NCBI GenBank assembly: GCA_030532125.1
Contig: JAUNLU010000003.1
Location: 26,491 to 90,490 of the forward strand
Direction: 5' to 3'
Length of the DNA: 64,000 nucleotides
Source: Trueperella sp.
Lineage (GTDB): Bacteria; Actinomycetota; Actinomycetes; Actinomycetales; Actinomycetaceae
Part shown: in pieces, positions 1 through 64,000 of the stretch
Position numbering within the stretch: position 1 is the first letter of the stretch
How the letters are laid out: every line of letters begins with the position of its first letter
Notes under the pieces: model-generated
Seen by the model: only the letters and a program-made list of their open reading frames with translations
Database searches by the model: none
Told to the model about the DNA's origin: nothing
Translations under genes and position numbers: made by a program

Positions 1-59
1 ATCTCAACTAGTTCAGATTCGGTCAGTTTGCGGCCGCGTAAATCGATCAGTTGCAACAT
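1..59 (-). CDS. 5' end of a CDS running off the window; N-terminus resembles actinobacterial histidinol dehydrogenase
   Basis: The reverse-strand ATG at 59..57 gives MLQLIDLRGRKLTESELVE. This fits the ML-xx-IDLRG-xx-LT-xx-EL pattern I recall at HisD N-termini. Only 19 codons are visible. Confidence 0.35.
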   Translation of the reverse strand, partial: MLQLIDLRGRKLTESELVE

Positions 60-125
60 GCAGCCAATTCTACCTATCTGTGGCTAAAGACAGCAGAGCT
101 GCCAGGTGGTGGACGCTAGCGGCAC

Positions 126-920
126 TCACCGCAAATCAGTACGTACCGCGTCTACCGCGCCACCAAACCGGCGATCGCGGGTGGTGTAGTCCCGAACACA
201 CCGCCACAGCAGTTCGCGATCAAAATCTGGCCACGGCTCATCAACAAACAGCAGTTCGGCATACGGAGCTTCCCACAGCATGAAATTGGAGGTGCGCCGC
301 TCTCCCCCGGAACGAATGAACAGATCCACATCCGGCAAATCCGGTTGATAGAGATATTGCCCTATCAGCTCTTCAGATACTTGCCGTGGATCTACCGCGC
401 CAGCTGCTACGTCGCGGGCAATCCCAGCCATTGCGTCTACTATCTCAGCCCGCCCACCGTAGTTCATACAAAAGTTGAGCGTAAGCGTGCGATTATGCCG
501 AGTTTGCCGTTGCGCAGTCTGCAATTCAGTTAGCACTGATCTCCATAGCCGTTTATAACTCCCGGACCACACAATTCGCACGCCCCACGAATCTAATTCA
601 TCACGCCGTTCTGCGATCACTTTCCGGGAATAGTTCATTAAGAAAACGACTTCCTGTGGAGAACGCCGCCAGTTCTCAGTGGAAAACGCATATACCGACA
701 CCGTCTCCACTCCAAGTTCGATTGCTCCGGCCAGCACATCCATCAGAGCATCTTCGCCAGCTCGGTGCCCCGCAGTGCGCAACAGGCCGCGCGAATTTGC
801 CCAGCGCCCATTCCCGTCCATCACAATCGCAATATGCCGCGGGATGTCTAACTCAGTGCGGTTGGCAGGTAATTGACTGCCTGGGCGGGGTGGAGTGGCC
901 AGAGTGCGCGTTTTGCTCAT
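126..920 (-). CDS. uppS: Isoprenyl transferase / undecaprenyl-diphosphate synthase
   Basis: 264-aa ORF with HIAIVMDGNGRWA and YAFSTENWRR motifs typical of cis-prenyltransferases. It sits in recO-uppS synteny. Confidence 0.93.
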   Translation of the reverse strand: MSKTRTLATPPRPGSQLPANRTELDIPRHIAIVMDGNGRWANSRGLLRTAGHRAGEDALMDVLAGAIELGVETVSVYAFSTENWRRSPQEVVFLMNYSRKVIAERRDELDSWGVRIVWSGSYKRLWRSVLTELQTAQRQTRHNRTLTLNFCMNYGGRAEIVDAMAGIARDVAAGAVDPRQVSEELIGQYLYQPDLPDVDLFIRSGGERRTSNFMLWEAPYAELLFVDEPWPDFDRELLWRCVRDYTTRDRRFGGAVDAVRTDLR

Positions 921-937
921 AACTACAGTTTACGTGG

Positions 938-1711
938 TTAGGCACTGACTGCAGCAGGACGACGGCGAATCTCCCCAGCTGGTTTTCCTACTAATCGCAG
1001 TGACTTCACTTGCCGCTCCAGATGCCACTGCACAAATGCTGCCACGATACCCCCTACGGCACGGCGTTCCGGGTGAGCAGCAGTATCGGCTATTTTCCAG
1101 TCTCCCGCTGCCAATGCCCCCAATAACTGCCAAGTTGCCACAGCTGGCACTATTGATCCCGGGGGGCGGCAGTCATCACAAACTGCACCCCCAGCGGTAA
1201 TATTTAGGGCTTCATGCGGCCCAGGAGCACCACAAATGGCACATTCAAAAATGGCGAGCTGCCAACCAGCATGTGCCATCGACCGCAGCAGATAGGAGTT
1301 CATCACTAGGTCGACTGCATGGGTGCCGGCAGCCATCGCATGTAGGGCACCGTGGAGTAGCTGAAATGCCGTTAGATCTGGGTCAGCCTCTTCACTGGCT
1401 AACCGATCTGCTGTTTCTACCATGGCGGAGGCAGCAGTAAATGCCTCATAGTCGGATACCAAGGCCCGCCCATATTGATTGCGGGACTCCACTTGAGTGA
1501 TGACATCCAGGCTGCGCCCCCGGTAAAACTGAGCATCTACCAAGGAAAATGGCTCCAGGCGAGCGCCAAATCGCGATTTAGTACGCCGCACGCCTTTAGC
1601 TACTGCCCGCACTTTTCCATATTTTGGCGTGAGCAGCGTAATGATGCGGTCTGCCTCACCCAAGTCATGGCAACGCAGCACGATTGCGTCATCCCGATAT
1701 GTCTTGCTCAC
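938..1711 (-). CDS. recO: DNA repair protein RecO
   Basis: 257-aa ORF with a RecO-like N-terminus (DDAIVLR..LGEADRIITLLT..GKVRAVAKGVRRTKSRF) and a C-terminal Cys cluster (CAICG...CDDC). It lies between era and uppS. Confidence 0.9.
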   Translation of the reverse strand: MSKTYRDDAIVLRCHDLGEADRIITLLTPKYGKVRAVAKGVRRTKSRFGARLEPFSLVDAQFYRGRSLDVITQVESRNQYGRALVSDYEAFTAASAMVETADRLASEEADPDLTAFQLLHGALHAMAAGTHAVDLVMNSYLLRSMAHAGWQLAIFECAICGAPGPHEALNITAGGAVCDDCRPPGSIVPAVATWQLLGALAAGDWKIADTAAHPERRAVGGIVAAFVQWHLERQVKSLRLVGKPAGEIRRRPAAVSA

Positions 1712-1789
1712 GCTGGTAATCTAACGCAGGTTTAAGCTGATATCGGTGAACCCCTGCGGGAGTTTCCCGCACAGCTTAGCGCCGCTTCC

Positions 1790-3583
1790 TTAGCGCAGCG
1801 CACGATTAACTGCGGAGATAATGGCTTGGAATGTAGCCGTGACGGTAGATGGGTCGATTCCAACTCCCCACAAAACTTGATCGCCCACCAGGCACTCTAC
1901 ATATGCCGCTGCAGTGGCATCTTCACCTTCAGAGAGCGCATGTTCGGCATAATCCAAAATACGCACCTCCACTCCGAGTTTCTCCAGGGCACTAGTAAAT
2001 GCATCCACTGGGCCATTCCCGGAGCTGGTGAAGGTAATATCGCGCCGCTGTGGTTCTACTCCCGCTGCCACGCCGTCGGCCATATTTTCAGACAGCGTCA
2101 CCGTCAGCTGGGAGTGCTGCCCTTCATCTGCAGTAGTAATAGCGGAACCGCGCAGCGCGTACTTCCCCCACGGTTTCAAGCCAGCTGCCGTGGTATAGGG
2201 CAGATATTCATCAGCGAAGATATTCCACAATAGATCGCCGGTAACTTCCCCGCCGAAGGTGTCCGTGTAGTTTTGCACCAGGGCCGACACCTCCATTTGC
2301 AGACGGCGAGGCAATTCCAAATGGCGCGTAGACGACAGCAAATACGCCACGCCGCCCTTGCCAGACTGGGAGTTAACGCGCACTACTGCCTCATAGGAGC
2401 GCCCAACGTCATCAGGGTCAATCGGCAGATACGGAACCTCCCACGGCACCGCAGTTTCGTCACCGCCTGCTGCGGCGACTTGCTTCTTACGATCCGCAAA
2501 GCCCTTATTAATCGCATCTTGGTGCGAGCCGGAGAATGAGGTGTAGACCAATTCACCACCGTATGGCGCCCGCACCGGAATTTCCATCCCAGTACACCGC
2601 TCCACCGTTTCCCGGATTTCATCCAACTGGCTCAAATCTAGCTGCGGATCTACTCCATCTGAGAACAAGTTGAGCGCAACGGTTATCAGGTCCACGTTTC
2701 CGGTACGCTCACCCTGGCCGAATAGACAGCCTTCCACCCGGTCTACTCCAGCCAACAGCGCCAGTTCTGTGGTGGCAACTCCAGTGCCGCGGTCATTATG
2801 GTTATGCGCCGAGAGGGTGATGAATTCCCGCCGCGTCAAATTCCGACTCATCCACTCAATCTGATCCGCGTAAACATTGGGAGTACACCGTTCCACCGTG
2901 GTGGGCAAATTCAGAATAATTTCTCGCTCCGCACTGGGCTGCCACACGTCCATCACGGCCTCACAAACCTCGAGGGCAAATTCCAGTTCAGTGTCGACGA
3001 AGATCTCTGGCGAGTACTCAAAGCCGACGACGGTTTCGGTGCCGATCGTTTTTTCCAAATAGGAAACCAATTCTCGAGTTCCAGCCACCGCCAGTTCGCG
3101 GATCTGCTCCCGATTTTTACCAAATACCACCCGCCGAAAAACTGGTGCCGTGGCGTTATACAGATGCACGGTGGCATTAGGTAGCCCCTGCAGCGCATCT
3201 ACCGTGCGGTGAATGATCTCTGGTCGCGACTGCGTCAGCACTGAAACGGTAACGTCAGCGGGTACGGCGTCGTCTTCCACCAAAGAACGCACGAAGTCGT
3301 AATCTGCCCGGGAAGCCGCCGGAAAACCAATTTCTATTTCTTTGACGCCGATGCGCATCAGCAAGTCGAATAGTTCGCGTTTTTTCTCCGGGCTCATCGG
3401 TTCAATCAGCGCCTGGTTGCCGTCGCGCAAATCAGTAGAGAGCCAGCGTGGAGCTTTGCTAATCCGATTATTTGGCCAGGTCCGGTCAGGCAACGACACT
3501 GGATTAACATCTAAGAAATGGCGATACTTCGCGCTGGGCATTCCAGAGGGCTGTTGTGCGCTATATTTTCCACGGGTTTTCAT
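1790..3583 (-). CDS. leuA: 2-isopropylmalate synthase (long actinobacterial form)
   Basis: LRDGNQAL and HNHNDRGTG motifs and a C-terminal regulatory domain. The ORF track starts at a GTG (3622). I prefer the ATG at 3583, which follows a GGAAGGA Shine-Dalgarno by 5 nt. Confidence 0.92.
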   Translation of the reverse strand: MKTRGKYSAQQPSGMPSAKYRHFLDVNPVSLPDRTWPNNRISKAPRWLSTDLRDGNQALIEPMSPEKKRELFDLLMRIGVKEIEIGFPAASRADYDFVRSLVEDDAVPADVTVSVLTQSRPEIIHRTVDALQGLPNATVHLYNATAPVFRRVVFGKNREQIRELAVAGTRELVSYLEKTIGTETVVGFEYSPEIFVDTELEFALEVCEAVMDVWQPSAEREIILNLPTTVERCTPNVYADQIEWMSRNLTRREFITLSAHNHNDRGTGVATTELALLAGVDRVEGCLFGQGERTGNVDLITVALNLFSDGVDPQLDLSQLDEIRETVERCTGMEIPVRAPYGGELVYTSFSGSHQDAINKGFADRKKQVAAAGGDETAVPWEVPYLPIDPDDVGRSYEAVVRVNSQSGKGGVAYLLSSTRHLELPRRLQMEVSALVQNYTDTFGGEVTGDLLWNIFADEYLPYTTAAGLKPWGKYALRGSAITTADEGQHSQLTVTLSENMADGVAAGVEPQRRDITFTSSGNGPVDAFTSALEKLGVEVRILDYAEHALSEGEDATAAAYVECLVGDQVLWGVGIDPSTVTATFQAIISAVNRALR

Positions 3584-3652
3584 TGGTTTCCTTCCACTTT
3601 TCGGCAATTTTGGCCGACGCACGTGAAAATCCCGCGGGGAGGGAGTCAGCCG

Positions 3653-3697
3653 TTAGCTAACCTCACCGCGGCAATTAAGCAGAAGCTCCTGACGCAT
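3653..3697 (-). promoter_or_regulatory. Candidate leucine leader peptide (MRQELLLNCRGEVS) upstream of leuA
   Basis: 14-codon uORF with three consecutive Leu codons (CTT CTG CTT). It is followed by a GC-rich hairpin (CCGCGGTGAGG / CCTCCCCGCGG) and then ATTTT, all inside the 123-nt leuA leader. Confidence 0.3.
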
Positions 3698-3706
3698 GGT
3701 TTCACT

Positions 3707-4603
3707 CTAAACGCTGCGACTCGAAATCTGCAATGCAATCACGGTGATATTGTCGTGCCCACCGGCGGCCAGAGCGCAGTCAGTCAGATCGGTAACTAGG
3801 TTCGCCACTTTTCCACCTGCGTGCGCAATAAGCTGGTCTTTTAACTCGTTTTGCGTCAGTTCATCCGAGAGTCCATCCGAGCAAATCAGCAGTAAATCAT
3901 CCGTGGCTAACTCCAGCGGAGTGAACTCCACCACGGGCGTGCCATAGGTGCCAATTGCCCGCGTAATGATATTGCGCCGGGGATGAAAATGCGCTTCTTC
4001 GGCAGTCAACAGCCCATCGTCAACCATCATCTGCACTAGTGAATGATCGCGGGTCACCTGATATAGCTCATCACCCCGCCACCGGTATACCCGAGAATCG
4101 CCCACATGAAATGCGAATGGTTGTGGCCCCAGCACTACGCCGGCTACCGTGGAACCAGCCTTATCAGTGGGGCTGTTCGCTGCCTCTGGGCGAGATATTT
4201 CCGATGACGGCGCCGCTTCCCCTTGCCCCAGCCCTGCAGCCTGGGCCAAATAAGCGCTGTTCATTTGGGGCAATACCTGAGTCTGCGTTTCCGGTGAAAT
4301 AGTACCAGCCATAATTTGCGTAATATTTTGTGCCGCTACCGCAATTACTTCCGAGATCAGCTGCTGAAAGTTTTCTGTTTGTACTGCTGGTTCCAATTGG
4401 GAATGCGGCAAAAGCCGAGCCAGTTCGCCGTCTGCCCAGTCCAGCGCGTGTACTACTTCTTGGGCGGCTCGATCGCCGAGTTTAGCGCCACCCATGCCAT
4501 CTGCCACTGCATATATGTACTGGCCACGGTAGGTGCTGTCTTCATTGTGTTTGCGGCGCAACCCAATATCAGTATGGATGGCGTGGTCAGCGACATAGAA
4601 CAT
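3707..4603 (-). CDS. PP2C-family Ser/Thr protein phosphatase
   Basis: 298-aa ORF with the PPM signatures ADGMGG, DGLSD and GGHDNITV. Confidence 0.85.
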   Translation of the reverse strand: MFYVADHAIHTDIGLRRKHNEDSTYRGQYIYAVADGMGGAKLGDRAAQEVVHALDWADGELARLLPHSQLEPAVQTENFQQLISEVIAVAAQNITQIMAGTISPETQTQVLPQMNSAYLAQAAGLGQGEAAPSSEISRPEAANSPTDKAGSTVAGVVLGPQPFAFHVGDSRVYRWRGDELYQVTRDHSLVQMMVDDGLLTAEEAHFHPRRNIITRAIGTYGTPVVEFTPLELATDDLLLICSDGLSDELTQNELKDQLIAHAGGKVANLVTDLTDCALAAGGHDNITVIALQISSRSV

Positions 4604-4661
4604 GTTTTTCGCTATCAGTTAAGTGGCAGTTGCGAGTATGCCTATTTTAGCTAATTGCAGT

Positions 4662-6188
4662 TCATGCTGAAACTATTGACGGAAAGATACCCCAGTAGGC
4701 GATTGAAAACAGCAATAAGGTATATCCAAGCGCTGCCACCGCCAAAGTGGCAGTGACATATCTATTCTTCGGTGCCAGCTCTACCCATTTTTGCCCTAAC
4801 CGCACTACCGCCAAAACTGCCAGCAAAGCCACCGCCTGCAATATCAGCCAGCCGCCCTGCACTAATAGCCGATTTTGTTCATAATTAAGTGCAATCTGCA
4901 CAATGGCAAATAAATATCCGATAAATAGTAGCCACAGGGCCAACACCAAAAAACCACAGCGCCAAATCCGGCGCACTAACTGCGCTCCGACTTTGCGCGT
5001 GGGCTGATCTTGGTTACGCCGCCAGTAGATATATCCCCCAGTTGCCATCACTGCCCCAACTGCAGTGAAGATGACGCCTAATGCCAAAATCACCAGCATC
5101 GCCGGCATCGAGCCAAACCAGCGGGGCGTTTGGAAAGTCGGAGCAGTAAAATCTTGGCGCGGCTGTGCCCCCGCGATCTGTGAGCTTTCGGTTACCGCAC
5201 TCGGCAGCCCATTAATGAAATCGGCGGTGTCTTGATATGGCAATGGGGAAATAAACCCATTTATTCGCAACCCATGGTCGGACTGGGCGTAGTACCGCAC
5301 CAGCAGCTGACTATTCTCCGCTTTGTCCAAATCTGATTTTAACTGCAGCGGCCCCTGGATCTGCGGAGTTGATGAATCCTCAGTTCCGTAGATCATCAGT
5401 ACTGGTATTTTCATCTGCTGGTGATAGGGGGCGGGGTTGAATCTGGCGTAATTAAACATCTGTTCCTCTGCCAGCGCCCCAGATATTGCCCGGATCGCCG
5501 CTGCGTATAGCTGTGCTGGTCCGCCAATATCCCGCAGATAAGTCACCGCGGCAAGGGCCCCCTGATTTTTAATCGGAATGACTGGGTCAGATACCAGCAC
5601 CGTGAACGCAGCTTGGGGATCGTTAGCAACAGATATCGGAGCAATCAATGCACCTTCTGATTCACCGTAGTACCCTACCTGCGCGCGATAGACCGATTCT
5701 TGATTACGCAGCCAGTTTGCCACTGCTAAATAATGTTGCCCAAGTCGGGTATAGTCGCGCTCCGTAACGGAATAGGTGACAAGCGGTTTATCGGGAACCG
5801 CCGTCACTACTCCCGCTGAAGCCAACCATTGTGCATGTGGGCTGAATGCTGTGTGTTTATAAGTTCCGGTACCATGCAGAAAGACGACGCCGGGGCGCTG
5901 CCCGTCCACTCCAATCGGCTCACGTAGGGTAACTTTAATGTTTTTCCCATCCGGCATTTCCACTTCATGAATAGATACCCGAATGGAGTACTGCCCTATC
6001 CGCGGAGTTTCCACCAAAGACTTTATTGCGGTATCCGCAGTTTGTGGAATTACGGCATTGGGCATCGGCTTGGGATTGTATCCCGGGCCTGCCCAGGCTC
6101 CCCAAGCACCCAGCAACAGCACCGCCAGAATCCATAGCACATAGGTCTTGCGGAGGAGTCGGCGTAACAGACTTTTTTCAGAAACCAA
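4662..6188 (-). CDS. Membrane-anchored alpha/beta-hydrolase family protein
   Basis: 508-aa ORF with an N-terminal TM helix, a GESEG nucleophile elbow (GxSxG), a later SDHG, and several C-terminal TM helices. Confidence 0.6.
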   Translation of the reverse strand: MVSEKSLLRRLLRKTYVLWILAVLLLGAWGAWAGPGYNPKPMPNAVIPQTADTAIKSLVETPRIGQYSIRVSIHEVEMPDGKNIKVTLREPIGVDGQRPGVVFLHGTGTYKHTAFSPHAQWLASAGVVTAVPDKPLVTYSVTERDYTRLGQHYLAVANWLRNQESVYRAQVGYYGESEGALIAPISVANDPQAAFTVLVSDPVIPIKNQGALAAVTYLRDIGGPAQLYAAAIRAISGALAEEQMFNYARFNPAPYHQQMKIPVLMIYGTEDSSTPQIQGPLQLKSDLDKAENSQLLVRYYAQSDHGLRINGFISPLPYQDTADFINGLPSAVTESSQIAGAQPRQDFTAPTFQTPRWFGSMPAMLVILALGVIFTAVGAVMATGGYIYWRRNQDQPTRKVGAQLVRRIWRCGFLVLALWLLFIGYLFAIVQIALNYEQNRLLVQGGWLILQAVALLAVLAVVRLGQKWVELAPKNRYVTATLAVAALGYTLLLFSIAYWGIFPSIVSA

Positions 6189-7092
6189 GGCGACTCAACA
6201 GTTTCGGATCGCGCTGCCACTCCTTCGCCACGCGCACATGCAAATCTAAATAAACTTGCTGACCCAACATTTTTTCCAGGCTGGAGCGGGCGCGCGTCCC
6301 AACTTCGCGCAACCGAGCGCCTTTCTTCCCAATAATGATTCCTTTTTGTGACGGACGCTCTACATATACATCTGCTTGAATTGCAATGAGTTCACTGCCG
6401 TCTTTGCGCAGGCGCGGTGCCATTTCTTCTACTAATACCGCGATGGAGTGCGGCAGCTCTTCTCGAACGCCCACTAATGCCGCTTCCCGGATTAGCTCTG
6501 CCACCATAGTTTCTTCGGACTGATCGGTAGCCATATCGCGCGGGTATAGCGGTGGACTAACCGGCATCTGCTTTGCCACTAGCTCCGCTAGCAGTTCAAT
6601 CTGTTCACCTCGTACTGCGCTAACCGGCACTATCTCAGCAAATTTAATGTCTGCCAATTGGCTAATCTCGATTAATTTATCGGCCATCGCAGCTTTATCA
6701 ACCAAGTCCGCCTTAGTAACCACTGCAAATACCGGCGTCTGCGCAGCTTTCACTTTTTCCAGTAAGAAACGATCCCCCGGACCAATCGGTTCATTTGCGG
6801 GCAGGCACACCATGATGGCATCCATATCGACCAGGGACTCCCGCACCATGTCATTTAGCCGTTCCCCCAATAGAGTACGTGGCCGGTGCATCCCCGGGGT
6901 GTCTACTACGATTAGCTGCCCTTGCTCCAACTGCACAATGCCCCGAATTATCCGGCGGGTAGTCTCTGGCTGATCGGCGGTAATTGCCACCTTAGAGCCG
7001 ACCAACGCATTGGTAAGCGTAGATTTTCCGGCATTAGGCCGCCCAACTACCGACACAAAGCCAGCTCGGAAGTTTTCAAATTCTGTATTCAC
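6178..7092 (-). CDS. era: GTPase Era
   Basis: G1 motif GRPNAGKST, DTPG, TKAD, and a C-terminal KH domain (IIIGKKGARL). It sits in ybeY-tlyC-era synteny. Confidence 0.95.
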   Translation of the reverse strand: MNTEFENFRAGFVSVVGRPNAGKSTLTNALVGSKVAITADQPETTRRIIRGIVQLEQGQLIVVDTPGMHRPRTLLGERLNDMVRESLVDMDAIMVCLPANEPIGPGDRFLLEKVKAAQTPVFAVVTKADLVDKAAMADKLIEISQLADIKFAEIVPVSAVRGEQIELLAELVAKQMPVSPPLYPRDMATDQSEETMVAELIREAALVGVREELPHSIAVLVEEMAPRLRKDGSELIAIQADVYVERPSQKGIIIGKKGARLREVGTRARSSLEKMLGQQVYLDLHVRVAKEWQRDPKLLSRLGF

Positions 7093-7094
7093 CG

Positions 7095-8342
7095 TTATTC
7101 ATCCTCGGTTTCCACTGGGATACGTGAGACTATCAGCCATGATAGTTGCCGGCGCCGGCCTTCAAACCGATCTGCCCGCAATTTCAGCCCGGCAATCTCC
7201 CCCACTGATCCGGCGATTGGCACCCGGCCAATAGCTTTGTTTAGCAGGCCTCCTGCGGTGTCGACGTCGTCATCTTCCAGCTGGATATCAAATAGGTCGC
7301 CGAGATCGTCAATCGGCATACGCGCTGGTACGCGCCAGCTGCCATCCGCCAGCGCTTCCGGTTCTGCTTCCGCGCGGTCATGCTCATCTACCATTTCGCC
7401 GACCAACTCTTCAAGCAGGTCTTCGATGGTGACTAGTCCAGCTATGCCGCCGTATTCATCTACTACTAACGCAATATGCACCGAATCGCGTTGCATCATA
7501 TGTAGTAGGTCATCCACCAGCACCATTTCCGGGACGAATACCGGTTCGCGCATAATATCGCGCACCGTAACTTCATCTGCATCGGAGCGGCGATGGGTGC
7601 GTTTAATGACGTCTTTTAGATAGACCACCCCGAGCAAGTCATCGACCGTCTCTCCCACCACTGGCACCCGGGAAAATCCGGAACGGCTGAACAAAGCCAG
7701 CACGCGATCTAAGGACTCATCTACTCCGACCGAGATCATATCCGTGCGCGGTACCATTACTTCGCGCACTAAGGTGCGTGACATTTCAAATACCGAGTGG
7801 AGCATTTCGCGTTCGTCTTCCTCGATCACCTCAGATTCCGAAACGCGTTCCACCATAACTGCCAGTTGTTCTTCCTCGTTTTCCCGCTCGCCATCATCAG
7901 GTTCTCGGGCCGTAACGAATACTGATCCAATCCGAGTCAGCGGCCACAGCAACCATCCGGTCAGCTTGATTACCAGAGCTGGATTTTTATAACCCAGCCG
8001 GGCGGGCAGTACAAAACTGAGCACGCTTAAGAAGATTACCGCTGCAGCGGCTACCGCCCCCAGCAATACCCACGGGTGATGGATGAGTTCTGACATCACC
8101 AACGTCAAGCTAATGGCAAATAACAGCGCAAAGAAAAGCCGTAACCCCGCAGTGGTGGCTACCGCGGCTGGGCGGCGGTCAGCAATTTTCCGGATATACT
8201 TCCCGCCAGTTTCGGTAGCAAATGGCGCTTCGGCCTGCGCACGAGTCAACCGGGAAAGAGCAGCCAATAAGATGCCGCTCAGCACTTCCAGGATCAGCGC
8301 TACTACAGCTATCAGCGATAGACCAACTACCGGTATTTGCAC
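7095..8342 (-). CDS. Hemolysin-family / CorC-type membrane protein (DUF21-CBS-CorC_HlyC)
   Basis: 415-aa ORF with N-terminal TM helices, a CBS pair region and a C-terminal CorC/HlyC-like domain. It occupies the conserved position between ybeY and era. Confidence 0.85.
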   Translation of the reverse strand: MQIPVVGLSLIAVVALILEVLSGILLAALSRLTRAQAEAPFATETGGKYIRKIADRRPAAVATTAGLRLFFALLFAISLTLVMSELIHHPWVLLGAVAAAAVIFLSVLSFVLPARLGYKNPALVIKLTGWLLWPLTRIGSVFVTAREPDDGERENEEEQLAVMVERVSESEVIEEDEREMLHSVFEMSRTLVREVMVPRTDMISVGVDESLDRVLALFSRSGFSRVPVVGETVDDLLGVVYLKDVIKRTHRRSDADEVTVRDIMREPVFVPEMVLVDDLLHMMQRDSVHIALVVDEYGGIAGLVTIEDLLEELVGEMVDEHDRAEAEPEALADGSWRVPARMPIDDLGDLFDIQLEDDDVDTAGGLLNKAIGRVPIAGSVGEIAGLKLRADRFEGRRRQLSWLIVSRIPVETEDE

Positions 8343-8351
8343 TCCGATTCC

Positions 8352-8873
8352 TCAATCCACTGTGGGGGCAATATCATCCAGGTTTTCCCATGATACGGCT
8401 TCCCCACCGGCTGCTGATTGCTGATTTGCCAAAAAAGTGAGCAATAAGCGCCGTTGTAGCTCGAACATTTCCTCACGCTCGGCGTCTTCCATATGATCGA
8501 AACCTAACAAGTGCAAAATACCGTGGGTGACCAGCAATAAAACTTCTTCAATTGTGGCGTGTCCCGAGCGGCGGGCTTGCCGGGCAGCCACTTGCGGGCA
8601 GACGGCGATATCGCCGAGTACCCCCGGGCGCGGTTCGGCACCGAGCGGGGCCGGCCGCAGCTCATCCATCGGGAAAGACATCACATCGGTTGGCCCGGGT
8701 AGGTTCATCCACTCCAGGTGCAGCTCCGCCATAGCCGGTTCATCAAGCAACAAAATAGATAGGTCAGCTTGCGGATGCACCCGCATTTCGTCTAGCACAA
8801 AAGTGGCTAATGCGGATATCTCAGCGCCAGCTATCGCCGGTTCAAATCCAGATTCGTCATTGACCTCAATCAT
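8352..8873 (-). CDS. ybeY: rRNA maturation endoribonuclease YbeY
   Basis: Zinc motif HGILHLLGFDH. I chose the start at the internal ATG (MIEVNDESG), which removes the long overlap with phoH that the full ORF (to 8975) would create. Confidence 0.9.
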   Translation of the reverse strand: MIEVNDESGFEPAIAGAEISALATFVLDEMRVHPQADLSILLLDEPAMAELHLEWMNLPGPTDVMSFPMDELRPAPLGAEPRPGVLGDIAVCPQVAARQARRSGHATIEEVLLLVTHGILHLLGFDHMEDAEREEMFELQRRLLLTFLANQQSAAGGEAVSWENLDDIAPTVD

Positions 8874-9906
8874 TTTTCTCTCCCGCTGCCGAGCTGGATT
8901 CAGTAGTTGCTGAGACTGAGCGATTTGCCCGCGGGGTGGGATCGGCACGCTCGGCGTCATACCTCGCATATGCATCGATTATGTCCGCTACTAGGCGGTG
9001 CCGCACCACATCAGCACTGCCCAGCTCGATCATTTTCACATCTGAAACATCGCGCAAAATACGCCGTACTATTTTCAGCCCGGAAGCTGTGCGCCCTGGC
9101 AAGTCAACTTGCGTGAGGTCACCAGTGATCACCATTTTTGAGTTAAACCCCAGCCGGGTGAGGAACATTTTCATCTGTTCCGGAGTGGTATTTTGCGCTT
9201 CATCCAAGATCACAAAGGCATCATTTAGTGTCCGCCCGCGCATATATGCCAGCGGCGCCACTTCAATCGTGCCCGCAGCTAACAGCTTGAGGATCACTTC
9301 CTGGTCGATCATGTCATATAGCGCATCGTAAAGCGGGCGCATGTACGGATCGATTTTGTCATTCAAGGTACCGGGCAAGAACCCGAGCGACTCCCCTGCC
9401 TCCACCACCGGGCGAGAAAGGATAATCCGTTTAACCTGATTATTTTGCAGTGCTACCACTGCTTTTGCCATCGCCAAATAAGTTTTCCCGGTACCAGCCG
9501 GACCAATCCCGAAAGTAATGGTGTTTTCGTCAATTGCATCCACATACGCTTTTTGCCCCAAGGTCTTGGGTCGGATAGTTTTCCCACGCGTAGTGAGAAT
9601 ATCGGCGTTGAGTAAATCAGTTGGCTTGGCCAACCCCGAACGCATAATCGCAATCGCCCGCTCCACAGAATCGACCGTGAGGTGTTCGCCCATTCGGGCC
9701 ACCGAAATAAGTTCAGCTAATAGATTTGCGGCCAAATCAACTGCCGCAATTTCGCCAGTTATTTTTATTTCTTGCCCCAGTACATGCAGCTGAGCTGGGG
9801 CCAGCCCACGTTCTAAGGCACGCAATACTTCGTCACGATGCCCCAAAATATTTATTAGCGGGATGTTGTTAGGAACAGTGATTATTCGGGTGACTTCGCT
9901 ACTCAT
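8866..9906 (-). CDS. phoH: PhoH-family ATPase
   Basis: Walker A GPAGTGKTYLA and the conserved PhoH core. The start is taken at MSSEVTRII (9906), which avoids overlap with rsmE. Confidence 0.9.
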   Translation of the reverse strand: MSSEVTRIITVPNNIPLINILGHRDEVLRALERGLAPAQLHVLGQEIKITGEIAAVDLAANLLAELISVARMGEHLTVDSVERAIAIMRSGLAKPTDLLNADILTTRGKTIRPKTLGQKAYVDAIDENTITFGIGPAGTGKTYLAMAKAVVALQNNQVKRIILSRPVVEAGESLGFLPGTLNDKIDPYMRPLYDALYDMIDQEVILKLLAAGTIEVAPLAYMRGRTLNDAFVILDEAQNTTPEQMKMFLTRLGFNSKMVITGDLTQVDLPGRTASGLKIVRRILRDVSDVKMIELGSADVVRHRLVADIIDAYARYDAERADPTPRANRSVSATTESSSAAGEKND

Positions 9907-9911
9907 CGTAT

Positions 9912-10739
9912 TTAGTCTATCTGCCTTTGCGGGTTGGGCACCTGAGTTTTCGCATAGGCGCTTATAACCGCAATCGCCCACGGGCCGGCGGTGGCAGCGC
10001 GCATAATATGCTCTCCCAATAGGACCGGGCGTGCCCCCGCACCGCTGAACTCTGCTACTTCAGTCTCAGTGATTCCGCCTTCAGGGCCGACGACGACGAT
10101 CACTTCCTCAGCTACACCTTGAGCTGTTCCAGTTTGCAGGGCAGCTAACAGGTCAGTTTGGGCAGTTTCATGGCAAATAAATACTTGGGCACCGTCAGCC
10201 ACTTTCGCTCTAATCCAGCTGGACAGCTGTTGGGAATCGAGCAGTTCCGCAATAGTAACCCCGTAACTGCGTCGCGACTGTTGTACGGCAGATAGCGCCG
10301 TATTTTCCCATTTAGTGCGGGCTTTAGCTTCTTTTCCAGCCCAATTAACGATGGTTCGATCGGAGCGCCAGGGAACCACTTCCGCTACTCCGTATTCGGT
10401 GGCGGTCTCGATTGCCTGTTCATCGCGCCCAGATTTTGCCAGTGCCTGCACTAGGGTAATTTTTGGCTTACTGGGTGGGTCAAGCTGGGTGCCGATTACG
10501 GCAGCAGCGAGTTCTTTCTTCCCCACCGCTGTGACGCGCACCTGCACCCGGGTGCCGGCGCCATCTACTAGTTCGATATTTTCACCCGGGCGGGTACGCC
10601 GCACAGTGCCGGCATGATGAGCCACTGCACCGGTTAGCTGTACAGCTGCCCCTACTGGCAAATCTTTTGCGAGTGCTACTTGAGCCACTGCGCAGGCATC
10701 TGCGAGTGCCTCAGGCGCGACATACACTGGCAGCGTCAT
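9912..10739 (-). CDS. rsmE: 16S rRNA (uracil-N3)-methyltransferase RsmE
   Basis: 275-aa ORF with a C-terminal SPOUT-type GPEGG motif ([13 protein letters not shown]). It lies in dnaJ-rsmE-phoH synteny. Confidence 0.85.
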
Positions 10740-11872
10740 CCGTCTCTACCAGTTAGTTTTTCTTTGAGCCGGGAAAACATCGAGCCGTTATCTTCTACCA
10801 GCCGCCCCACATCGCCGTCTTCCCCACGCTGTTGTGCCAGTTCAAAGAGCAGGTCACGCTGGTTCTGATCAAGTTTGGTGGGGGTTATTACCTGCGCCAA
10901 AATCTTGAGGTCACCGCGACCAGGGCGGCGCAATTTACCTACGCCCAGATCGAGCAGGGTAATTACCTGCCCAGATTGGGTGCCGGCTTCGATTTCAATT
11001 TCCTGGGGGCCGTCGAATGTCTCCAGCTGGATCTTAGTGCCGAGTGCTGCTCCAGTCATTGGTATCTCTAAGGTGCAATGCAGATTGTCACCTTGCCGCG
11101 TGAAAATTGGGTGCGGGGCAACATTCACCTCTACGTACAGGTCGCCAGGTCCGCCCCCAGCAATGCCGGCTTCGCCTTTTCCGGGGAGCCGGATCCGCAT
11201 CCCATTTTCCACACCGGCTGGGACATCTACATTTAGTTTCACTTCATCTTTAACTCGGCCTTCACCGCCACACTGCTTACAGGGCGTAACTATTACCGTG
11301 CCATATCCGCGGCATACACCACAGGTGGTGGTAGAAATCATCTGACCGAGCAGCATGGAATTGGTAACCCGCTGCACGCTACCAGTGCCGTCACAATTAG
11401 TACATGGCACCGGCTGGGTACCGGGTTCAGCTAGCTGACCGTGGCAGTGGGAGCACTCCACCGGCAACTGTACTTTTAGTTCTTTTTTGACGCCGAAGAC
11501 GACGTCTTCCAAATTGAGCCGCAACGCAACTAGCGTCTCACCGCCGCGCCGGGTGCGGGAAGCTGGTCCGGATGCTGCGCCGCCGCCAAAGAAACTAGTG
11601 AATATATCCTGGAAGCCTCCCCCGAAGCCACCAAATCCACCGAAGCCGGCACCCCCACCGGACAGCGCTTCTTCACCGCCCATATCGTAGAGCTTGCGCT
11701 TTTCGGGATCAGAGAGTACTTCGTAAGCACGAGTCACTTCTTTGAATTTTTCCGCGCCTTCTGGCCCGGCCTGGTCGGGATGGAGTTTGCGCGCCAGCTT
11801 GCGGTAGGAGCGTTTTATTTCATCCGCAGTGGCATCGCGCGAAACTTCTAATAACTGATAGTAGTCAGCCAC
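10736..11872 (-). CDS. dnaJ: Molecular chaperone DnaJ
   Basis: J-domain with HPD (KLHPDQ), a G/F-rich linker and four CxxCxGxG zinc repeats ([31 protein letters not shown]). Confidence 0.96.
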
Positions 11873-11891
11873 AGGTTCCTTCTTTTTCTGG

Positions 11892-12914
11892 TTATTGCGT
11901 GTTACCTAGCACGAGGGATAAGTATTTGGCGACTGCATAGACTGACCCCATTGTGGCCGGGTAATCCATCCGAGTCGGCCCCAAGACTCCTAGCCTAGCT
12001 ACTGGAGAGCTGGCAGCGCCGTCATAAGTAGCGGATACCACTGAAGTTTCCCCCAACCCAGCGGCAGCATTTTCCTTACCAATGCTCACCCGCAGGCCTT
12101 CTTCCCGATACGCCAGCAGACGCAGTAGCACTACTTGTTCTTCTAGCGCGTCTAGCACTGGAGATATTGAGCTGACGAAGTCCACATCGTAGCGGGTGAG
12201 ATTGGCGGTGCCAGCTACTACCACTCGCTCTTCCGCGTCTGTGCTCAAAGTTTCGGTTAGTACCTGTGCTATCCGGGTGTGCAACTCAGTGAGTTCCAGC
12301 GGTAATTTGGCAGCAATCGAATCAAAACCGGCCGCTAGTTCTGCTAAATCTTTGCCAATGCAGTGTCGATTTATCTCATTGCCCAGGCGCTCTATTTGCG
12401 CATCAAGGATTTTGCGCTCGAACCGAATTGTGCGTTGTTCTACCCGGCCAGCGTCGGTGATGATGATTATCAACACGTGGTGATCGCCGCGCAAAACCAG
12501 TTCCACATGCCGCAAGGCAGTACGCCGGAGCGAGGGATACTGCACTACAGCCACTTGATTGGTCAGGTGGGCAAGTAGGCGCACGGAGCGGTCCAGTACA
12601 TCGTCCAGGTCCACCGCTTCGTTCAGGATATTCTCAATTGCTGCCCGCTGGGCAGGAGTCAGTGGCTTCATCTGCGCAATAGAGTCTACAAATTCGCGGT
12701 AACCAGCATCGGTGGGGATGCGGCCGGCTGAAGTATGCGGTTGGGTTATTAAACCAGCATCTTCTAACTGCGCCATATCATTGCGCACGGTGGCTGGGGA
12801 TACTCCCAGATTATGCCGTTCTACTACTGCTTTGGAACCGACCGGCTCCCGGGTGGCAACGTAGTCTTGCACAATAGCTTCCAGCACAATTTTGCGGCGC
12901 TCGGCAGCGGACAT
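11892..12914 (-). CDS. hrcA: Heat-inducible transcription repressor HrcA
   Basis: N-terminal winged-helix segment ([43 protein letters not shown]). The start is taken at MSAAERRK (12914), because the longer ORF would run into the CIRCE operator. Confidence 0.92.
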
Positions 12915-12958
12915 CGCAGCCTCCCCTCTAGTTTTACCAAGTAGCACTTTTCGCCCAA

Positions 12959-12985
12959 GTAGCACTCTATGCCATCGAGTGCCAA
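12959..12985. promoter_or_regulatory. CIRCE operator (HrcA binding site)
   Basis: GTAGCACTC-N9-GAGTGCCAA versus the consensus TTAGCACTC-N9-GAGTGCTAA. It lies 45 nt upstream of the preferred hrcA start. Confidence 0.85.
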
Positions 12986-13102
12986 TGCTACGCCAAGTAC
13001 GCTATCGGCGCACGTTGCGCTTAGGCAGTACAGCGGCAATGCGGCGCGGTGATATGGGCAGTGTATTAGGGGGAACAGTGGCCACCGCCCACCAGCGAGC
13101 GT

Positions 13103-13711
13103 TTACTTCCAGATCCCGGCGGGAAGTTGGCTGATAAATTGGCCGGCCTGCTGGCTGCAAAGCTCTAAGTGCGAGATAGGATCTTCGCCCAGTTGCCAAG
13201 AAAATTCCACCGTCACCCGTTCGCCACACAAATGCGCGCTCACCGCCTCTGGCCACTCCAGGAGCACTGCATAAGCCTGGGCTCCAAGTAAATCGGCAGC
13301 AGCCGCACTGCGCTCGCCAGTAAGGGGCAACAACATTTCTGGCAATGCTGCCTCACTGCCATCAGCACGCTGCGGAATATCAAAGGTAAAGAACAAAGTA
13401 GAGCTGGCAGTACGGGGAAGTATGGCGCTGCGCCAACTCAACTCGCGAGTATTAGTTACCGCTTGTACCCCAGGAGCTCCACCCGCAGCCGGCCACTGCC
13501 CGGCAGATTCGACGTCGCCTTGCAATAAAAATTCTTTGAGGTTTGGTACCGTGTCGCTGACTTTCCAGCGTTTGGTGCGCATTTTGCCGCGGATCCGGGA
13601 ACGTTCATCCCAAGTTCCTTTATTATTTTTTGACGCCAGTGCGGTGAGCGCATAGACCATCACGCCGCCAATAATTACCACTAGGAACAGGAAAATGAAG
13701 TAGTCTCCCAC
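13103..13711 (-). CDS. Hypothetical protein with an N-terminal transmembrane helix
   Basis: 202-aa ORF with a hydrophobic N-terminus (FIFLFLVVIIGGVMVYALTAL). I recognise no motif. Confidence 0.5.
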   Translation of the reverse strand: MGDYFIFLFLVVIIGGVMVYALTALASKNNKGTWDERSRIRGKMRTKRWKVSDTVPNLKEFLLQGDVESAGQWPAAGGAPGVQAVTNTRELSWRSAILPRTASSTLFFTFDIPQRADGSEAALPEMLLPLTGERSAAAADLLGAQAYAVLLEWPEAVSAHLCGERVTVEFSWQLGEDPISHLELCSQQAGQFISQLPAGIWK

Positions 13712-13766
13712 CGAGTGCCTCCCTCTCGTTTAATTACCGGTTGAGCCTATCGCGCTGCGGTTGCAG

Positions 13767-14954
13767 TTACCACAGCTGGCGAATCACAGTATCGGCCAGT
13801 AGCCGTCCCTTAGGAGTGAGCACCAGTCGCCCATTTTCGGCCAATTTGGCATCCACTAACCCATCGGCACATAGCCGATACACCGTTGTGGCGCTAGTAC
13901 CCTCCGGAATCTCAATCCCAACGCCCAGTCGAATACCGAGCATAATATGTTCTTCTCGCTGTTCCGCGGCGGTTAGCTGCTCATATTCCGCCACGGGAAG
14001 GGCGCCTGCCGCCAGCAGCTGAGCATAGGCAATTGGATGCTTTCGATTCCAAAACCGCGTCCCCGCAATATGCGAGTGCGCACCGGGACCATACCCCCAC
14101 CATTCGCCGTCTTGCCAATAAACCAAATTGTGTTGACATTCTTTTCCAGGGCGCGCCCAATTGGAGACCTCATACCACTGATAGCCGGCAGCGGTCAGGA
14201 TTTGATCTGCTTGCAAATAGCGGTCAGCGAGTAGGTCTGGATCAGGAGCCGGAATCTCTCCCCGCGCCAGCTGACGCCCCATTTTGGTACCCGGTTCAAT
14301 CGTGAGTCCATAAGCAGAGATATGCCCCGGTTCTAATTCGATGGCAGTTTCCAGCGACTGGCGCCAGTCCGCGCCGCTCTCCCCCGGCGTGCCATAGATC
14401 AGGTCTAACGAGTAGTCCAAGCCAACCGCTTGCGCAGCTTGGACTGCACGTTCCACCTGGCCCGGAGTATGCACTCTATCTAAAGTGCGGAGCACGTGCG
14501 GCACGGCTGATTGCATCCCAAATGAGATACGGGTGAATCCAGCTGCTTTCAGCTGCGCTAAATATTCAGCATCCACCGTTTCCGGGTTGGCTTCAGTAGT
14601 TATTTCACTGGCCGGGCCAAATACTTCTTGAAGCCGAGCCAGGATGCCGATGAGGTCGGCAGCAGGCAACATACTCGGCGTTCCCCCGCCGAAGAATACG
14701 GTATCTAACTGTGGACCCTGCGCATTCGGCGCAGCAGAATCAGTTAGTGCGGGCACTGATAGTGCTATTTCCTGGCAGATAGTTTCCGCGAAGTTCTGGG
14801 CGCTGGCCGGCCCCCCAAACTCCAGATTGGTATAGGTGTTGAAATCACAGTAGCCACAGCGTGTCTGGCAAAACGGGATATGTACGTAGGCAGAGATTCT
14901 TTTGCCCACGCTAGTGAAATTCGGCAGAACTGGAGGTGCGCTCGCAATATCCAT
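13767..14954 (-). CDS. hemW: Radical SAM heme chaperone HemW (HemN-like)
   Basis: CQTRCGYCDF (CxxxCxxC) radical-SAM cluster motif and a HemN-like C-terminus. The start is taken at MDIASAPP (14954) to avoid overlap with trmB. Confidence 0.88.
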   Translation of the reverse strand: MDIASAPPVLPNFTSVGKRISAYVHIPFCQTRCGYCDFNTYTNLEFGGPASAQNFAETICQEIALSVPALTDSAAPNAQGPQLDTVFFGGGTPSMLPAADLIGILARLQEVFGPASEITTEANPETVDAEYLAQLKAAGFTRISFGMQSAVPHVLRTLDRVHTPGQVERAVQAAQAVGLDYSLDLIYGTPGESGADWRQSLETAIELEPGHISAYGLTIEPGTKMGRQLARGEIPAPDPDLLADRYLQADQILTAAGYQWYEVSNWARPGKECQHNLVYWQDGEWWGYGPGAHSHIAGTRFWNRKHPIAYAQLLAAGALPVAEYEQLTAAEQREEHIMLGIRLGVGIEIPEGTSATTVYRLCADGLVDAKLAENGRLVLTPKGRLLADTVIRQLW

Positions 14955-14988
14955 ACTGTGGCTAATTCTTACTGTGGTTGATTTTTTC

Positions 14989-15822
14989 CTAAACTGATCG
15001 ACTGGCCAGCGGGACGCTATTTCGCACCGCAGCAATATCGTGGATAGTGCGCCCGGCGGCGATCCCGCGCGATTCAAACCTGGTCATTATGCGACCCTCA
15101 AATCGTGGCGCAAAGCCACCGGCGTATTTCCCCTCATCCGCCGGATCAGGATTTTGCCCGATATATTCGTTGGTGAAATAGGGACTGTCAGTAATTACAT
15201 CTCGCATTTGCCAGGCGTAGTTGTCCCAGTCAGTGGCCAAGCGCCAGATACCGCCGGGTGCCAATACCTGAGCAATGGTGGCGGCAAAATTAGGGTTCAC
15301 AATGCGGCGCTTGTGGTGGCGAGCTTTGCGCCACGGGTCTGGGAAAAATGTCCAAACCTCCTGTGCGCGGGGGTTGGCGTGCCAAGTTGCGGCGTCACTA
15401 GCAGCGCTCCCCTCAGGGGCTGAAGATCGGAAGATCACTGGCAGCGCTTGAGCAGCGTCTACCTCTATTACTCGGAAGTTAGTTACTTGTTCGCGATGCG
15501 CAGCGTTTACGCAGCGTGCCACACCTGGCGCCCAGGCTTCGAGCGCCAAAAAATCCCAATCGGGATGCGCTTTTGCAGCTGAAATAGACTGTTCGCCTGA
15601 CCCGGGGCCGATCTCCACTACCAGTGGCGCAGTGCGCCCAAACTGAGCGGGAAGATCAATTACTGCATCTGCAGCGATAGTAGTTTGCGCAGCTCCGGAA
15701 GGAATAGCTATCACATATTTGTGGCCATGCTCTGCCATCACTCCGGCATATTTTTCGCCAAGCCGCGAGCCGCGGCGGGAAAATGACAGGATGCGACCAT
15801 AGTTGGCATTGTGCTGTTCCAC
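14989..15822 (-). CDS. trmB: tRNA (guanine46-N7)-methyltransferase
   Basis: FPDPWRKARHHKRR signature and the SAM-binding segment VVEIGPGSGE. Confidence 0.88.
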   Translation of the reverse strand: MEQHNANYGRILSFSRRGSRLGEKYAGVMAEHGHKYVIAIPSGAAQTTIAADAVIDLPAQFGRTAPLVVEIGPGSGEQSISAAKAHPDWDFLALEAWAPGVARCVNAAHREQVTNFRVIEVDAAQALPVIFRSSAPEGSAASDAATWHANPRAQEVWTFFPDPWRKARHHKRRIVNPNFAATIAQVLAPGGIWRLATDWDNYAWQMRDVITDSPYFTNEYIGQNPDPADEGKYAGGFAPRFEGRIMTRFESRGIAAGRTIHDIAAVRNSVPLASRSV

Positions 15823-15826
15823 GGGC

Positions 15827-17686
15827 TTACTTTTTCTTACTTTCGGGCAAGTCGGACGACAGTGCAGCTACAAAGGCTTCTTGCGGCACATCTACCCGAC
15901 CAATCGACTTCATTCGCTTCTTGCCTTCTTTTTGCTTCTCCAGCAGTTTGCGCTTGCGTGAGATATCGCCGCCGTAACATTTAGCGAGCATATCTTTACG
16001 CAGCGCCTTAATAGTCTGCCGGGCGATAATGCGCGAACCCACTGCGGCCTGCACCGGAATCTCAAATTGCTGCCTGGGGATGAGTTCTTTCAACTTACCG
16101 GTCATTTCCACGCCGTAATGGTAGGCGTCGTCTCGGTGCACAATTGATGAAAATGCGTCCACTACTTCGTGATTGAGCAGAATCTGCACTTTGACCAGAT
16201 CGGCTTCTTGCTCCCCGGATTCTTTGTAATCGAGCGAGGCATAGCCCTTGGTGCGCGACTTCAACTGGTCAAAGAAATCGGTGACGATTTCTGCCAGCGG
16301 CAGGTTGTACCGAATTTCTACCCGCTCTTCGGTTAGATAGTCCATGCCTTGCAGAGTGCCCCGCCGTTGTTGGCACAGTTCCATTACTGGCCCCACGAAG
16401 TCACTGGGAGTGAGCAAAGTGGCATCTACCAGTGGCTCATAAATAGCTCGGATCTTCCCTTCGGGGAATTCGGACGGGTTAGAGACGACGGTTTCCGTGC
16501 CATCTTCCTCTACCACGCGGTAAATTACCGACGGCGCGGTGGCAATCAGGTCAAGATCAAATTCGCGTTGCAACCGTTCCGTAACGATTTCCAAGTGCAG
16601 CAATCCCAAGAAGCCACAGCGGAAACCAAAACCCAGCGCAACCGAATTTTCTGGCTCAAATACCAGCGCGGCGTCATTGAGTTTTAACTTATCCAATGCA
16701 TCACGCAAGGCCGGGTAGTCCGAACCGTCAATCGGATAAATCCCGGAATAAACCATCGGTTTCGGATCCCGGTACCCAGACAGTGGCTCGCTAGCGGGGC
16801 GCACGGCGTCGGTCACGGTATCGCCCACTCGGGATTGCGAGACGTCCTTAACGCCGGTAATCAGGTAGCCCACTTCGCCGACGCCCAGACCTTTAGTAGG
16901 ATTGGGCTCAGGCGAAATTACTCCGATTTCTTGTAGTTCATGATTGGCATGGGTAGACATCATATTCAGCCGCTGCCCAGGTTGGAGCCGCCCGTCAACC
17001 ATCCGCACGTAGGTGACCACGCCTCGGTAAGTGTCGTATACGGAGTCAAAGATCATGGCGCGTGGGTTGGCGTCGGCATCACCCTGAGGGGCAGGTATTT
17101 CGCGCACGATGCGATCCAATAATTCCGCCACCCCTGCACCAGTTTTGCCAGATACTAAGGCACAATCTTCTGGCTCGCAGCCAATTAAGCTGGCAAGTTC
17201 GGCGGCATATTTTTCAGGGTTCGCCGCGGGTAAGTCGATTTTGTTCAGCACCGGGATAATGGTGAGGTCATTTTCGATTGCCAGGTACAAGTTAGCGAGT
17301 GTTTGGGCCTCAATCCCCTGTGCGGCGTCTACCAGTAAGAGTGCGCCTTCGCAGGCCGCCAGGGACCGGGAGACTTCATAGGAAAAGTCCACGTGCCCCG
17401 GGGTGTCAATCATATTCAACGCATAGGCGGAGTCCGCTACCGTCCAGGGCATACGCACTGCCTGGGATTTAATGGTGATACCACGTTCGCGCTCAATATC
17501 CATCCGATCGAGGTACTGGTCGCGCATTTCCCGGGCACTAACCACATTGGTTAGTTGCAGCATACGGTCAGCCAGCGTAGATTTCCCGTGATCAATATGG
17601 GCAATAATGCAGAAATTGCGGATCCGATCAGCGGGCGTAGCTGCCGGAACAATCTGTTTTAGCTGGTCGCTATTAGAAACGGGCAC
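15827..17686 (-). CDS. lepA: Elongation factor 4 (LepA)
   Basis: GTPase motifs [21 protein letters not shown] and NKIDL, plus the conserved LepA C-terminal domain. Confidence 0.97.
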
Positions 17687-18029
17687 GGGTCTCCTTCAAA
17701 GATTTGCTACCCATAGATTACCAGCGCCGCTATTTAGGGGAGAATCCGTAAAGTGTGGAGTTGGTCGGGAGTACACCTAGTCATTGTCAACAACTCACAA
17801 CCACGCTAGTCAATCACCTAATAAAACCCACCCCGATGTAAACCAGTATCCCGCGTCACTCGCCCAACAAAGCTCACCCCCAACATCAGCCACTGCTCAA
17901 CACCACTTCTAACCACCAATCACCCACCTAACAAAACCTGAATCTGACCACCACCCTGTAATCACTGCCACAAACCACTAAGATTTACTCACTCTCTTTC
18001 TCCCAACCAAGATGTGACAGAATCTCACT

Positions 18030-18650
18030 ATGAACACTGCTGGATCTTTATCGATTATTTTGCCTATTGTGGAGCGGATAACTAGAGTCCCCGGTAAACT
18101 CCTCGCGCTCCTCTCAGCCGGGACTAGCGTGTTAGTGATACTCGTTGGCGGGTTCGCTGGGTATTACGGTTCTGGTGGCACAAAATGGTTGCCGCTAACC
18201 GTCGGGTTGATTTCTTTAGTGGTGGCGGCAGTGTTTTGGGTGCGGCGCGCTCGGCTGGAGAAGTTTGTGGATCAAACTATCGCGATGCACGGACGCAATA
18301 TTTTCGATTCTGTATCTGCCAAAATAACTGACGGCAGCACCGAACCTGGCGAAGTTATTGAAGTGACTGAATCCGGCGTCGTTGAAAGCTCTAGCGCTGA
18401 AAAAGACAGCAAAACTGACTGGCAGCAACGCCGCCAAGACGCGCAGGCGGAAGCAAGTGCAAAACGCGATACTTTCTTCCCGCGGTTGGAAGCTGCACAA
18501 CGTGCGGCAATTGCTGCAGTAGGTGGAGTCCAGAATGCCCCGTATTTGACGGATGATTTACGATGGACGGTCGTTAGCGCAATTGCTACGGCGGTAACTC
18601 CAGTGGTGAATCTACTGTTCTTCGTGGTTGGGCTAGTTATCTGGCTCTAG
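18030..18650 (+). CDS. Hypothetical membrane protein
   Basis: 206-aa ORF with two N-terminal TM helices and one C-terminal TM helix. I recognise no motif. Confidence 0.5.
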   Translation: MNTAGSLSIILPIVERITRVPGKLLALLSAGTSVLVILVGGFAGYYGSGGTKWLPLTVGLISLVVAAVFWVRRARLEKFVDQTIAMHGRNIFDSVSAKITDGSTEPGEVIEVTESGVVESSSAEKDSKTDWQQRRQDAQAEASAKRDTFFPRLEAAQRAAIAAVGGVQNAPYLTDDLRWTVVSAIATAVTPVVNLLFFVVGLVIWL

Positions 18651-18939
18651 GATGGTTAGCGGCTGATAGTTCGGTACTACATTGTGCCAAGGCAGCTGCT
18701 CGCCACACAGGTTGTACAGCAGTAGTGACCTGATCCACCCGCTATCACTGCGATCCGCATTGGAATAGTGGGCAACGGTTGCTAGACTCATTACTTGGAC
18801 TTTGCACCTGGTCGGGTGGAAGTCCGGCCTCGATCCATCACCACGGGTGTCCCCACGCCCGGCAGTCCGGATTAGGCGAGCCCTCTACCGACCCTGTAAG
18901 GATCGCGCCAACCGGCGCGGCAATCAGAAAGAGTTAATT

Positions 18940-19212
18940 GTGGCAAACATTAAGTCCCAGATAAAGCGCAATAAGACGAATGAAAAGCGTCGCCTGCGCA
19001 ATCAGGCTGTCAAGTCTGAATTGAAGACCTACGTGCGCAAGACGCGCGAAGCTATTGCGGCGGAAGATGTGGCTGCAGCCGAAGAAGCGCTGCGGACAAC
19101 TGGTCGTAAGCTAGACAAGGCGGTCTCGAAGGGCGTTATTCACCGCAACCAAGCGGCGAATCGTAAGTCGAAGCTGGCTAAGCAAATTGCCAAGATGGGC
19201 AAAGATGCTTAA
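18940..19212 (+). CDS. rpsT: 30S ribosomal protein S20
   Basis: A GTG start at 18940 gives (M)[22 protein letters not shown], a typical S20 N-terminus. The 46 upstream codons in the ORF track are unlikely to be translated. Confidence 0.93.
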
Positions 19213-19253
19213 CAGCATTGACTAATGCATGCGGGCAATCCGCAAAACAACTG

Positions 19254-19278
19254 GCCGAGGTGAAAACCTCGGCTTTTT
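19254..19278 (+). terminator. Rho-independent terminator of rpsT
   Basis: GCCGAGG-tgaaaa-CCTCGGC followed by TTTTT. Confidence 0.85.
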
Positions 19279-19310
19279 GTTTGTTTCTGGGGAGCATGCT
19301 TATTATTTCC

Positions 19311-19412
19311 GGCAGATAACCGGATGATTCTGGTGATACCCAATAAGGCTGGCGGATAACCGGATAATTCTGGCCAAATAACCACCAACCCCAGCCAAAT
19401 AACCACCAACCC
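19311..19412. repeat. Two pairs of direct repeats in the rpsT-holA spacer
   Basis: One pair is GGCAGATAACCGGATGATTCTGG (19311..19333) and GGCGGATAACCGGATAATTCTGG (19351..19373), matching at 21 of 23 positions. The other pair is GCCAAATAACCACCAACCC, repeated exactly at 19373..19391 and 19394..19412. Confidence 0.9.
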
Positions 19413-19427
19413 TGGTCGAGCTGACCA

Positions 19428-19489
19428 AAATGCTATAGATATGGTTTTTCATTGGCTATATCAAATAAGAAACTATATCTATAGCATTT
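19428..19489. repeat. 15-bp perfect inverted repeat with a 32-nt spacer
   Basis: AAATGCTATAGATAT (19428..19442) pairs with ATATCTATAGCATTT (19475..19489). Confidence 0.9.
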
Positions 19490-19946
19490 GGGCTCTAAAC
19501 AAGCAGAAAACAAGCCAAAACCTCTAAAGAATCACCAAACAACATAGAAATAGCGCTGCTACAACACAAAATGCATAAACAACTCAGCATCAAAATGCTG
19601 CACAACTAGATAAGCAATAGCAAGATAGCCAACAAGTAACCAAAAAGAATTAAGCACAATCACTGCACGCTAATAACAGCATAAGGCAGTAAAATGCAGA
19701 AACACCCCTCACCGGGATGGAGTGGGTCTATTACAATCAGCGGCTGCCATGGAAAGTTGGCAAGATAGCCCAACAAAACCTACACAGTGCATTCAGACCT
19801 ATCCACCATCGTCGAGTTTTTACAAGATGCACAACGAGGCCTGCACATTGTATTTGGCAGCAGGCCCCATCAGGTTTTACACAAAATGGCTAACTCCATC
19901 GAGCAGCAGATCTAGCAGCAGTCCACCAGGTAATTGGCATACAGCG

Positions 19947-20906
19947 CTAGCGTTGATGGCGCGCCCGACCAATAGCCAGGATCCCGCGCTCCAACGCATA
20001 CCCAGGTTCAGCTAAACCTTTAACTTCGGCATCCGTGCGAGCTATCTCGGTTATTGCAATGGCCAGCGCATTCGCATTCCAACTGCGCAAATCTCGTTTA
20101 GCGCGATCCCGCTGCCACGGCGCCATCTTAACTTTGACGTCCAGTTTGCTGGACCTCTCCCCCAGCACCTGCGCCATAGTGCGCAATTTAGTGGAAATAG
20201 CCGCCACGATTGCCACTGGAGAAACTCCGGTGGAGACTGCATGTCGAGCAAGTTCCACGGCGCGCCCAGTATTTCCAGCTATCAGGGCATCAGCCACATT
20301 GAACCCAGTGGCCTCTACTCGCCCCGCAAAATAGGTATGTACGTGCGAATCGTCAATTACCCCATCCACATCAGCTAATAGCTGCCGCACTGCGGCCAGC
20401 AACTCGCTGGTATCAGACCCCAGGGCATCTACCAGCGCACCTACTGCATCAGTAGTCATTTTGCGCCCAGCTGCCCGTACATCATCCGTAACTGCCCGAG
20501 CTTTGTCGGCGTTATTGCGCAGCGGAGCTATTTCCAGCGTGGGGACTTTCTGTTTTTTCAACTCAGTAAGCACTTTGCGCCCGCGTACACCGCCGTTATG
20601 CCGCAAAATTACCGTCACATCTGAAACCGGATTTTTCAAATATGAAAGTAAGTCCTCCTGCAATTCAGAATTTAGCTGTTCCAAGTTATATACGACTACT
20701 GCCCGGGCTTCAGCAAAAAGCGAAGGACTCACCAGAGTGGCCAACTGGCCAGTTTGGTAGCGTTCGGCATCAACTTTGGTGATATCAATATTGGGATCAG
20801 CCTCGCGCAACTGATTGCGCAATTGGGCAACTGCACGATCCCCAAAAGCCGGCTCGCCACTTTTTATCAGCACTACCGGTGCTGGTTTGATGTCCCATTT
20901 CGCCAT
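19947..20906 (-). CDS. holA: DNA polymerase III subunit delta
   Basis: 319-aa ORF of typical HolA size, in the conserved position downstream of comEC. The call rests on synteny and general similarity, not a sharp motif. Confidence 0.75.
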   Translation of the reverse strand: MAKWDIKPAPVVLIKSGEPAFGDRAVAQLRNQLREADPNIDITKVDAERYQTGQLATLVSPSLFAEARAVVVYNLEQLNSELQEDLLSYLKNPVSDVTVILRHNGGVRGRKVLTELKKQKVPTLEIAPLRNNADKARAVTDDVRAAGRKMTTDAVGALVDALGSDTSELLAAVRQLLADVDGVIDDSHVHTYFAGRVEATGFNVADALIAGNTGRAVELARHAVSTGVSPVAIVAAISTKLRTMAQVLGERSSKLDVKVKMAPWQRDRAKRDLRSWNANALAIAITEIARTDAEVKGLAEPGYALERGILAIGRARHQR

Positions 20907-21075
20907 ATCTTTATTATCCTCATGTGTACTGCGTAATTCTACGCACTAACCCCGCTGGGGAAACTAGCACCGATCGAACTTCGGAAACCTGACTCAACGG
21001 AAAACCGCTGCCAATAGACTGCCAGGCACTAGGCTCTGCCCACATCCCCGATCGTCATATGCTTCATTCCGGCTT

Positions 21076-23343
21076 TCACTCGCATTTACTAACTACTTCG
21101 GTTGTAGTCAGCGCAATATGCCCACACTGATCCGTGCGCCGCTGGATCGGTGCCTGCCAGATACGCAGTGCCGCCAGCGTCGGATGCCCATACTTATTCT
21201 CCCCCACCGAAAACAGCGTGATACCAGGGCGCAACTGCGCAGCAAGTTTTTCTGATTGATCTGCTGCCCCATGATGACCAACGACGACGGCGTGCACGGG
21301 CTTCGTTATTTGTAGCTGAGCTTGGCGCTCTCCCGGGCTATCTGATAGAACCAATATCCGCAGCCCATCTGTGGTTTGCAGTGCTACTACTAGTGAATCC
21401 GCATTGGTATTTTCGCGCCCACCGCGCACATTATGTGGGCCCACAATTTCTAATCCAGGCATCCCATCCCCAACTTTCACCTCATGCACTGGAATGCCCT
21501 GTGCCGCAGCTTGCTGCCGTACCCATTGATAGCCAGCCACTGGTTCCCGATTAGCGCTAACCCATATCTGGCGCACCGAAGTAGTAGCTAACACTTTGTC
21601 CAAGCCGCGCACATGATCCGCGTCGTAATGAGATAACACCACCAGATCAAGTTCGCGCACCCGCGCACGGCGCAAGCAATCTGCTATATTGCCATTCCCT
21701 GGACCTACATCTATTAGGACGACGCCGCTCGGCACCCGCACTAAAAATGCACTTCCCTGCCCCACGTTACATTGCACGGCTTGCCAGTTTTCTGGGATAC
21801 CCCCGGCAAGCTGGGAATAACTGCTGGCAGTAGCTAGCAGAGCACAACTCGAGAGCAGCATCACTGCAGCTACTGTTTTCCGCATCCGACTGCCAACAAT
21901 CAGCACCAGTAGTACCAACAAATTGATCGCAAAGGCATTCTGGAGAGTAACGCCGGAACCTGGCCAAGACATTAATGTTTGAGTCACCCGTTCCAACCAC
22001 CAGGCGCAGACTTCGCATAGAGCGAGCAAGGGCGCGGCTACCGCCGGAAACACCGGCAGAATTAACGCGCCCATTAATCCCGCCAACATTAGTGGCGCCA
22101 CTATCGGTGCTACCGCAGCATTAGCCACCACCGTCCACACTGATGCTGTTTTTTGCACCCCAACTAAAAGCGGAAGAGTGGCTAGCCCCGCAATCAGCGG
22201 TAACGAGATGACTTCCGCTAACACCCTGGGCATACCCGCACTAAGCCGCTGGCGCAGCCGGTAACCAAAAATTACGATCGCCCCGGTTGCAACCACGGAA
22301 AGCCGGAATCCCAACGACCGGGCCAGAGTAGGGTCTGCGAGCGAAAATACAATAACGGTTAGTGACAGTAGCGGCAATGCGCTACTAGGACGCCGCGCCA
22401 TCACCGCCACACAAACAAAAGCGGCCATCATACCGGCCCGCAATACTGACGGTTGCGGACCCACCAGCAGCATCAACCCTGCCAGCATTATTAGGCTCGC
22501 GCTTCCGGCCAAACGCGGACGCCGCCCGCCAATAGTGGCTAATGCAGCTGCCAAAACAATCGACACATGTGCACCCGATACTGCGGTTAAATGCGCTAGC
22601 CCCAAAGTACGCATATTCGCTATTAAGTCTGGCGCTAGCCGAGAGTTATCCCCCATTACGACGCCGGGGATCAACGCGGCACTGGGGCGCCGGCCAGCTA
22701 GTTCCCGCATCATAGCCTCATGGATGCTATTGGTTGCGCGGTGCCAAAGATGCGCTGGAGCACTGGAGTGTATTTTCTGCACTCGCAGTTGCCCGGCGGT
22801 AACGTCACCTGGAAAAGTTTCGGTAGCTTTACCACTCAGCACTACGGTTTCACCTCGTGCTATTGAGGTTATGGGTTCCCGCAGTTGTACCGCTTGCTGC
22901 GCTGCGGTAGCTACTGCACTACCAGTGAGGGCTGGCCAAGTTATCCGCAAGCTAGCATGCGAAGTAAATGCAGTATCACCAATTTTTATTTGGTGCACGT
23001 CGAGTTGAGCGGTGTATGTAGAATCAGACGCCGAATCAAAGCCAGTTTGTGCAGAAATTTTTGGATAGGTGCGCACTGTACCCGCCACTGTCACATATCG
23101 ACCATTCGCCACTGCAGTGGCAACTGGATCTGCCGCGGCCACAGCGTTGTGCATACTGGTTGTGGCTGTAGCAACCAGAATAGACACCCCAGCAACCAGC
23201 AAAAATGCTCGAATTTTCTGCCAACGCAGCAGAATACTGCACAGAATTAACGCGCCCCCGATTGCCCACATTCCCGGGCCGGTAAGTTCAAAGCTGACTA
23301 CGAGCCAAACTATTACGGCTGGAAATGCGAGTCGGAAATCCAC
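21076..23343 (-). CDS. comEC: DNA internalization competence protein ComEC/Rec2
   Basis: 755-aa polytopic membrane protein with a C-terminal metallo-beta-lactamase domain (VLSHYDADHVRG). Confidence 0.9.
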   Translation of the reverse strand: MDFRLAFPAVIVWLVVSFELTGPGMWAIGGALILCSILLRWQKIRAFLLVAGVSILVATATTSMHNAVAAADPVATAVANGRYVTVAGTVRTYPKISAQTGFDSASDSTYTAQLDVHQIKIGDTAFTSHASLRITWPALTGSAVATAAQQAVQLREPITSIARGETVVLSGKATETFPGDVTAGQLRVQKIHSSAPAHLWHRATNSIHEAMMRELAGRRPSAALIPGVVMGDNSRLAPDLIANMRTLGLAHLTAVSGAHVSIVLAAALATIGGRRPRLAGSASLIMLAGLMLLVGPQPSVLRAGMMAAFVCVAVMARRPSSALPLLSLTVIVFSLADPTLARSLGFRLSVVATGAIVIFGYRLRQRLSAGMPRVLAEVISLPLIAGLATLPLLVGVQKTASVWTVVANAAVAPIVAPLMLAGLMGALILPVFPAVAAPLLALCEVCAWWLERVTQTLMSWPGSGVTLQNAFAINLLVLLVLIVGSRMRKTVAAVMLLSSCALLATASSYSQLAGGIPENWQAVQCNVGQGSAFLVRVPSGVVLIDVGPGNGNIADCLRRARVRELDLVVLSHYDADHVRGLDKVLATTSVRQIWVSANREPVAGYQWVRQQAAAQGIPVHEVKVGDGMPGLEIVGPHNVRGGRENTNADSLVVALQTTDGLRILVLSDSPGERQAQLQITKPVHAVVVGHHGAADQSEKLAAQLRPGITLFSVGENKYGHPTLAALRIWQAPIQRRTDQCGHIALTTTEVVSKCE

Positions 23344-24191
23344 TATGCCGTCACATACGGGCGCAACCGCTCCAGCGTTTTCGCCCCGATTCCGGGAACT
23401 TCTATCAGTTGGTCAACTGAAGCAAATTTGCCATTTTCATTGCGCCACTGCACGATGGTTTGTGCAGTAACTGGCCCAATCCCCGGAACTGTTTCCAGTT
23501 GCTCCGCACTTGCTTTGTTCAGATTAACTACGCTCTTATTATTGCCAGCACTGTTAGCTCCGCTCGCACCGGAAGTGCCACCGTCATTGGTACCCGCTTC
23601 GTCTACTGCGAGCACATGGATATGTTCTCCGTCAGCAACTTCTGCGGCCAGGTTAATCCGATCCATATCCGCCTGTGGGGTCAGCCCGCCGGCCAGTTCG
23701 ATAGCGTCCGCTACCCGATCACCGCTGGAGAGCTCCACTATCCCCGGTTTTGTCACTGCACCTGACACATGCACTACCACTAGATCAGTAGCAGCAGAGC
23801 CGCCTTCCGGTTCGGGAACGGCCACTGGTGCGGATTCCGGCACGTCTACATTGACGAACTCAGTAGCTGGGATTGTGTTGGCGACCGAAAGTTTGCGCGC
23901 CACTAACACTGTAAGCACAACGACTGTTACAACTAGAAGCATTGTTATCACCCACCGCAAGGATACTCCGTCCAGGGCGAATCTATTCTTCCGTTTCATC
24001 GTGGTAAGTGCGGTGACGTCGTCCCCGGCTCCCGCAGCCAATGCTATTTGGGCGAAGTTACGACGCCGTTCTGCGGGAGTGGCTACTGCTGGTAGTTCGG
24101 CAGTACTCGACAACTCGTAGTCATTTACTGGCCCCGCTGTGGGGGTAGTTGCATTTGTAGGCACTCGTAGCCGTGGGGGTGGTAGGTCCAT
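23343..24191 (-). CDS. comEA: ComEA-family DNA-binding competence protein
   Basis: One TM helix, a SLBB-like segment and C-terminal tandem helix-hairpin-helix motifs (LETVPGIGPVTAQTIV ... IEVPGIGAKTLERL). Confidence 0.88.
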   Translation of the reverse strand: MDLPPPRLRVPTNATTPTAGPVNDYELSSTAELPAVATPAERRRNFAQIALAAGAGDDVTALTTMKRKNRFALDGVSLRWVITMLLVVTVVVLTVLVARKLSVANTIPATEFVNVDVPESAPVAVPEPEGGSAATDLVVVHVSGAVTKPGIVELSSGDRVADAIELAGGLTPQADMDRINLAAEVADGEHIHVLAVDEAGTNDGGTSGASGANSAGNNKSVVNLNKASAEQLETVPGIGPVTAQTIVQWRNENGKFASVDQLIEVPGIGAKTLERLRPYVTA

Positions 24192-24423
24192 GTAGCCATC
24201 GTGCTACCGTATGCCAACCAAAAAATAACGCCGCTAGCAATCGGGGGATAACTATCCCTCAAACAAGTTTTGTGGATAACCCACTAAACATTTTCAGGTA
24301 ATTCCCCAAGGTTATGCCGGTATTAACCGTTTTAGCGAACTCCCCAAGCGGTTTCGAGCCCCGAGCAGTTTGCGGGCCCCACAAGCAAGCAACGGGCTAA
24401 TCAACTGTTAGCACTAGTGATGC

Positions 24424-25386
24424 TTATTCCGCATAAGTTATGGTGGCCGTCATTTGCCGGGACCCACCGGGAGCAACCGCCAAGGAGGCTGCCGCATCTG
24501 GCCGGTTTGCCGCATCCGGTACATGGGACATAGGGGCAAATCCAACTGCGCCGCGCGGCGCACGCCCCAAGGCATCTGCAGTGGAAACTCTGAGCACCGG
24601 CGCTTCCGCTGGTTCCTGCGAAATTATTACGCGCACGCTAGACGCCGGATCTGCCAACCAGCTGGTAACTACCCCATTTTCGCCCGGCACCAGCCCGCGG
24701 AAAATAGTGTCTATCTGGGTGGCTCCTAAATATCCCATCTCAAACGGCGCTTTCACTCCCGCATACGCAGATTCACCTGGCAGCGGCACACCTGGTTCAT
24801 CAGTCAAAATTTTAGTGCGCGCCGGCACATGTACCGCCAAGTTGGAAATCCGCGCAAATCCGGGGAGCTGCAAATAGGGTTGCCACGCCACCGCAATCGG
24901 CGCATCCTCAGCTGCCAAATTCCACACTTCAAAGGTGACCGACAGACTCTCCAACCCATCTGCCCCAGTTTCCAATGCGAAACTGGCCATTAATTCCACT
25001 GGCCAGGGATACTCAGCCGAATCAGGTAGCTCGCACCGCAGCCCTAACCGAGTATCTGCTGCCGCCATAGTGAAATCTGCCCGCGCCGCCAGCCCAGAAG
25101 CCGCCGCCGCACCCACATAAAGCTGTTTCCCTTGAAATGGGAACGTTTGCCCCGCAATTGGGCCCACCCACGGCGCAGAAAACTGGCTCCGCCCATCTGT
25201 ACCAGCTTGCAGCTCAGCAGCCGACTGGTAACCGGCAATTAGATTCTTCCCTGGTTTAGGCTCCCAGCTCAGCAAGGTAGCTCCATGCTGGGCTACCAGC
25301 GCAGTAGCGCCCGACGGCGAAGTCAGCCGCCACGCCGGCATGCCGTCGAAATCTTCGGCGGTCACTACTACGTTTTCTGCCATCAC
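24424..25386 (-). CDS. Aldose 1-epimerase-family (galactose mutarotase-like) protein
   Basis: 320-aa ORF whose N-terminal pattern resembles mutarotase-fold proteins (HGATLLSWEP ... PWVGPIAGQTFPFQGKQLYV). This is a weak by-eye assignment. Confidence 0.45.
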   Translation of the reverse strand: MMAENVVVTAEDFDGMPAWRLTSPSGATALVAQHGATLLSWEPKPGKNLIAGYQSAAELQAGTDGRSQFSAPWVGPIAGQTFPFQGKQLYVGAAAASGLAARADFTMAAADTRLGLRCELPDSAEYPWPVELMASFALETGADGLESLSVTFEVWNLAAEDAPIAVAWQPYLQLPGFARISNLAVHVPARTKILTDEPGVPLPGESAYAGVKAPFEMGYLGATQIDTIFRGLVPGENGVVTSWLADPASSVRVIISQEPAEAPVLRVSTADALGRAPRGAVGFAPMSHVPDAANRPDAAASLAVAPGGSRQMTATITYAE

Positions 25387-25412
25387 ATGCCCTTTCGCCA
25401 GGTATTTCCGGC

Positions 25413-28289
25413 TTATGGAACGATGTTCACTAGACTTGGCGGGCGCACAATAACCTTACGCGGTTCGCCATCCAAGAATTTCTGTACTTTCTCCGAGGCC
25501 AATGCCAATTCCACCAGTTGCGCTTCAGTGGCATCTGCCGGAACTTCCAATCGATCTCGCAGCTTACCCGCCACCTGCACAATACAAGTAACGGTGTCAT
25601 CACGTAGCAAAGATTCGTCTGTCACCTGCGGGAACGCTTCATGAGCTAACGACTGACTGTGCCCCAACTTCGCCCAGAGTTCTTCCGCTACGTGTGGAGC
25701 TACCGGGGAGACCATCAAAACCAATGCTTCCGCTACCGACCGCGGTACTTCCCTACCCGTGAGGTGATTATTTAGCACGATCATTTTGGCGATCGCCGTA
25801 TTGATCCGCATCTCCTCTAGGTCTTCCCGTACTCCAACGATAGTGCGCGCCAGTAGCTTCGCCGTCTCCTGGTCTACTTCCCCATCAGTTACCAGTACCT
25901 CACCAGTTTCTTCGCTGATGATATTGCGCCACAGCCGTTGCAAGAACCGCTGCGCACCTACCACCGCGCGCGTTTCCCACGGCCGATCCAAGTCAAGCGG
26001 TCCCATCGACATTTCATAAACCCGGAAAGTATCCGCACCGTATTCGGCAGCGACGGCGTCTGGCGTCACGATATTCTTCAGCGACTTGCCCATTTTGCCG
26101 TATTCCCGATTGACCAGCTGCCCCTGCCATTCATAGCGAACTTCCCCAGAGCCATCCGCTGCCGGGACTTCTACTACCTCTTCTGCCGGCACATATTGTC
26201 CGCGCATATCAGTGTAGGCATAGGCTTGCACATAGCCCTGGTTGAACAACTTGTAGAACGGTTCACTAGAGCTCAAGTAGCCCAAATCGTAAAGTACTTT
26301 GTGCCAGAACCGGGCATATAGCAGGTGCAATACCGCGTGCTCTACCCCACCCACATATAGATCAGTACCGCCAGCCGGTTTGCCCGCACGCGGGCCCATC
26401 CAATATTCCTCATTCGCCCCGGCCACCATCTGGTCATCATTTACCGGATCCACATAGCGCAGCTCGTACCAGCAAGATCCGGCCCAGTTCGGCATAGTGT
26501 TGGTATCTCGCTGGTACATCTTGGGGCCATCCCCCAAATCCAGCTCCACATTCACCCAGTCTTGCAACCGCGCCAAAGGTGGCTCTGGTTCCGAATCGGC
26601 ATCGTACGGATCGTAGGACTTCGGTGAGAAATCCGGAGTATCGGGCAGATTTACCGGCAGCATGCTCTCCGGCAAGTCATAAACATTGCCTTCGGCGTCA
26701 TAAACAATCGGGAATGGTTCGCCCCAGTAGCGCTGCCGCGAGAACAGCCAGTCGTGCAAGCGATAGGTAACCGTGCCCTGGCCCAAACCGCGTTCTTCCA
26801 GCCAGGCAGTAATCGCCGCGATGCCCTCTGCCTTGTGCATCCCGGTCAGCGAAATCTCATCATTTGCCGAGTCGATGATTTCGCCGTCTTCTTCCCACGC
26901 GCTCTGCCAGTCATGATCCGGCCCAGCCTGCATAGTAGGGATAATTTCCAAACCAAATTTCGTGGCAAAGTCAAAGTCGCGCTGGTCATGTGCCGGCACT
27001 GCCATGATTGCGCCAGTTCCGTATCCCATCATCACGTAATCCGCAGTGAACACTGGAATCTGCTTCCCATTTACTGGGTTGGTGGCAAAAATACCAGTGA
27101 AGACGCCAGTTTTTTCTTTATCGTCTGCGCTGCGATCCGCATCCGACTTGCGCGCGGCTTGCTGCTGATAGGCGACGACGGCGTCCGCTGGGCTTGGTGC
27201 CCCACCAGTCCACTCACTGCGAGTACCAGCGGGCCATTGCGCTGGAATTTCTGCGCCAGCCAACAGTGGGTGCTCCGGTGAAACCACCATAAAAGTGGCC
27301 CCGAACAGAGTATCTGGGCGGGTAGTAAATACTTCCAGCGGGTAGTCCGCCTGTGCACCGTGGGCTTGGAATATCACTTCCGCGCCCTGCGATTTACCGA
27401 TCCAGTTGCGCTGCATAGAACGCACTTTTTCCGGCCAATCCACCAGGTCCAGATCTTCAGCCAACCGGTCCGCATAGTCGGTAATGCGCATCATCCACTG
27501 GCGTAGTTTGCGCTTAAACACTGGGAAGTTGCCGCGTTCGGAGCGCCCCTCATTAGTGACTTCCTCATTCGCCAGCACAGTGCCCAACCCCGGGCACCAG
27601 TTAACCGGAGCCTCTTCGATATAAGCAATGCGCCGCGCATCCACCGCTTCGCGCTGTTCTGCAGCACTCAGCTCTGCCCACGGTTTACCTTGCGGGGTGG
27701 CGATTGAACCATCCTGATATCCAGCGATCAATTCGCTTATCGGGCGGGCGCGCCCCACCGTGCCGGACCGGCGCCCCGGAGCAGTAGCGTCATACCACGA
27801 GTTATATGTCTGCAGGAAAATCCATTGCGTCCACTTGAAGTACGCCGGATCGTTGGTGCTGATCGAGCGGCGCGCCTCATGGCTCATCCCCAAGGCCCGC
27901 AGCTGACGGCGCATATTTTCGATATTTTCTTCGGTGGTTTCGCGCGGGTGGCGCCCGGTTTGGATTGCATACTGTTCTGCGGGCAAACCAAAGGCGTCAT
28001 ACCCCATCGTGTACAGCACGTTCTTGCCTAGCATCCGCTGGTAGCGGGCCAAGGTGTCGGTGGCGATATATCCCAGTGGATGGCCTACGTGCAGACCTTT
28101 ACCGGAGGGGTACGGGAACATATCAAGCAAGAAGTATGGTTCAGCTGGAAGTTCTTCCCCAGCCGGCGCGCCGAGTGCCCCCCGCGGATTTGGGGCATTG
28201 AAAGTCTCTTCTTTCTCCCAGCGATCCTGCCATTTGGCTTCAATTTCATTAGCCAATTCGGCAGTATAGCGATAAGGCATTTCTTGCAT
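25413..28289 (-). CDS. leuS: Leucine--tRNA ligase
   Basis: 958-aa ORF with the HIGH-type motif (HVGHPLGY), the KMSKS-type motif (KMGKSLKN) and a CP1 editing domain. Confidence 0.98.
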
Positions 28290-28390
28290 GATTCTCCCTG
28301 CAGTCCAATACTTCTCACCTATATTAACTCAGACAACTACTGCGCCTGCCTCCCGTCCACGAGACAGTGATCACCGCTAAAGTATGAAGT

Positions 28391-28837
28391 ATGGCTTCTG
28401 TATTCTCTAAGATCATCGCCGGGGAAATCCCCGGAAAGTTTGTTTGGGCCGACGCCGATTGCGTCGCCATTGCCACTATCGAACCGGTACGCCCGGGGCA
28501 CGTTCTGGTTATCCCGCGCCAGGAGGTGGAGCGGTTCAGCGACCTACCCCCGGAACTGTTTGCACATCTGGCTCAGGTGAGCCAAATAATCGGCAAAGCC
28601 CAGCAGAAAGCTTTCGCAGTGGATCGCGCAATTTTGGTGTTGCTCGGTTTTGAGGTGCCGCATACGCATATTCACCTGGTGCCCGCCAATTCTGAGGCGG
28701 ATGCGGATATGCGGTTGGCTGCCCCGGCTCCCGACGCCGAAATCACCGCCGCCATGGAACAGTTACGTACTGCCTTGGTCGACTTGGGCTATGGCGAGAA
28801 TGTGCCAGCGGAGTTAAGTAATCCCGGTCTGCGCTAA
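28391..28837 (+). CDS. HIT-family (histidine triad) protein
   Basis: HTHIHLVP histidine-triad motif in a 148-aa ORF. Confidence 0.9.
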   Translation: MASVFSKIIAGEIPGKFVWADADCVAIATIEPVRPGHVLVIPRQEVERFSDLPPELFAHLAQVSQIIGKAQQKAFAVDRAILVLLGFEVPHTHIHLVPANSEADADMRLAAPAPDAEITAAMEQLRTALVDLGYGENVPAELSNPGLR

Positions 28838-28849
28838 GTTAGCCCGGCA

Positions 28850-29527
28850 CTAAAAGACTAGGTACCACGAGTCCCAGAACCACAGGACTACAAATATCAC
28901 TAACGCCAAATAGAGCGCGCCCAGAACCCACCACCGGTTGCGCACCAGTACCCGCCCGGTATCGGTTGCGCGCACTCCCCAATGCCCCGCTTGCAAGGAT
29001 CGCATCCACACCACTGCAAAAAGTGCGAGGTTTATGAGCCAAATAAGGAAGCACCAGGGGCAGAGCTTATTTTCTACTACAAAAGACTGGTAGCCGAACC
29101 AGAAAACCCACACCATTCCGAGCGAATGCACAGCAGCCCAGGCTTGCCACAACCAGCGCCCGAATTTGCCTCCGCTCAGCAGCACCAATCCCAGGGCGCT
29201 TACTCCAGCAAAAAAGGCCAGCCCAATCAGCGCATTAGAAATCCCGAAGAATAGTTCATTTTGCCATTGGCCTATCCATTGGGAACAGCCCACTATGGGA
29301 TTGAAATCGCACTGCAATATCTGATCAGGATTCTTAAGTAGCGCTTTCTCCGCCAGCAGTATTTGCAGCGACGCAAACGCCCCGATTAACCCGAAAATCA
29401 GCACAAACCACGCAGTTCCGCGATTGGCACCACCCGCTTTTTGCTCAGCAGTAGGCCGGGCCTCGTATTTTGCGATGCGCCGATCCATTTCTGCTTCACT
29501 GAGTGCGTCAATAGATTTGCGTGCCAT
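28850..29527 (-). CDS. Vitamin K epoxide reductase (VKOR)-family membrane protein
   Basis: Loop cysteines (CDFNPIVGC), a CPWC redox motif and 4-5 TM helices. The start is taken at MARKSIDAL (29527) rather than 29644. Confidence 0.8.
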   Translation of the reverse strand: MARKSIDALSEAEMDRRIAKYEARPTAEQKAGGANRGTAWFVLIFGLIGAFASLQILLAEKALLKNPDQILQCDFNPIVGCSQWIGQWQNELFFGISNALIGLAFFAGVSALGLVLLSGGKFGRWLWQAWAAVHSLGMVWVFWFGYQSFVVENKLCPWCFLIWLINLALFAVVWMRSLQAGHWGVRATDTGRVLVRNRWWVLGALYLALVIFVVLWFWDSWYLVF

Positions 29528-29592
29528 GGCGTTCCTTAGATGTGTGCTGGGAGTACCCGCTGCGTGCTTAATCGCAGCACGCAGGTTAGATT

Positions 29593-30435
29593 TTAGCGTT
29601 TCGCCGCCACATACGCAGCTATGAATTTTGCAGTATCTTCCCACCCCGTCACAGCATGAGTGTCAATACCTAACTTAGTTACCGGATAGTCATTGCCGCT
29701 GGGATCCAAACGATCGCCAATAAACAACATATCTGAGATGGGAATACCAGTCTGTTTAGCCAGCTCTGCAATTCCGTAGGCTTTATCTATGCCCTTGCGG
29801 GTAATATCGATTGAGGTAGATCCGCCGGAGCTAACCTGCAAATCTGGCAAAATTTCAGCGACGGCGGCGCGCAGTTTCTCTTTTTTCTCTCCGCTGGGAT
29901 CCCACGCTTTTTTCGCTTCCAATGGGGCTTGCTGCCCCAGGGCGGAGAACGTAACTTGTGAGCCGCGATCTTCCAAGATTTCGCCCCAGGTTTCATTCTC
30001 CCACAGCCCCAGTTTTCGGGCTTGTTCTTCCAACGCAGCAAGGGCTCGCTCACGTTCTGCAACAGTCAGATCCCGAATATATATCGGGTTCCACGCCTGT
30101 TCACCGGCGTCATACCTCATATACCTAGTGCCGCAGGTAGGCATCAGATGCAAGCGATCCAGTTCCGCCGCACTCGCCCCCAAATTCTCCAATAGCTGCA
30201 TCTCAAACTGAGCAAAGTTACCCCCCGAGATCACACAGACTTCACACAGATCCAACAATTCCCGCAATACCGCTCCCATCTGAGCGGGAAGCGGCGACTT
30301 GCTGGGCGCCAGAGTGTCATCGAGATCGAACGCAATTAACTGGTAATTCTGGGATGCCAAGGTGACTCCGTTCCAAGTTTTGCAATACATAGCTGCGCGC
30401 TGGCGCATATTCCAGTTCTTACCGGAGATTATCAA
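29593..30435 (-). CDS. HAD-IIB family hydrolase (phosphomannomutase-like)
   Basis: The DLDDTL nucleophile motif (LIAFDLDDTLAPS) and a distal GDR..PSGNDYP motif. The exact start is uncertain, with several in-frame candidates. Confidence 0.8.
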   Translation of the reverse strand: MIISGKNWNMRQRAAMYCKTWNGVTLASQNYQLIAFDLDDTLAPSKSPLPAQMGAVLRELLDLCEVCVISGGNFAQFEMQLLENLGASAAELDRLHLMPTCGTRYMRYDAGEQAWNPIYIRDLTVAERERALAALEEQARKLGLWENETWGEILEDRGSQVTFSALGQQAPLEAKKAWDPSGEKKEKLRAAVAEILPDLQVSSGGSTSIDITRKGIDKAYGIAELAKQTGIPISDMLFIGDRLDPSGNDYPVTKLGIDTHAVTGWEDTAKFIAAYVAAKR

Positions 30436-30718
30436 GTTACTGCGAGCGCGTCACCCACGGCTGCAGCATTGGCCAAGTGAGATAAACTCCGCGCCGCTCC
30501 GCAACTGCTGGATAATGACACTTCCCAGTAAACTCGACCTCTGCCGCCGCTACGGTAGCACCCGCTAATTCGGCTATTTTCCACCCGGGTAATAGATAAG
30601 TAGTTTCCATAATTTAATTCTGCCAACGGCCTCCCCCAGTTTGAGAGTTCGCCTACATTTAACGCGGTTTTTTGAGATGCGCTTGCACACTACCGGTGTG
30701 CGTGTTTGTCTATAGGTA

Positions 30719-30799
30719 TTCATCCAGAGCAGCTGAGAGACTCGGCTCCTTGACGCTGCAGCAACCCGTTTGCCGGGTGCTAAAGCCGAGATCGATGGA
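30719..30799 (+). ncRNA. SAM-I-clan (S-box-like, possibly SAM-I/IV variant) riboswitch
   Basis: TTCATCCAGAG...GAGAGA...GCAGCAACC...GGGTGCTAAAGCC...GATGGA matches the conserved UAUC-AGAG, GCAACC, GGUGCUAA and closing GAUGA blocks. The 3' P1 strand overlaps the metN SD (GGAGG at 30797..30801). Confidence 0.7.
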
Positions 30800-30805
30800 G
30801 GCACC

Positions 30806-31795
30806 ATGATTGAGCTAGACGGGGTGACGAAAGTATACCCCCGCAAGGGTCAAGATCCCGTTGTGGCACTTGATAACTTGACGCTCACCGTCCCCCAAGG
30901 ATCCATTCACGGCATTGTTGGTGAGTCTGGAGCGGGAAAATCCACTTTAATTCGCTGTCTGACTGCGCTGGAAAAGCCCACTTCGGGTTCGATTCTGATT
31001 GACGGTAAAGATCTGACCACTCTGCCGGAAGTTGAGCTGCGCCGGGCCCGGCGCCGGATCGGCATGGTATTTCAGGGCGCTAATCTGTTCGAGGCGCGCA
31101 CTGCCCGAGCAAATATCGAGTATCCGCTGCAAATAATCGGTGTCCCTGCCGCTGAGCGGCAAGAGCGAGTGACTCAACTGCTGCAATTAGTTGGGCTTGC
31201 TGACCGCGGCGACTCCTATCCGGCACAGCTCTCTGGCGGGCAACGCCAGCGCGTAGGCATCGCCCGCGCAATCGCATCGCAACCAGCGGTAGTGCTAGCT
31301 GACGAACCTACGTCTGCCTTGGATATGGAGACTACTGACCAGATCTTGACGCTACTTAAAGATATCCGCGATCGGCTCGGGGTGACGGTCATTGTAATTA
31401 CGCACGAAATGTCGGTAGTGCGCAAGATCTGCGATTCAGCGACCCTGCTGGAAACCGGAAAGATCGTGGAGAACGGTCCTATCTCGCAGGTATTGACCGA
31501 CCCAGAATCAGCCCTCGCTCGCAAGCTAGTTCCGCTGCCAGAAGTTGATCCTCGCACAGTGGGGAATAACGCCGTCGTCGATATTTACTTCACCTCTAGC
31601 CCGGGTATTCCCACTGGATCCAAAGTGGTGTCGCGGGCGGCTCAGCTGGGAGGAGATATCTCTGCCGGCACTTTTGAATCTATCGGAGAAATGCAAGTAG
31701 GGCGGATGGCACTCTCGATTGCGCCCTCAAAAGTGAATGCAGCCCTGCAAGGCTTCGCGGAAGACGGACTGTATGCGAAAGTGCGGGAGCTATGA
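30806..31795 (+). CDS. metN: Methionine ABC transporter ATP-binding protein
   Basis: Walker A GESGAGKST, signature LSGGQRQR and a C-terminal NIL-like domain. The start is taken at the ATG at 30806 (MIELDGVTKVY), just after the riboswitch. Confidence 0.92.
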   Translation: MIELDGVTKVYPRKGQDPVVALDNLTLTVPQGSIHGIVGESGAGKSTLIRCLTALEKPTSGSILIDGKDLTTLPEVELRRARRRIGMVFQGANLFEARTARANIEYPLQIIGVPAAERQERVTQLLQLVGLADRGDSYPAQLSGGQRQRVGIARAIASQPAVVLADEPTSALDMETTDQILTLLKDIRDRLGVTVIVITHEMSVVRKICDSATLLETGKIVENGPISQVLTDPESALARKLVPLPEVDPRTVGNNAVVDIYFTSSPGIPTGSKVVSRAAQLGGDISAGTFESIGEMQVGRMALSIAPSKVNAALQGFAEDGLYAKVREL

Positions 31796-32496
31796 TCACG
31801 ATACTTACTGCCGCTGCGGACGGTTCTTGGTTTGCCAATCCGGCAATTGCGCGCGGGCTATTGCCAGCCTTGGTGGAGACGCTGTACATGGTGGGGCTTT
31901 CTTCGCTTATCACGGTTCTGGTAGGGCTTCCGCTTGGAGTTTTGCTGGCCGAAACTCGGAAAGATGGGCTAGTTGCGGCCCCTGTTACTAACCGAGTGAT
32001 AGGCGCGCTGGTTAATTTAGGGCGCGCTATCCCATTCATTATTCTGGCGATTATCGTGCTGTTTATTATTCGCGCGATAGATTTGCCGTTCCTGAAAGCC
32101 ATCGGTTGGCCAGCTTTTACTATCGCGCTGGCAGTGAGCGCTATCCCCTATTTTGCCCGACTGGTGGAATCAAATGTATTGGCGGTGGAACATGGAAAAG
32201 TGGAAGCCGCCCAAATGGCTGGAGCGCCGCGGATCCGCATCATGTGGGATGTGCTGGTACGGGAAGCGCTACCATCTATTATCAACTCGATCACTATCAT
32301 GATCATTACGGTGGTGGGATATTCCGCTATGGCTGGAGCTGTCGGCGGTGGCGGGCTGGGCGCGTTGGCGATCAACCAGGGCTACCAGCGTTACCACTTT
32401 GATGTGATTATCATCGTAGTTGCCGTCATTCTGGTTATGGTGCAAGTAATTCAGCTGGTTGGCGACATGTTTAGCCGGCTGGTTGATCACCGCTGA
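31792..32496 (+). CDS. metI: Methionine ABC transporter permease
   Basis: 234-aa polytopic permease. It overlaps the metN stop by 4 nt and is followed by metQ. Confidence 0.9.
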   Translation: MITILTAAADGSWFANPAIARGLLPALVETLYMVGLSSLITVLVGLPLGVLLAETRKDGLVAAPVTNRVIGALVNLGRAIPFIILAIIVLFIIRAIDLPFLKAIGWPAFTIALAVSAIPYFARLVESNVLAVEHGKVEAAQMAGAPRIRIMWDVLVREALPSIINSITIMIITVVGYSAMAGAVGGGGLGALAINQGYQRYHFDVIIIVVAVILVMVQVIQLVGDMFSRLVDHR

Positions 32497-32585
32497 GGCA
32501 CAACCAGCCGGGGCATAGCGCCTTAGCTTTATACTTTGTAAAAAGTATTCGCACAAAAATATGGTTTGAATTAAGGAAAAATAAA

Positions 32586-33383
32586 ATGCGTAAACTTATC
32601 GCTCTCGCTGCAGCTGCCACCTTGGCACTGGCTGGCTGCGCTGGAAATGCAGACGAAGATCTCAACAAACTTGTAGTGGGCGCCTCACCAGTCCCACATG
32701 CAGTCATTTTGGAGTATGTAGCAGAAAATCTTGCTGCCGACGCTGGTATCGAGCTAGAAATCAAAGAATACACCGATTACGTCCAGCCAAATGTGGCGCT
32801 AAACGCCGGTGAAATTGATGCCAATTTCTTCCAGCACCTGCCCTACCTGGAGGAAGAGATCGCTAAGAAAAACTACGATCTCGATCATGGCCGGAGCATC
32901 CATATTGAACCATTCGGCCTCTACTCCGAGAAGATCACTGATCTGGCGGATCTGAAAAACGGCGCAGTAGTAGTGGTTACTAATGATCCATCCAACCAGG
33001 CACGGGGCTTGAAGCTGCTAGAAGCTCAAGGCCTAATCAAACTGGCTGACGTTCCGTCCCCCACTCTTTACGACATTGCCGAGAACCCCAAGAATCTAGA
33101 TATTCGAGAATCTGAAGCACCGGCTATTCCAGTGCAGCTGCCTGATGTGGACCTCGCCGTCATCAATGGCAACTTTGCCCTAGAGGCTAGTCTAGTTCCG
33201 GCAAAAGATGCCCTGGCATTGGAATCAGGGGCAGATAATCCGTACTCGAATATCTTGGTATGGAACAAGAACACCAAGAAACTCGATGCTATCTTGAAGC
33301 TTGATGCCCTGTTGCGCTCCCCTGAGGTCGCTAAATTCCTCCAGGAGACTTACCCGAATGGTGAGATCATTCCAGCTTTCTAA
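32586..33383 (+). CDS. metQ: MetQ/NlpA-family methionine-binding lipoprotein
   Basis: Lipobox LALAGC and a conserved NlpA-type body (ANFFQHLPYL, NDPSNQARGL). Confidence 0.92.
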   Translation: MRKLIALAAAATLALAGCAGNADEDLNKLVVGASPVPHAVILEYVAENLAADAGIELEIKEYTDYVQPNVALNAGEIDANFFQHLPYLEEEIAKKNYDLDHGRSIHIEPFGLYSEKITDLADLKNGAVVVVTNDPSNQARGLKLLEAQGLIKLADVPSPTLYDIAENPKNLDIRESEAPAIPVQLPDVDLAVINGNFALEASLVPAKDALALESGADNPYSNILVWNKNTKKLDAILKLDALLRSPEVAKFLQETYPNGEIIPAF

Positions 33384-33419
33384 GCGGAGCACACTCTAAC
33401 CGGTTAGTTTTTAACCAAG

Positions 33420-33447
33420 GCGGGGTGGGCATATCGGCTCACCCCGC
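33420..33447 (+). terminator. Possible metNIQ terminator hairpin (no U-tract)
   Basis: GCGGGGTG-12 nt-CACCCCGC, 37 nt after the metQ stop. No T-run follows, so the function is uncertain. Confidence 0.35.
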
Positions 33448-33470
33448 TAACTACTACTAGGACGAAACAG

Positions 33471-35054
33471 ATGAGCGACTACGCTTTCCAGGTCATTTCC
33501 ATGACGCTCTACTTTGCCATCATGATTGGCATTGGGTTTTGGGCATACTCCCGCACTAAATCGGTAGATGACTATATGCTCGGGGGTCGCCAACTAAACC
33601 CGATGGTAGCTGCGTTATCTGCCGGCGCTTCTGATATGTCGGGCTGGCTGTTAATGGGCCTGCCGGGGGCGCTCTATCTGCGTGGCCTGGTGGAATTCTG
33701 GATTGCTATCGGGCTTACTACCGGCGCCTGGCTAAACTGGAAATTTGTTGCACCGCGGCTGCGTTCCTATACGGAAGTGTCCAATAACTCGATCACGGTT
33801 CCGTCGTTCTTAGATTCACGACTCCGTGACAATTCACATGCGCTGCGCGTAATCGCTGGTCTAATCATCCTGTTCTATTTCACGTTCTATGTCTCGGCTG
33901 GCATGGTTTCCGGGGGCTGGTTCTTTGAAGGGGCGTTCGGTATTGACTACCGGATCGGCATGCTAATCGTGGCTGGGGTAACCGTCGTCTACACCCTAAT
34001 CGGCGGCTTCTTGGCGGTGTCCTATACCGATATGGTGCAAGGCTTGATGATGCTTTTTGCCCTGATCATGGTGCCGGCAATCGGCATTTTCCGCGTGGGT
34101 GGTTTCCGCGAATTAGGCAATCGAGTTTCTGCCGTTGACCCCAATATGCTGAGCTGGTTTGGCGGCGCGACGGCGATTGGCTTAATTTCTGCGGTTGCCT
34201 GGGGCTTAGGCTACTTTGGGCAGCCCCATATCATTGTGCGATTCATGGCACTGCGCAGCTCTGCCGAGTCCCGACAGGCCCGCCGCATCAGCATTGGCTG
34301 GATGCTGCTGTCGTGTCTCGGCGCACTCGGCACCGCTTTTGTGGGCGTGGCTATCCTGGGGCATAACAGCCCAAAACTGCCCAACCCAGAACAAGTTTTT
34401 ATCGTAATGGGGCAGCTGTTATTCCATCCGTTGATTGCTGGCTTCATGCTGGCAGCTATCTTGGCTGCGATCATGTCTACGGTGTCTTCGCAGCTGCTGG
34501 TGTCATCGTCGGCACTGGTGGAAGACGTCTACATGACCTTTACTTCCAAGAAACTCTCCACCCGAGCTGGTATGTGGCTATCGCGGCTCTGTGTAGCCGG
34601 AATCTCTATCATGGCTGCTGCCTTGGCTTGGACGCCGAATGACACTATTTTGCAGCTAGTGGCGTTCTCTTGGGCTGGCTTTGGGGCTTCATTCGGTCCA
34701 ATTATTTTGCTGGCATTGTTCTGGAAGCGACTCAGCAGCGCGGGTGCCCTCTCCGGCATGGTAGTAGGAGCCGCTACCGTGGCTATCTGGGGCAATATCT
34801 CGGGCGGAATTTTTGATCTCTACGAAATCGTGCCCGGTTTCTTGTTTAATCTGCTGGTGGCGGTAGTCGTTTCGTTATTCACCTATAAAGAGAACTCAGT
34901 GATCGACGCCGAATTTTCCGCTGCCCGCAGCCTCAGCCAGGGTAAAACTGATTACGATGCTGCCAAGGAGCAGGTGGATGCCGCAGTTGCCGCGGCAACT
35001 GACGGCTATATCCCGCGTTCTGCCACCCTAGTTGATGACGCCGCTGAGCAATAG
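33471..35054 (+). CDS. putP: Sodium:proline symporter (SSS family)
   Basis: 527-aa protein with about 13 TM helices and a PutP-like N-terminus (MLGGRQLNPMVAALSAGASDMSGWLLMGLPGA). Confidence 0.88.
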   Translation: MSDYAFQVISMTLYFAIMIGIGFWAYSRTKSVDDYMLGGRQLNPMVAALSAGASDMSGWLLMGLPGALYLRGLVEFWIAIGLTTGAWLNWKFVAPRLRSYTEVSNNSITVPSFLDSRLRDNSHALRVIAGLIILFYFTFYVSAGMVSGGWFFEGAFGIDYRIGMLIVAGVTVVYTLIGGFLAVSYTDMVQGLMMLFALIMVPAIGIFRVGGFRELGNRVSAVDPNMLSWFGGATAIGLISAVAWGLGYFGQPHIIVRFMALRSSAESRQARRISIGWMLLSCLGALGTAFVGVAILGHNSPKLPNPEQVFIVMGQLLFHPLIAGFMLAAILAAIMSTVSSQLLVSSSALVEDVYMTFTSKKLSTRAGMWLSRLCVAGISIMAAALAWTPNDTILQLVAFSWAGFGASFGPIILLALFWKRLSSAGALSGMVVGAATVAIWGNISGGIFDLYEIVPGFLFNLLVAVVVSLFTYKENSVIDAEFSAARSLSQGKTDYDAAKEQVDAAVAAATDGYIPRSATLVDDAAEQ

Positions 35055-35089
35055 ATCGCTACGGAACAGATAGCGAGTAGCCCAGCGCG

Positions 35090-35851
35090 CTACAGGTGAT
35101 CAATCAGATCCGCAATAGAGTCGAGCACATGGTCGGGGCGGAACGGGAACTTTGCAATATCTTCCCGTGCGGTAGACCCAGTGAGTACCAGGTAGGTAGT
35201 TAAGCCAGCTTCTACCCCAGCGATAATATCGGTATCCATCCGGTCGCCTACGATTGAGGTTTCTTCCGAATGCGCTTCTATCCGGTTCAAACCATTGCGC
35301 AACATCACCGGATTTGGCTTACCTAGGAAGAACGGACTGCGCCCAGTGGCTTTTTCAATCATTGCTGCCACTGCGCCAGTTGCCGGCAAGTCGCCGTCAG
35401 CAGAGGGGCCAGTAGCATCTGGGTTGGTAGCAATAAACCGCGCCCCGCGTTGAATAAGCCGGATAGCAGTGGTGATCTGTTCGAAAGAATAAGTACGCGT
35501 TTCCCCCAGCACCACAAATTCGGGGTCAGCCGCCGTCATCACAAAGCCCTCTTCATAAAGCGCGGTAGTGAGACCGGCTTCGCCTACTACAAAAGCGCGG
35601 CGACTATCTGACTGCTGCGCCAAAAAACGCGCAGTGGAAAGTGCGGAAGTCCAGATCCGTTCCGGCGGTACTTCCAGCCCGGAAGTCTTGAGGCGTTCAG
35701 ATAAATCGCGGGTGGTAAAGATTGAGTTATTGGTCAAAATGAGATGGGGCATGCCTTTTTCTTCCAGCTTGCCCAAGAATTCTGCGGCGCCCGGCAGTGC
35801 AGTCCCTTCGTGCACCAATACGCCGTCCATATCAATTAGCCATGATTTCAT
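35090..35851 (-). CDS. HAD-IIA family hydrolase (NagD-like)
   Basis: The DMDGVL nucleophile motif, LTNNS and a distal GDRMDTDI motif. Confidence 0.85.
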   Translation of the reverse strand: MKSWLIDMDGVLVHEGTALPGAAEFLGKLEEKGMPHLILTNNSIFTTRDLSERLKTSGLEVPPERIWTSALSTARFLAQQSDSRRAFVVGEAGLTTALYEEGFVMTAADPEFVVLGETRTYSFEQITTAIRLIQRGARFIATNPDATGPSADGDLPATGAVAAMIEKATGRSPFFLGKPNPVMLRNGLNRIEAHSEETSIVGDRMDTDIIAGVEAGLTTYLVLTGSTAREDIAKFPFRPDHVLDSIADLIDHL

Positions 35852-35934
35852 ATTTACAGCTAAGCATTATTTTTAGTTTTATGCAGCTATCTGTGGGGAA
35901 ATACCGTTATTGTGCACTCCAACACGCTATACAC

Positions 35935-35963
35935 ACAGACTATACTCTTAGTGTATAGTCTGT
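35935..35963. promoter_or_regulatory. Perfect 11-bp inverted repeat; probable PadR operator
   Basis: ACAGACTATAC-7 nt-GTATAGTCTGT ends 4 nt before the GTG start of the PadR gene. Confidence 0.6.
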
Positions 35964-35966
35964 TTC

Positions 35967-36512
35967 GTGGACACTCGATTAACACTGCTGGGACTAGTTG
36001 GTTCTGGTTCGGAATATGGCTACGACCTGAAGCAAAACTACGACTATTACTTCACTACCACTAAACCACTGGCATTCGGCCAGGTGTACGCCACCCTAAG
36101 CCGGCTACTGCGCGATGGGCTAATCACCACTATTGGAGCTGAATCTGGCGACGGTCCAGAACGCAAACGCTACGAAATCACCCCTACCGGGCGGGACACC
36201 ATCCAGAATTGGATGCGCGAGCCCGAAGATCCCACCGCACAAGTGCGCTCCAATATCTTTGCTAAAACTATTATTGCCCTGCTCTTAGGGGATGACGCCG
36301 ATGCTCTGCTCGATCTGCAAAAACAGGCTCATCTAAAGAAAATGTCCGAAATAACTAGAAGCAAACGCAACGCAGATGTAAGCACAGTTATTTTGGCTGA
36401 CTACTTGTTGGCACATTTAGATGCCGACCTGACGTGGATGGATTTGACGGCCGCCCGCATCAATGAATTGCAGGCAGAAATAGCCCACCGGAACGAACAG
36501 GAAACAAAATGA
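35967..36512 (+). CDS. PadR-family transcriptional regulator
   Basis: 181-aa ORF with a PadR-like winged-helix N-terminus (LLGLVGSGSEYGYDLKQ ... GQVYATLSRLLRDGLI ... RKRYEITPTGR). Confidence 0.85.
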   Translation: MDTRLTLLGLVGSGSEYGYDLKQNYDYYFTTTKPLAFGQVYATLSRLLRDGLITTIGAESGDGPERKRYEITPTGRDTIQNWMREPEDPTAQVRSNIFAKTIIALLLGDDADALLDLQKQAHLKKMSEITRSKRNADVSTVILADYLLAHLDADLTWMDLTAARINELQAEIAHRNEQETK

Positions 36513-37189
36513 ATCCACTACTTAGCGGACGCGACCTAAAACTAAATTTTGGGCAAACTGAGGCACTGCGCGGCGCAAATATCGATATTTATGCTGGCAA
36601 AACACTAGCAATCATGGGGCCATCTGGTTCCGGTAAATCAACTTTGCTGCACGTATTAGCCGGAGTGCTAGTGCCAGACTCGGGTCAAGTCATTTATCAC
36701 GGAACCGATATCACGCAACTGCCAGAAGCTAAACGCTCCGAACTGCGCCTACGTGAATTTGGATTTGTATTTCAATTTGGCCAACTGCTGCCAGATTTAA
36801 CTGCCGCCGATAATGTGAGTTTGCCGCTACTGCTTGACCACAAACCTAGGGATTTTGCAGTCACGCAGGCTCGCCAGCAACTTGCGGTTCTCGGCTTGGA
36901 AGAACTAGCAGATAAACGCCCCATGGAGATGTCTGGCGGAGAAGCACAGCGCGTTGCAATTGCGCGCGCACTGATCACCCAGCCGCAGGTACTTTTCGCT
37001 GATGAACCGACCGGCAACCTGGACTCTTTGAACGCCGAGCAAACTATGGAAGCTCTAGTACGCGCCGCCGAGCACAGCAACACCGCCGTCGTACTGGTAA
37101 CTCATGATGCCAAAATGGCTGCCTACTCCGACCGGCAAGTAACAGTACGAGACGGGAAAATCGCTAATGAAGGCGGTTTTGGCCGATGA
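36509..37189 (+). CDS. ABC transporter ATP-binding protein (MacB/FtsE-like)
   Basis: Walker A GPSGSGKST, signature MSGGEAQR and Walker B LFADEPTGNLD. Confidence 0.92.
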   Translation: MNPLLSGRDLKLNFGQTEALRGANIDIYAGKTLAIMGPSGSGKSTLLHVLAGVLVPDSGQVIYHGTDITQLPEAKRSELRLREFGFVFQFGQLLPDLTAADNVSLPLLLDHKPRDFAVTQARQQLAVLGLEELADKRPMEMSGGEAQRVAIARALITQPQVLFADEPTGNLDSLNAEQTMEALVRAAEHSNTAVVLVTHDAKMAAYSDRQVTVRDGKIANEGGFGR

Positions 37190-39399
37190 CGCAGCAAAAC
37201 GAAAATAGCAATTCTGCATTAAAACGCGGCTCTGAACTACACCTAATTCGATTGCTGGCGGGCGGAGGTAATGGCGGGCGCGCCCGCTTTGTGGGAGTTG
37301 TGATAGGCGTAGCACTAGGCATGGCTCTACTGCTACTACTGCTAGGCGCCGGAATAGGGATCGGCGAACGAGAATCACGCGGCAATTGGTATCGCTTGAG
37401 CTCAGCTGACGAATATAATTGGCGCGATATCACTGAGACCCCGCTACAACGGGGAGAATTTGCAGTTGTAGAAAATGATGATTTCTATCTCACACACAAA
37501 ATCAAAGTGGTGTGGATAGCCGCTGGTCCGAACTCCCCTACTGCCATTCCCGGGTTAAGCCAGCTACCAGAAAATAGCCTAGTCCCTGGCACTTTCGCCG
37601 TCTCCCCTGCACTCGCCGAGCTGGTTGATATTAACCCCCAACTGACCGAGCGCTATGGCACTATGGTGGGCACACTGGGTGAGGATGCCCTCGAAGGTCC
37701 AGAGTCTAAGCTGGTAGTTATTTTGAGATCTGAACAGCAAATCGCGAGCAGCTACAGCTCAATTCTGACTAATTTCTCCGGCCGAGTTTTCGACTCGATG
37801 GCCTACCAAAATGTGGCGATTATTGGAGCGATCTCAGTACTTCTTCCAGTGGCCCTGTTAATCTCACTTGCCAGCAGTTTAGGAGCAGTACAGCGCGCCG
37901 AACGCTTTGCTACGCTACGGCTTTTGGGCGCCACGCCGGCGCAAGTAGGCAAAATCGCCGCAGCTGAATCAGCCGCTGCCGCTGCGCTCGGTTCAGCAAT
38001 CGGCATTGCACTATATTTTGCGGTTATACCGCTCGCCGCCCAGTTCCAGATACATGGCACCAGATTCTTTTGGCGTGACCTGGTGTTAAATCCACTATGG
38101 ATAATCGGTGCAGTCCTAGCAGTGGTGGGCGTTTCTGCCCTAGCGGCTGCACATCGCACAGTTAAAGCAGATGTCGGGCCTCTCGGTATTACCCGCGAGC
38201 GTACCGAAAAACCAGTACGACTCACTGGCTTGATTGTGCTGGCCGCAGGCATGGTAGGTCTGTACGTCGTCTATAAATATGACGCAAATCCCCGCTGGGC
38301 AAACCAATTTTTATGGCCAATTGGCTTGATCGCTAGTTTTTTGGCTATTGTGACTGGCATGTTGGCTGCTGGTCCGCTGATCACCCAGTGGATGGCCAAG
38401 CTGGGATCACGCCTAGCGCGCGGAGCCTCCAGCATAATTGCGTTCAACCATATGGAACGTCACCCACGGCGGGTATTTAACTCTGTGGCCGGAATAGTGC
38501 TCGCCACCTATTTAGTGACCGTATTTTCTTATGGCATAAGCGCAGCTGGCGGCGATATAAATGAACCGGCGCACCGCCCAGATCAACTGTCCCAGAGCTT
38601 GCTCTATCTCCGTAATGACGCCGATGCAGCGGTAGACCTCGGTGAGATCAGTGCTATCCCTGGAGTCACCGCGGTGGCAATTGGCAGACACAACGCCGAC
38701 CACGCGGTTACGCTGCCCACTCCAGAGGCCCGCGCACTGGGATTCAAAGTGGCTGACGATGGCGCCTACGCCATCTTGCCGGATATTTGGCCGTATAACC
38801 CAGTTCCGGAAACAGGCTTAACCACTATCTCCGATTTTGTCCCTGCCAGCTATGACACGACGCTGCTGTTTGTAAAAACTAATGGCAGATCGCAAGTTAT
38901 TGAGCAGACGCGCACCGAACTAAATAAGTTAGTGTCCACTGGTGCCGGATATGCCAAAACTCCAGATGAAGTAGTGCTAGCTTTGGCTGACACCAGCGTG
39001 CAAGAGTTCGCCAACCTGGCATATATCGGAATCATGGTTACTGTGGCGTTATCCACGCTGGTAGTAATTGTTTCTGTTATTACCTCACTGTTGAACCGCA
39101 AACGACAGTTCATTTTGCTGAAGCTGACGGGGATGCAGCGGCGAGTGGTTACCCGCGTTACCTTCCTGGAAACACTTATTCCGCTAGCTGGGGTGTTTAT
39201 GATGTCTGTGGGATTGGGGATATATACGTCCTGGGGGCTGATTGAGGGGCTCTCCACCGTCCGTAAAATAGGGGCGGCTCCGGTGGAATACTACGTCGTA
39301 TTGATGCTGTGTTTACTGCTTGCCGTATTGGCTAGCGTGGTGACTGCCCAAGCTGCCCGGCGTATGCTGGCTGGCAATCAGGTACCGCGCTACGAGTAA
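37186..39399 (+). CDS. FtsX-like ABC transporter permease
   Basis: 737-aa polytopic protein with two FtsX-type 4-TM bundles. It overlaps the ATPase gene by 4 nt. Confidence 0.85.
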   Translation: MTQQNENSNSALKRGSELHLIRLLAGGGNGGRARFVGVVIGVALGMALLLLLLGAGIGIGERESRGNWYRLSSADEYNWRDITETPLQRGEFAVVENDDFYLTHKIKVVWIAAGPNSPTAIPGLSQLPENSLVPGTFAVSPALAELVDINPQLTERYGTMVGTLGEDALEGPESKLVVILRSEQQIASSYSSILTNFSGRVFDSMAYQNVAIIGAISVLLPVALLISLASSLGAVQRAERFATLRLLGATPAQVGKIAAAESAAAAALGSAIGIALYFAVIPLAAQFQIHGTRFFWRDLVLNPLWIIGAVLAVVGVSALAAAHRTVKADVGPLGITRERTEKPVRLTGLIVLAAGMVGLYVVYKYDANPRWANQFLWPIGLIASFLAIVTGMLAAGPLITQWMAKLGSRLARGASSIIAFNHMERHPRRVFNSVAGIVLATYLVTVFSYGISAAGGDINEPAHRPDQLSQSLLYLRNDADAAVDLGEISAIPGVTAVAIGRHNADHAVTLPTPEARALGFKVADDGAYAILPDIWPYNPVPETGLTTISDFVPASYDTTLLFVKTNGRSQVIEQTRTELNKLVSTGAGYAKTPDEVVLALADTSVQEFANLAYIGIMVTVALSTLVVIVSVITSLLNRKRQFILLKLTGMQRRVVTRVTFLETLIPLAGVFMMSVGLGIYTSWGLIEGLSTVRKIGAAPVEYYVVLMLCLLLAVLASVVTAQAARRMLAGNQVPRYE

Positions 39400-39421
39400 G
39401 TACCGCCGCAAGCGGCGCTAA

Positions 39422-40609
39422 TCAGGGATGTACCGCAGTGGCGCTGCAGCCGCCTAGTGACTCCACTGCCTGCACGGTGCGCTGCCAACTGGGAGCATTG
39501 GTGCTGGGGCTGACCCGACGCACCACATGCCCGGCCAGCTCCACAAAAGTTGGCTGGTAGCGCATCTGCGTAGTTACGGTGCCAGCTGGATCTTTAGTGA
39601 GGGTAAAGATAGCAATCATGCCGTCTTGGGTATCTGGGGCAAGGGTAGAGAGTACTCGTGGCGACTGATTAGATAACGAGTTACCCATTCCGTAGATGAC
39701 GTGTTTACCGTTGATCTGTTCACAGGGCTGCACCACATGGGCATGGGCACCGAGGATTAAGTCAACCGCCGGGGATTCCAATAGCTCTTTGGCAAGTTGG
39801 CGTTGTTCTGCCGTGGGCTCACGTTGGTATTCCACTCCCCAATGCAAACTGACGACGACGAAGTCCGCTCCAGCTTCCTTAGCTTCCTCGGCCTGCTCAA
39901 TTATGCCCTGGCTGCCTTGGATCGGCCAGGAATTGGCTGCTAGCCATGGCGCATCTGGCGGTAGTTTGGTATTTGGGCCCCAATCATTAGGGAATGTGTA
40001 GGTATATGCCAGATGGGCTACTTTGGCATTTCCGGCAGTCAAAAACTCGGCTTTTCCAGCGCGATCTGGATTAGCGCTCGGGCCGGCGTAGCCCAGCCCG
40101 GCGGCGCGCACTATTTCCTCGGTTGCGGCCAGCCCGGCCATTCCTTGGTCCATGGTGTGGTTGCAGGCAAAATCGCAGGCATCATATCCCGCGCTTTTTA
40201 GCCCCGCAGTTAATTCATGCGGGGTATTGAATATCAGCAGATCAGGGCGGGAAAGATTGGTGTTGGTTTTAGTCAACGGGGTTTCCAGGCGGCAAATTGC
40301 TAAGTCGGCTTCCTGTAACACTGGCGCAATATCTACAAACATCGGCGCATAGTCATAGCTAGTTCCCCCGCCGTAGGCTAGCGCACTGCGATTGACCGGG
40401 GTATGCGGCAAGGTGTCCCCAGTTGCGGCGATGGTAATAGTTATCGGTTCTGGTTCTGGGGTAGGCGCCACTTCAGCAGCCGGTACTTTTGATGCTGCTT
40501 CCGGTTGCTTAGCGTCCCGGTGCATGCCGACAAAAATAGCTAAGACCGTAAATAGCACTGCCACCACGGTGGCGGCGATGAGGTAGCTGGCATAATGGGA
40601 TTTTTTCAC
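39422..40609 (-). CDS. CapA-family (poly-gamma-glutamate capsule synthesis-like) metallophosphatase
   Basis: N-terminal TM helix and the ATGDTLPH, CNHTMD and SLHWGVEYQ motifs typical of the PGA_cap/CapA family. Confidence 0.8.
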   Translation of the reverse strand: MKKSHYASYLIAATVVAVLFTVLAIFVGMHRDAKQPEAASKVPAAEVAPTPEPEPITITIAATGDTLPHTPVNRSALAYGGGTSYDYAPMFVDIAPVLQEADLAICRLETPLTKTNTNLSRPDLLIFNTPHELTAGLKSAGYDACDFACNHTMDQGMAGLAATEEIVRAAGLGYAGPSANPDRAGKAEFLTAGNAKVAHLAYTYTFPNDWGPNTKLPPDAPWLAANSWPIQGSQGIIEQAEEAKEAGADFVVVSLHWGVEYQREPTAEQRQLAKELLESPAVDLILGAHAHVVQPCEQINGKHVIYGMGNSLSNQSPRVLSTLAPDTQDGMIAIFTLTKDPAGTVTTQMRYQPTFVELAGHVVRRVSPSTNAPSWQRTVQAVESLGGCSATAVHP

Positions 40610-40628
40610 GGCTATTACCTTAGTTAAC

Positions 40629-41294
40629 TTACCTATCAGGCTGATCAGAAAAGTATATGAAATTACTAGCTGTCTGGAGAACTGCTGCCTGTAACCCGCG
40701 CGCTAGCTCTGCAATAGTCCAGTTATGCTCATTTTGGGCAGGGCTTGAGGCACTATCCGGGTCGGTTTCGGCACCGACTTTTGCTGCCCCGCGAGTACGC
40801 ACTGCCGGCAAATGAATAAACCCGGCCGGGCCAGCAAAGTCACGCAGTACCGTTCGGAACACAGCATTGCATACGAAGGCCCCGGCGTCATCTGAAAGTG
40901 CTGCAGGTAGGCCCAAGTTACGGATAGCTGTCACTTGGGCGGCGGCGTCCAGGCGAGTTTCCAAAAACTCTGGTCCGGCGTCTAATAGTTCGCGTTGTGG
41001 CTGGTAACCAGATTCATCAGGAATGCGGGCGGCGGCTATTTTCCCGGCGCGCAGTTCCGGAGTAATAGCAGTACGGCCGCCAGCTTCACCCACGCAGATG
41101 ACGGCGTCGGGCTGAACTTGCGCTATTACTTGACGCAGCTGAGCTGGGCCGGTGCGGAAATCTACTGGCAGAATTTCGGTTATCAGTTCAATATGCGGGT
41201 GGTCCCAGTCCTGCGGTAATTGCGCAACGGCTAGCTGGGCAGCATTTTCCGATTCCCCACCAAATGGTTCAAAGCCAGTTACTAGTATCCGCAT
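40629..41294 (-). CDS. pcp: Pyroglutamyl-peptidase I
   Basis: MRILVTGFEPFGG N-terminus and a later Cys/His region (AGAFVCN ... FIHLP). The start is taken at the internal ATG at 41294. Confidence 0.88.
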   Translation of the reverse strand: MRILVTGFEPFGGESENAAQLAVAQLPQDWDHPHIELITEILPVDFRTGPAQLRQVIAQVQPDAVICVGEAGGRTAITPELRAGKIAAARIPDESGYQPQRELLDAGPEFLETRLDAAAQVTAIRNLGLPAALSDDAGAFVCNAVFRTVLRDFAGPAGFIHLPAVRTRGAAKVGAETDPDSASSPAQNEHNWTIAELARGLQAAVLQTASNFIYFSDQPDR

Positions 41295-41321
41295 ATCGGC
41301 AATTCTAGTTGGTGATAGCAA

Positions 41322-41639
41322 TCAGCAGAAACTGAGCACTAGCGCGAACACCCCGGCCCCGCCCAAAATAGAGAGCAGCACTTTGCGCAGCAGAAGATGC
41401 AGCACAACCGTGGTAATCACTCCTGCTGCTGCCGGCAGCCAAGATTCCGGGGTGGTCAGGTCTAGCCCGCGTAGGGTGAAGACCACCAAAATTAGCATCA
41501 CCCCGGCAGGCATTACTTTGCCTAGATATTTCAACGCTGCCGAGTCCCGCACTTTGGTTAGAAATAGGAACGGCATAGCCCGCAGCACAAAAGTTATCGC
41601 CCAGGTCATTACCACAACCGCCAAAATATATTGGGTCAT
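41322..41639 (-). CDS. azlD: Branched-chain amino acid transport protein AzlD
   Basis: 105-aa hydrophobic protein that overlaps the azlC-like gene by 4 nt. Confidence 0.8.
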   Translation of the reverse strand: MTQYILAVVVMTWAITFVLRAMPFLFLTKVRDSAALKYLGKVMPAGVMLILVVFTLRGLDLTTPESWLPAAAGVITTVVLHLLLRKVLLSILGGAGVFALVLSFC

Positions 41640-42346
41640 GACGCCGACTCCGGGCTAGCGGGTTTTGAGGCGAAGTGAGCGGTGAGCATAAGCAACAACG
41701 TAAGGGCAGAAAGCGCCACCGGCAAAAATAAATTTGCGGGGATTAGTAAGGCGCCGGCAGCTATTCCGGCAGTAAAAAGCAGCTCTTTGCGAGCTGGATT
41801 ATTCTGGTATGCCTCGATCATCAGCACCAAGAACAGGGCGGTCATAGCAAAGTTGAGGATGCGCGGATCTATCGGTACGGCCAGCCCCAATAGGGCACCC
41901 GCTGCACAGCCGAAAATCCACGTCAATTGGCAAAATAGCTGGGTAAGTAGGATGCGCCGCCCGGTGAGTTCAGCGCGCGGCTTGGCGGCGATCAGGGCAT
42001 AGGCTTCGTCGGTGAGCGCGTGGATAGCGTACAGTTTCCCCAGCTTAGCCGGCACCAGATCAAGCGGGAAACTGATCCCATAGAATATGTGCCGTAATTG
42101 TATTAACAGGGTGGCGAGCGCAATAGCTATCAGCGGTTCGTGCGCGGCAATCATTGGCACTAACAGGTATTGCAAGGACCCGGAATACATAAAAATTGCA
42201 AAGACGGGCGCCCACCACCAGTCGATACCGGCTCCGGTGAGCAGCATCCCCATTCCGATACCGAGTGGAATATAGCCCAGTGCCACTGGCACCGAGTCGC
42301 GGGCGGCCCGCAGGATATCCTGCTGGTAAGATTCCCCAGATTGCAC
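41636..42346 (-). CDS. azlC: AzlC-family branched-chain amino acid permease
   Basis: 236-aa polytopic protein with an AzlC-like N-terminus (ARDSVPVALGYIPLGIGMG). Confidence 0.8.
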   Translation of the reverse strand: MQSGESYQQDILRAARDSVPVALGYIPLGIGMGMLLTGAGIDWWWAPVFAIFMYSGSLQYLLVPMIAAHEPLIAIALATLLIQLRHIFYGISFPLDLVPAKLGKLYAIHALTDEAYALIAAKPRAELTGRRILLTQLFCQLTWIFGCAAGALLGLAVPIDPRILNFAMTALFLVLMIEAYQNNPARKELLFTAGIAAGALLIPANLFLPVALSALTLLLMLTAHFASKPASPESAS

Positions 42347-42353
42347 TGTTTGC

Positions 42354-43715
42354 CTACCCTACCCGGCGGGTGCGATTCGAGGGCACCCGCACCATTGCCC
42401 CCACCGGTATGGGATGCGGGCAGGGAATGGAAAATTCGCGGGTGGGATAGTTTATTTCGGCAACCGGTTCGCCCGCACTGTCCGTTAGCCCAGTAGCCGG
42501 CACCAGGTATTTCACCGGGGCAGCGCCAGGAAACAGAAATTCGATTTCAGTACCCGGAGTGATCTTATTTTTTGCCTGTAGCCATAGCCGCCCGGCAGCG
42601 GCGTCGTACTTAGTAACTACGCCAGCTAGTAGCCAAGTATTGATATACCCGCCCACTTTCACTTCTTCGCTCGCGGGCTGCTCGGGATAGTAGAAACCCG
42701 TAGAGTAGGTGCGGTGCGTGACCTTAAATGGTTCTTCCGCTAGCCACGGGGAAAACTGCACTGGAGTTGGGGCGGCGGGGGCAGCGTCGGCCGGGAGATT
42801 CACCTGATCGTGGAAAGCGCGCAATTCGGCGCCGGCGGCGTCAATAAATCCGCGCTGCTGCAAATACTCGTTTACTGCGGTTTTGTAGGCATTCGCCATT
42901 GCCGCCACATAGTAGGCGCTTTTGGCGCGGCCCTCGATTTTCAGGCTGGTCACGCCGGCGTCTAATACGTCATCGACGTGTTCGACCATATTCATGTCAT
43001 TGGAGTTGAAGATGAATGTGCCGCCGTCGGTTATTTCCACTGGAATGAATTCATTGGGGTTACGTTCTTCGACGACGTGATACCGGTAGCGGCAGGATTG
43101 TACGCAGTCGCCGTGGTTGGCATCGCGCCCGGTGGTGTGCTTAGAGATCAAGCATCTGCCCGAAAACGCCATGCACATCGAGCCGTGCACAAATGCTTCG
43201 ATTTCTAGTTCTGGTGGAGTATGGGCGCGGATTTCCCGAATATCTGCCAGGCTCAGCTCCCGGGCCAGTACCACGCGGGAAGCACCCAGCTCAGCAAAAG
43301 CGTTAGCAGCCTGATAATTAGTTATTCCGGCCTGGGTGGAGATATGTATTTCGGTATTGGGGGCGACTTTCCGGGCCGCCATCAACACCCCAATATCGGT
43401 TACGATCAGGCCGTCCACCCCAATTTCAGCTAGCTGTGCCATATAGGCATTCATCGCCGCTACTTCATCCGAACTAGGCAAAATATTGCAGGTTACATAA
43501 ACTCGCCCGCCGCGCGGATGCGCATAGGAAACCGCTTCGGCGAAGTCTGCCAGGGAAAAGTTCTGCGGCGCGGTGCGCATGCCAAATTCTTTACCCGCAC
43601 AGTAGACGGCGTCTGCCCCGAAATCGAATGCAGTTTTTAGGGTCGCCAAATTGCCGGCTGGAGCCAAAACTTCTGGGCGCTGGCGGCGGCTTACTCCCGA
43701 GAACTGTTCGGTCAT
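42354..43715 (-). CDS. Peptidase U32-family protein
   Basis: PEVLAPAGN start region, FVHGSMCMAFSGRCL and a U32 C-terminal barrel. The start is taken at MTEQFSG (43715), because the longer ORF would overlap the divergent patatin gene. Confidence 0.85.
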   Translation of the reverse strand: MTEQFSGVSRRQRPEVLAPAGNLATLKTAFDFGADAVYCAGKEFGMRTAPQNFSLADFAEAVSYAHPRGGRVYVTCNILPSSDEVAAMNAYMAQLAEIGVDGLIVTDIGVLMAARKVAPNTEIHISTQAGITNYQAANAFAELGASRVVLARELSLADIREIRAHTPPELEIEAFVHGSMCMAFSGRCLISKHTTGRDANHGDCVQSCRYRYHVVEERNPNEFIPVEITDGGTFIFNSNDMNMVEHVDDVLDAGVTSLKIEGRAKSAYYVAAMANAYKTAVNEYLQQRGFIDAAGAELRAFHDQVNLPADAAPAAPTPVQFSPWLAEEPFKVTHRTYSTGFYYPEQPASEEVKVGGYINTWLLAGVVTKYDAAAGRLWLQAKNKITPGTEIEFLFPGAAPVKYLVPATGLTDSAGEPVAEINYPTREFSIPCPHPIPVGAMVRVPSNRTRRVG

Positions 43716-43784
43716 AGCGTCAAGTGTACGAGGTGGCACGGTATATAGTAAAAGCAAGATTTTGGGGCATTGGGGAGAGAAAAA

Positions 43785-44861
43785 ATGAAAATTTCGCTGG
43801 TATTGGGTTCGGGTGGTCCCCGCGGCTGGGCACATATCGGAGTTATTCAGGAGCTCACCGAACGCGGTCACGAAATTGCCACCATATCGGGCTGCTCAGT
43901 TGGCTCGCTGGTAGGCGGGGTTTATGCCGCTGGCAAGCTCCCCGAATTTACGGACTGGGTGTTGAGCCTCACTAAATCTAATGTGCGCTCGCTGCTGGAT
44001 TTCACCCTCACTAGCCCGGGCCTGGTCAAAGGAGAACGGGTAATAAACGAGATAAAAGAAATCGTAGGCGAGGTAAATATTGAGGATCTGAATATTCCGT
44101 ATACCGCGGTGGCAGTGGATATTCTCTCCGGGCGGGAAGTGTGGTTCCAGCGCGGCCCGCTGTTCTTAGCCATCCGCTCGTCTATCTCCATTCCTACTTT
44201 CTTGACCCCGGTTATGATCGGTGACCGTTTGCTGGTAGATGGCGGGGTACTAAATGCGGTGCCGGTGGAACCAACTTTGGCGCATAACACTGACTTCACT
44301 GTGGCCGTGGATCTGAATGGGCCCGCGCTGCTGACGCCGCATGAAGTGTTGCGGATGAAGCAGGAGGAAGAACGCACTCTGTTTGATTTTTCGGCACTAG
44401 GCGAGACCTGGGATCGCACTAAGAAGTCGATTATGAGCACTGAGCTATTCCAACAAGTCGAGCAGCGGCTATTTAATGAGGACAATACCGACGGCGACGC
44501 TGCTGACCAGGAAGACGCCGCCGATGCACCAGAGCAAGCTGGCGGCACAGCAGACCAGGCTGACGGCGCAGAATTCCTTTCGGATCACGCCCACCGGGAG
44601 GCGCCAGTAGACACGGTAACCGAAGCTGCGCTTGCCGCGCGGGCGCTGCCCGAGGGGCTAACCACGCTGGGGGTGATGAACCTGTCGCTCGATGTGATGC
44701 GCGATTTCATTCAGCGTTATCGGAATGCCGCTATTCCAGTGCCTGCCACAATAAAGATCCCGAAAGATGCGGTGGATGATATGGACTACCACCGCGCCGA
44801 AGAATTAATCGAGTTGGGGCGGAAAGAAGCAGTAAAAGTTTTCGACGAGATGGGAATATAG
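43785..44861 (+). CDS. Patatin-like phospholipase
   Basis: GSGGPRG oxyanion motif, GCSVGS (GxSxG) and the DGG dyad motif (LLVDGGVLN). Confidence 0.9.
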   Translation: MKISLVLGSGGPRGWAHIGVIQELTERGHEIATISGCSVGSLVGGVYAAGKLPEFTDWVLSLTKSNVRSLLDFTLTSPGLVKGERVINEIKEIVGEVNIEDLNIPYTAVAVDILSGREVWFQRGPLFLAIRSSISIPTFLTPVMIGDRLLVDGGVLNAVPVEPTLAHNTDFTVAVDLNGPALLTPHEVLRMKQEEERTLFDFSALGETWDRTKKSIMSTELFQQVEQRLFNEDNTDGDAADQEDAADAPEQAGGTADQADGAEFLSDHAHREAPVDTVTEAALAARALPEGLTTLGVMNLSLDVMRDFIQRYRNAAIPVPATIKIPKDAVDDMDYHRAEELIELGRKEAVKVFDEMGI

Positions 44862-44884
44862 CCGCAGTTTGCAGGCAAGGCTAT

Positions 44885-45409
44885 TTACAGTAAATATTCG
44901 TACAGATAGAAGTTTTCCGTTACGTCCGGGTAGGCGATGCGGTGTTGGCCGCGGTAGTCGAACCCGCAGGATTTATAGAAGTGGCGCGCTGGCTGGTTTA
45001 TTGGGTAAACATCTAGGCGCACTGCCTGGTATCCCGCTTTCCGGGCGTGGTCGATAATCGCAGCAATGAAGCGATGCCCAATCCCCCGCCCTTGCAAGTG
45101 CGGGGAAACTGCGAAAGTGTGCACCCCCAGTGCAGCACTGGAGTCGACGTCGATCCCCCACGGTACCCGCGCATAATCCGGCGGAAAATTGGAGTCCAAG
45201 TTTACGACGCCGGCTATTTCGCCGTCACGCTCAAAAATATAGGTGGCGCCAGCGGCGATGAAACTGCGCAGGTCCGCCACGGTGGGATATTTTTCCAGCG
45301 ACCAGGCTGGGTGATGTGCTTTACCGGCCAAGCTGTCAATCACAACGGTGTAGAAGTCAATTACGCTATCGAGTTCATCGGCGCGGGCGCGGCGAAACAG
45401 TTCAGACAT
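44885..45409 (-). CDS. GNAT-family N-acetyltransferase
   Basis: Acetyl-CoA binding motif A (LQGRGIGHRFIAAIIDHARKAGY). Confidence 0.88.
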   Translation of the reverse strand: MSELFRRARADELDSVIDFYTVVIDSLAGKAHHPAWSLEKYPTVADLRSFIAAGATYIFERDGEIAGVVNLDSNFPPDYARVPWGIDVDSSAALGVHTFAVSPHLQGRGIGHRFIAAIIDHARKAGYQAVRLDVYPINQPARHFYKSCGFDYRGQHRIAYPDVTENFYLYEYLL

Positions 45410-45487
45410 ATGCCCAGTTTAAGGAATTTTGCAGCGGGTGAGCACCCGACCCCGGATTTTGTGGGATCGGCACTCTAGAATTAGATT

Positions 45488-45982
45488 ATGGCTGAAAATA
45501 ATTATGCTGCGGATGACATGGACGTACTGGATTTTGCCAAGATTGTAAGTCTCTTACCTCCATATCTGCCTATTACTGACGACTTCATAGCGCAAATAAG
45601 TGGAACTGACGAGCGGCCAGAGCGCTCCGAGCGGGAACATATGGTGGGTTGGTACCAAGGGCAAGCCACCACTGGCAGCGGCCAGTACACCAGAAATGTA
45701 CCCAATCGATCAGCCAAAAGAGCTTATAACCGGCTACTTAACCCAGCGTCAGTATTGTGGATCGCGGAAGCAGTTGGCGTAGACGAACAGCTAGTAAGGG
45801 AAGCTGCTGCCAAAGCCCTGGCGGAACCGGCTTGGCGCAGCCGGCCGCGCGTTGCCCGCGAAGTCCTCCCTTGGGAGTTGGTGTTTGAAAAAGCTAAACA
45901 CCTGCCTAAATCAGCTTTCATACTGAGCAAAGGTAAGGGCTACGCTTTGCCGCGCCTGGGGCTACGCCGTCATCACCGCTGA
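45488..45982 (+). CDS. Hypothetical protein
   Basis: 164-aa ORF with coding-like composition and no motif I recognise. It is convergent with res. Confidence 0.5.
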   Translation: MAENNYAADDMDVLDFAKIVSLLPPYLPITDDFIAQISGTDERPERSEREHMVGWYQGQATTGSGQYTRNVPNRSAKRAYNRLLNPASVLWIAEAVGVDEQLVREAAAKALAEPAWRSRPRVAREVLPWELVFEKAKHLPKSAFILSKGKGYALPRLGLRRHHR

Positions 45983-46078
45983 CCGCGCCGCCCGGCTAAC
46001 CATTGACGGTGCCACTGGTTGCCTACCTATGCAGTGCAGTCAGGGCGCCCTCCCCCGGGCTTGCTGACGAGTTTGCGA

Positions 46079-48667
46079 CTACAGAGCGTTACTGACCGGG
46101 CTAGCGAAGGTTTTCAGATCTTCCCAGGAGTCAGCGCGGGCAGTGTCTTCCTCGTATGCGATGAGGTAGCCCCAGTGTTGACCAGCGTAGGCTTCCTCAG
46201 CGACCAGGCGTCGCACCAGTGCTTCGGCGGCCTTGCGTTTAGCCTGCACCTGGGTGTCATCGCGGCCTCGCTCTGATTTTCCTTCGATGATCCAGTGCAC
46301 ACCATTGGTGTCCAGGGCAACAAAGTCTGGAAAGTAACGATCCTTGGCGTTGTAGTACACGAACGCTTGGTCTTGCGGGTGCAGGCGATGCCACCAGACG
46401 ATGCCTGGTGAAGTGTTGAGCAGGCGGGCGAGTTGATATTCGCCAGTGAAGGAGTCAAATGATTCTTCAGCGAATAGCGACTTGAACCAGCCTCTATAGA
46501 CTCGACCGCGTACGAACTGCGCGCGGGTCTCAATCTGATCATGTACTTTCTCACCCAGTGGGAGCACATAGCCATCACCTGGCATCTGCTTGGGGTGAAT
46601 GCTGGGTACCTCGCGAGTGGCCCGCAGGGTTTCGGTTGTGTAGTTCTTGATTAGCGTCAGCAGCTCGGTACGAGCAGAGTCGAGGGATTTGACTGTCCAT
46701 CCAGTAAATGTCACGGCTTGCATAAACTTCGGTACCAGGAACGTAGCTACATAGCGAGCAGTCTGTTCGGTCTTGGGCACTAGCGGCATATTGATGACCA
46801 GCTTGTTCAACGCATCTTGTGCATCAGCATCATCAACGTGGACGGAGTCAACCTCGGCACTTTCACGATCCTCCGCCCACAGTTTCTTACCTAGCGCGGC
46901 AATGATCTCCTTACGCAATAGCACATCTCCAGTGGAGGTAACCCGCCGAGCCGCCTGCTCAATCTCAGAGCCACTGATCTCGGATAGGTCAATAGGCGGT
47001 TGCTGTACTCTCATCATCGTCACTGGGAACTGGTACGAAACATCAGCGAAGCGAGGGTTGCGTTCGATCGACACAAGTTCCCAGGTGGGTTCTTCCTCTG
47101 GGTTGGTGATGGTACGAACTCCGACACTGGGTAAACCCTCACTCGGGCCGTCACTGCTGCTGACGGCAACAGTACCCGGCTGCGGGGCTAAGCCAGTGGC
47201 CTCACCACTGGAATCGGTGCCCGCCCCAGGCAGTATCGCACCGACAGCTTGACCGCCACGATCGGTCATGGCTACATCTGCACCTGTGCCGGATGCTTCA
47301 GCGGCTTTGCGGATCGCCTCATCAACTTTGGCCTTATCGAGTTCGGGAACAGCTTCGTCTAGGCCGAACTGTTGGAGCACATTCTCAGCATTGAGCAGCT
47401 CGGTAAAGGACTGGTGGGCTATGATGTCGAGCTGGTCGATCTGCCACACACCCGTATATTTCCCAAACGGCAGGCGTAGGCCGCGCCCCATCGTCTGTTG
47501 GGTCAGCACCTCTGATGCCATCGCCCGCAGCGTCACAACGACAGCGATATTCTTGACATCCCACCCTTCTTTGAGCTTGTTCACACTCACTACCGCTAGG
47601 ACGGGTGATTCGGGCCGATCCAGTTCGTCCAGGCGACGTTGGGTCAGCTCGTCTTCATGCTTGGAGTCCACCTGCAACACGGCCTCATCGCGACCTAAAT
47701 ATTCAGGGGTACGCAAAAGCTCGGCGACCTGGCTGGCATGTTCAACATCCGAACACACCACAAATACAACCGCATTTACCCGGGAGTGGTTTTGACTGGC
47801 CGCATAAGAGTCATAGTAGATCTGCTTGAGCGAGCGCAGCTGTAACGCGTCCCGCAGCTGCTGTTCCTCGGAGGCTTCGTCGGTTCCGTATCCGGTTTTG
47901 CGGAAAGCCAACACTGGAGCCTTGACGTACTTGTCCTGGATGGCTCGGTAGAGCGGGTATTCGAAAATAACGTGATCGGTCTTCTTGTCCACCGACGCGG
48001 TCAAACCAATAGTAGCCGCCGGGTCGAGTTCCTTAAGTGCCGCGTTGAACGCCACTGCACTCGACCCGTACAGGTGGGACTCGTCGGCGATCACCACCAA
48101 ATCGTCAAGATTTTTCAGGTAGTCGAAGAGCACGCCTGCGTTCTCATCAAACCGGCGGGGTTTGCGGCGCATTGCTTCCTGGGTGCCACCATGGGTATCG
48201 CCCTCGGCATCTTTTGGCGCGATCAACTGCTGGATGTTGAAGATGAACGCCAGCACCGGCACCTCATTGCCCAACGCAAACTGAGCCGCGCCGTTCTGCC
48301 GAGCTATCCACGTGGAATAGTCCTGTGGGGTCACCACCTCAGGTGGCACTGCCGAGCCAGTGATATAGCGAGGCGATCCCGATTTGAAATTCTGCACCGT
48401 CTTCGCCTGCACCGTCTTGCCCGGGGTAACAATTACGACGTTACCTACACCTTGGCGGCGCAGATACTCCACAAACGCCGCCATCAAATACGTCTTGCCC
48501 ACACCGGTAGCCAGGTTGAGCACCTGCATCACGGCCGGGTCATAGTCACCGTCGAGAGTGAAAATCAGCTGGCGCAGTGCCTCTTTGTTCGGGGCGCGCA
48601 GATCGAACTCGGAGCTGATCGACTCCAACATATCCGAATCAAAACTGATATTGAGCCTGCTTGTCAT
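46079..48667 (-). CDS. res: Type III restriction enzyme, Res subunit (SF2 helicase plus PD-ExK nuclease)
   Basis: Walker A-like LATGVGKTY, DEAH-type VIADESH, helicase motif VI QTMGRGLR and a C-terminal nuclease motif (YFPDFVAL...WIIEGK). Its start overlaps the mod stop as ATGA. Confidence 0.88.
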   Translation of the reverse strand: MTSRLNISFDSDMLESISSEFDLRAPNKEALRQLIFTLDGDYDPAVMQVLNLATGVGKTYLMAAFVEYLRRQGVGNVVIVTPGKTVQAKTVQNFKSGSPRYITGSAVPPEVVTPQDYSTWIARQNGAAQFALGNEVPVLAFIFNIQQLIAPKDAEGDTHGGTQEAMRRKPRRFDENAGVLFDYLKNLDDLVVIADESHLYGSSAVAFNAALKELDPAATIGLTASVDKKTDHVIFEYPLYRAIQDKYVKAPVLAFRKTGYGTDEASEEQQLRDALQLRSLKQIYYDSYAASQNHSRVNAVVFVVCSDVEHASQVAELLRTPEYLGRDEAVLQVDSKHEDELTQRRLDELDRPESPVLAVVSVNKLKEGWDVKNIAVVVTLRAMASEVLTQQTMGRGLRLPFGKYTGVWQIDQLDIIAHQSFTELLNAENVLQQFGLDEAVPELDKAKVDEAIRKAAEASGTGADVAMTDRGGQAVGAILPGAGTDSSGEATGLAPQPGTVAVSSSDGPSEGLPSVGVRTITNPEEEPTWELVSIERNPRFADVSYQFPVTMMRVQQPPIDLSEISGSEIEQAARRVTSTGDVLLRKEIIAALGKKLWAEDRESAEVDSVHVDDADAQDALNKLVINMPLVPKTEQTARYVATFLVPKFMQAVTFTGWTVKSLDSARTELLTLIKNYTTETLRATREVPSIHPKQMPGDGYVLPLGEKVHDQIETRAQFVRGRVYRGWFKSLFAEESFDSFTGEYQLARLLNTSPGIVWWHRLHPQDQAFVYYNAKDRYFPDFVALDTNGVHWIIEGKSERGRDDTQVQAKRKAAEALVRRLVAEEAYAGQHWGYLIAYEEDTARADSWEDLKTFASPVSNAL

Positions 48668-50682
48668 TGCTGACCACCACCTTCGCTGTAGCGGAACACA
48701 TCATCTGGTAGCGCAACCACTCGCGACCCCTTCACTGCACGCCGCAGATGCTGGCGTACCCCATCCATCACCGCGGTGGCGGCCAGCACGATCGTCTCCC
48801 CAGGCTGGATTTGGGAGGCCAGCCAGTCCGCAATCTCGATTGTGGCCACGCCCTCAACCACCTTCAACAATGCGTTGCCACGGCGGGCATCAAACACGTA
48901 GTCATCATCGGGATGCAACAGCGTGAACCCAAGATTGGCAGCCACTGACTCGATCAAAGTCTGTCCAGTCGCAGCCGCCGTCAGCATCACCCGATCTAAC
49001 TCAGGGTCGTAATCGAAACAGGCTGGCGACAGGTGTGCCACCTGGAAACCGCCCCCGCCACGCCAGTTCACTACTTCTTTCGTGCGTCTGGTCTTCGAGG
49101 CAGCCTTCAGGGCTTTGACGCGCGGATCTTTCTTTGCTTCCGGATCATCAGCAATCAGCTTGTTCAACACTGACGTAAACTTCGCAGCATCTTCTGGACT
49201 GACGCCATCAGGTAGCCCATCTTCCGTCGCGTCGACTCGTTCGCCCTTAGTGCGAGTTACGCCACCCGGATCCTGGTCACTAACAACCTTAGTAAGTCGT
49301 GGCTTGGTAAAACGCTCGAAAGTATCCTCCACCAGTTCGCACGTCACCCAACGCCGGCCCATCTTCTGCGCCACCGCAGCAGTCGTACCCGAACCAGCAA
49401 ACACATCCAACACAATATCGCCCGGGTTAGACCCGATATGAATAATGCGCTCAAGCAATTTTTCTGGTTTAGGCGTGCTGAAAGGGGTAGCGTTTGGGAA
49501 CAGTGTCTTGATCTCATTTTTAGCACTACGGTTATGGCCGACCTCGGTATTGTCCCACCAAGTTCGAGGCGGGGTGCCTCGACTTGGGATATACGTTTTC
49601 AGCCCAATTCCTCCGCTGCTTCCATTAGAACCTCGCAACAACAAGCGAGGAAGTGGAATCTGCGCCATTCTTTTGGTAGCAAATTGGACGTCGCTTTCAT
49701 TCCAATCAGGTATGATCATCTTAGGAATATCTGACCGGATCTCAACGCCTTGCCCTTCAATCTCTGCCCGCTTGCAGAGCTCATTTTCATCGGGGGCAGT
49801 AAGTTGGTAACGTCCCCAATCGCGCATTAGTTCGAGCATAGTATCTTGAGAAAAATACCAATTTGCGTTTTTTCCTGGGTAAACCATTTGCCCAGTAATT
49901 GGGTGTTGAATGCCATAGACACTAGGGTGCTGTTTTTCAGCTAATGCGTGGCGAGCTGTCGGATCCCCATCCCACCATGGCCCGTTTGGATCTTCATCAG
50001 GATTCTTAAATCTTGCGTTGTCCGAAGCGCTTCGAAGCATACGATTAGGTATGAAAAACTCATTTTTTCGATAAACGATTATTATATCTTGATCAGTAGA
50101 AAAGCCTTCACTGTTATTGCGTGGTCCATCAGCCTTTTGCCAAACAACTTCTGCTACAAAATTCTGCGCTCCAAATACTTCGTCCAGAAGCAATCGCATA
50201 CGATGGACTTCCACGTCGTCCAAGTGCACCCAAATTGAGCCGTCGTCTGCGAGCAGCCTCTTGAGATGTAACAATCTGTCGCGCATCATGGTGAGCCACA
50301 CTGAATGCTCGAGGTTATCCTCGTAGTTCGCGAAGGTCTGTGCGGTATTGAATGGCGGATCAATGTAGATCAGTTTGACCTTGCCCAGGTACTTCTCCGC
50401 TAGCTCGGGTACGCGAGTTAGGGCTTCGAGTACGTCTCCAGATTCACCGAGAATTAATAAGTTATCTTCTTGGGGTTCCAGGTCAGCGCGCTCGGAGTAT
50501 TCAAACTTCTCATCTTTAGGGCTTTGCACGCCCTGAACGTAGTCGTCGTAGATGAGGGTGTGAGTTTCGCAGTAGCGCGGATCAGAGGGATCAACCCACG
50601 TGTAACCGTATTTGCCCGTCTCGGTGGGGATGAGGGCTTTGTCTTTGTTGTACCAGGTCAGCTGCAAGCGTTGTGCGGCCAT
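48664..50682 (-). CDS. mod: Type III restriction-modification DNA methyltransferase, Mod subunit (beta-class N6A/N4C)
   Basis: Motif IV IYIDPPFNT precedes motif I VLDVFAGSGTTAAV (beta-class order). The LTWYNKDK N-terminus is typical of Type III Mod, and the gene is translationally coupled to res. Confidence 0.9.
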   Translation of the reverse strand: MAAQRLQLTWYNKDKALIPTETGKYGYTWVDPSDPRYCETHTLIYDDYVQGVQSPKDEKFEYSERADLEPQEDNLLILGESGDVLEALTRVPELAEKYLGKVKLIYIDPPFNTAQTFANYEDNLEHSVWLTMMRDRLLHLKRLLADDGSIWVHLDDVEVHRMRLLLDEVFGAQNFVAEVVWQKADGPRNNSEGFSTDQDIIIVYRKNEFFIPNRMLRSASDNARFKNPDEDPNGPWWDGDPTARHALAEKQHPSVYGIQHPITGQMVYPGKNANWYFSQDTMLELMRDWGRYQLTAPDENELCKRAEIEGQGVEIRSDIPKMIIPDWNESDVQFATKRMAQIPLPRLLLRGSNGSSGGIGLKTYIPSRGTPPRTWWDNTEVGHNRSAKNEIKTLFPNATPFSTPKPEKLLERIIHIGSNPGDIVLDVFAGSGTTAAVAQKMGRRWVTCELVEDTFERFTKPRLTKVVSDQDPGGVTRTKGERVDATEDGLPDGVSPEDAAKFTSVLNKLIADDPEAKKDPRVKALKAASKTRRTKEVVNWRGGGGFQVAHLSPACFDYDPELDRVMLTAAATGQTLIESVAANLGFTLLHPDDDYVFDARRGNALLKVVEGVATIEIADWLASQIQPGETIVLAATAVMDGVRQHLRRAVKGSRVVALPDDVFRYSEGGGQQ

Positions 50683-50760
50683 CTAGTTGGTCTCTCCCTT
50701 CGTCTCTGTAAGCACGACTTCGCAAATGTCGGCGATATCGCAGTTGAGTGCTTGGCAGAT
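50683..50760 (-). pseudogene. 3' stub of a small XRE/YozG-like HTH regulator gene
   Basis: The minus strand reads ICQALNCDIADICEVVLTETKGETN-stop. It is in frame directly after the herA TGA, and its TAG directly abuts the mod ATG. The L..IC.AL.C...DI.E pattern is the usual C-terminus of ~70-aa Cro/C1-type HTH proteins. Confidence 0.5.
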
Positions 50761-52713
50761 TCAGAATGGTGGTTCATCGAGCTTTTCATCTGACTCAGAC
50801 TCCGCTATCAGCGATTTCCTCCACTCAGTTGTTACCGACATAGTACGACTGTTGGGCTCAGCATAGGGTGGGAGTTTACCAATTCGGGTAATCACTGGAA
50901 CTTGGACAGAAACTCCCGCTAGGACGCACGTCCCTGTTGGGAGAATTGGAAGCGATTCGAATGATACGCGGTCAAGGTAGGTTACTGCCTTTTCAATTGC
51001 CTGTACATCGAGATCGTTCACAAGCCGGTGGATGAAGTAATTGTGGAGCTGGGAAATAATCGTAGGTGATATATCATGTGGTCGCTGGCTTGCCAATGTC
51101 AAGAATACGCCAAACTTACGCCCCTCTTTGACAATCTCTTCAAACGTTTCCAAGCGGTAGTCTCTCCATGCTTCGCTTTCCCGTGATGACTGCAACGACA
51201 AGATGTTGTGTGCTTCATCAATTATGAGGTTCAGATACTTCTGCCCACAGGTATCCATTCGCTTCTTGTTATCGTAGAGATGTTTACAGAGAATCATGGG
51301 GATAACCTTGCGCATGGCAAGATTTACGTTCCTAAGCGACACAACAGTCAAGGGAACTTTAGTCAATTCATCATCGGACACTCGAATGAGGAGTTTAATG
51401 CTGGGCACTCTCTCGTGTAGACGCTTAATCATGGGACCCAGATGTTCTCTGTTCGCGAAGCCACTGATTACATCCCAGTAGTACTGGAGCACCAGTTTGA
51501 AGCGGACTAAGTCAATGTCGTCGACCGAGGAAAAGTCCTGCTTGATATTCGCAACCTTGCTCTTGATGAAATCATTCCAGTTAGCATCTGTCGCCCATCT
51601 TCTACTATTGTCATCTTGCGAAATCCAGAAGAAGTCGTGGTTCTTACTGTGATATTGAAGCTGGTTGCGCATCTCTTCAATCAGTGACGAAAGATCTTCA
51701 TGATCGACATTGTTACCGAGACACTCTTTAATATCTTCCAGAAAGTTAATCGGAAGCTGCCTATCTATCGCCCCATCGTTGCTCTTTGTTGCTCGGGCGA
51801 CAAGATCTCCAATAACATCGAGAAGCGCCTCAGGTTTTCGAAGCAGGGTACTCCAGTAGTCACTTTTAAGTACACGAGATATAAACGGTGCTTGAGTCTT
51901 CTCAGTCGCATCAAGTAAAACCGTCCAGAAGACCGGATCATGGACAGCTGCCTTTGGCAAGGGAAGGCGGTCTCCCTGGTCATTGTAGGTCGAAAGATCA
52001 TAAACCTGTTTTACATCGTCATCAGCAATCACGGATTTTGCATACTCGTCAACATCGTCGTCTCTGTTTACATACTCACCGTTGAAGTCAATCAAAACAA
52101 ACTGAGATCGTTGCCTAAATGTTTTGTTATGCCCATACTTTTTGAGAAGTTCGTGGTAGAGCTTTGCGAGTGTATAGGACTTACCACTTCCGGTATTCCC
52201 GAAGATGCCAATGTGACTAGCAAAGATTGCGTTAACTCCGACTTCCACCGCCTGCGTTGGATCCATCGCCAGTGTGCCGATCGCTAATGGTTCGTCACTA
52301 CTGGAGACAAATGTGTGAATGAGTCTGAATTCTTTCTCTGTAAGTATGAAGCACTCGTTGTCAAGAAGCGGCATTTCGCGTACACCGCGTTTGAAGCGCC
52401 CTCCTTCGATGTAGCCTATGAGGCTCACGTCTAGCTGACGAGACAGCGGATCTACGTCACGACGATATTCTGCCGTCGCACTGTAGTCTTCTTCGACTAC
52501 CTCACCGTCAACCTTGGCAATCAATTCAACGAAGCCCTTGGCGATTTTTATATAGCTCGAAACAGCTACATTTCGTACCAGACTGCCCCTATATAAAAGA
52601 TGTGAACCGTTCTTGAGTTTGTCAACAGCGATACGCACTCGCCGGCCGTTTACAGATATCACTCGCCCGATGCGAAAAACTGCGTCATGGTCAAGGTCAA
52701 CTTCCTTAATCAC
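50761..52713 (-). CDS. herA: HerA-like (FtsK/HerA superfamily, DUF87-type) ATPase, partner of SIR2
   Basis: N-terminal barrel-like segment (FRIGRVISVNGRRVRIAV), Walker A GNTGSGKS, Walker B LNLIIDEAHN and ASQRP. The GTG start overlaps the SIR2 stop (GTGA) and follows a GGAG SD. Confidence 0.85.
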   Translation of the reverse strand: MIKEVDLDHDAVFRIGRVISVNGRRVRIAVDKLKNGSHLLYRGSLVRNVAVSSYIKIAKGFVELIAKVDGEVVEEDYSATAEYRRDVDPLSRQLDVSLIGYIEGGRFKRGVREMPLLDNECFILTEKEFRLIHTFVSSSDEPLAIGTLAMDPTQAVEVGVNAIFASHIGIFGNTGSGKSYTLAKLYHELLKKYGHNKTFRQRSQFVLIDFNGEYVNRDDDVDEYAKSVIADDDVKQVYDLSTYNDQGDRLPLPKAAVHDPVFWTVLLDATEKTQAPFISRVLKSDYWSTLLRKPEALLDVIGDLVARATKSNDGAIDRQLPINFLEDIKECLGNNVDHEDLSSLIEEMRNQLQYHSKNHDFFWISQDDNSRRWATDANWNDFIKSKVANIKQDFSSVDDIDLVRFKLVLQYYWDVISGFANREHLGPMIKRLHERVPSIKLLIRVSDDELTKVPLTVVSLRNVNLAMRKVIPMILCKHLYDNKKRMDTCGQKYLNLIIDEAHNILSLQSSRESEAWRDYRLETFEEIVKEGRKFGVFLTLASQRPHDISPTIISQLHNYFIHRLVNDLDVQAIEKAVTYLDRVSFESLPILPTGTCVLAGVSVQVPVITRIGKLPPYAEPNSRTMSVTTEWRKSLIAESESDEKLDEPPF

Positions 52714-54035
52714 CAGGAGTCTCCTTCACGAGGTGCGAACGTCAGATTCGATTCGCTCATCAGGTCAAGAGTCTCTTCAGACATGATTGGTGCTAAGTAA
52801 TCGGATACGAGCACGTCAAGGCTGATCTTTCGTTCTTCCTCGTCCTCACTTGATTTGTCGGGGGCTACGATTTCGATATTGCCATTCTTAACTTCCACAT
52901 CTGGCAAGAGCTGCTTGAATAATTCTAGGTCTTTTTCCGAATAGCAGAACACAATAACCTGCAGTGTAGGGTTTGTTCGGGCTGCTCGAAGCACAAGATC
53001 GCGAAGGTGCTCATCGCGAAAGGAAAAACCGTGTACAAAAAGTACACTGTTCTCTTTTTCCAGTTCGTTAGCCAATCGCCGAATTAATTCGTAATAAGTT
53101 TCGTTCAGTACGGTAGTTGCAAACTTACGCTTATCTGGGTTAACAATCCCAAGCTCGTCGTATTTTGTCGAGAACTTTTCGACAACGGCGGGTAGCACCG
53201 CATCCTCTATTGATTCTGCTTGTTTACTATTATTTTTGAGGTATTCATTCGCCTCAGTGATCATCATGTTAATTGGGCGTATTTTCGGCCCCTCGGACTG
53301 GGGGTAAGACTCCACAGTCACAGGGATCAAGTATTGTTTCGCTTCTTGGAGCAGGCAATTAATTGTTTTCACAAGAGTCAAACCATGGTCGAAATATATG
53401 TCGAACTTGCCATTTTCTCGCTTAACTTGGCACCATGCTGCTGACCCATGGATCTTGATTAGGTTGAATACGGGTACCTCGAACCGGTGCCCATACCTGC
53501 TGCTAGTTTGGAAACGAAGCGCTCCAAATTCACCAAGGTTAAATTTGGGACGGATTTTACCGCTAAATCCATCACAGTAGTCAATGCCCAATTCTTCCAT
53601 TGAGACTTCGAAGAGCATGTCTACGTTTGTGGTGAATATGTTCACCTGCTTCGGTAGAAGGGTACTCCGCCTGCAGAGCAAAATACGATTTAGTGTCCGT
53701 AAGAATCTCACATAAGACTGTAGAACACTATCTGCTTCGTCGCTATGTTCGATAACTTGCAAGTTTGGCACAAGGACTTTTTCAAAAAAGTACGCTTGAA
53801 TTGAAGCACGAACAAGTCCTTTGATGTTTTGTGGAGCATTACTATTCGCGAGTTCTTCGAGAGCATCTTCTATATTACCCAACGCAGAAAAATATGAACT
53901 AGGTGTTCCTGCGCCGATCAGGAAATTCAGATGAGCAGACTCGACAATCACTCTCAACCGTTCTGAAGTGAGACAACTGAATCGGGTCTCAGCAACTTCC
54001 TGCTGTGCTAAACCGTTCACGCGAATCTGAGTCAC
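52710..54035 (-). CDS. SIR2-family NADase-like defence protein
   Basis: FLIGAGTPSS (Rossmann GAG), TTNVD, KIHGS (catalytic His) and GFSFRDEH motifs of the SIR2_2-type family. The start is taken at GTG 54035, 6 nt after a GGAGG SD. The ORF-track ATG at 54071 is the alternative. Confidence 0.85.
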   Translation of the reverse strand: MTQIRVNGLAQQEVAETRFSCLTSERLRVIVESAHLNFLIGAGTPSSYFSALGNIEDALEELANSNAPQNIKGLVRASIQAYFFEKVLVPNLQVIEHSDEADSVLQSYVRFLRTLNRILLCRRSTLLPKQVNIFTTNVDMLFEVSMEELGIDYCDGFSGKIRPKFNLGEFGALRFQTSSRYGHRFEVPVFNLIKIHGSAAWCQVKRENGKFDIYFDHGLTLVKTINCLLQEAKQYLIPVTVESYPQSEGPKIRPINMMITEANEYLKNNSKQAESIEDAVLPAVVEKFSTKYDELGIVNPDKRKFATTVLNETYYELIRRLANELEKENSVLFVHGFSFRDEHLRDLVLRAARTNPTLQVIVFCYSEKDLELFKQLLPDVEVKNGNIEIVAPDKSSEDEEERKISLDVLVSDYLAPIMSEETLDLMSESNLTFAPREGDSW

Positions 54036-54443
54036 TCGTAACCTCCAAGATCTCCTGAAGTAAAAATGCATGCATACAGTTGATTTCTTGAATCTAACAG
54101 TTATTTAGTGGTTCACGCTGGCATCGTATTAACACTCGACTTTTATATGGTTCAGCAATGCTCCACACATTTGCTGGAAACTGTTAGGAACTTCAACTAT
54201 ATGGTTCATATTGAACCGCATTGACCAATAGAATATGCAGTTCATAGAACTATCTAAGGTTATAGCTCCGCTGCGACCATACTGCATTTCCATAGATGAA
54301 AAAGACCGGTCCTGGACTCCCACCAAAGCGGGCAGCGGAACCGGTCATGTTGCTGCCATCATAGTTCATATTCGCTACAGAGACCAGAGATTTCACCCAC
54401 ACCGTGTTCGCTTTTAATGCGCCAGGAGCGCATTACTACTAGG

Positions 54444-54484
54444 CAAAAAAGAGGAACCGCCCTAGCTTTTAGCAGCTAGAGCGG
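54444..54484 (-). terminator. Rho-independent terminator downstream of tRNA-Ala
   Basis: The minus strand reads CCGCTCTAGC-tgctaaaa-GCTAGGGCGG (10 bp including one G-U), followed by TTCCTCTTTTTT. Confidence 0.8.
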
Positions 54485-54490
54485 AAAAAT

Positions 54491-54566
54491 TGGTGGAGCA
54501 TAGGGGATTCGAACCCCTGACCTCTTCCATGCCATGGAAGCGCGCTACCAACTGCGCCAATGCCCC
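54491..54566 (-). tRNA. tRNA-Ala (anticodon GGC)
   Basis: The reverse complement folds as a 76-nt cloverleaf: acceptor GGGGCAT/ATGCTCC with G3:U70, anticodon arm CTTCC-ATGGCAT-GGAAG, T-arm AGGGG-TTCGAAT-CCCCT, and an encoded CCA. Confidence 0.93.
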
Positions 54567-54650
54567 GAGAACAGACTTAATAATACTTACCCGGCTCTGA
54601 TTTGACCAATTCACAGCGCCAGCTGCTAGGTGAATCACCTCACCAGCAGT

Positions 54651-55355
54651 TTACTTACCGTGCCCAGCTTCGGCCGTCTGGCCCTTTGCGGTGCTCGCGC
54701 CGTGCAGATCTATCACCTGGATCGGATCAGCCGCATAAAAGCGGTTATAAGAACGGATCTGCCACGGTGGCGTCCCCCCAGCTCGCGGCACCAACAGAGC
54801 CCAGTGGCAATTATCCATCCCAGTAACTCCGGCCCACTGCGAGGGATTTTGCCCCAACAGCGTGAGCACTCCGGCTGAGATAGCTCCGCCGTGGCTCACC
54901 AGTAACAGCGTCTCAGGTTCCGGGCTAGCCTCAGCCTTTTCCGCTGCCGCAGCTACTACTGCAGCCACCCGTTTTCCGCATTCTGCTTTGGTTTCTACGC
55001 CCAGACCAACGGGGTCAACGCCCGCCCGCCAATTTTCCCATTGCTCAGGGTATTGCGCTCGGATCTCCGCCGCCGTCTTACCTTCCCACTCCCCGTAGGA
55101 GCGTTCACGCAGGCGCGCATCCAATTCGACCGCAATACCCAAGTGCTCAGCCACCACGCGCGCGGTGTCCGCGGCGCGCTGCAAATCAGAAGAAATTATC
55201 CGCGTGGGCTGCAATTTGGCAATCTCTACCGCCGCCGCTTGCGCTTGCGCCATACCAACTGCATTTAACGGTGAATCAGTGGCGCCCTGGATGCGCTGGG
55301 CAATATTGAGATCAGTTTGCCCGTGGCGCCAGAAAACAATACGACGCAGGCTCAC
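54651..55355 (-). CDS. Histidine phosphatase (phosphoglycerate mutase) family protein
   Basis: RHGQTDLN catalytic motif and a distal SHGG motif. Confidence 0.88.
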   Translation of the reverse strand: MSLRRIVFWRHGQTDLNIAQRIQGATDSPLNAVGMAQAQAAAVEIAKLQPTRIISSDLQRAADTARVVAEHLGIAVELDARLRERSYGEWEGKTAAEIRAQYPEQWENWRAGVDPVGLGVETKAECGKRVAAVVAAAAEKAEASPEPETLLLVSHGGAISAGVLTLLGQNPSQWAGVTGMDNCHWALLVPRAGGTPPWQIRSYNRFYAADPIQVIDLHGASTAKGQTAEAGHGK

Positions 55356-55801
55356 GGCGTCTCCACGCCATCCGAATAATTTACTTGCGGGGTGAAGTAG
55401 TCCATTAACGACGGCGTCCGGTATTCCGGATCTGCAGTCACATCAGCGGGCAACTCGATAGTGGGGCAGTCCCCCCACAGTTTTTCCAACGCATAGAACT
55501 CCCGATCTTCATCCACCTGGGCGTGCACGATCAGATCGCCGTAATCCAAAATCACCCAGCGCGCGTCGCCCGTGAGGCCCTCTTGGCGCAGCCGCTTAGT
55601 ACCGGCCTTAAATACCGCGTCGTCAATATCCTTAACCAGCGCACGCACGTGGCGGGAAGTGGAACCGGAGACGATCAAAAAAACATCAGTCAGCACCATA
55701 CGGGAGGAAACATCTATCGCTTGGATAGCCGTCGCTTTTCCGCTAGACGCCGCCCGGGCGGCCACAATAGTTAAATCGATCGCTTCTGAACTAGCTGCCA
55801 C
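55352..55801 (-). CDS. rsfS: Ribosome silencing factor RsfS
   Basis: 149-aa ORF with an RsfS-like core (DVFLIVSGSTSRHVRAL ... WVILDYGDLIVHAQ) downstream of nadD. Confidence 0.88.
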   Translation of the reverse strand: MAASSEAIDLTIVAARAASSGKATAIQAIDVSSRMVLTDVFLIVSGSTSRHVRALVKDIDDAVFKAGTKRLRQEGLTGDARWVILDYGDLIVHAQVDEDREFYALEKLWGDCPTIELPADVTADPEYRTPSLMDYFTPQVNYSDGVETP

Positions 55802-55847
55802 TGTGCCCTTTCTGTAACTCGATATAAGGATGCGACCAACAGGCTAG

Positions 55848-56816
55848 TTAGACCAACAAGTTGATGAGCTCTTCTGGGGTGAACCCCGATAGCCCCTCTG
55901 AGAAGAATGTAGCGTCGATCCACGCGCCGCCTAAGTAGCCAACCAGTGCCGCAATGAGAATCAATAGCACCCCGTTGATCCAGCTGGCCCGCCGCGACCG
56001 CCGCTGGGTCTGGTCTGCGTCAGTGTCAGTTTCTGGATCTGCTGCTGCAGGCGCTACTGGGGATTCTGGCTCCGGAGTAGCAAATTCATAGGCCGGTTCT
56101 GCTTCGGGGGCATCCCGTTGTACATCTGGCGCGCCCGGATATGAGTATTCATCAAAATCTAGTGCTACTGCCGGTTGCACTGCGGCCTCGTTGGGCTCAT
56201 CCGGCTCAGTTATGGCATCTGGCTCAGTTATTGCATCCGATTCAGCTGCCGCAGTCTGCTCAGTTTCATCGGTTTCTTCGGCCGGTTCAGTAGACTCTGC
56301 CGGCTCTACCGCATCCGCAGCCTCGGGCGCCGCCGCTTCCGCAGCAGTTGCGCGGCTCTTGCGCGTCATTTCCAACAGACGTTCGCGCAGCGAAAGCGCC
56401 TCTTTCTTCTCCCCTGCTTCAGCTTCTGCTGCGTCGTCAGCTGCCGGTGCAACAGATTCTTCCGGTTCTGCTGCTGCCTCTGCCGGTTCTGCTGCCGATT
56501 CAGCAGATTCCGCGGCTGCAGCGTCGGCTTTTTCCTCGAAACGATCGAAAACTGAGGTGCGCTCCGGCTTATCTGCCGCAACTGGCGCAGCGCCGTCAGC
56601 TGATTCTGCTTGCTCTGCCAGCGCCGGCACTTCCAGCGCAGCCGCTGCTGCTTCCTGAGCAGCCTCGCGTTCGCGCTGTTCTCGCAGTTCCTTGCGCGAC
56701 GGGCGGCGCAGCTGGAGCTCAGCAGTTTCGGTAATCGACGGCGCATCTGCCGCCCGCGCCGTCAGCTTGCCAAGCTCTCGCATTTCCTTACGGCTTAAGC
56801 GTGGAGTCTCACTCAC
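55848..56816 (-). CDS. Acidic Ala/Glu/Pro-rich low-complexity protein with a C-terminal TM helix
   Basis: 322-aa ORF with a charged N-terminus, long A/E/P/D tracts, a tandem AITEPD repeat and a C-terminal hydrophobic helix (WINGVLLILIAALVGYLGG). Confidence 0.6.
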   Translation of the reverse strand: MSETPRLSRKEMRELGKLTARAADAPSITETAELQLRRPSRKELREQREREAAQEAAAAALEVPALAEQAESADGAAPVAADKPERTSVFDRFEEKADAAAAESAESAAEPAEAAAEPEESVAPAADDAAEAEAGEKKEALSLRERLLEMTRKSRATAAEAAAPEAADAVEPAESTEPAEETDETEQTAAAESDAITEPDAITEPDEPNEAAVQPAVALDFDEYSYPGAPDVQRDAPEAEPAYEFATPEPESPVAPAAADPETDTDADQTQRRSRRASWINGVLLILIAALVGYLGGAWIDATFFSEGLSGFTPEELINLLV

Positions 56817-57613
56817 TAGTTCTCCTTCCCCTTATCGCCAGCTGCAGCGTCTGGGAGATATTGTGCGTCCCGTTCCCCAGCTGTAGCTGCCAGCGTCGGG
56901 GCTAGTTTTTCTTGTGATCGATATAAATGATACTTGTTTATGTACTGTACTACCCCATCAGGCACCAAATACCACACTGGTACCCCGCGCTTAACTCGTT
57001 CCCTGACCCCGGTAGAGGAGATAGCCATCGCCGGAATCTCCATCAGCGATATCCCAGAGTCCGGTAATCCCGTGGTGTCCAGCTGGTGGCCCGGGCGATT
57101 TACGCCCACAAAATGCACCAACTCCCACAGATCCGCATTATCTTTCCAGGACAGTATCTGCTGTAATACATCCGCGCCCGTAATGAAGTACATATCGGAA
57201 TCGGGATATATCTTCTTCAAATCGCGCAGCGTATCAATGGTATAAGTGACGCCGCCCCGGTCGATATCTACTCGCGACACGGTAAATCGGGTATTTGACG
57301 CCGTCGCAATAACCGTCATCAAGTACCGGTGCTCTGCTGCAGTGACGTTGCGCCCTTTTTTGAACGGCTGCTCGCCGGTAGGCACGAACACCACTTCGTC
57401 TAAGTCAAAGTAATGCTGTACTTCCGACGCAGCTACTAAGTGTCCGTGGTGGATGGGGTCAAAAGTGCCGCCCATAATCCCAATCCGGTGGCGGCGCGGC
57501 TCGTTATCTTTCGAAGCTGACGGCACACTTTGGTCCGCAAATGGCCACGCCCGTGGCTCACTGCGCCCAGTTACCGGATCAATCCACTTGGTTACGGCGT
57601 TATTCCCGGACAT
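56816..57613 (-). CDS. nadD: Nicotinate-nucleotide adenylyltransferase
   Basis: [12 protein letters not shown] (HxGH) motif and a distal ISST motif. The exact start is uncertain. Confidence 0.9.
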
Positions 57614-58937
57614 GGCCTGCTCCTGACACTATCCACGTAGTGGTAGTTAATTCTTCTAATCCCATCGGGCCGCGGGCATGCAGCTTCTGGGTAGATATCC
57701 CGATCTCCGCCCCTAATCCAAACTGGCTGCCATCGGTAAACCGAGTAGATGCATTAACAATTACTGCTGCACTATCTACCGAATTTATGAAGTCATTAAT
57801 CGCGGTCCAATTTTCCGAAAGAATCGCATCGGTGTGCCCAGTGGAATAGGTGCGAATATGCGAAATAGCGGCGTCACGGCTATCCACTACTTTTACGGCT
57901 AGATCTTTTGACAGATACTCAGTAGCCCAGTCGTCCGCAGTTGCTGCCACAATTTTTTCCGACGCCGGAGCCAAGGCTTTGGTACGGGGGCAGGCATGTA
58001 CGGTAACTCCCGCACTCGTCAGTTCCCGCACTACTTTGGGCACGAAACTTTCCGCGATATCTTCATGAATCAACAGCGTTTCTACTGCGTTGCATACCCC
58101 AACACGCTGAGTTTTGGAATTGAGCACAATTGGGATTGCCTGGTGGAGGTCTGCCGCATTGTCGATATAGATATGGCAGTTCCCCACCCCAGTTTCAATT
58201 ACTGGCACAGTAGCTTCCCGAACCACCGTCTGTATTAGCCCAGCTCCCCCACGTGGGATGACGATATCCACCAGTCCCCGTGCTTTCATCAGTGCTACCG
58301 CACCCGCGCGGCCTAAATCATCCACCGTCTGCACTAACTCCGCTGGCAGTCCCTGCTCTACAAGAACTCCTTGTATTACGCGCACTAACTCCTGATTAGA
58401 GTTAATCGCCGCGCTGCCGCCGCGCAAAATAGCAGCGTTCCCTGATTTCAAACACAACACAGCTGCGTCTACTGTCACATTGGGCCGGGCTTCATAGATC
58501 ATTCCCACTACGCCCATTGGCACTCGTTTTTGCACTAGCTGCAAGCCGTTAGGCAAAGTGGAGCCCCGCACTACCGTTCCTACGGGATCTGGCAACTCCG
58601 CCACTTCACGCACTGCTTTGGCAATATCGGCAATCCGGTCGGCAGTAAGTGCCAACCGATCCAGCAGTCCCAACGACATGCCGTTCTCTTTGCCGGCACG
58701 CATGTCTACCGCGTTAGCTGCCAGGATAGAGTCTTGATTGGCTGCTAGCGCAGCGGCAACAGCCCGCAACAACTCATTTTTGCGGGCAGTAGGCATAGTA
58801 CGCACTGCGAGTGCAGCAGCTTTGGCAGCTCGTGCGCGCTGTTCAACCTCAGCCGCAACATTATCCGAGTCCGCGGCTTTTTCTTCTACAGCCGAATTAC
58901 TCGGGGAACTGCCTGACTCAAAAGTAAAATCATGCAT
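57600..58937 (-). CDS. proA: Gamma-glutamyl phosphate reductase
   Basis: 445-aa ALDH-fold protein with a ProA-like core (AILRGGSAA ... [11 protein letters not shown] ... NASTRFTDG). Confidence 0.93.
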
Positions 58938-59025
58938 ATCCCAACTTTAAGGGAATAACTTAGAAGTTGAGGCGTTGTAGCCAAATGAACACTCATTGAG
59001 GGCTTTCACGCCCAGGAAGGTGCAC

Positions 59026-59388
59026 ATGGCAACTAAAGAGATTACTGCAGAGAATCTGGAAGAAACCGTCAAGGAAGGTATCGTATTTCTTGACTTCTGG
59101 GCAGAATGGTGTGGCCCTTGCCGCCAGTTCGGTCCTACGTTTGAAGCTGCTTCCGACAAACACACCGATGTCGTATTCGGCAAGGTGAACACGGAAGAGC
59201 AGGTCGTGCTGGCCCAGCAGTTCAACATTATGTCGATTCCTACCCTGATGGTGTTCCGCGATGGCATCCGGGTATACGAGGGGGCCGGTGCGCTGCCACC
59301 AGCCGCGCTTGACGACTTGGTTGATCAGGCTCGCAAACTTGATATGGACGAAGTCCGCAAAGCAGTTGCAGAACAGCAAAATAACTAA
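59026..59388 (+). CDS. trxA: Thioredoxin
   Basis: WCGPC active site. The start is taken at MATKEITAENL (59026). Confidence 0.9.
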   Translation: MATKEITAENLEETVKEGIVFLDFWAEWCGPCRQFGPTFEAASDKHTDVVFGKVNTEEQVVLAQQFNIMSIPTLMVFRDGIRVYEGAGALPPAALDDLVDQARKLDMDEVRKAVAEQQNN

Positions 59389-59397
59389 CTGCCTGCT

Positions 59398-59448
59398 ACC
59401 AAAATAAAACTGCTAGCTGTATTCCATAGCTAGCAGTTTTATTTTGGT
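59398..59448. terminator. Bidirectional terminator: perfect 21-bp stem
   Basis: ACCAAAATAAAACTGCTAGCT-9 nt-AGCTAGCAGTTTTATTTTGGT lies between the convergent trx and 59463..60407 genes. The stem ends are T-rich on both strands. Confidence 0.8.
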
Positions 59449-59462
59449 TAGTTATTCGAAAA

Positions 59463-60407
59463 TCACTCAGATACTATTGAGCGCGCTTTGAGTAGTGGCA
59501 GCACTCCCCGCAATACTGAAGCCAGATCAGTAGGCAGAGATCCAGGCACCAGCACTACCCCATCTGAAGCACCCAATCCGACCCAGGATTCCACCGTGTC
59601 TGCCACGTCATAGACCGTACCAATAACCTTGGGCAGCCCCGGGAATATCTCACAACCGTTTATCTCTTCAATAAGCAGTGCTCGTTCTTCTGCTGCCGGC
59701 ACCGTCGCCGAGATTACGATCCCAATTTCTGCCATAACCGGCAAATCCCGGTTGGCTTCTTTTGCTGCGGCTCGCAAAGCAAAGCGGGCACCGCGGGCTT
59801 CGTGCGGGTTTGAAACTCGCAACCGAATACTATCGGCAATAGAAACCACCAGCTTTGCCCGTTCGGGCGAAACTTTAGGATTAGTGATAACCACAGTTAC
59901 CGGAATACCAGCGGCCCGGGCATCTGCCGCTGCCGCTGCCAATGCCGCAAAATCAGAATTTTCATGCAATGGAATAGTTATACCGGCCCATCCCGCAGTC
60001 TGCTTGGCCAATAGATCGGTAGCTATATTGATCGCTTCCGGTGTCGCACAAGTTTCTACACAGATCCCACCGGTAGCGAATTCAGCAATTTTTGCCGCAG
60101 CATGTACCCCGTCCAAGGAGGAATCTCGCGTCTTACCCAGCGAGTGGGTAGCAAAGGTGGAGTTCAAGCTAACGAAGTCAATACCGCCGTCATGCGCAGT
60201 ACGCATCGCAGTAATTAGTTTCCGGTAATCAACCTGATCCAAGGGCGAAGAAACCGCATATTCTCCAGTGCAATTCGCCCCCAATAGTGACAGATCGATC
60301 CCAACGCTAGCGGTTTTAGTGTGCTCTGACGCCAAGCTCATATCGAGCTGTGCAACAGTGGATTTTAGGTTTGTTAATTCAGAACAAGCTGCTAATTCGA
60401 TACTCAT
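59463..60407 (-). CDS. Possible luciferase-like (LLM-class) flavin-dependent oxidoreductase
   Basis: 314-aa ORF. TIM-barrel-like segments (GIDFVSLNSTF, VTVVITNP) recall LLM-family proteins. This is a weak by-eye assignment. Confidence 0.35.
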   Translation of the reverse strand: MSIELAACSELTNLKSTVAQLDMSLASEHTKTASVGIDLSLLGANCTGEYAVSSPLDQVDYRKLITAMRTAHDGGIDFVSLNSTFATHSLGKTRDSSLDGVHAAAKIAEFATGGICVETCATPEAINIATDLLAKQTAGWAGITIPLHENSDFAALAAAAADARAAGIPVTVVITNPKVSPERAKLVVSIADSIRLRVSNPHEARGARFALRAAAKEANRDLPVMAEIGIVISATVPAAEERALLIEEINGCEIFPGLPKVIGTVYDVADTVESWVGLGASDGVVLVPGSLPTDLASVLRGVLPLLKARSIVSE

Positions 60408-60906
60408 TTTTCATGTCCAATTCTGCGGAAGATACAATCCGGCTATTTCAATTTCGCGAGAGTCTGGGATCAACGCCAGAGCCAAAATCGAATTGAATAG
60501 GAAATCGAATAGGACATAATGTGCCCGAAGGAATGTGGGTTGATGCGGTTCTCTGCCATGAGCCATTCCTTTCATGCACTCGTATTATTATTCATACTGA
60601 ATTAGTTGAAACCTATCGGTAATGCCACGAACAGGTCAAGGCAGACAGTATAAAAATGCTGTTATGACCGCCGGAATCCAGCGGTGAGCACACCCACTTT
60701 CCCGATAAAACCCAAGCGTTGAGCGGTAAATCACCTACTGCCTATAACTCAAGGTGAATCGCATCACAACTGACTGCCGGCTCATCTTACGAGGTGAATA
60801 GCCGGTATCCAATCTGTGAACAAAAGAAGTTTTCTGCCGCTCAATTAGTGGACAGCGCCGTCCTAGTTACGGACACAGTTGCAGTTTTATGCAACGCAGC
60901 TTCAAG

Positions 60907-62022
60907 TTAGCGCTGCGTCAGATCGTCAGCATGTACCACTGGGCGCGGTGCCCGCACAGCTTTAGCCCCATCACTACGCGGAGTGATGAACTGCCGCACT
61001 TCGCCGTCTGAAAATGCCGCTAGCCCGCGCGCGACCTCTCCCCCAGCAGTATCCACAATCTGCACTAAATCCCCAGCCGCAAAGGAACCCGAGACCTGCC
61101 TAATCCCCACTGCCAGCAGCGAAGCCCCACCAGCACGCAATGCAGTGGCAGCACCGTCATCCACCGTCAACGTGCCCCGAATCTGTGCCACATAGCGCAA
61201 CCACAACGAACGCGCCGAAGAACGCTTGCGGCGCGGCACAAACCAGGTACCCAGATCTGCGCCAGTTAGCGCCTCCCGCAGATCTTCAGTGGCGACCAAT
61301 AAACTAGCTACCCCACCGGAAGTAGCAATATCAGCCGCTTCTACTTTGGTGCGCATGCCGCCGGTGCCTACATCCGATCCTTTGCCAGTGATAGTAAGCC
61401 CGGCTAAATCCTGTGGCGAGTTCACTTCGGCAATCCGCCGTGCCCCCGGTCTATCGGGCGGCAGCGTATAAAGCGCATCTACATCAGTGCACAGTACTAG
61501 CGCAGTAGCGTCTACCAAATGTGCCACTAGCGCAGCTAGTCGATCGTTGTCGCCAAAGCGCAACTCATCGGTCACTACGGCGTCATTTTCATTCACAATC
61601 GGCACCACTCCCAGGTGCAACAGCTTTTTCAACGACCGCTGCGCATTGGTGTAGTGCCGCCGGTCCAATACGTCATCCGGAGTAAGCAGCACCTGCCCAA
61701 TGGTCAGACCGTGCGCAGCAAATGCTTGCGAATAGGCGGCCATTAGCCGAGTCTGACCCACCATAGCTGCCGCCTGCTGGGAACGCACATCACTGGGCCG
61801 CCGATGCATCCCCAGCGGCGCAATGCCAGCAGCCACCGCACCCGATGAAACTAGCACTATCGATTGCCCGCGTTCCCGCGCCTGCGCCACTGTCTCAACT
61901 AAGTACTCCAGCTGATCCAGATTTAACGAACCATCGGGCGCAGTTAGCGACGACGACCCCACCTTAATAACTAGGCGCGGCGCTTCACTAATTAAGAAAC
62001 GGTTAGACAGCAGCGGTTTCAT
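60907..62022 (-). CDS. proB: Glutamate 5-kinase
   Basis: Amino-acid kinase fold (VIKVGSSSLT ... VLVSSGAVAAG ... GDNDRLAA) and a C-terminal PUA-like domain. Confidence 0.94.
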   Translation of the reverse strand: MKPLLSNRFLISEAPRLVIKVGSSSLTAPDGSLNLDQLEYLVETVAQARERGQSIVLVSSGAVAAGIAPLGMHRRPSDVRSQQAAAMVGQTRLMAAYSQAFAAHGLTIGQVLLTPDDVLDRRHYTNAQRSLKKLLHLGVVPIVNENDAVVTDELRFGDNDRLAALVAHLVDATALVLCTDVDALYTLPPDRPGARRIAEVNSPQDLAGLTITGKGSDVGTGGMRTKVEAADIATSGGVASLLVATEDLREALTGADLGTWFVPRRKRSSARSLWLRYVAQIRGTLTVDDGAATALRAGGASLLAVGIRQVSGSFAAGDLVQIVDTAGGEVARGLAAFSDGEVRQFITPRSDGAKAVRAPRPVVHADDLTQR

Positions 62023-63563
62023 TAGGATTCTTCATCCTCCGCAGCCGCTGCAATAGCGGGATCGGTCCACACCCCATAGTCACGTTCTGAGCGCAGCTGC
62101 TGGCGCGCGGCCTCTTTGGCATCCATCGCTTCGTGGAAAGCCGCTTTACGCTCCCGGCGGGTCGGGCGCAGTTCTTCGTACAGCCGCGCATCCGAACCAC
62201 GCGGTCCGAGCAGCTCAGCCCCCGTAGATACCCCTGGCTCCCAATCAAAAACTACGCCGTCTTCTTCAGAACCAATTACCACCATATCGCCTGGCTTGGC
62301 TCCCAACCGCATCAGTTCTTTTTCTACCCCCAAGTTGTAGAGCCGGTCTGCCAAATATCCCACTGCTTCGTCATTGCTGAAGTCAGTTTGCAAAATCCAT
62401 CGCTCCGGTTTGTCACCCCGCACTTGGAAAATTGGCTTTCCGCCCTTTTGCCCAGGAGTTATCGTGAATCCAGATTCCTCCGCCTTGCCAAGCGGGCGAA
62501 TAATTGGGCGCGCTGCGGCTACTTCATCAGTGGTGCGTACCGCGGCCACAATTTCTGCCAGCGCGAATCCCAACTCACGCAAACCTGCGCGCGTGGCAGC
62601 CGATATCTGGAACGTGCGCAAGCCGCGGCTTTCCAGCTCAGGGAGCACAAACTCTGCTAGTTCCCGCGCTTCCGGCACATCGACTTTATTCAATACCACT
62701 ATGCGCGGGCGCTCCATAAGACCGGGGCGATCAGGCATAGGCGGCACTAGCTTGGCATAATCGCGCAGCTCCGCTTCGATAGTGTCTAGGTCGCTGATTG
62801 GATCCCGGTCCGGCTCCAAAGTGGCACAGTCGATAACGTGCACAATCACCGCGCATCGTTCAATATGCCGCAAAAATTCATGCCCCAGGCCCTTACCGGC
62901 TGCAGCTCCCGGAATCAGCCCCGGGACATCTGCCATAGTAAATCTATGTGCGCCCGCAGAAACCACCCCTAGGTTCGGCACCAGCGTAGTAAACGGGTAA
63001 TCGGCAATTTTCGGGCGCGCCGCACTCATCGCTGCAATCAGTGAGGACTTACCAGCGGATGGAAAACCTACAAGGGCGACGTCGGCAACCGATTTCAGCT
63101 CCAATACCACCGAGATTTCTTCACCCGGCTCCCCCAACAGTGCAAATCCAGGAGCCTTCCGCTTTTTTGATGCCAGGGCAGCATTCCCCAGCCCACCAAA
63201 CCCACCGGTGGCTACCGTGATCTCGCTACCGTCTCCTACCAGGTCAGCCAATACGTCGCCAGCTAAAGTTTTTACCACTGTGCCATTTGGCACCAGCAGA
63301 ATGGTATCTTCGCCGCGTTTGCCGTGTTGCAGATCCCCGCCCCCGGGCTTGCCATTTTCGGCGCTGATATGCGGGGCATGGTGCAGTGAAAGCAACGTAG
63401 TTTCTTGTGGGTCTACGCGCAAGATAATGTCACCACCGTGACCACCGTTGGCGCCGTCCGGGCCACCCAGCGGTTTGAACTTCTCCCGGCGCACAGACAC
63501 ACAGCCGTTGCCGCCATTGCCGGCCTTCAGGTGTAGCACCACTCGGTCTACAAAATTAGCCAC
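62022..63563 (-). CDS. obg: GTPase Obg/CgtA
   Basis: Obg-fold N-terminus ([20 protein letters not shown]), the G domain ([20 protein letters not shown]) and a C-terminal extension. Confidence 0.96.
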
Positions 63564-63605
63564 TTTTGCCTCCTCGCGCGCACCTAAATTAAAACTTATC
63601 TAGCG

Positions 63606-63644
63606 AAAAATAAAAAGGGGCGGAAGGAGATAACCTTCCACCCC
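63606..63644 (-). terminator. Rho-independent terminator between rpmA and obg
   Basis: The minus strand reads GGGGTGGAAGG-ttatct-CCTTCCGCCCC, followed by TTTTTATTTTT. Confidence 0.8.
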
Positions 63645-63681
63645 TGGGCTAGCTGCCAGCTATCTGGCAGTAGCAAAGTGT

Positions 63682-63936
63682 CTAGGCGTCTGCCAAGACA
63701 CTGACGATCTTGCGGTCCCGCCGGGTGCCGAATTCTACGGTACCGGAGACCAGAGCGAACAGCGTATCATCCTTGCCACGACCAACGTTGTCGCCGGGGT
63801 GGATGCGCGTGCCGCGCTGGCGTACCAGGATTTCACCTGCGTTGACGCCCTGCCCGCCATAGCGTTTTACACCAAGGCGCTTGGCATTAGAATCGCGACC
63901 ATTAGAAGTGGAACTCGCGCCCTTCTTAGTTGCCAT
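63682..63936 (-). CDS. rpmA: 50S ribosomal protein L27
   Basis: 84-aa ORF with (M)[23 protein letters not shown] ... GTRIHPG, a canonical L27 sequence. Confidence 0.96.
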
Positions 63937-64000
63937 TGTTCTGACCTTCTCTATCTAGTCTCTTGCTCGGAGTTGCTCGTAACTAAAACCGCGGCAAATC

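Follow-up and report, generated by a model that had tools for sequence, protein, structure and literature searches.

The 78-nt spacer between herA and mod in the window (the whole 64,000-nt stretch of Trueperella sp. DNA that was analyzed) is very probably what remains of a small HTH_26 (VanU-like, Cro/C1-type) gene, a pseudogene fragment that keeps its 3' third and was left as an ordinary scar of recombination in a defense island. In the explanation that we favor, and in which as a whole we place the same high confidence, the ancestral module would have consisted of an HTH gene directly upstream of a Type III mod-res pair and translationally coupled to it through a stop codon touching the mod ATG. 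A single recombination or deletion would then have joined the native herA stop codon of a lower-GC SIR2-HerA pair to HTH codon 50, and the same event would have taken away both the helix-turn-helix part and all that lay upstream; the remnant left behind could not specify a DNA-binding protein. The features of the region were as follows.

54491 to 54566, minus strand: tRNA-Ala(GGC), taken from synteny as the upstream boundary of the variable island with both defense systems
54457 to 54484, minus strand: terminator-like hairpin right after the tRNA, read from the sequence; a low-GC spacer leading to the SIR2 gene comes next
52710 to 54071, minus strand: SIR2-domain gene, 453 aa, with a 4-nt overlap with the herA start (PDLC04080, E=1.2e-51)
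50761 to 52713, minus strand: herA, 650 aa (PADLOC HerA PDLC04097, E=1.9e-169)
50760 to 50761, minus strand: recombination junction between the last herA stop base (50761) and the first HTH-mod homologous base (50760), from DNA alignments
50683 to 50760, minus strand: HTH_26 gene remnant, the last 25 codons plus TAG, from profile searches and DNA alignment
50692 to 50700, minus strand: Shine-Dalgarno-like AAGGGAGAG of mod at -18 to -10, within the KGE codons of the stub, read from the sequence
48664 to 50682, minus strand: Type III mod, 672 aa, apparently intact (PADLOC MTase_III PDLC03636, E=2.9e-192)
46079 to 48667, minus strand: Type III res, 862 aa, with a 4-nt overlap with the mod stop (PADLOC REase_III, E=1.1e-61)

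The minus strand reads SESDEKLDEPPF, followed by the herA stop TGA (50763-50761) and, in the same frame, the 25 codons ICQALNCDIADICEVVLTETKGETN (50760-50686), which close with a TAG (50685-50683) directly adjoining the mod ATG (50682-50680; TAGATG). The initial annotation, which had described this arrangement and had assigned the stub to an HTH protein, was exact to the base on the first point and was supported on the second by four concordant searches. The 25 residues alone matched Pfam HTH_26 (PF13443) at positions 46-61 of 63 (E=0.0025; 18.5 bits, which does not reach the HTH_26 gathering score of 22 bits) and NCBIfam VanU at positions 50-68 of 75 (E=0.01); a profile from nine intact relatives matched them at positions 50-74 of 74 (E=2.8e-13), and in a tblastn search of the 64-kb window with the intact relatives, the stub was the sole match (E=5e-12). 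Judged from these scores, the resemblance to HTH_26 is well beyond chance. The stub aligned to the domain's final helix and tail, in register with the intact HTH genes of relatives and with 0 internal stops and 0 indels, and its DNA was 71-87% identical to the sequence before mod in 12 relatives. It had neither a start codon nor the helix-turn-helix motif, which occupies the N-terminal ~45 residues, a TGA lay immediately 5' of it, and profile residues 1-49 of the HTH gene found no match across the window in the same tblastn search. The stub is thus a fragment of an HTH_26 member and is neither a member of the family nor a gene itself.

The upstream neighbors formed a pair in which a SIR2-domain gene adjoined a HerA (DUF87) ATPase gene, the composition of a SIR2-HerA defense system. 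Its function is predicted from these genes, and it shared with the SIR2-HerA anti-phage system (PMC11472057, PMC11514289) the same two genes, their overlap, and strong PADLOC and NCBIfam matches, the sole oddity being a shortened acidic tail before PPF. An acidic tail was present in 39 of the HerA relatives, and all but two ended in ...PF (mostly PPF), as did the HerA of the window; its C-terminus (...PPF) was native, its acidic tail was ~11 aa shorter than in relatives, and herA is predicted to stop at its native stop codon. A whole-database protein search found 64-80% identical HerA relatives in Actinomycetaceae, Microbacterium, Mycobacteroides, and others, overturning the impression that SIR2-HerA was alien to Actinomycetota, which came from a first HerA search with matches of ≤45% (Bacteroidota and CPR). 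One close SIR2-HerA relative came after brxL, with a 4-nt overlap.

In a rival reading, the 78 nt are unrelated to mod and either resemble an HTH gene by chance or belong to the SIR2-HerA cassette as its native 3' flank; in the latter case, they would be expected to follow herA regardless of its neighbor, a test proposed with the initial annotation. The stub was found next to herA at 0 of 86 HerA loci, 80 of them distant and 6 close (78-80% identity), and cassette DNA homology stopped near the herA stop codon in three other contexts, with unrelated DNA after each. The only points on the side of this reading were the in-frame placement after herA, which alone carries no weight as evidence (its prior is 1 in 3), and the score below the Pfam gathering threshold. 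The stub-less HerA loci, together with the alignment to pre-mod DNA and to intact HTH genes, rule it out for practical purposes.

Relatives with an intact small HTH ORF before mod, for which a search had been suggested in the initial annotation, were found at at least 13 loci, so that both of the tests that could have overturned that annotation left it standing. An intact HTH_26 ORF of 74-81 aa, its stop touching the mod ATG, was present at 11 of the 79 species-level Mod loci, at locus L233, and in Cutibacterium acnes, and the intact relatives matched HTH_26 with E=2e-20 and 53-73 bits. The same HTH-mod-res order, again with the stop touching the mod ATG, was found on Bacillus badius plasmid pPM400 (55% identity). 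In most intact relatives, the upstream defense gene overlapped the HTH start by 4-11 nt, which would leave no room for a dedicated HTH promoter of the kind that the initial annotation supposed to have gone with the gene.

A further 18 loci carried 5'-eroded HTH remnants of 27-137 nt with differing upstream neighbors. In nhmmer alignments of the eroded loci, upstream homology ended no nearer mod than about -14 before it dropped to zero, the floor of erosion lying at the mod Shine-Dalgarno sequence, and remnant lengths formed a continuum down to about 14-27 nt, implying that the stretch from -78 to -27 holds no required element; clustering of the breakpoints at one hot spot was rejected on the basis of this continuum. 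Across relatives, the module was found intact, frameshifted, internally deleted, or 5'-eroded, and the majority of related mod-res pairs were without the HTH gene, so its loss is common, not dramatic. The cassettes standing directly before the same Type III R-M block, in the same orientation, included Lamassu/ABC-3C, a DUF2326 ATPase, AbiD, and Fic and, here, SIR2-HerA. Such varied cassettes before the same Type III R-M genes recall the idea of defense-island embedding, or a genomic sink (Payne et al., bioRxiv 10.1101/2024.01.29.577857), with the differences that here the cassette lay beside the R-M genes, not between them, and that the junction destroyed a module gene; Payne et al. analyzed Hma, BREX, DISARM, and Type I R-M systems, not Type III. 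The stub shows two neighboring defense systems joined by recombination that destroyed a regulator gene, and the module series, dated by sequence, shows defense islands being rebuilt at gene boundaries.

The breakpoint, which the initial annotation had asked to be located relative to 50761, was mapped to 50760/50761 by aligning relatives; DNA homology to HTH-mod relatives begins at 50760 (ATCTGC). The lower GC content attributed to SIR2-herA was real, with a step across the junction: values were 0.446 for SIR2, 0.467 for herA, 0.513 for the stub, 0.521 for mod, 0.563 for res, and 0.555 for the flanks. The coincidence of the junction with the stop codon was tighter than random illegitimate recombination predicts. 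As for the claim that SIR2-herA replaced the 5' two-thirds of the HTH gene, the loss of that part held, since it is absent from the window, and simple insertion did not. Simple insertion would leave the displaced 5' part upstream of SIR2, where there was none; the absence of the N-terminal two-thirds anywhere in the window points to deletion or replacement.

Either SIR2-HerA or the R-M genes may have arrived first, or the two together as a joint block, and the reverse polarity has a somewhat less than even probability: a 5'-truncated HTH-mod-res block may have entered downstream of a SIR2-HerA pair already in residence, or the SIR2-HerA-stub-mod-res array may have been built as a whole in another member of the Actinomycetaceae and have arrived as one island by the tRNA-Ala gene. 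Both systems lay in one variable region 3' of tRNA-Ala(GGC) with no counterpart in related genera; rsfS-HisPhos-tRNA-Ala synteny was kept in Arcanobacterium and relatives, and the DNA past the tRNA was unrelated. Close SIR2-HerA relatives (78-80%) also lay downstream of tRNA-Ala in Boudabousia, as well as in a contig from an oral metagenome, so that, at such sites, SIR2-HerA could have been in place earlier. The homology shared with related mod-res blocks stopped sharply at the res stop codon, as expected of a mobile block, and the closest Mod relative (89%) already had a shortened stub. On the other side, SIR2-HerA was the compositional outlier (GC 0.45-0.47, against 0.555 for the flanks), whereas res matched the genome; no integrase marked a single island, and for the 3' end of tRNA-Ala neither att-like direct repeats nor a second copy were found in the window; and at locus L231, the stub began ~6 nt further 3' and had different upstream DNA, indicating a separate event. 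An empty or ancestral site was sought through the flanking HisPhos gene, by which the closest genomes were ~55% identical and had unrelated post-tRNA DNA, and no empty or HTH-intact site was found in a conspecific or closely related genome, the closest housekeeping relatives being ~55-67% identical. With the 8.4-kb region as the query, megablast gave no match in E. coli genomes or plasmids, and exact matches to proteins of the window came from a single further assembly, derived from the same sample.

That the stub is the scar of an IS element or transposon that brought SIR2-HerA and then decayed is unlikely. Defense cassettes are often mobilized, a recombinase fragment adjoins SIR2-HerA in Boudabousia, and four contigs in the assemblies of the closest Mod relative end 26-126 nt before mod, a hint of a repeat element there. 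Against these points, no terminal inverted repeats, target-site duplications, or other meaningful repeats were found around the cassette, the ORFs from the tRNA to res encoded no transposase, integrase, or recombinase domain, and cassette homology stopped at the stop codon without flanking element DNA. A 164-aa ORF downstream of res was considered as a remnant of the recombinase found 3' of res in C. acnes and L233 and was rejected because it showed no similarity.

Type III Mod proteins are N6_N4 methyltransferases with a variable central TRD, and Res proteins are SF2 helicase-nucleases. In the window, Mod and then Res were encoded in the same orientation, with Pfam matches to N6_N4_Mtase and ResIII, as in a Type III R-M system. 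Mod homologues numbered ~3,000. Mod aligned end to end with relatives of 663-671 aa, the 862 aa of Res equaled the length in relatives, and mod had a low-GC central region. SIR2, herA, mod, and res run head to tail on one strand, and the 78 nt, apparently unstructured and terminator free, form the only gap between the two pairs. Read-through from the SIR2-herA unit most likely accounts for at least some of the transcription of mod-res, for the one reason that no terminator was found in the spacer. Nor was a promoter-like site found in 50683-50760, by a consensus-based scan that is uninformative for Actinomycetota and whose match count was at the chance level; no stable RNA structure (z=+1.6) and no Rfam match were found in the spacer.

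The mod Shine-Dalgarno sequence (50700-50692) was kept in all aligned relatives and is probably the only part of the stub that is still functional and under selection. The remnant may persist on two grounds, namely that its last ~20 nt serve as the mod ribosome-binding site and that a deletion into mod would be lethal beside an active res; the other ~57 nt would merely be still undecayed. The module series would thus show how few nucleotides selection retains, namely the mod ribosome-binding site. The stub was no more diverged from relatives than the adjacent mod coding sequence, which would fit a recent event and would also fit an unrecognized constraint on the whole 78 nt. This last point bears on the very unlikely reading in which the stub is functional itself, as a read-through extension of HerA, a short peptide from an internal GTG, or the carrier of a mod promoter or operator. 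Such a role would be in keeping with the reading frame shared with herA, the lack of internal stops and indels, and the tens of nucleotides also retained in shortened remnants elsewhere. The shared frame has a prior of 1 in 3, however, HerA relatives stop at the conserved PPF with nothing beyond, no Shine-Dalgarno sequence precedes the internal GTG, the promoter scan gave no candidate, and remnants elsewhere extend down to about 14-27 nt. For annotation, the 78 nt should be treated as neither a gene nor a herA extension.

We infer that the lost VanU-like protein could have been a controller of the R-M genes. HTH_26 proteins are small Cro/C1-type regulators, with the VanU-like "predicted transcriptional regulator" PDB 3TYR/3TYS as the closest solved structure (E=1.6e-17 for an intact relative against 3TYR), whereas in the copy in the window codons 1-49 are missing, and with them the helix-turn-helix and the start codon. 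The intact relatives resemble the R-M C proteins (C.PvuII, C.AhdI, C.Esp1396I, and C.Csp231I) in having a small co-oriented HTH gene heading the R-M genes; they differ in that the HTH gene sits before mod rather than the nuclease gene and in having no sequence similarity to the solved C proteins at E≤1. In a phmmer search of all PDB chains with an intact relative (E≤1), only 3TYR, ClgR, and QseC were matched, and C.AhdI, C.Esp1396I, C.Csp231I, and C.BclI were not. The C proteins listed in a 2025 review (PMC12707154) belong to Type II systems and one Type I system, with no Type III example. A search for C-box-like operators at five loci, over the 100-250 nt preceding the HTH gene, gave 0 inverted repeats of ≥10 nt within 30 nt; at most loci, an overlapping upstream gene could place an operator farther out. 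Autoregulation of the HTH gene from its own promoter appears doubtful, because the upstream gene usually overlaps the HTH start.

More tentatively, the gene that was lost may belong to a class of regulators not yet described, VanU-like HTH_26 proteins translationally coupled to mod and spread from Actinomycetota to Bacillota, for Type III R-M and other DNA-modification-based defense operons. The 5' edge of the gene could then be a recurrent recombination point at which upstream cassettes (Lamassu, DUF2326 ATPase, AbiD, Fic, and SIR2-HerA) swap, often destroying the regulator, and here abortive infection and R-M might have been placed on one transcript with the original control removed. VanU-like HTH genes heading Type III R-M, BREX, and related operons in two phyla offer a modest lead for R-M regulation. 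HTH homologues also head an Enterococcus helicase/DUF4391/methyltransferase system and a Ligilactobacillus BREX-1 operon.

The 78 nt between herA and mod are a pseudogene fragment left where recombination joined two parts of a defence island, and the initial annotation, which had read them as the remnant of an HTH-regulator gene, was essentially correct. As it had described, 25 codons follow the herA TGA in frame, TAG abuts the mod ATG, and the neighbours are SIR2, herA, mod, and res.

Features around the herA-mod junction (window coordinates)
54491-54566, minus strand: tRNA-Ala(GGC), with a terminator-like hairpin, at the start of the variable region holding both systems
54071-52710, minus strand: SIR2-domain gene, overlapping herA by 4 nt
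52713-50761, minus strand: herA, 650 codons, C-terminal end ...SESDEKLDEPPF, stop TGA
50760-50686, minus strand: stub, 25 codons in the herA frame, reading ICQALNCDIADICEVVLTETKGETN
50685-50683, minus strand: stub stop TAG, abutting the mod ATG at 50682
50682-48664, minus strand: Type III mod (domain/profile matches), 672 aa
48667-46079, minus strand: Type III res, overlapping mod by 4 nt, 862 aa

The stub residues alone matched Pfam HTH_26 (positions 46 to 61 of 63; E = 0.0025) with 18.5 bits, below the gathering score of 22 bits, as expected for a fragment. They also matched NCBIfam VanU (positions 50 to 68 of 75), and a profile from nine intact relatives matched the stub with an E value of 2.8e-13 (positions 50 to 74 of 74). 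All three matches indicate the C terminus of an HTH protein, as had been proposed.

Relatives with an intact small HTH gene before mod, which the initial annotation had suggested looking for, were found. Among 79 species-level loci encoding Mod homologues, mostly from Actinomycetota, 11 had an upstream ORF of 74 to 81 aa in the same frame as mod, with TAG abutting the mod ATG as in the window; in Gleimia hominis, for example, it reads VTITFKPLWKLLIDREMTREDLRHATGLSAATIAKLGRGGNVTTDVLSRICKALNCDIADICEVVLTDTKGETD up to its stop codon. These full-length proteins clearly belong to HTH_26 (E = 2e-20) and resemble the VanU-like structure 3TYR (E = 1.6e-17). The arrangement also occurred in L233, a contig with a Mod 80% identical to that of the window; in Cutibacterium acnes, in the order CTD6-MC2-AAA_23(Lamassu)-HTH_26-Mod-Res-recombinase (~1,965 index blocks); and, with 55% identity in the HTH protein, on plasmid pPM400 of Bacillus badius, where the genes are annotated as HTH regulator, methyltransferase, and type III endonuclease. 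In five loci (C. acnes L237, L233, L013, L028, and L032), Lamassu/ABC-3C, HTH_26, and Type III Mod-Res formed one tight co-oriented array of overlapping or abutting genes, which is very common in C. acnes and is followed in L237 and L233 by a convergent recombinase fragment. A 164-aa ORF convergent with res in the window (45488-45982, plus strand) had no Pfam match and no similarity to the recombinase fragment that C. acnes and L233 have in its place. The matched Mod gene of Bifidobacterium sp. H1HS16N is directly preceded by a pair of ORFs of 615 and 866 aa (L029:1142-5586); judged from ORF sizes alone, this may be a second Type III R-M system in tandem.

When the window was aligned with 12 intact loci, it was alignable exactly from ATCTGC (50760) onward, and the DNA 5' of that point was herA, unrelated to HTH genes. 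The junction lies between 50761 and 50760, to within a couple of bases, matching the breakpoint expected at 50761. In a tblastn search of the entire 64-kb window with six intact HTH proteins, the stub was the sole match (all others, E > 0.1); the first 49 HTH codons were therefore deleted rather than moved to the far side of the cassette, in line with the proposed loss of the 5' two-thirds. A TCTG tetranucleotide occurs on both sides of the junction (TTCTGA, then ATCTGC), and retention of both copies rules out a classic microhomology join. Recombination or deletion fused an intact SIR2-HerA pair with an HTH-mod-res block truncated at its 5' end.

The possibility that the 78 nt belong to the SIR2-HerA cassette, and so follow herA whatever its neighbour, was rejected. 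No stub lay beside herA in 80 distant HerA loci, and neither stub nor mod followed herA in the close contexts examined, in which the 3' DNA was a recombinase fragment, a truncated GH10 gene, or a 56-aa ORF plus a DEAD helicase. The close relatives, 64 to 80% identical, came from a full protein search (Boudabousia, Microbacterium, Agromyces, Mycobacteroides, and others). An apparent confinement of relatives to ≤45% identity outside Actinomycetota was an artefact of a pattern-based scan that missed every HerA relative above 45% identity; taxonomic range should not rest on such a search alone.

With two exceptions, the 39 close HerA proteins (P0002 to P0040; an actinobacterial clade) end in an acidic tail and PF, mostly PPF. 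The window HerA ends in ...DEKLDEPPF, with a tail ~11 aa shorter (coding region 50764-50820, minus strand); since the PPF end is kept, the TGA at 50763-50761 is the native herA stop. DNA homology with three other cassettes runs out in the divergent stretch encoding the tail, within ~60 to 70 nt of the stop codon, and the DNA immediately 3' of the four stop codons is mutually unrelated. The in-frame position of the stub is most simply a coincidence, since 1 in 3 junctions would be in frame anyway and HerA relatives stop at PPF. In L226 (4677-8341), brxL of a BREX system precedes a close SIR2-HerA pair and overlaps it by 4 nt, and a 129-aa GH10 glycosidase gene fragment lies immediately 3' of herA, a second scar exactly at a herA stop.

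The DNA upstream of mod in all loci was searched with a nucleotide profile covering the intact HTH gene and the start of mod.

Start of HTH homology, counted from the mod ATG
About -214 to -225: 14 loci with the full-length HTH region (intact genes and the frameshifted L010)
-137: L004
-121: L043
-84 reported, -78 by eye: window
-72: L231, closest Mod relative (89% identity); upstream DNA differs and assemblies break there
-69: L071
-65: L038, internal deletion between two GCGACAT repeats
-53: L067
-46 to -27: eleven more loci
-22 to -14: a group of loci with little beyond the Shine-Dalgarno kept
0 or later: loci without upstream homology

The upstream neighbours differed across the series: Lamassu LmuA/LmuB, DUF2326 ATPase, AbiD, Fic, Hypoth_Ymh, DUF4062, Mrr-like nuclease, MmeI fragment, RhuM, and permease/housekeeping genes. 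This range of starts and neighbours indicates that erosion has shortened the HTH gene from its 5' end on many occasions; the window scar is not unusual but one ordinary case of a recurrent pattern. It agrees with a picture in which defence loci act as sinks, with co-oriented cassettes piling up and being exchanged (bioRxiv 10.1101/2024.01.29.577857). The value added here is modest: a comparative series of HTH states and a lead on HTH_26. L231 carries its own truncated stub (L231:1-126), starting ~6 nt 3' of the window breakpoint, and all four assemblies of this closest Mod relative break 26 to 126 nt upstream of mod (L231:1-126, L232:1-26), which suggests a repeated element there. In L038 (5869-5997; Actinomyces graevenitzii), the in-frame deletion of codons ~18 to 55 between the GCGACAT copies reads as a textbook microhomology deletion.

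The only piece never lost in the series is the region with AAGGGAGAG (window 50700-50692, -18 to -10), the predicted Shine-Dalgarno of mod. The HTH tail likely survives because deletion into the mod translation start would silence the methyltransferase beside an active endonuclease. Outside this motif, nothing in the stub sequence pointed to a function: it lacks a start codon, neither a promoter-like nor a terminator-like site was found inside it, and the spacer RNA was less structured than shuffled controls (z = +1.6) and had no Rfam match. The stub was about as identical to relatives (71 to 87%) as were the first 300 nt of mod (76 to 81%), and synonymous to non-synonymous codon differences were ~1:1 in the stub versus ~3.5:1 in mod, numbers that are small and weakly suggestive of relaxed constraint and a fairly recent event. 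Since the four genes share one orientation and only an unstructured gap of 78 nt parts the two pairs, SIR2-herA and mod-res probably share a transcript, and mod translation would now rely on its own Shine-Dalgarno instead of being coupled to the HTH ORF. Mod and Res look intact in sequence, with lengths equal to those of relatives. The centre of mod (49400-50400) has 43 to 49% GC versus 52 to 58% in the remainder of the gene, consistent with a swapped target-recognition domain.

The initial annotation had the R-M operon losing a controller along with its promoter. The HTH 5' part was indeed lost, but the preceding defence gene runs 4 to 11 nt into the start of the HTH gene in most intact relatives, so that the HTH gene often lacks a private promoter. 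The HTH gene is intact in 11 of the 79 loci. Three points speak against a canonical controller (C) protein: the HTH_26 family showed no sequence relation to solved C proteins, most related mod-res pairs lack it, and no operator-like inverted repeats were found in the 100 to 250 nt upstream of the intact gene in five loci, where operators may be placed farther away, as the preceding gene usually overlaps the start. The C proteins listed in a 2025 review of R-M biology belong to Type II systems and to a single Type I system, none to Type III (PMC12707154). The controller-like trait of the homologues is that they head a Type III R-M system in Bacillus, a helicase/DUF4391/methyltransferase system in Enterococcus, and a BREX-1 operon in Ligilactobacillus, which makes a regulatory role in modification-based defence operons plausible; as a lead, a VanU-like HTH_26 protein may regulate Type III R-M and related operons.

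GC content favours SIR2-HerA as the newcomer: it was 0.446 in SIR2 and 0.467 in herA, lower than the flanks (0.555), as had been noted, with 0.513 in the stub, 0.521 in mod, and 0.563 in res. The opposite polarity, with SIR2-HerA already in place, draws on the sharp homology ends of the mod-res block and on close SIR2-HerA pairs elsewhere that also lie downstream of tRNA-Ala(CGC) genes; the GC content stands against it. No empty or ancestral site was found, the nearest genomes being only ~55 to 67% identical in housekeeping proteins. The order rsfS-HisPhos-tRNA-Ala is conserved in Arcanobacterium, Actinobaculum, and Varibaculum, and the DNA past the tRNA (window spacer 54072-54456) is unrelated. 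Between HisPhos and SIR2, the contig is broken in a Logan assembly of the same sample. The closest SIR2-HerA pairs (78 to 80% HerA identity; Boudabousia tangfeifanii and an oral metagenome contig) lie 0.8 to 1.9 kb downstream of tRNA-Ala with anticodon CGC (L225:3796-3871, L227:2752-2825), a hint that cassettes of this family move together with tRNA-Ala sites or collect there.

What the first reader, a model, noticed from the sequence alone, without database searches (positions are those of the whole stretch)
50761..54071. SIR2-like plus HerA-like ATPase pair: a SIR2-HerA-type anti-phage cassette of foreign composition
Seen in sequence: two translationally coupled minus-strand genes with a GTGA stop/start overlap. 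The upstream product carries FLIGAGTPSS, TTNVD, KIHGS and GFSFRDEH, which are the SIR2-type NAD+-binding and catalytic blocks. The downstream product has a HAS-barrel-like N-terminus, Walker A GNTGSGKS, Walker B LIIDEAH and ASQRP, which places it in the HerA/FtsK-type ATPases. Hand counts on a few 60-nt lines give about 45-50% GC here, against about 60% in flanking housekeeping lines.

Established knowledge: two-gene SIR2 plus HerA systems are a described defence family that aborts infection by depleting NAD+.

Inference: this is a horizontally acquired member of that family in a higher-GC, actinobacterial-type host.
Basis: partly seen in the sequence, partly recalled or inferred. Interest (0 to 1): 0.75.

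Follow-up and report, generated by a model that had tools for sequence, protein, structure and literature searches.

The report
SIR2-HerA anti-phage cassette beside restriction system
This is an intact two-gene SIR2-HerA anti-phage system (predicted to kill infected cells by destroying NAD+) spliced next to a mobile Type III restriction-modification system behind a tRNA gene in a Trueperella-like actinobacterium; it is a real but ordinary member of an already described defence family.

Summary
Two overlapping minus-strand genes encode a SIR2-family protein (52710-54035; the real start is probably GTG 54035, not ATG 54071) and a HerA ATPase (50761-52713).

Both proteins hit PADLOC SIR2-HerA models strongly (1.2e-51 and 1.9e-169, the latter full length). 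Both match only SIR2-HerA or defence-HerA complexes in the PDB, by sequence and by predicted fold. They keep the catalytic Asn/Asp/His of SIR2 and the Walker A Lys, Walker B Asp-Glu and SQRP Arg of HerA, all invariant across 34-36 clade members.

SIR2 sits directly upstream of HerA in 83 of 87 related loci. The host is a Trueperella sp. MAG.

The background is 54.6% GC, not 60%, and this cassette clade is below its flanks in all 14 other hosts checked.

The better evidence:
- A synteny break right after tRNA-Ala.
- Atypical codon usage.
- A recombination scar: the 78 nt between herA and mod are the 3' stump of an HTH gene, cut exactly at the herA stop.

The adjacent Type III R-M is a separate, highly mobile module. 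Verdict: a new member of a known kind, of modest interest.

The parts
54491..54566 (-). tRNA-Ala (anticodon GGC). It is the last element of the conserved proA-nadD-hyp-rsfS-hisPhos-tRNA block, and the island begins on its 3' side.
   Evidence: ARAGORN and Rfam tRNA at 66 bits. The same gene order up to this tRNA is found in Arcanobacterium, Actinobaculum, Varibaculum and Flaviflexus.
54457..54484 (-). Terminator-like hairpin (11 bp stem, T-run) immediately after the tRNA.
   Evidence: the sequence can be read.
54036..54456 (-). AT-rich non-coding leader (about 44% GC) upstream of sir2, the presumed promoter region. It holds no convincing ORF and no RNA family.
   Evidence: No consensus sigma-70 match stands out above the shuffled expectation.
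52710..54035 (-). sir2, encoding a 441-aa SIR2-family NADase effector. Key residues: G41-A42-G43 loop, N137, D139, H196, GFSFRDEH 336-343. The mechanical ORF extends to ATG 54071.
   Evidence: PADLOC SIR2 PDLC04080 at 1.2e-51. Pfam SIR2_2 at 1.1e-8. PDB SIR2 subunits of E. coli, S. aureus and Paenibacillus SIR2-HerA at 9e-13 to 2e-11. Invariant residues. Fold search.
50761..52713 (-). herA, encoding a 650-aa HerA-type ATPase. It has an N-terminal beta-barrel, Walker A G172-S179 (K178), a helical insertion at about 254-450, Walker B D499/E500 and SQRP R544. Its GTG start overlaps the sir2 TGA stop.
   Evidence: PADLOC HerA PDLC04097 at 1.9e-169, covering 11-633 of 650. Pfam DUF87 at 2.2e-15. 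PDB defence HerAs at 8e-29 to 4e-22. Invariant residues. Model and fold search.
50683..50760 (-). 3' remnant (25 codons plus stop) of an HTH_3/HTH_26 gene that precedes mod in other genomes. It is truncated exactly at the herA stop codon and marks the junction between the two modules.
   Evidence: About 80% nucleotide similarity to T. abortisuis ends at 50760. The translation ICQALNCDIADICEVVLTETKGETN* compares with ...RICEALDCDIADICEVVPTDLKGETD*.
48664..50682 (-). Type III R-M methyltransferase (Mod, 672 aa). The central part, 49478-50170, cannot be aligned to relatives and is the presumed target-recognition region.
   Evidence: PADLOC MTase_III at 2.9e-192. Pfam N6_N4_Mtase at 1.5e-45. blastn.
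46079..48667 (-). Type III R-M restriction subunit (Res, 862 aa), overlapping mod by 4 nt. Its C-terminus carries a PD...ExK-like motif (PDFVALDTNGVHWIIEGK).
   Evidence: PADLOC REase_III at 1.1e-61. Pfam ResIII at 1.7e-13. It is 87-89% identical to proteins in several actinobacterial genera. The motif was read from the translation.

Best explanation
The region holds a complete, probably functional two-gene SIR2-HerA abortive-infection system. It belongs to a divergent, mainly actinobacterial clade of the family. It lies in a small defence island of about 8.4 kb with no mobility genes, on the 3' side of tRNA-Ala(GGC) in a Trueperella sp. genome. It is joined end to end with an independently mobile Type III restriction-modification module.

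Mechanism, inferred from the characterised Paenibacillus, E. coli (Nezha) and S. aureus systems:
- HerA forms a hexameric ATPase ring.
- A multimeric ring of SIR2 docks on HerA's N-terminal beta-barrel face.
- The complex is held in check at normal ATP levels.
- On infection (ATP loss, DNA ends or phage proteins, depending on subtype) the SIR2 NADase is unleashed.
- NAD+ is cleaved to ADP-ribose and nicotinamide, the infected cell stops growing and the phage fails to propagate.

The R-M module would act first by cutting unmodified DNA, with SIR2-HerA as a second, suicidal layer.

Shown here: gene structure, family membership, intact catalytic residues, obligate gene pairing, mosaic junction, and module mobility. 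Inferred: complex assembly, NADase activity, trigger and phage protection.
For: - HMM hits to defence-specific models for both proteins, and Pfam SIR2_2 and DUF87 above the gathering cutoffs.
- The only PDB sequence relatives of SIR2 are the SIR2 subunits of the three solved SIR2-HerA systems.
- In those alignments, SaSir2 catalytic N226/H287 (PMC11514289) and PsSIR2 N163/D165 (PMC11472057) align with N137/D139/H196 here. PsHerA K173 aligns with K178.
- All of these residues are invariant in the clade alignments.
- Predicted folds: all 37 significant PDB hits of the SIR2 model are SIR2-HerA SIR2 chains, while sirtuins, ThsA and SPARSA appear only at E > 0.04. The HerA model hits defence HerAs at E about 1e-19.
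- SIR2 is directly upstream of herA in 83 of 87 related loci. The 4 exceptions have 1.3 kb or less of upstream sequence.
- The same pair occurs on Rhodococcus and enterobacterial plasmids and in defence islands next to BREX.
- Acquisition: synteny is conserved up to tRNA-Ala and lost after it. Codon bias B is 0.398 (HerA) and 0.322 (SIR2), against 0.205-0.286 for the 12 long background genes. An HTH stump sits at the junction.
- NAD+ depletion and abortive infection by SIR2-HerA are published (bioRxiv 10.1101/2021.12.14.472415).
Against: - There is no experimental data for this clade.
- Identity to any characterised system is low: 14-20% over structural alignments, and NCBIfam anti-phage equivalog models score 80 vs a cutoff of 500 bits and 132 vs 850 bits. 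Trigger and regulation may therefore differ, as they do between E. coli subtypes (PMC13434337).
- The structure models are mediocre (pLDDT 63 and 68.5; TM 0.35-0.55), so the fold evidence is supportive only.
- No integrase, att repeat or conspecific empty site was found, so the time and direction of acquisition are unresolved.
- The GC dip is partly intrinsic to the family.
Confidence: 0.88

Rival explanations
1. The four co-oriented genes (sir2-herA-mod-res) form one functionally integrated system. For example, DNA ends made by the Type III enzyme could license SIR2-HerA.
For: All four genes are on the same strand. Only 78 nt separate herA and mod, and no terminator was predicted between them. 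In E. coli type III Sir2-HerA, exposed DNA ends stimulate the ATPase and relieve NADase inhibition (PMC13434337). In five other loci the pair directly follows brxL of a BREX operon, another system based on DNA modification.
Against: The adjacency is not conserved. Only 1 of 87 related loci has both a Type III Mod and Res nearby, and there they are on the opposite strand. The R-M module occurs without SIR2-HerA in T. abortisuis, A. phocae and others. The two modules differ in composition. They meet at a truncated gene, which points to an accidental junction.
Confidence: 0.07
2. The cassette is a long-standing resident rather than a recent import. Its low GC reflects only the AT-rich amino-acid composition typical of this protein family.
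For: GC3 is only 1.1-2.0 sd below background, while GC1+2 is about 3 sd below. Homologues in high-GC hosts keep a GC1+2 deficit despite a host-like GC3. The dip is present in all 14 other loci. No mobility genes or att sites were found.
Against: Codon-usage distance exceeds all 12 long background genes. The non-coding leader is also AT-rich. The cassette is absent from this locus in every related genus examined. The closest HerA relatives are only 78-80% identical and sit in unrelated contexts. The truncated HTH gene shows a recombination event at the cassette border.
Confidence: 0.12
3. The link between the housekeeping block and the island is an assembly artefact. The contig would have been joined wrongly through the conserved tRNA-Ala gene of a metagenome.
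For: In the independent Logan assembly of the same run, the housekeeping contig ends inside the tRNA and the island contig starts inside it.
Against: The NCBI MAG contig (284,683 bp) spans the join. The island-side contig continues for 81 kb at 55-56% GC, like the rest of the window. Contig breaks at tRNAs are expected from graph branching. The identity of the cassette does not depend on the join.
Confidence: 0.05
4. The pair is a housekeeping DNA-repair HerA with a protein-deacetylase sirtuin, and is not a defence system.
For: HerA also scores weakly against archaeal repair HerA models (NCBIfam NF040937 at 5e-20; PDB 4d2i at 4e-16).
Against: The best matches are always the defence-type proteins. 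No NurA, Mre11 or Rad50 partner is present. The cassette is patchily distributed, borne on plasmids and embedded in defence islands. Classical sirtuins match only at E > 0.04.
Confidence: 0.02

Closest known systems
Paenibacillus sp. 453MF SIR2-HerA (PDB 8w9l, 8wiv, 8wld; Garb et al. 2021/2022; PMC11472057)
   Same: A two-gene sir2-then-herA operon. The SIR2 N/D/H catalytic triad and the HerA Walker A Lys align with residues here. HerA has the same layout: N-terminal beta-barrel, RecA core, helical insertion and C-terminal arm. It is the best HerA sequence hit in the PDB (8e-29).
   Different: Only local sequence similarity, with 15-19% identity over structural alignments. SIR2 here is 441 aa versus 381. 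The host phylum differs. Oligomeric state and trigger are untested.
E. coli SIR2-HerA / Nezha (PDB 8j4u, 8su9, 8sub, 8uae)
   Same: It is the best SIR2 hit by sequence (8.8e-13) and by fold (2.6e-8). The TTN(Y/V)D, K(L/I)HGS and GF(G/S)F(G/R)D(Y/E)H blocks align.
   Different: HerA is more distant (4e-22). The NCBIfam equivalog models for anti-phage SIR2 and HerA are far below cutoff. E. coli subtypes that diverge to this degree differ in trigger and gating and are not interchangeable (PMC13434337).
S. aureus Sir2-HerA (PDB 8yhx, 8yho; PMC11514289)
   Same: Catalytic N226 and H287 align exactly with N137 and H196. The HerA C-terminal ATPase half has the strongest domain score (3e-21).
   Different: Low overall identity. 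SaSir2 has an N-terminal extension of about 90 aa relative to this protein (query residue 60 aligns to chain residue 144).
Uncharacterised actinobacterial and plasmid-borne SIR2-HerA pairs (Boudabousia tangfeifanii, Raineyella, Mycobacteroides abscessus; Rhodococcus plasmids; enterobacterial IncF plasmids)
   Same: True orthologues. HerA is 64-80% identical and SIR2 62-70% identical, with the same overlapping gene pair. Enterobacterial plasmid versions are 40% identical over 95% of HerA.
   Different: Their genomic contexts differ: after brxL, next to a toxin gene, or on plasmids. None has been tested experimentally as far as the searched literature shows.
DUF4297-HerA defence system (PDB 8xau, 8ziq, 9c1m)
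   Same: Its HerA is as similar as the SIR2-associated HerAs (1.9e-27 by sequence; the top fold hit, 8xav, at 1.6e-19).
   Different: The partner gene here is a SIR2 NADase, not a DUF4297 nuclease.

Membership tests
SIR2-HerA anti-phage system | SIR2-domain effector with the NAD+-binding glycine loop and the catalytic Asn/Asp/His | tested here: met
   G41-A42-G43, N137, D139 and H196 are present and invariant in 34 clade members. They align with SaSir2 N226/H287 and PsSIR2 N163/D165.
SIR2-HerA anti-phage system | HerA/FtsK-type ATPase with Walker A Lys, Walker B Asp-Glu and a conserved Arg | tested here: met
   K178, D499/E500 and R544 are invariant in 36 sequences. K178 aligns with PsHerA K173, whose mutation abolishes defence.
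SIR2-HerA anti-phage system | N-terminal beta-barrel (HAS-barrel) domain on HerA, the SIR2 docking face | tested here: met
   Residues 11-215 align with PsHerA 10-205 (domain E 4.7e-11). The model shows strands at 14-123. Confidence in this part of the model is only moderate.
SIR2-HerA anti-phage system | sir2 and herA adjacent and co-oriented in one operon | tested here: met
   A 4-nt GTGA overlap with an internal Shine-Dalgarno sequence. The pairing is conserved in 83 of 87 related loci.
SIR2-HerA anti-phage system | Recognition by curated defence-system models | tested here: met
   PADLOC SIR2 PDLC04080 at 1.2e-51 and HerA PDLC04097 at 1.9e-169. DefenseFinder was not available.
SIR2-HerA anti-phage system | HerA hexamer plus SIR2 12- or 14-mer supramolecular complex | not testable with these tools
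   Only monomer prediction was available.
SIR2-HerA anti-phage system | Infection-dependent NAD+ depletion and phage protection (abortive infection) | not testable with these tools
   This needs an experiment. It is published for other members (PMC11472057; PMC11514289).
Nezha / NCBIfam equivalog subfamilies (NF042942 SIR2_antiphage; NF042943/NF042944 HerA_antiphage) | Score above the curated equivalog cutoff | tested here: not met
   80.5 vs 500 bits, and 132 and 119 vs 850 and 800 bits. The pair belongs to the broader family but not to these characterised subfamilies.
Type III restriction-modification system (neighbouring module) | Mod (N6/N4 methyltransferase) followed by Res (SF2 helicase-type ATPase with a C-terminal endonuclease motif) | tested here: met
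   PADLOC MTase_III at 2.9e-192 and REase_III at 1.1e-61; Pfam N6_N4_Mtase, ResIII and Helicase_C. A PD...ExK-like motif was read in the Res C-terminus. The two genes overlap by 4 nt.
tRNA-associated integrative genomic island | Integrase or recombinase gene, and a direct repeat of the tRNA 3' end at the far border | tested here: not met
   No recombinase lies among the island or flanking ORFs. The tRNA 3' 25-mer occurs once in the window even with 3 mismatches allowed, and no repeat family involves it.
tRNA-associated integrative genomic island | Location at a tRNA with loss of synteny and atypical composition | tested here: met
   A tRNA-Ala(CGC) is likewise just upstream of the cassette in L064 and L092.

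The most novel reading that the evidence does not exclude
This actinobacterial SIR2-HerA clade has no characterised member and lies outside the curated anti-phage equivalog models. It could be a distinct subtype that is preferentially wired to DNA-modification immunity. It directly follows brxL in 4 of 16 close loci and in 1 distant locus, and here it is fused upstream of a Type III R-M. Its HerA might sense DNA ends or intermediates produced by the partner system, which would give a coupled two-layer defence rather than mere co-location.
Probability: 0.1. Interest if true: 0.6.

Novelty: new member of a known kind. Interest (0 to 1): 0.3.

Why it matters
It adds an intact SIR2-HerA system to a poorly sampled, animal-associated actinobacterial lineage, and shows at base-pair resolution how defence islands are built. 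Two independently mobile modules are spliced together at a gene stump behind a tRNA, with no mobility genes left.

The practical lesson is methodological. For this family, a GC dip is a poor indicator of recent transfer, because the proteins are intrinsically AT-rich at codon positions 1 and 2. Junction scars and synteny are more reliable.

The clade is widespread in Actinomycetota, including Mycobacteroides abscessus, and is untested. A representative would be worth characterising, because E. coli SIR2-HerA subtypes this divergent differ in trigger and gating.

Tried and rejected
- **Empty site in close relatives.** The genome-contig scan with the flanking His-phosphatase returned nothing closer than Arcanobacterium, at about 55% identity. 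Exact-protein look-ups of the two flanking genes found only the same sample, or nothing. No conspecific comparison was possible.
- **att repeats and integrase.** None found.
- **The 164-aa ORF next to res.** I tested whether it is a relic of the Zn_ribbon_recom gene that flanks res elsewhere. It is not (E 0.11).
- **Phage carriage.** There are no meaningful hits in GenBank phages and only 4 IMG/VR contigs.
- **Promoter and terminator scan.** Nothing rose above the shuffled expectation except the hairpin after the tRNA.
- **Placement in the E. coli type I-III scheme.** The paper gives no accessions in the held text and no supplements are held, so this was not possible.
- **Rfam scan of the island.** Only the tRNA was found.
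- **Structure models.** They came out at moderate confidence, so I used them only for ranking fold neighbours, not for residue-level geometry.


Full report
**What is there.** The upstream ORF (52710-54071 mechanically) encodes a SIR2-family protein, and the downstream ORF (50761-52713) a HerA-type ATPase. The sir2 stop and herA start overlap as GTGA, with AGGAGA 6 nt upstream of the herA GTG, so translational coupling is plausible. All quoted motifs are present.

The SIR2 start should be moved to GTG 54035, for three reasons. GGAGG lies 6 nt upstream. Independent gene callers give a 441-aa product. The clade consensus N-terminus, MTxVRINGVAQQ, matches translation from that codon.

**Family assignment.**
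- Pfam gives SIR2_2 (1.1e-8) and DUF87/HerA (2.2e-15), both above gathering cutoffs.
- PADLOC defence models are far stronger: SIR2 PDLC04080 at 1.2e-51, and HerA PDLC04097 at 1.9e-169 covering residues 11-633.
- Against all PDB sequences, SIR2 matches only the SIR2 subunits of the three solved SIR2-HerA systems: E. coli Nezha 8j4u/8su9, S. aureus 8yhx and Paenibacillus 8w9l.
- HerA matches the defence HerAs of SIR2-HerA and DUF4297-HerA systems first, and archaeal repair HerA only distantly.

In those alignments the published catalytic residues line up with residues here. SaSir2 N226/H287 (PMC11514289) and PsSIR2 N163/D165 (PMC11472057) align with N137/D139/H196. PsHerA K173 aligns with K178. 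These residues, the GAG loop, Walker B D499/E500 and R544 of SQRP are invariant across 34 SIR2 and 36 HerA clade members.

AlphaFold models were only moderate (pLDDT 62.8 and 68.5), but their fold neighbours are unambiguous. All 37 significant hits of the SIR2 model are SIR2 chains from SIR2-HerA complexes, and classical sirtuins, ThsA and SPARSA appear only at E > 0.04. The HerA model hits defence HerAs at about 1e-19.

NCBIfam's anti-phage equivalog models are the best NCBIfam hits but fall far below cutoff. The pair therefore belongs to the family but to none of the experimentally anchored subfamilies.

**The pair is a module.** HerA relatives at 64-80% identity and SIR2 relatives at 62-70% identity are numerous. 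They are mostly actinobacterial: Boudabousia, Microbacterium, Raineyella, Mycobacteroides abscessus, Arthrobacter-group and Gordonia.

In 87 related loci drawn from genomes, metagenomes and viral contigs, a SIR2 gene lies directly upstream of herA on the same strand in 83. The four exceptions have 1.3 kb or less of upstream sequence. The pair also occurs on Rhodococcus plasmids (65%) and, as a 40%-identical sister clade, on many enterobacterial conjugative plasmids. It is essentially absent from GenBank phages.

**Host and locus.** The exact proteins come from a MAG labelled Trueperella sp.. Upstream of the cassette lies a housekeeping block, proA-nadD-hyp-rsfS-histidine phosphatase-tRNA-Ala(GGC). 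Its order is conserved in Arcanobacterium, Actinobaculum, Varibaculum and Flaviflexus up to and including the tRNA. After the tRNA every genome differs and none carries these defence genes there. The island therefore begins at the 3' side of tRNA-Ala (54491) and runs to the res stop (46079).

It contains four genes and no integrase, and the tRNA 3' end is not repeated.

**Composition.** The deficit lies mainly at codon positions 1+2 (z -2.8 to -3.1), with GC3 only z -1.1 to -2.0.

In high-GC hosts the homologous cassette has host-like GC3 (0.76-0.83) yet still a lower total GC. In all 14 related loci examined the cassette is below its flanks, by 0.001-0.115. The value here is 0.085. Part of the dip is thus a family trait and does not date the transfer.

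Codon-usage distance does point to foreign origin. Karlin B is 0.398 (HerA), 0.322 (SIR2) and 0.318 (Res), against 0.205-0.286 for the 12 background genes longer than 400 aa. Mod is typical.

**A mosaic of two mobile modules.** Directly downstream are a Type III mod (48664-50682) and res (46079-48667). Res is 87-89% identical to proteins of Trueperella abortisuis, Actinotignum, Arcanobacterium phocae, Gleimia, Actinomyces and even Corynebacterium. Housekeeping proteins of this genome are only 41-83% identical to Arcanobacterium and its relatives. The R-M module has therefore spread recently, and elsewhere it sits in unrelated contexts without SIR2-HerA.

At the DNA level, about 80% similarity to the T. 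abortisuis module runs from the res stop to position 50760, the base adjacent to the herA stop codon. It is interrupted only by the variable central part of mod.

The 78 nt between herA and mod are not a spacer. They encode ICQALNCDIADICEVVLTETKGETN*, which corresponds to the last 25 residues of the 78-aa HTH protein that precedes mod in T. abortisuis. The SIR2-HerA module was therefore joined to the R-M module by a recombination event that removed the 5' two-thirds of that gene. This is the most direct evidence that the cassette arrived by horizontal exchange.

SIR2-HerA nucleotide similarity to its closest relatives (68-73%) is confined to 50821-53996.

**Mechanism.** By homology (inferred, not shown here), HerA forms a hexamer and a SIR2 ring docks on its barrel face. 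Complex formation enables NADase, ATPase/helicase and nuclease activities, and ATP restrains them. Infection releases the NADase, NAD+ collapses and the infection aborts. The E. coli subtypes show that trigger and gating vary between divergent clades, so those details cannot be transferred. The R-M module presumably acts as the first layer.

**Rivals.** A functionally integrated four-gene system is unlikely. The adjacency is not conserved (1 of 87 loci), the modules differ in composition, and they meet at a gene stump.

An ancient resident explains the GC pattern but not the codon usage, the synteny break or the scar.

A chimeric join at the tRNA is possible in principle, because the independent Logan assembly breaks there. 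It would not change what the cassette is, and the island-side contig has host-like composition for 81 kb.

A housekeeping repair role is contradicted by every comparison.

**Verdict.** I rate it a new member of a known kind, with interest of about 0.3.

Noticed in passing
window 46079-50682: The Type III R-M Res protein is 87-89% identical across several genera and two orders (Trueperella abortisuis, Actinotignum, Arcanobacterium phocae, Gleimia, Actinomyces, Corynebacterium belfantii and C. vitaeruminis). Housekeeping proteins are much less conserved than that. The module appears to be spreading recently among animal-associated Actinomycetota, and the central region of Mod (49478-50170) is swapped between copies.
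   Followed up: partly
window 50683-50760: The apparent herA-mod spacer is the 25-codon 3' stump of an HTH_3/HTH_26 gene (possibly a controller protein) that is intact upstream of mod in T. abortisuis (L152 7935-8171). A. phocae (L154) also carries only a stump.
   Followed up: yes
L065 6479-11983; L066 6596-11977; L076 3734-9019; L142 6692-11968; L128 6541-11691: In five loci the sir2-herA pair directly follows brxL at the 3' end of a BREX type 1 operon, with a 0-102 nt gap. That is 4 of 16 loci in the clade with at least 60% identity and 1 of 37 more distant loci. A full-text search found no paper describing this arrangement.
   Followed up: partly
L064 7796-7871 and L092 7810-7885; window 54491-54566: A tRNA-Ala lies just upstream of the cassette and co-oriented with it in three different genomes: anticodon CGC in Boudabousia and L092, GGC here. 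Boudabousia also has a serine-recombinase-type Zn_ribbon_recom fragment right after herA. This hints at past tRNA-Ala-targeted integration. The L092 copy looks decayed, with split ORFs.
   Followed up: partly
window about 54505-54530 (inside tRNA-Ala): The independent Logan assembly of run SRR24915805 breaks into two contigs inside the tRNA-Ala. The graph therefore branches there, through strain variation with and without the island or through a tRNA shared between genomes.
   Followed up: partly
L152 12573-13271, L156 2989-3687, L064 12171-12869: A 232-aa ORF containing Zn_ribbon_recom lies convergently against the 3' end of res in two genomes, and after herA in Boudabousia. The copies share only the zinc-ribbon segment (38% over 47 aa). 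The window has no counterpart.
   Followed up: partly
window 45488-45982 (+): A 164-aa ORF convergent with res has no Pfam or NCBIfam family. Its only hit is a weak PADLOC match to a 4TM effector model (E 0.001). It is unclear whether it belongs to the island.
   Followed up: no
L152 4663-7945: In T. abortisuis the HTH-mod-res module is preceded by three genes with Pfam CTD6, MC2 and AAA_23 domains. These in turn sit next to phage-like replication genes (DNA pol A, ssDNA-binding, PD-(D/E)xK). This may be another defence set on a mobile element.
   Followed up: no
window 30717-30801 (+): A SAM riboswitch (Rfam RF00162, 53.6 bits) lies at the 5' end of the ORF 30770-31795. This is ordinary.
   Followed up: no
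window 18651-19946: A low-GC stretch (about 0.47-0.49) with strong AT skew contains a short ORF that looks like ribosomal protein S20 ([17 protein letters not shown]...). No RNA family was detected. This is ordinary.
   Followed up: partly
window 55848-56816 (-): A 322-aa Ala/Glu/Pro-rich low-complexity protein sits between nadD and rsfS. Only its first 40 or so residues are conserved in relatives. It accounts for the strong AT-skew excursion at 56-57 kb.
   Followed up: no
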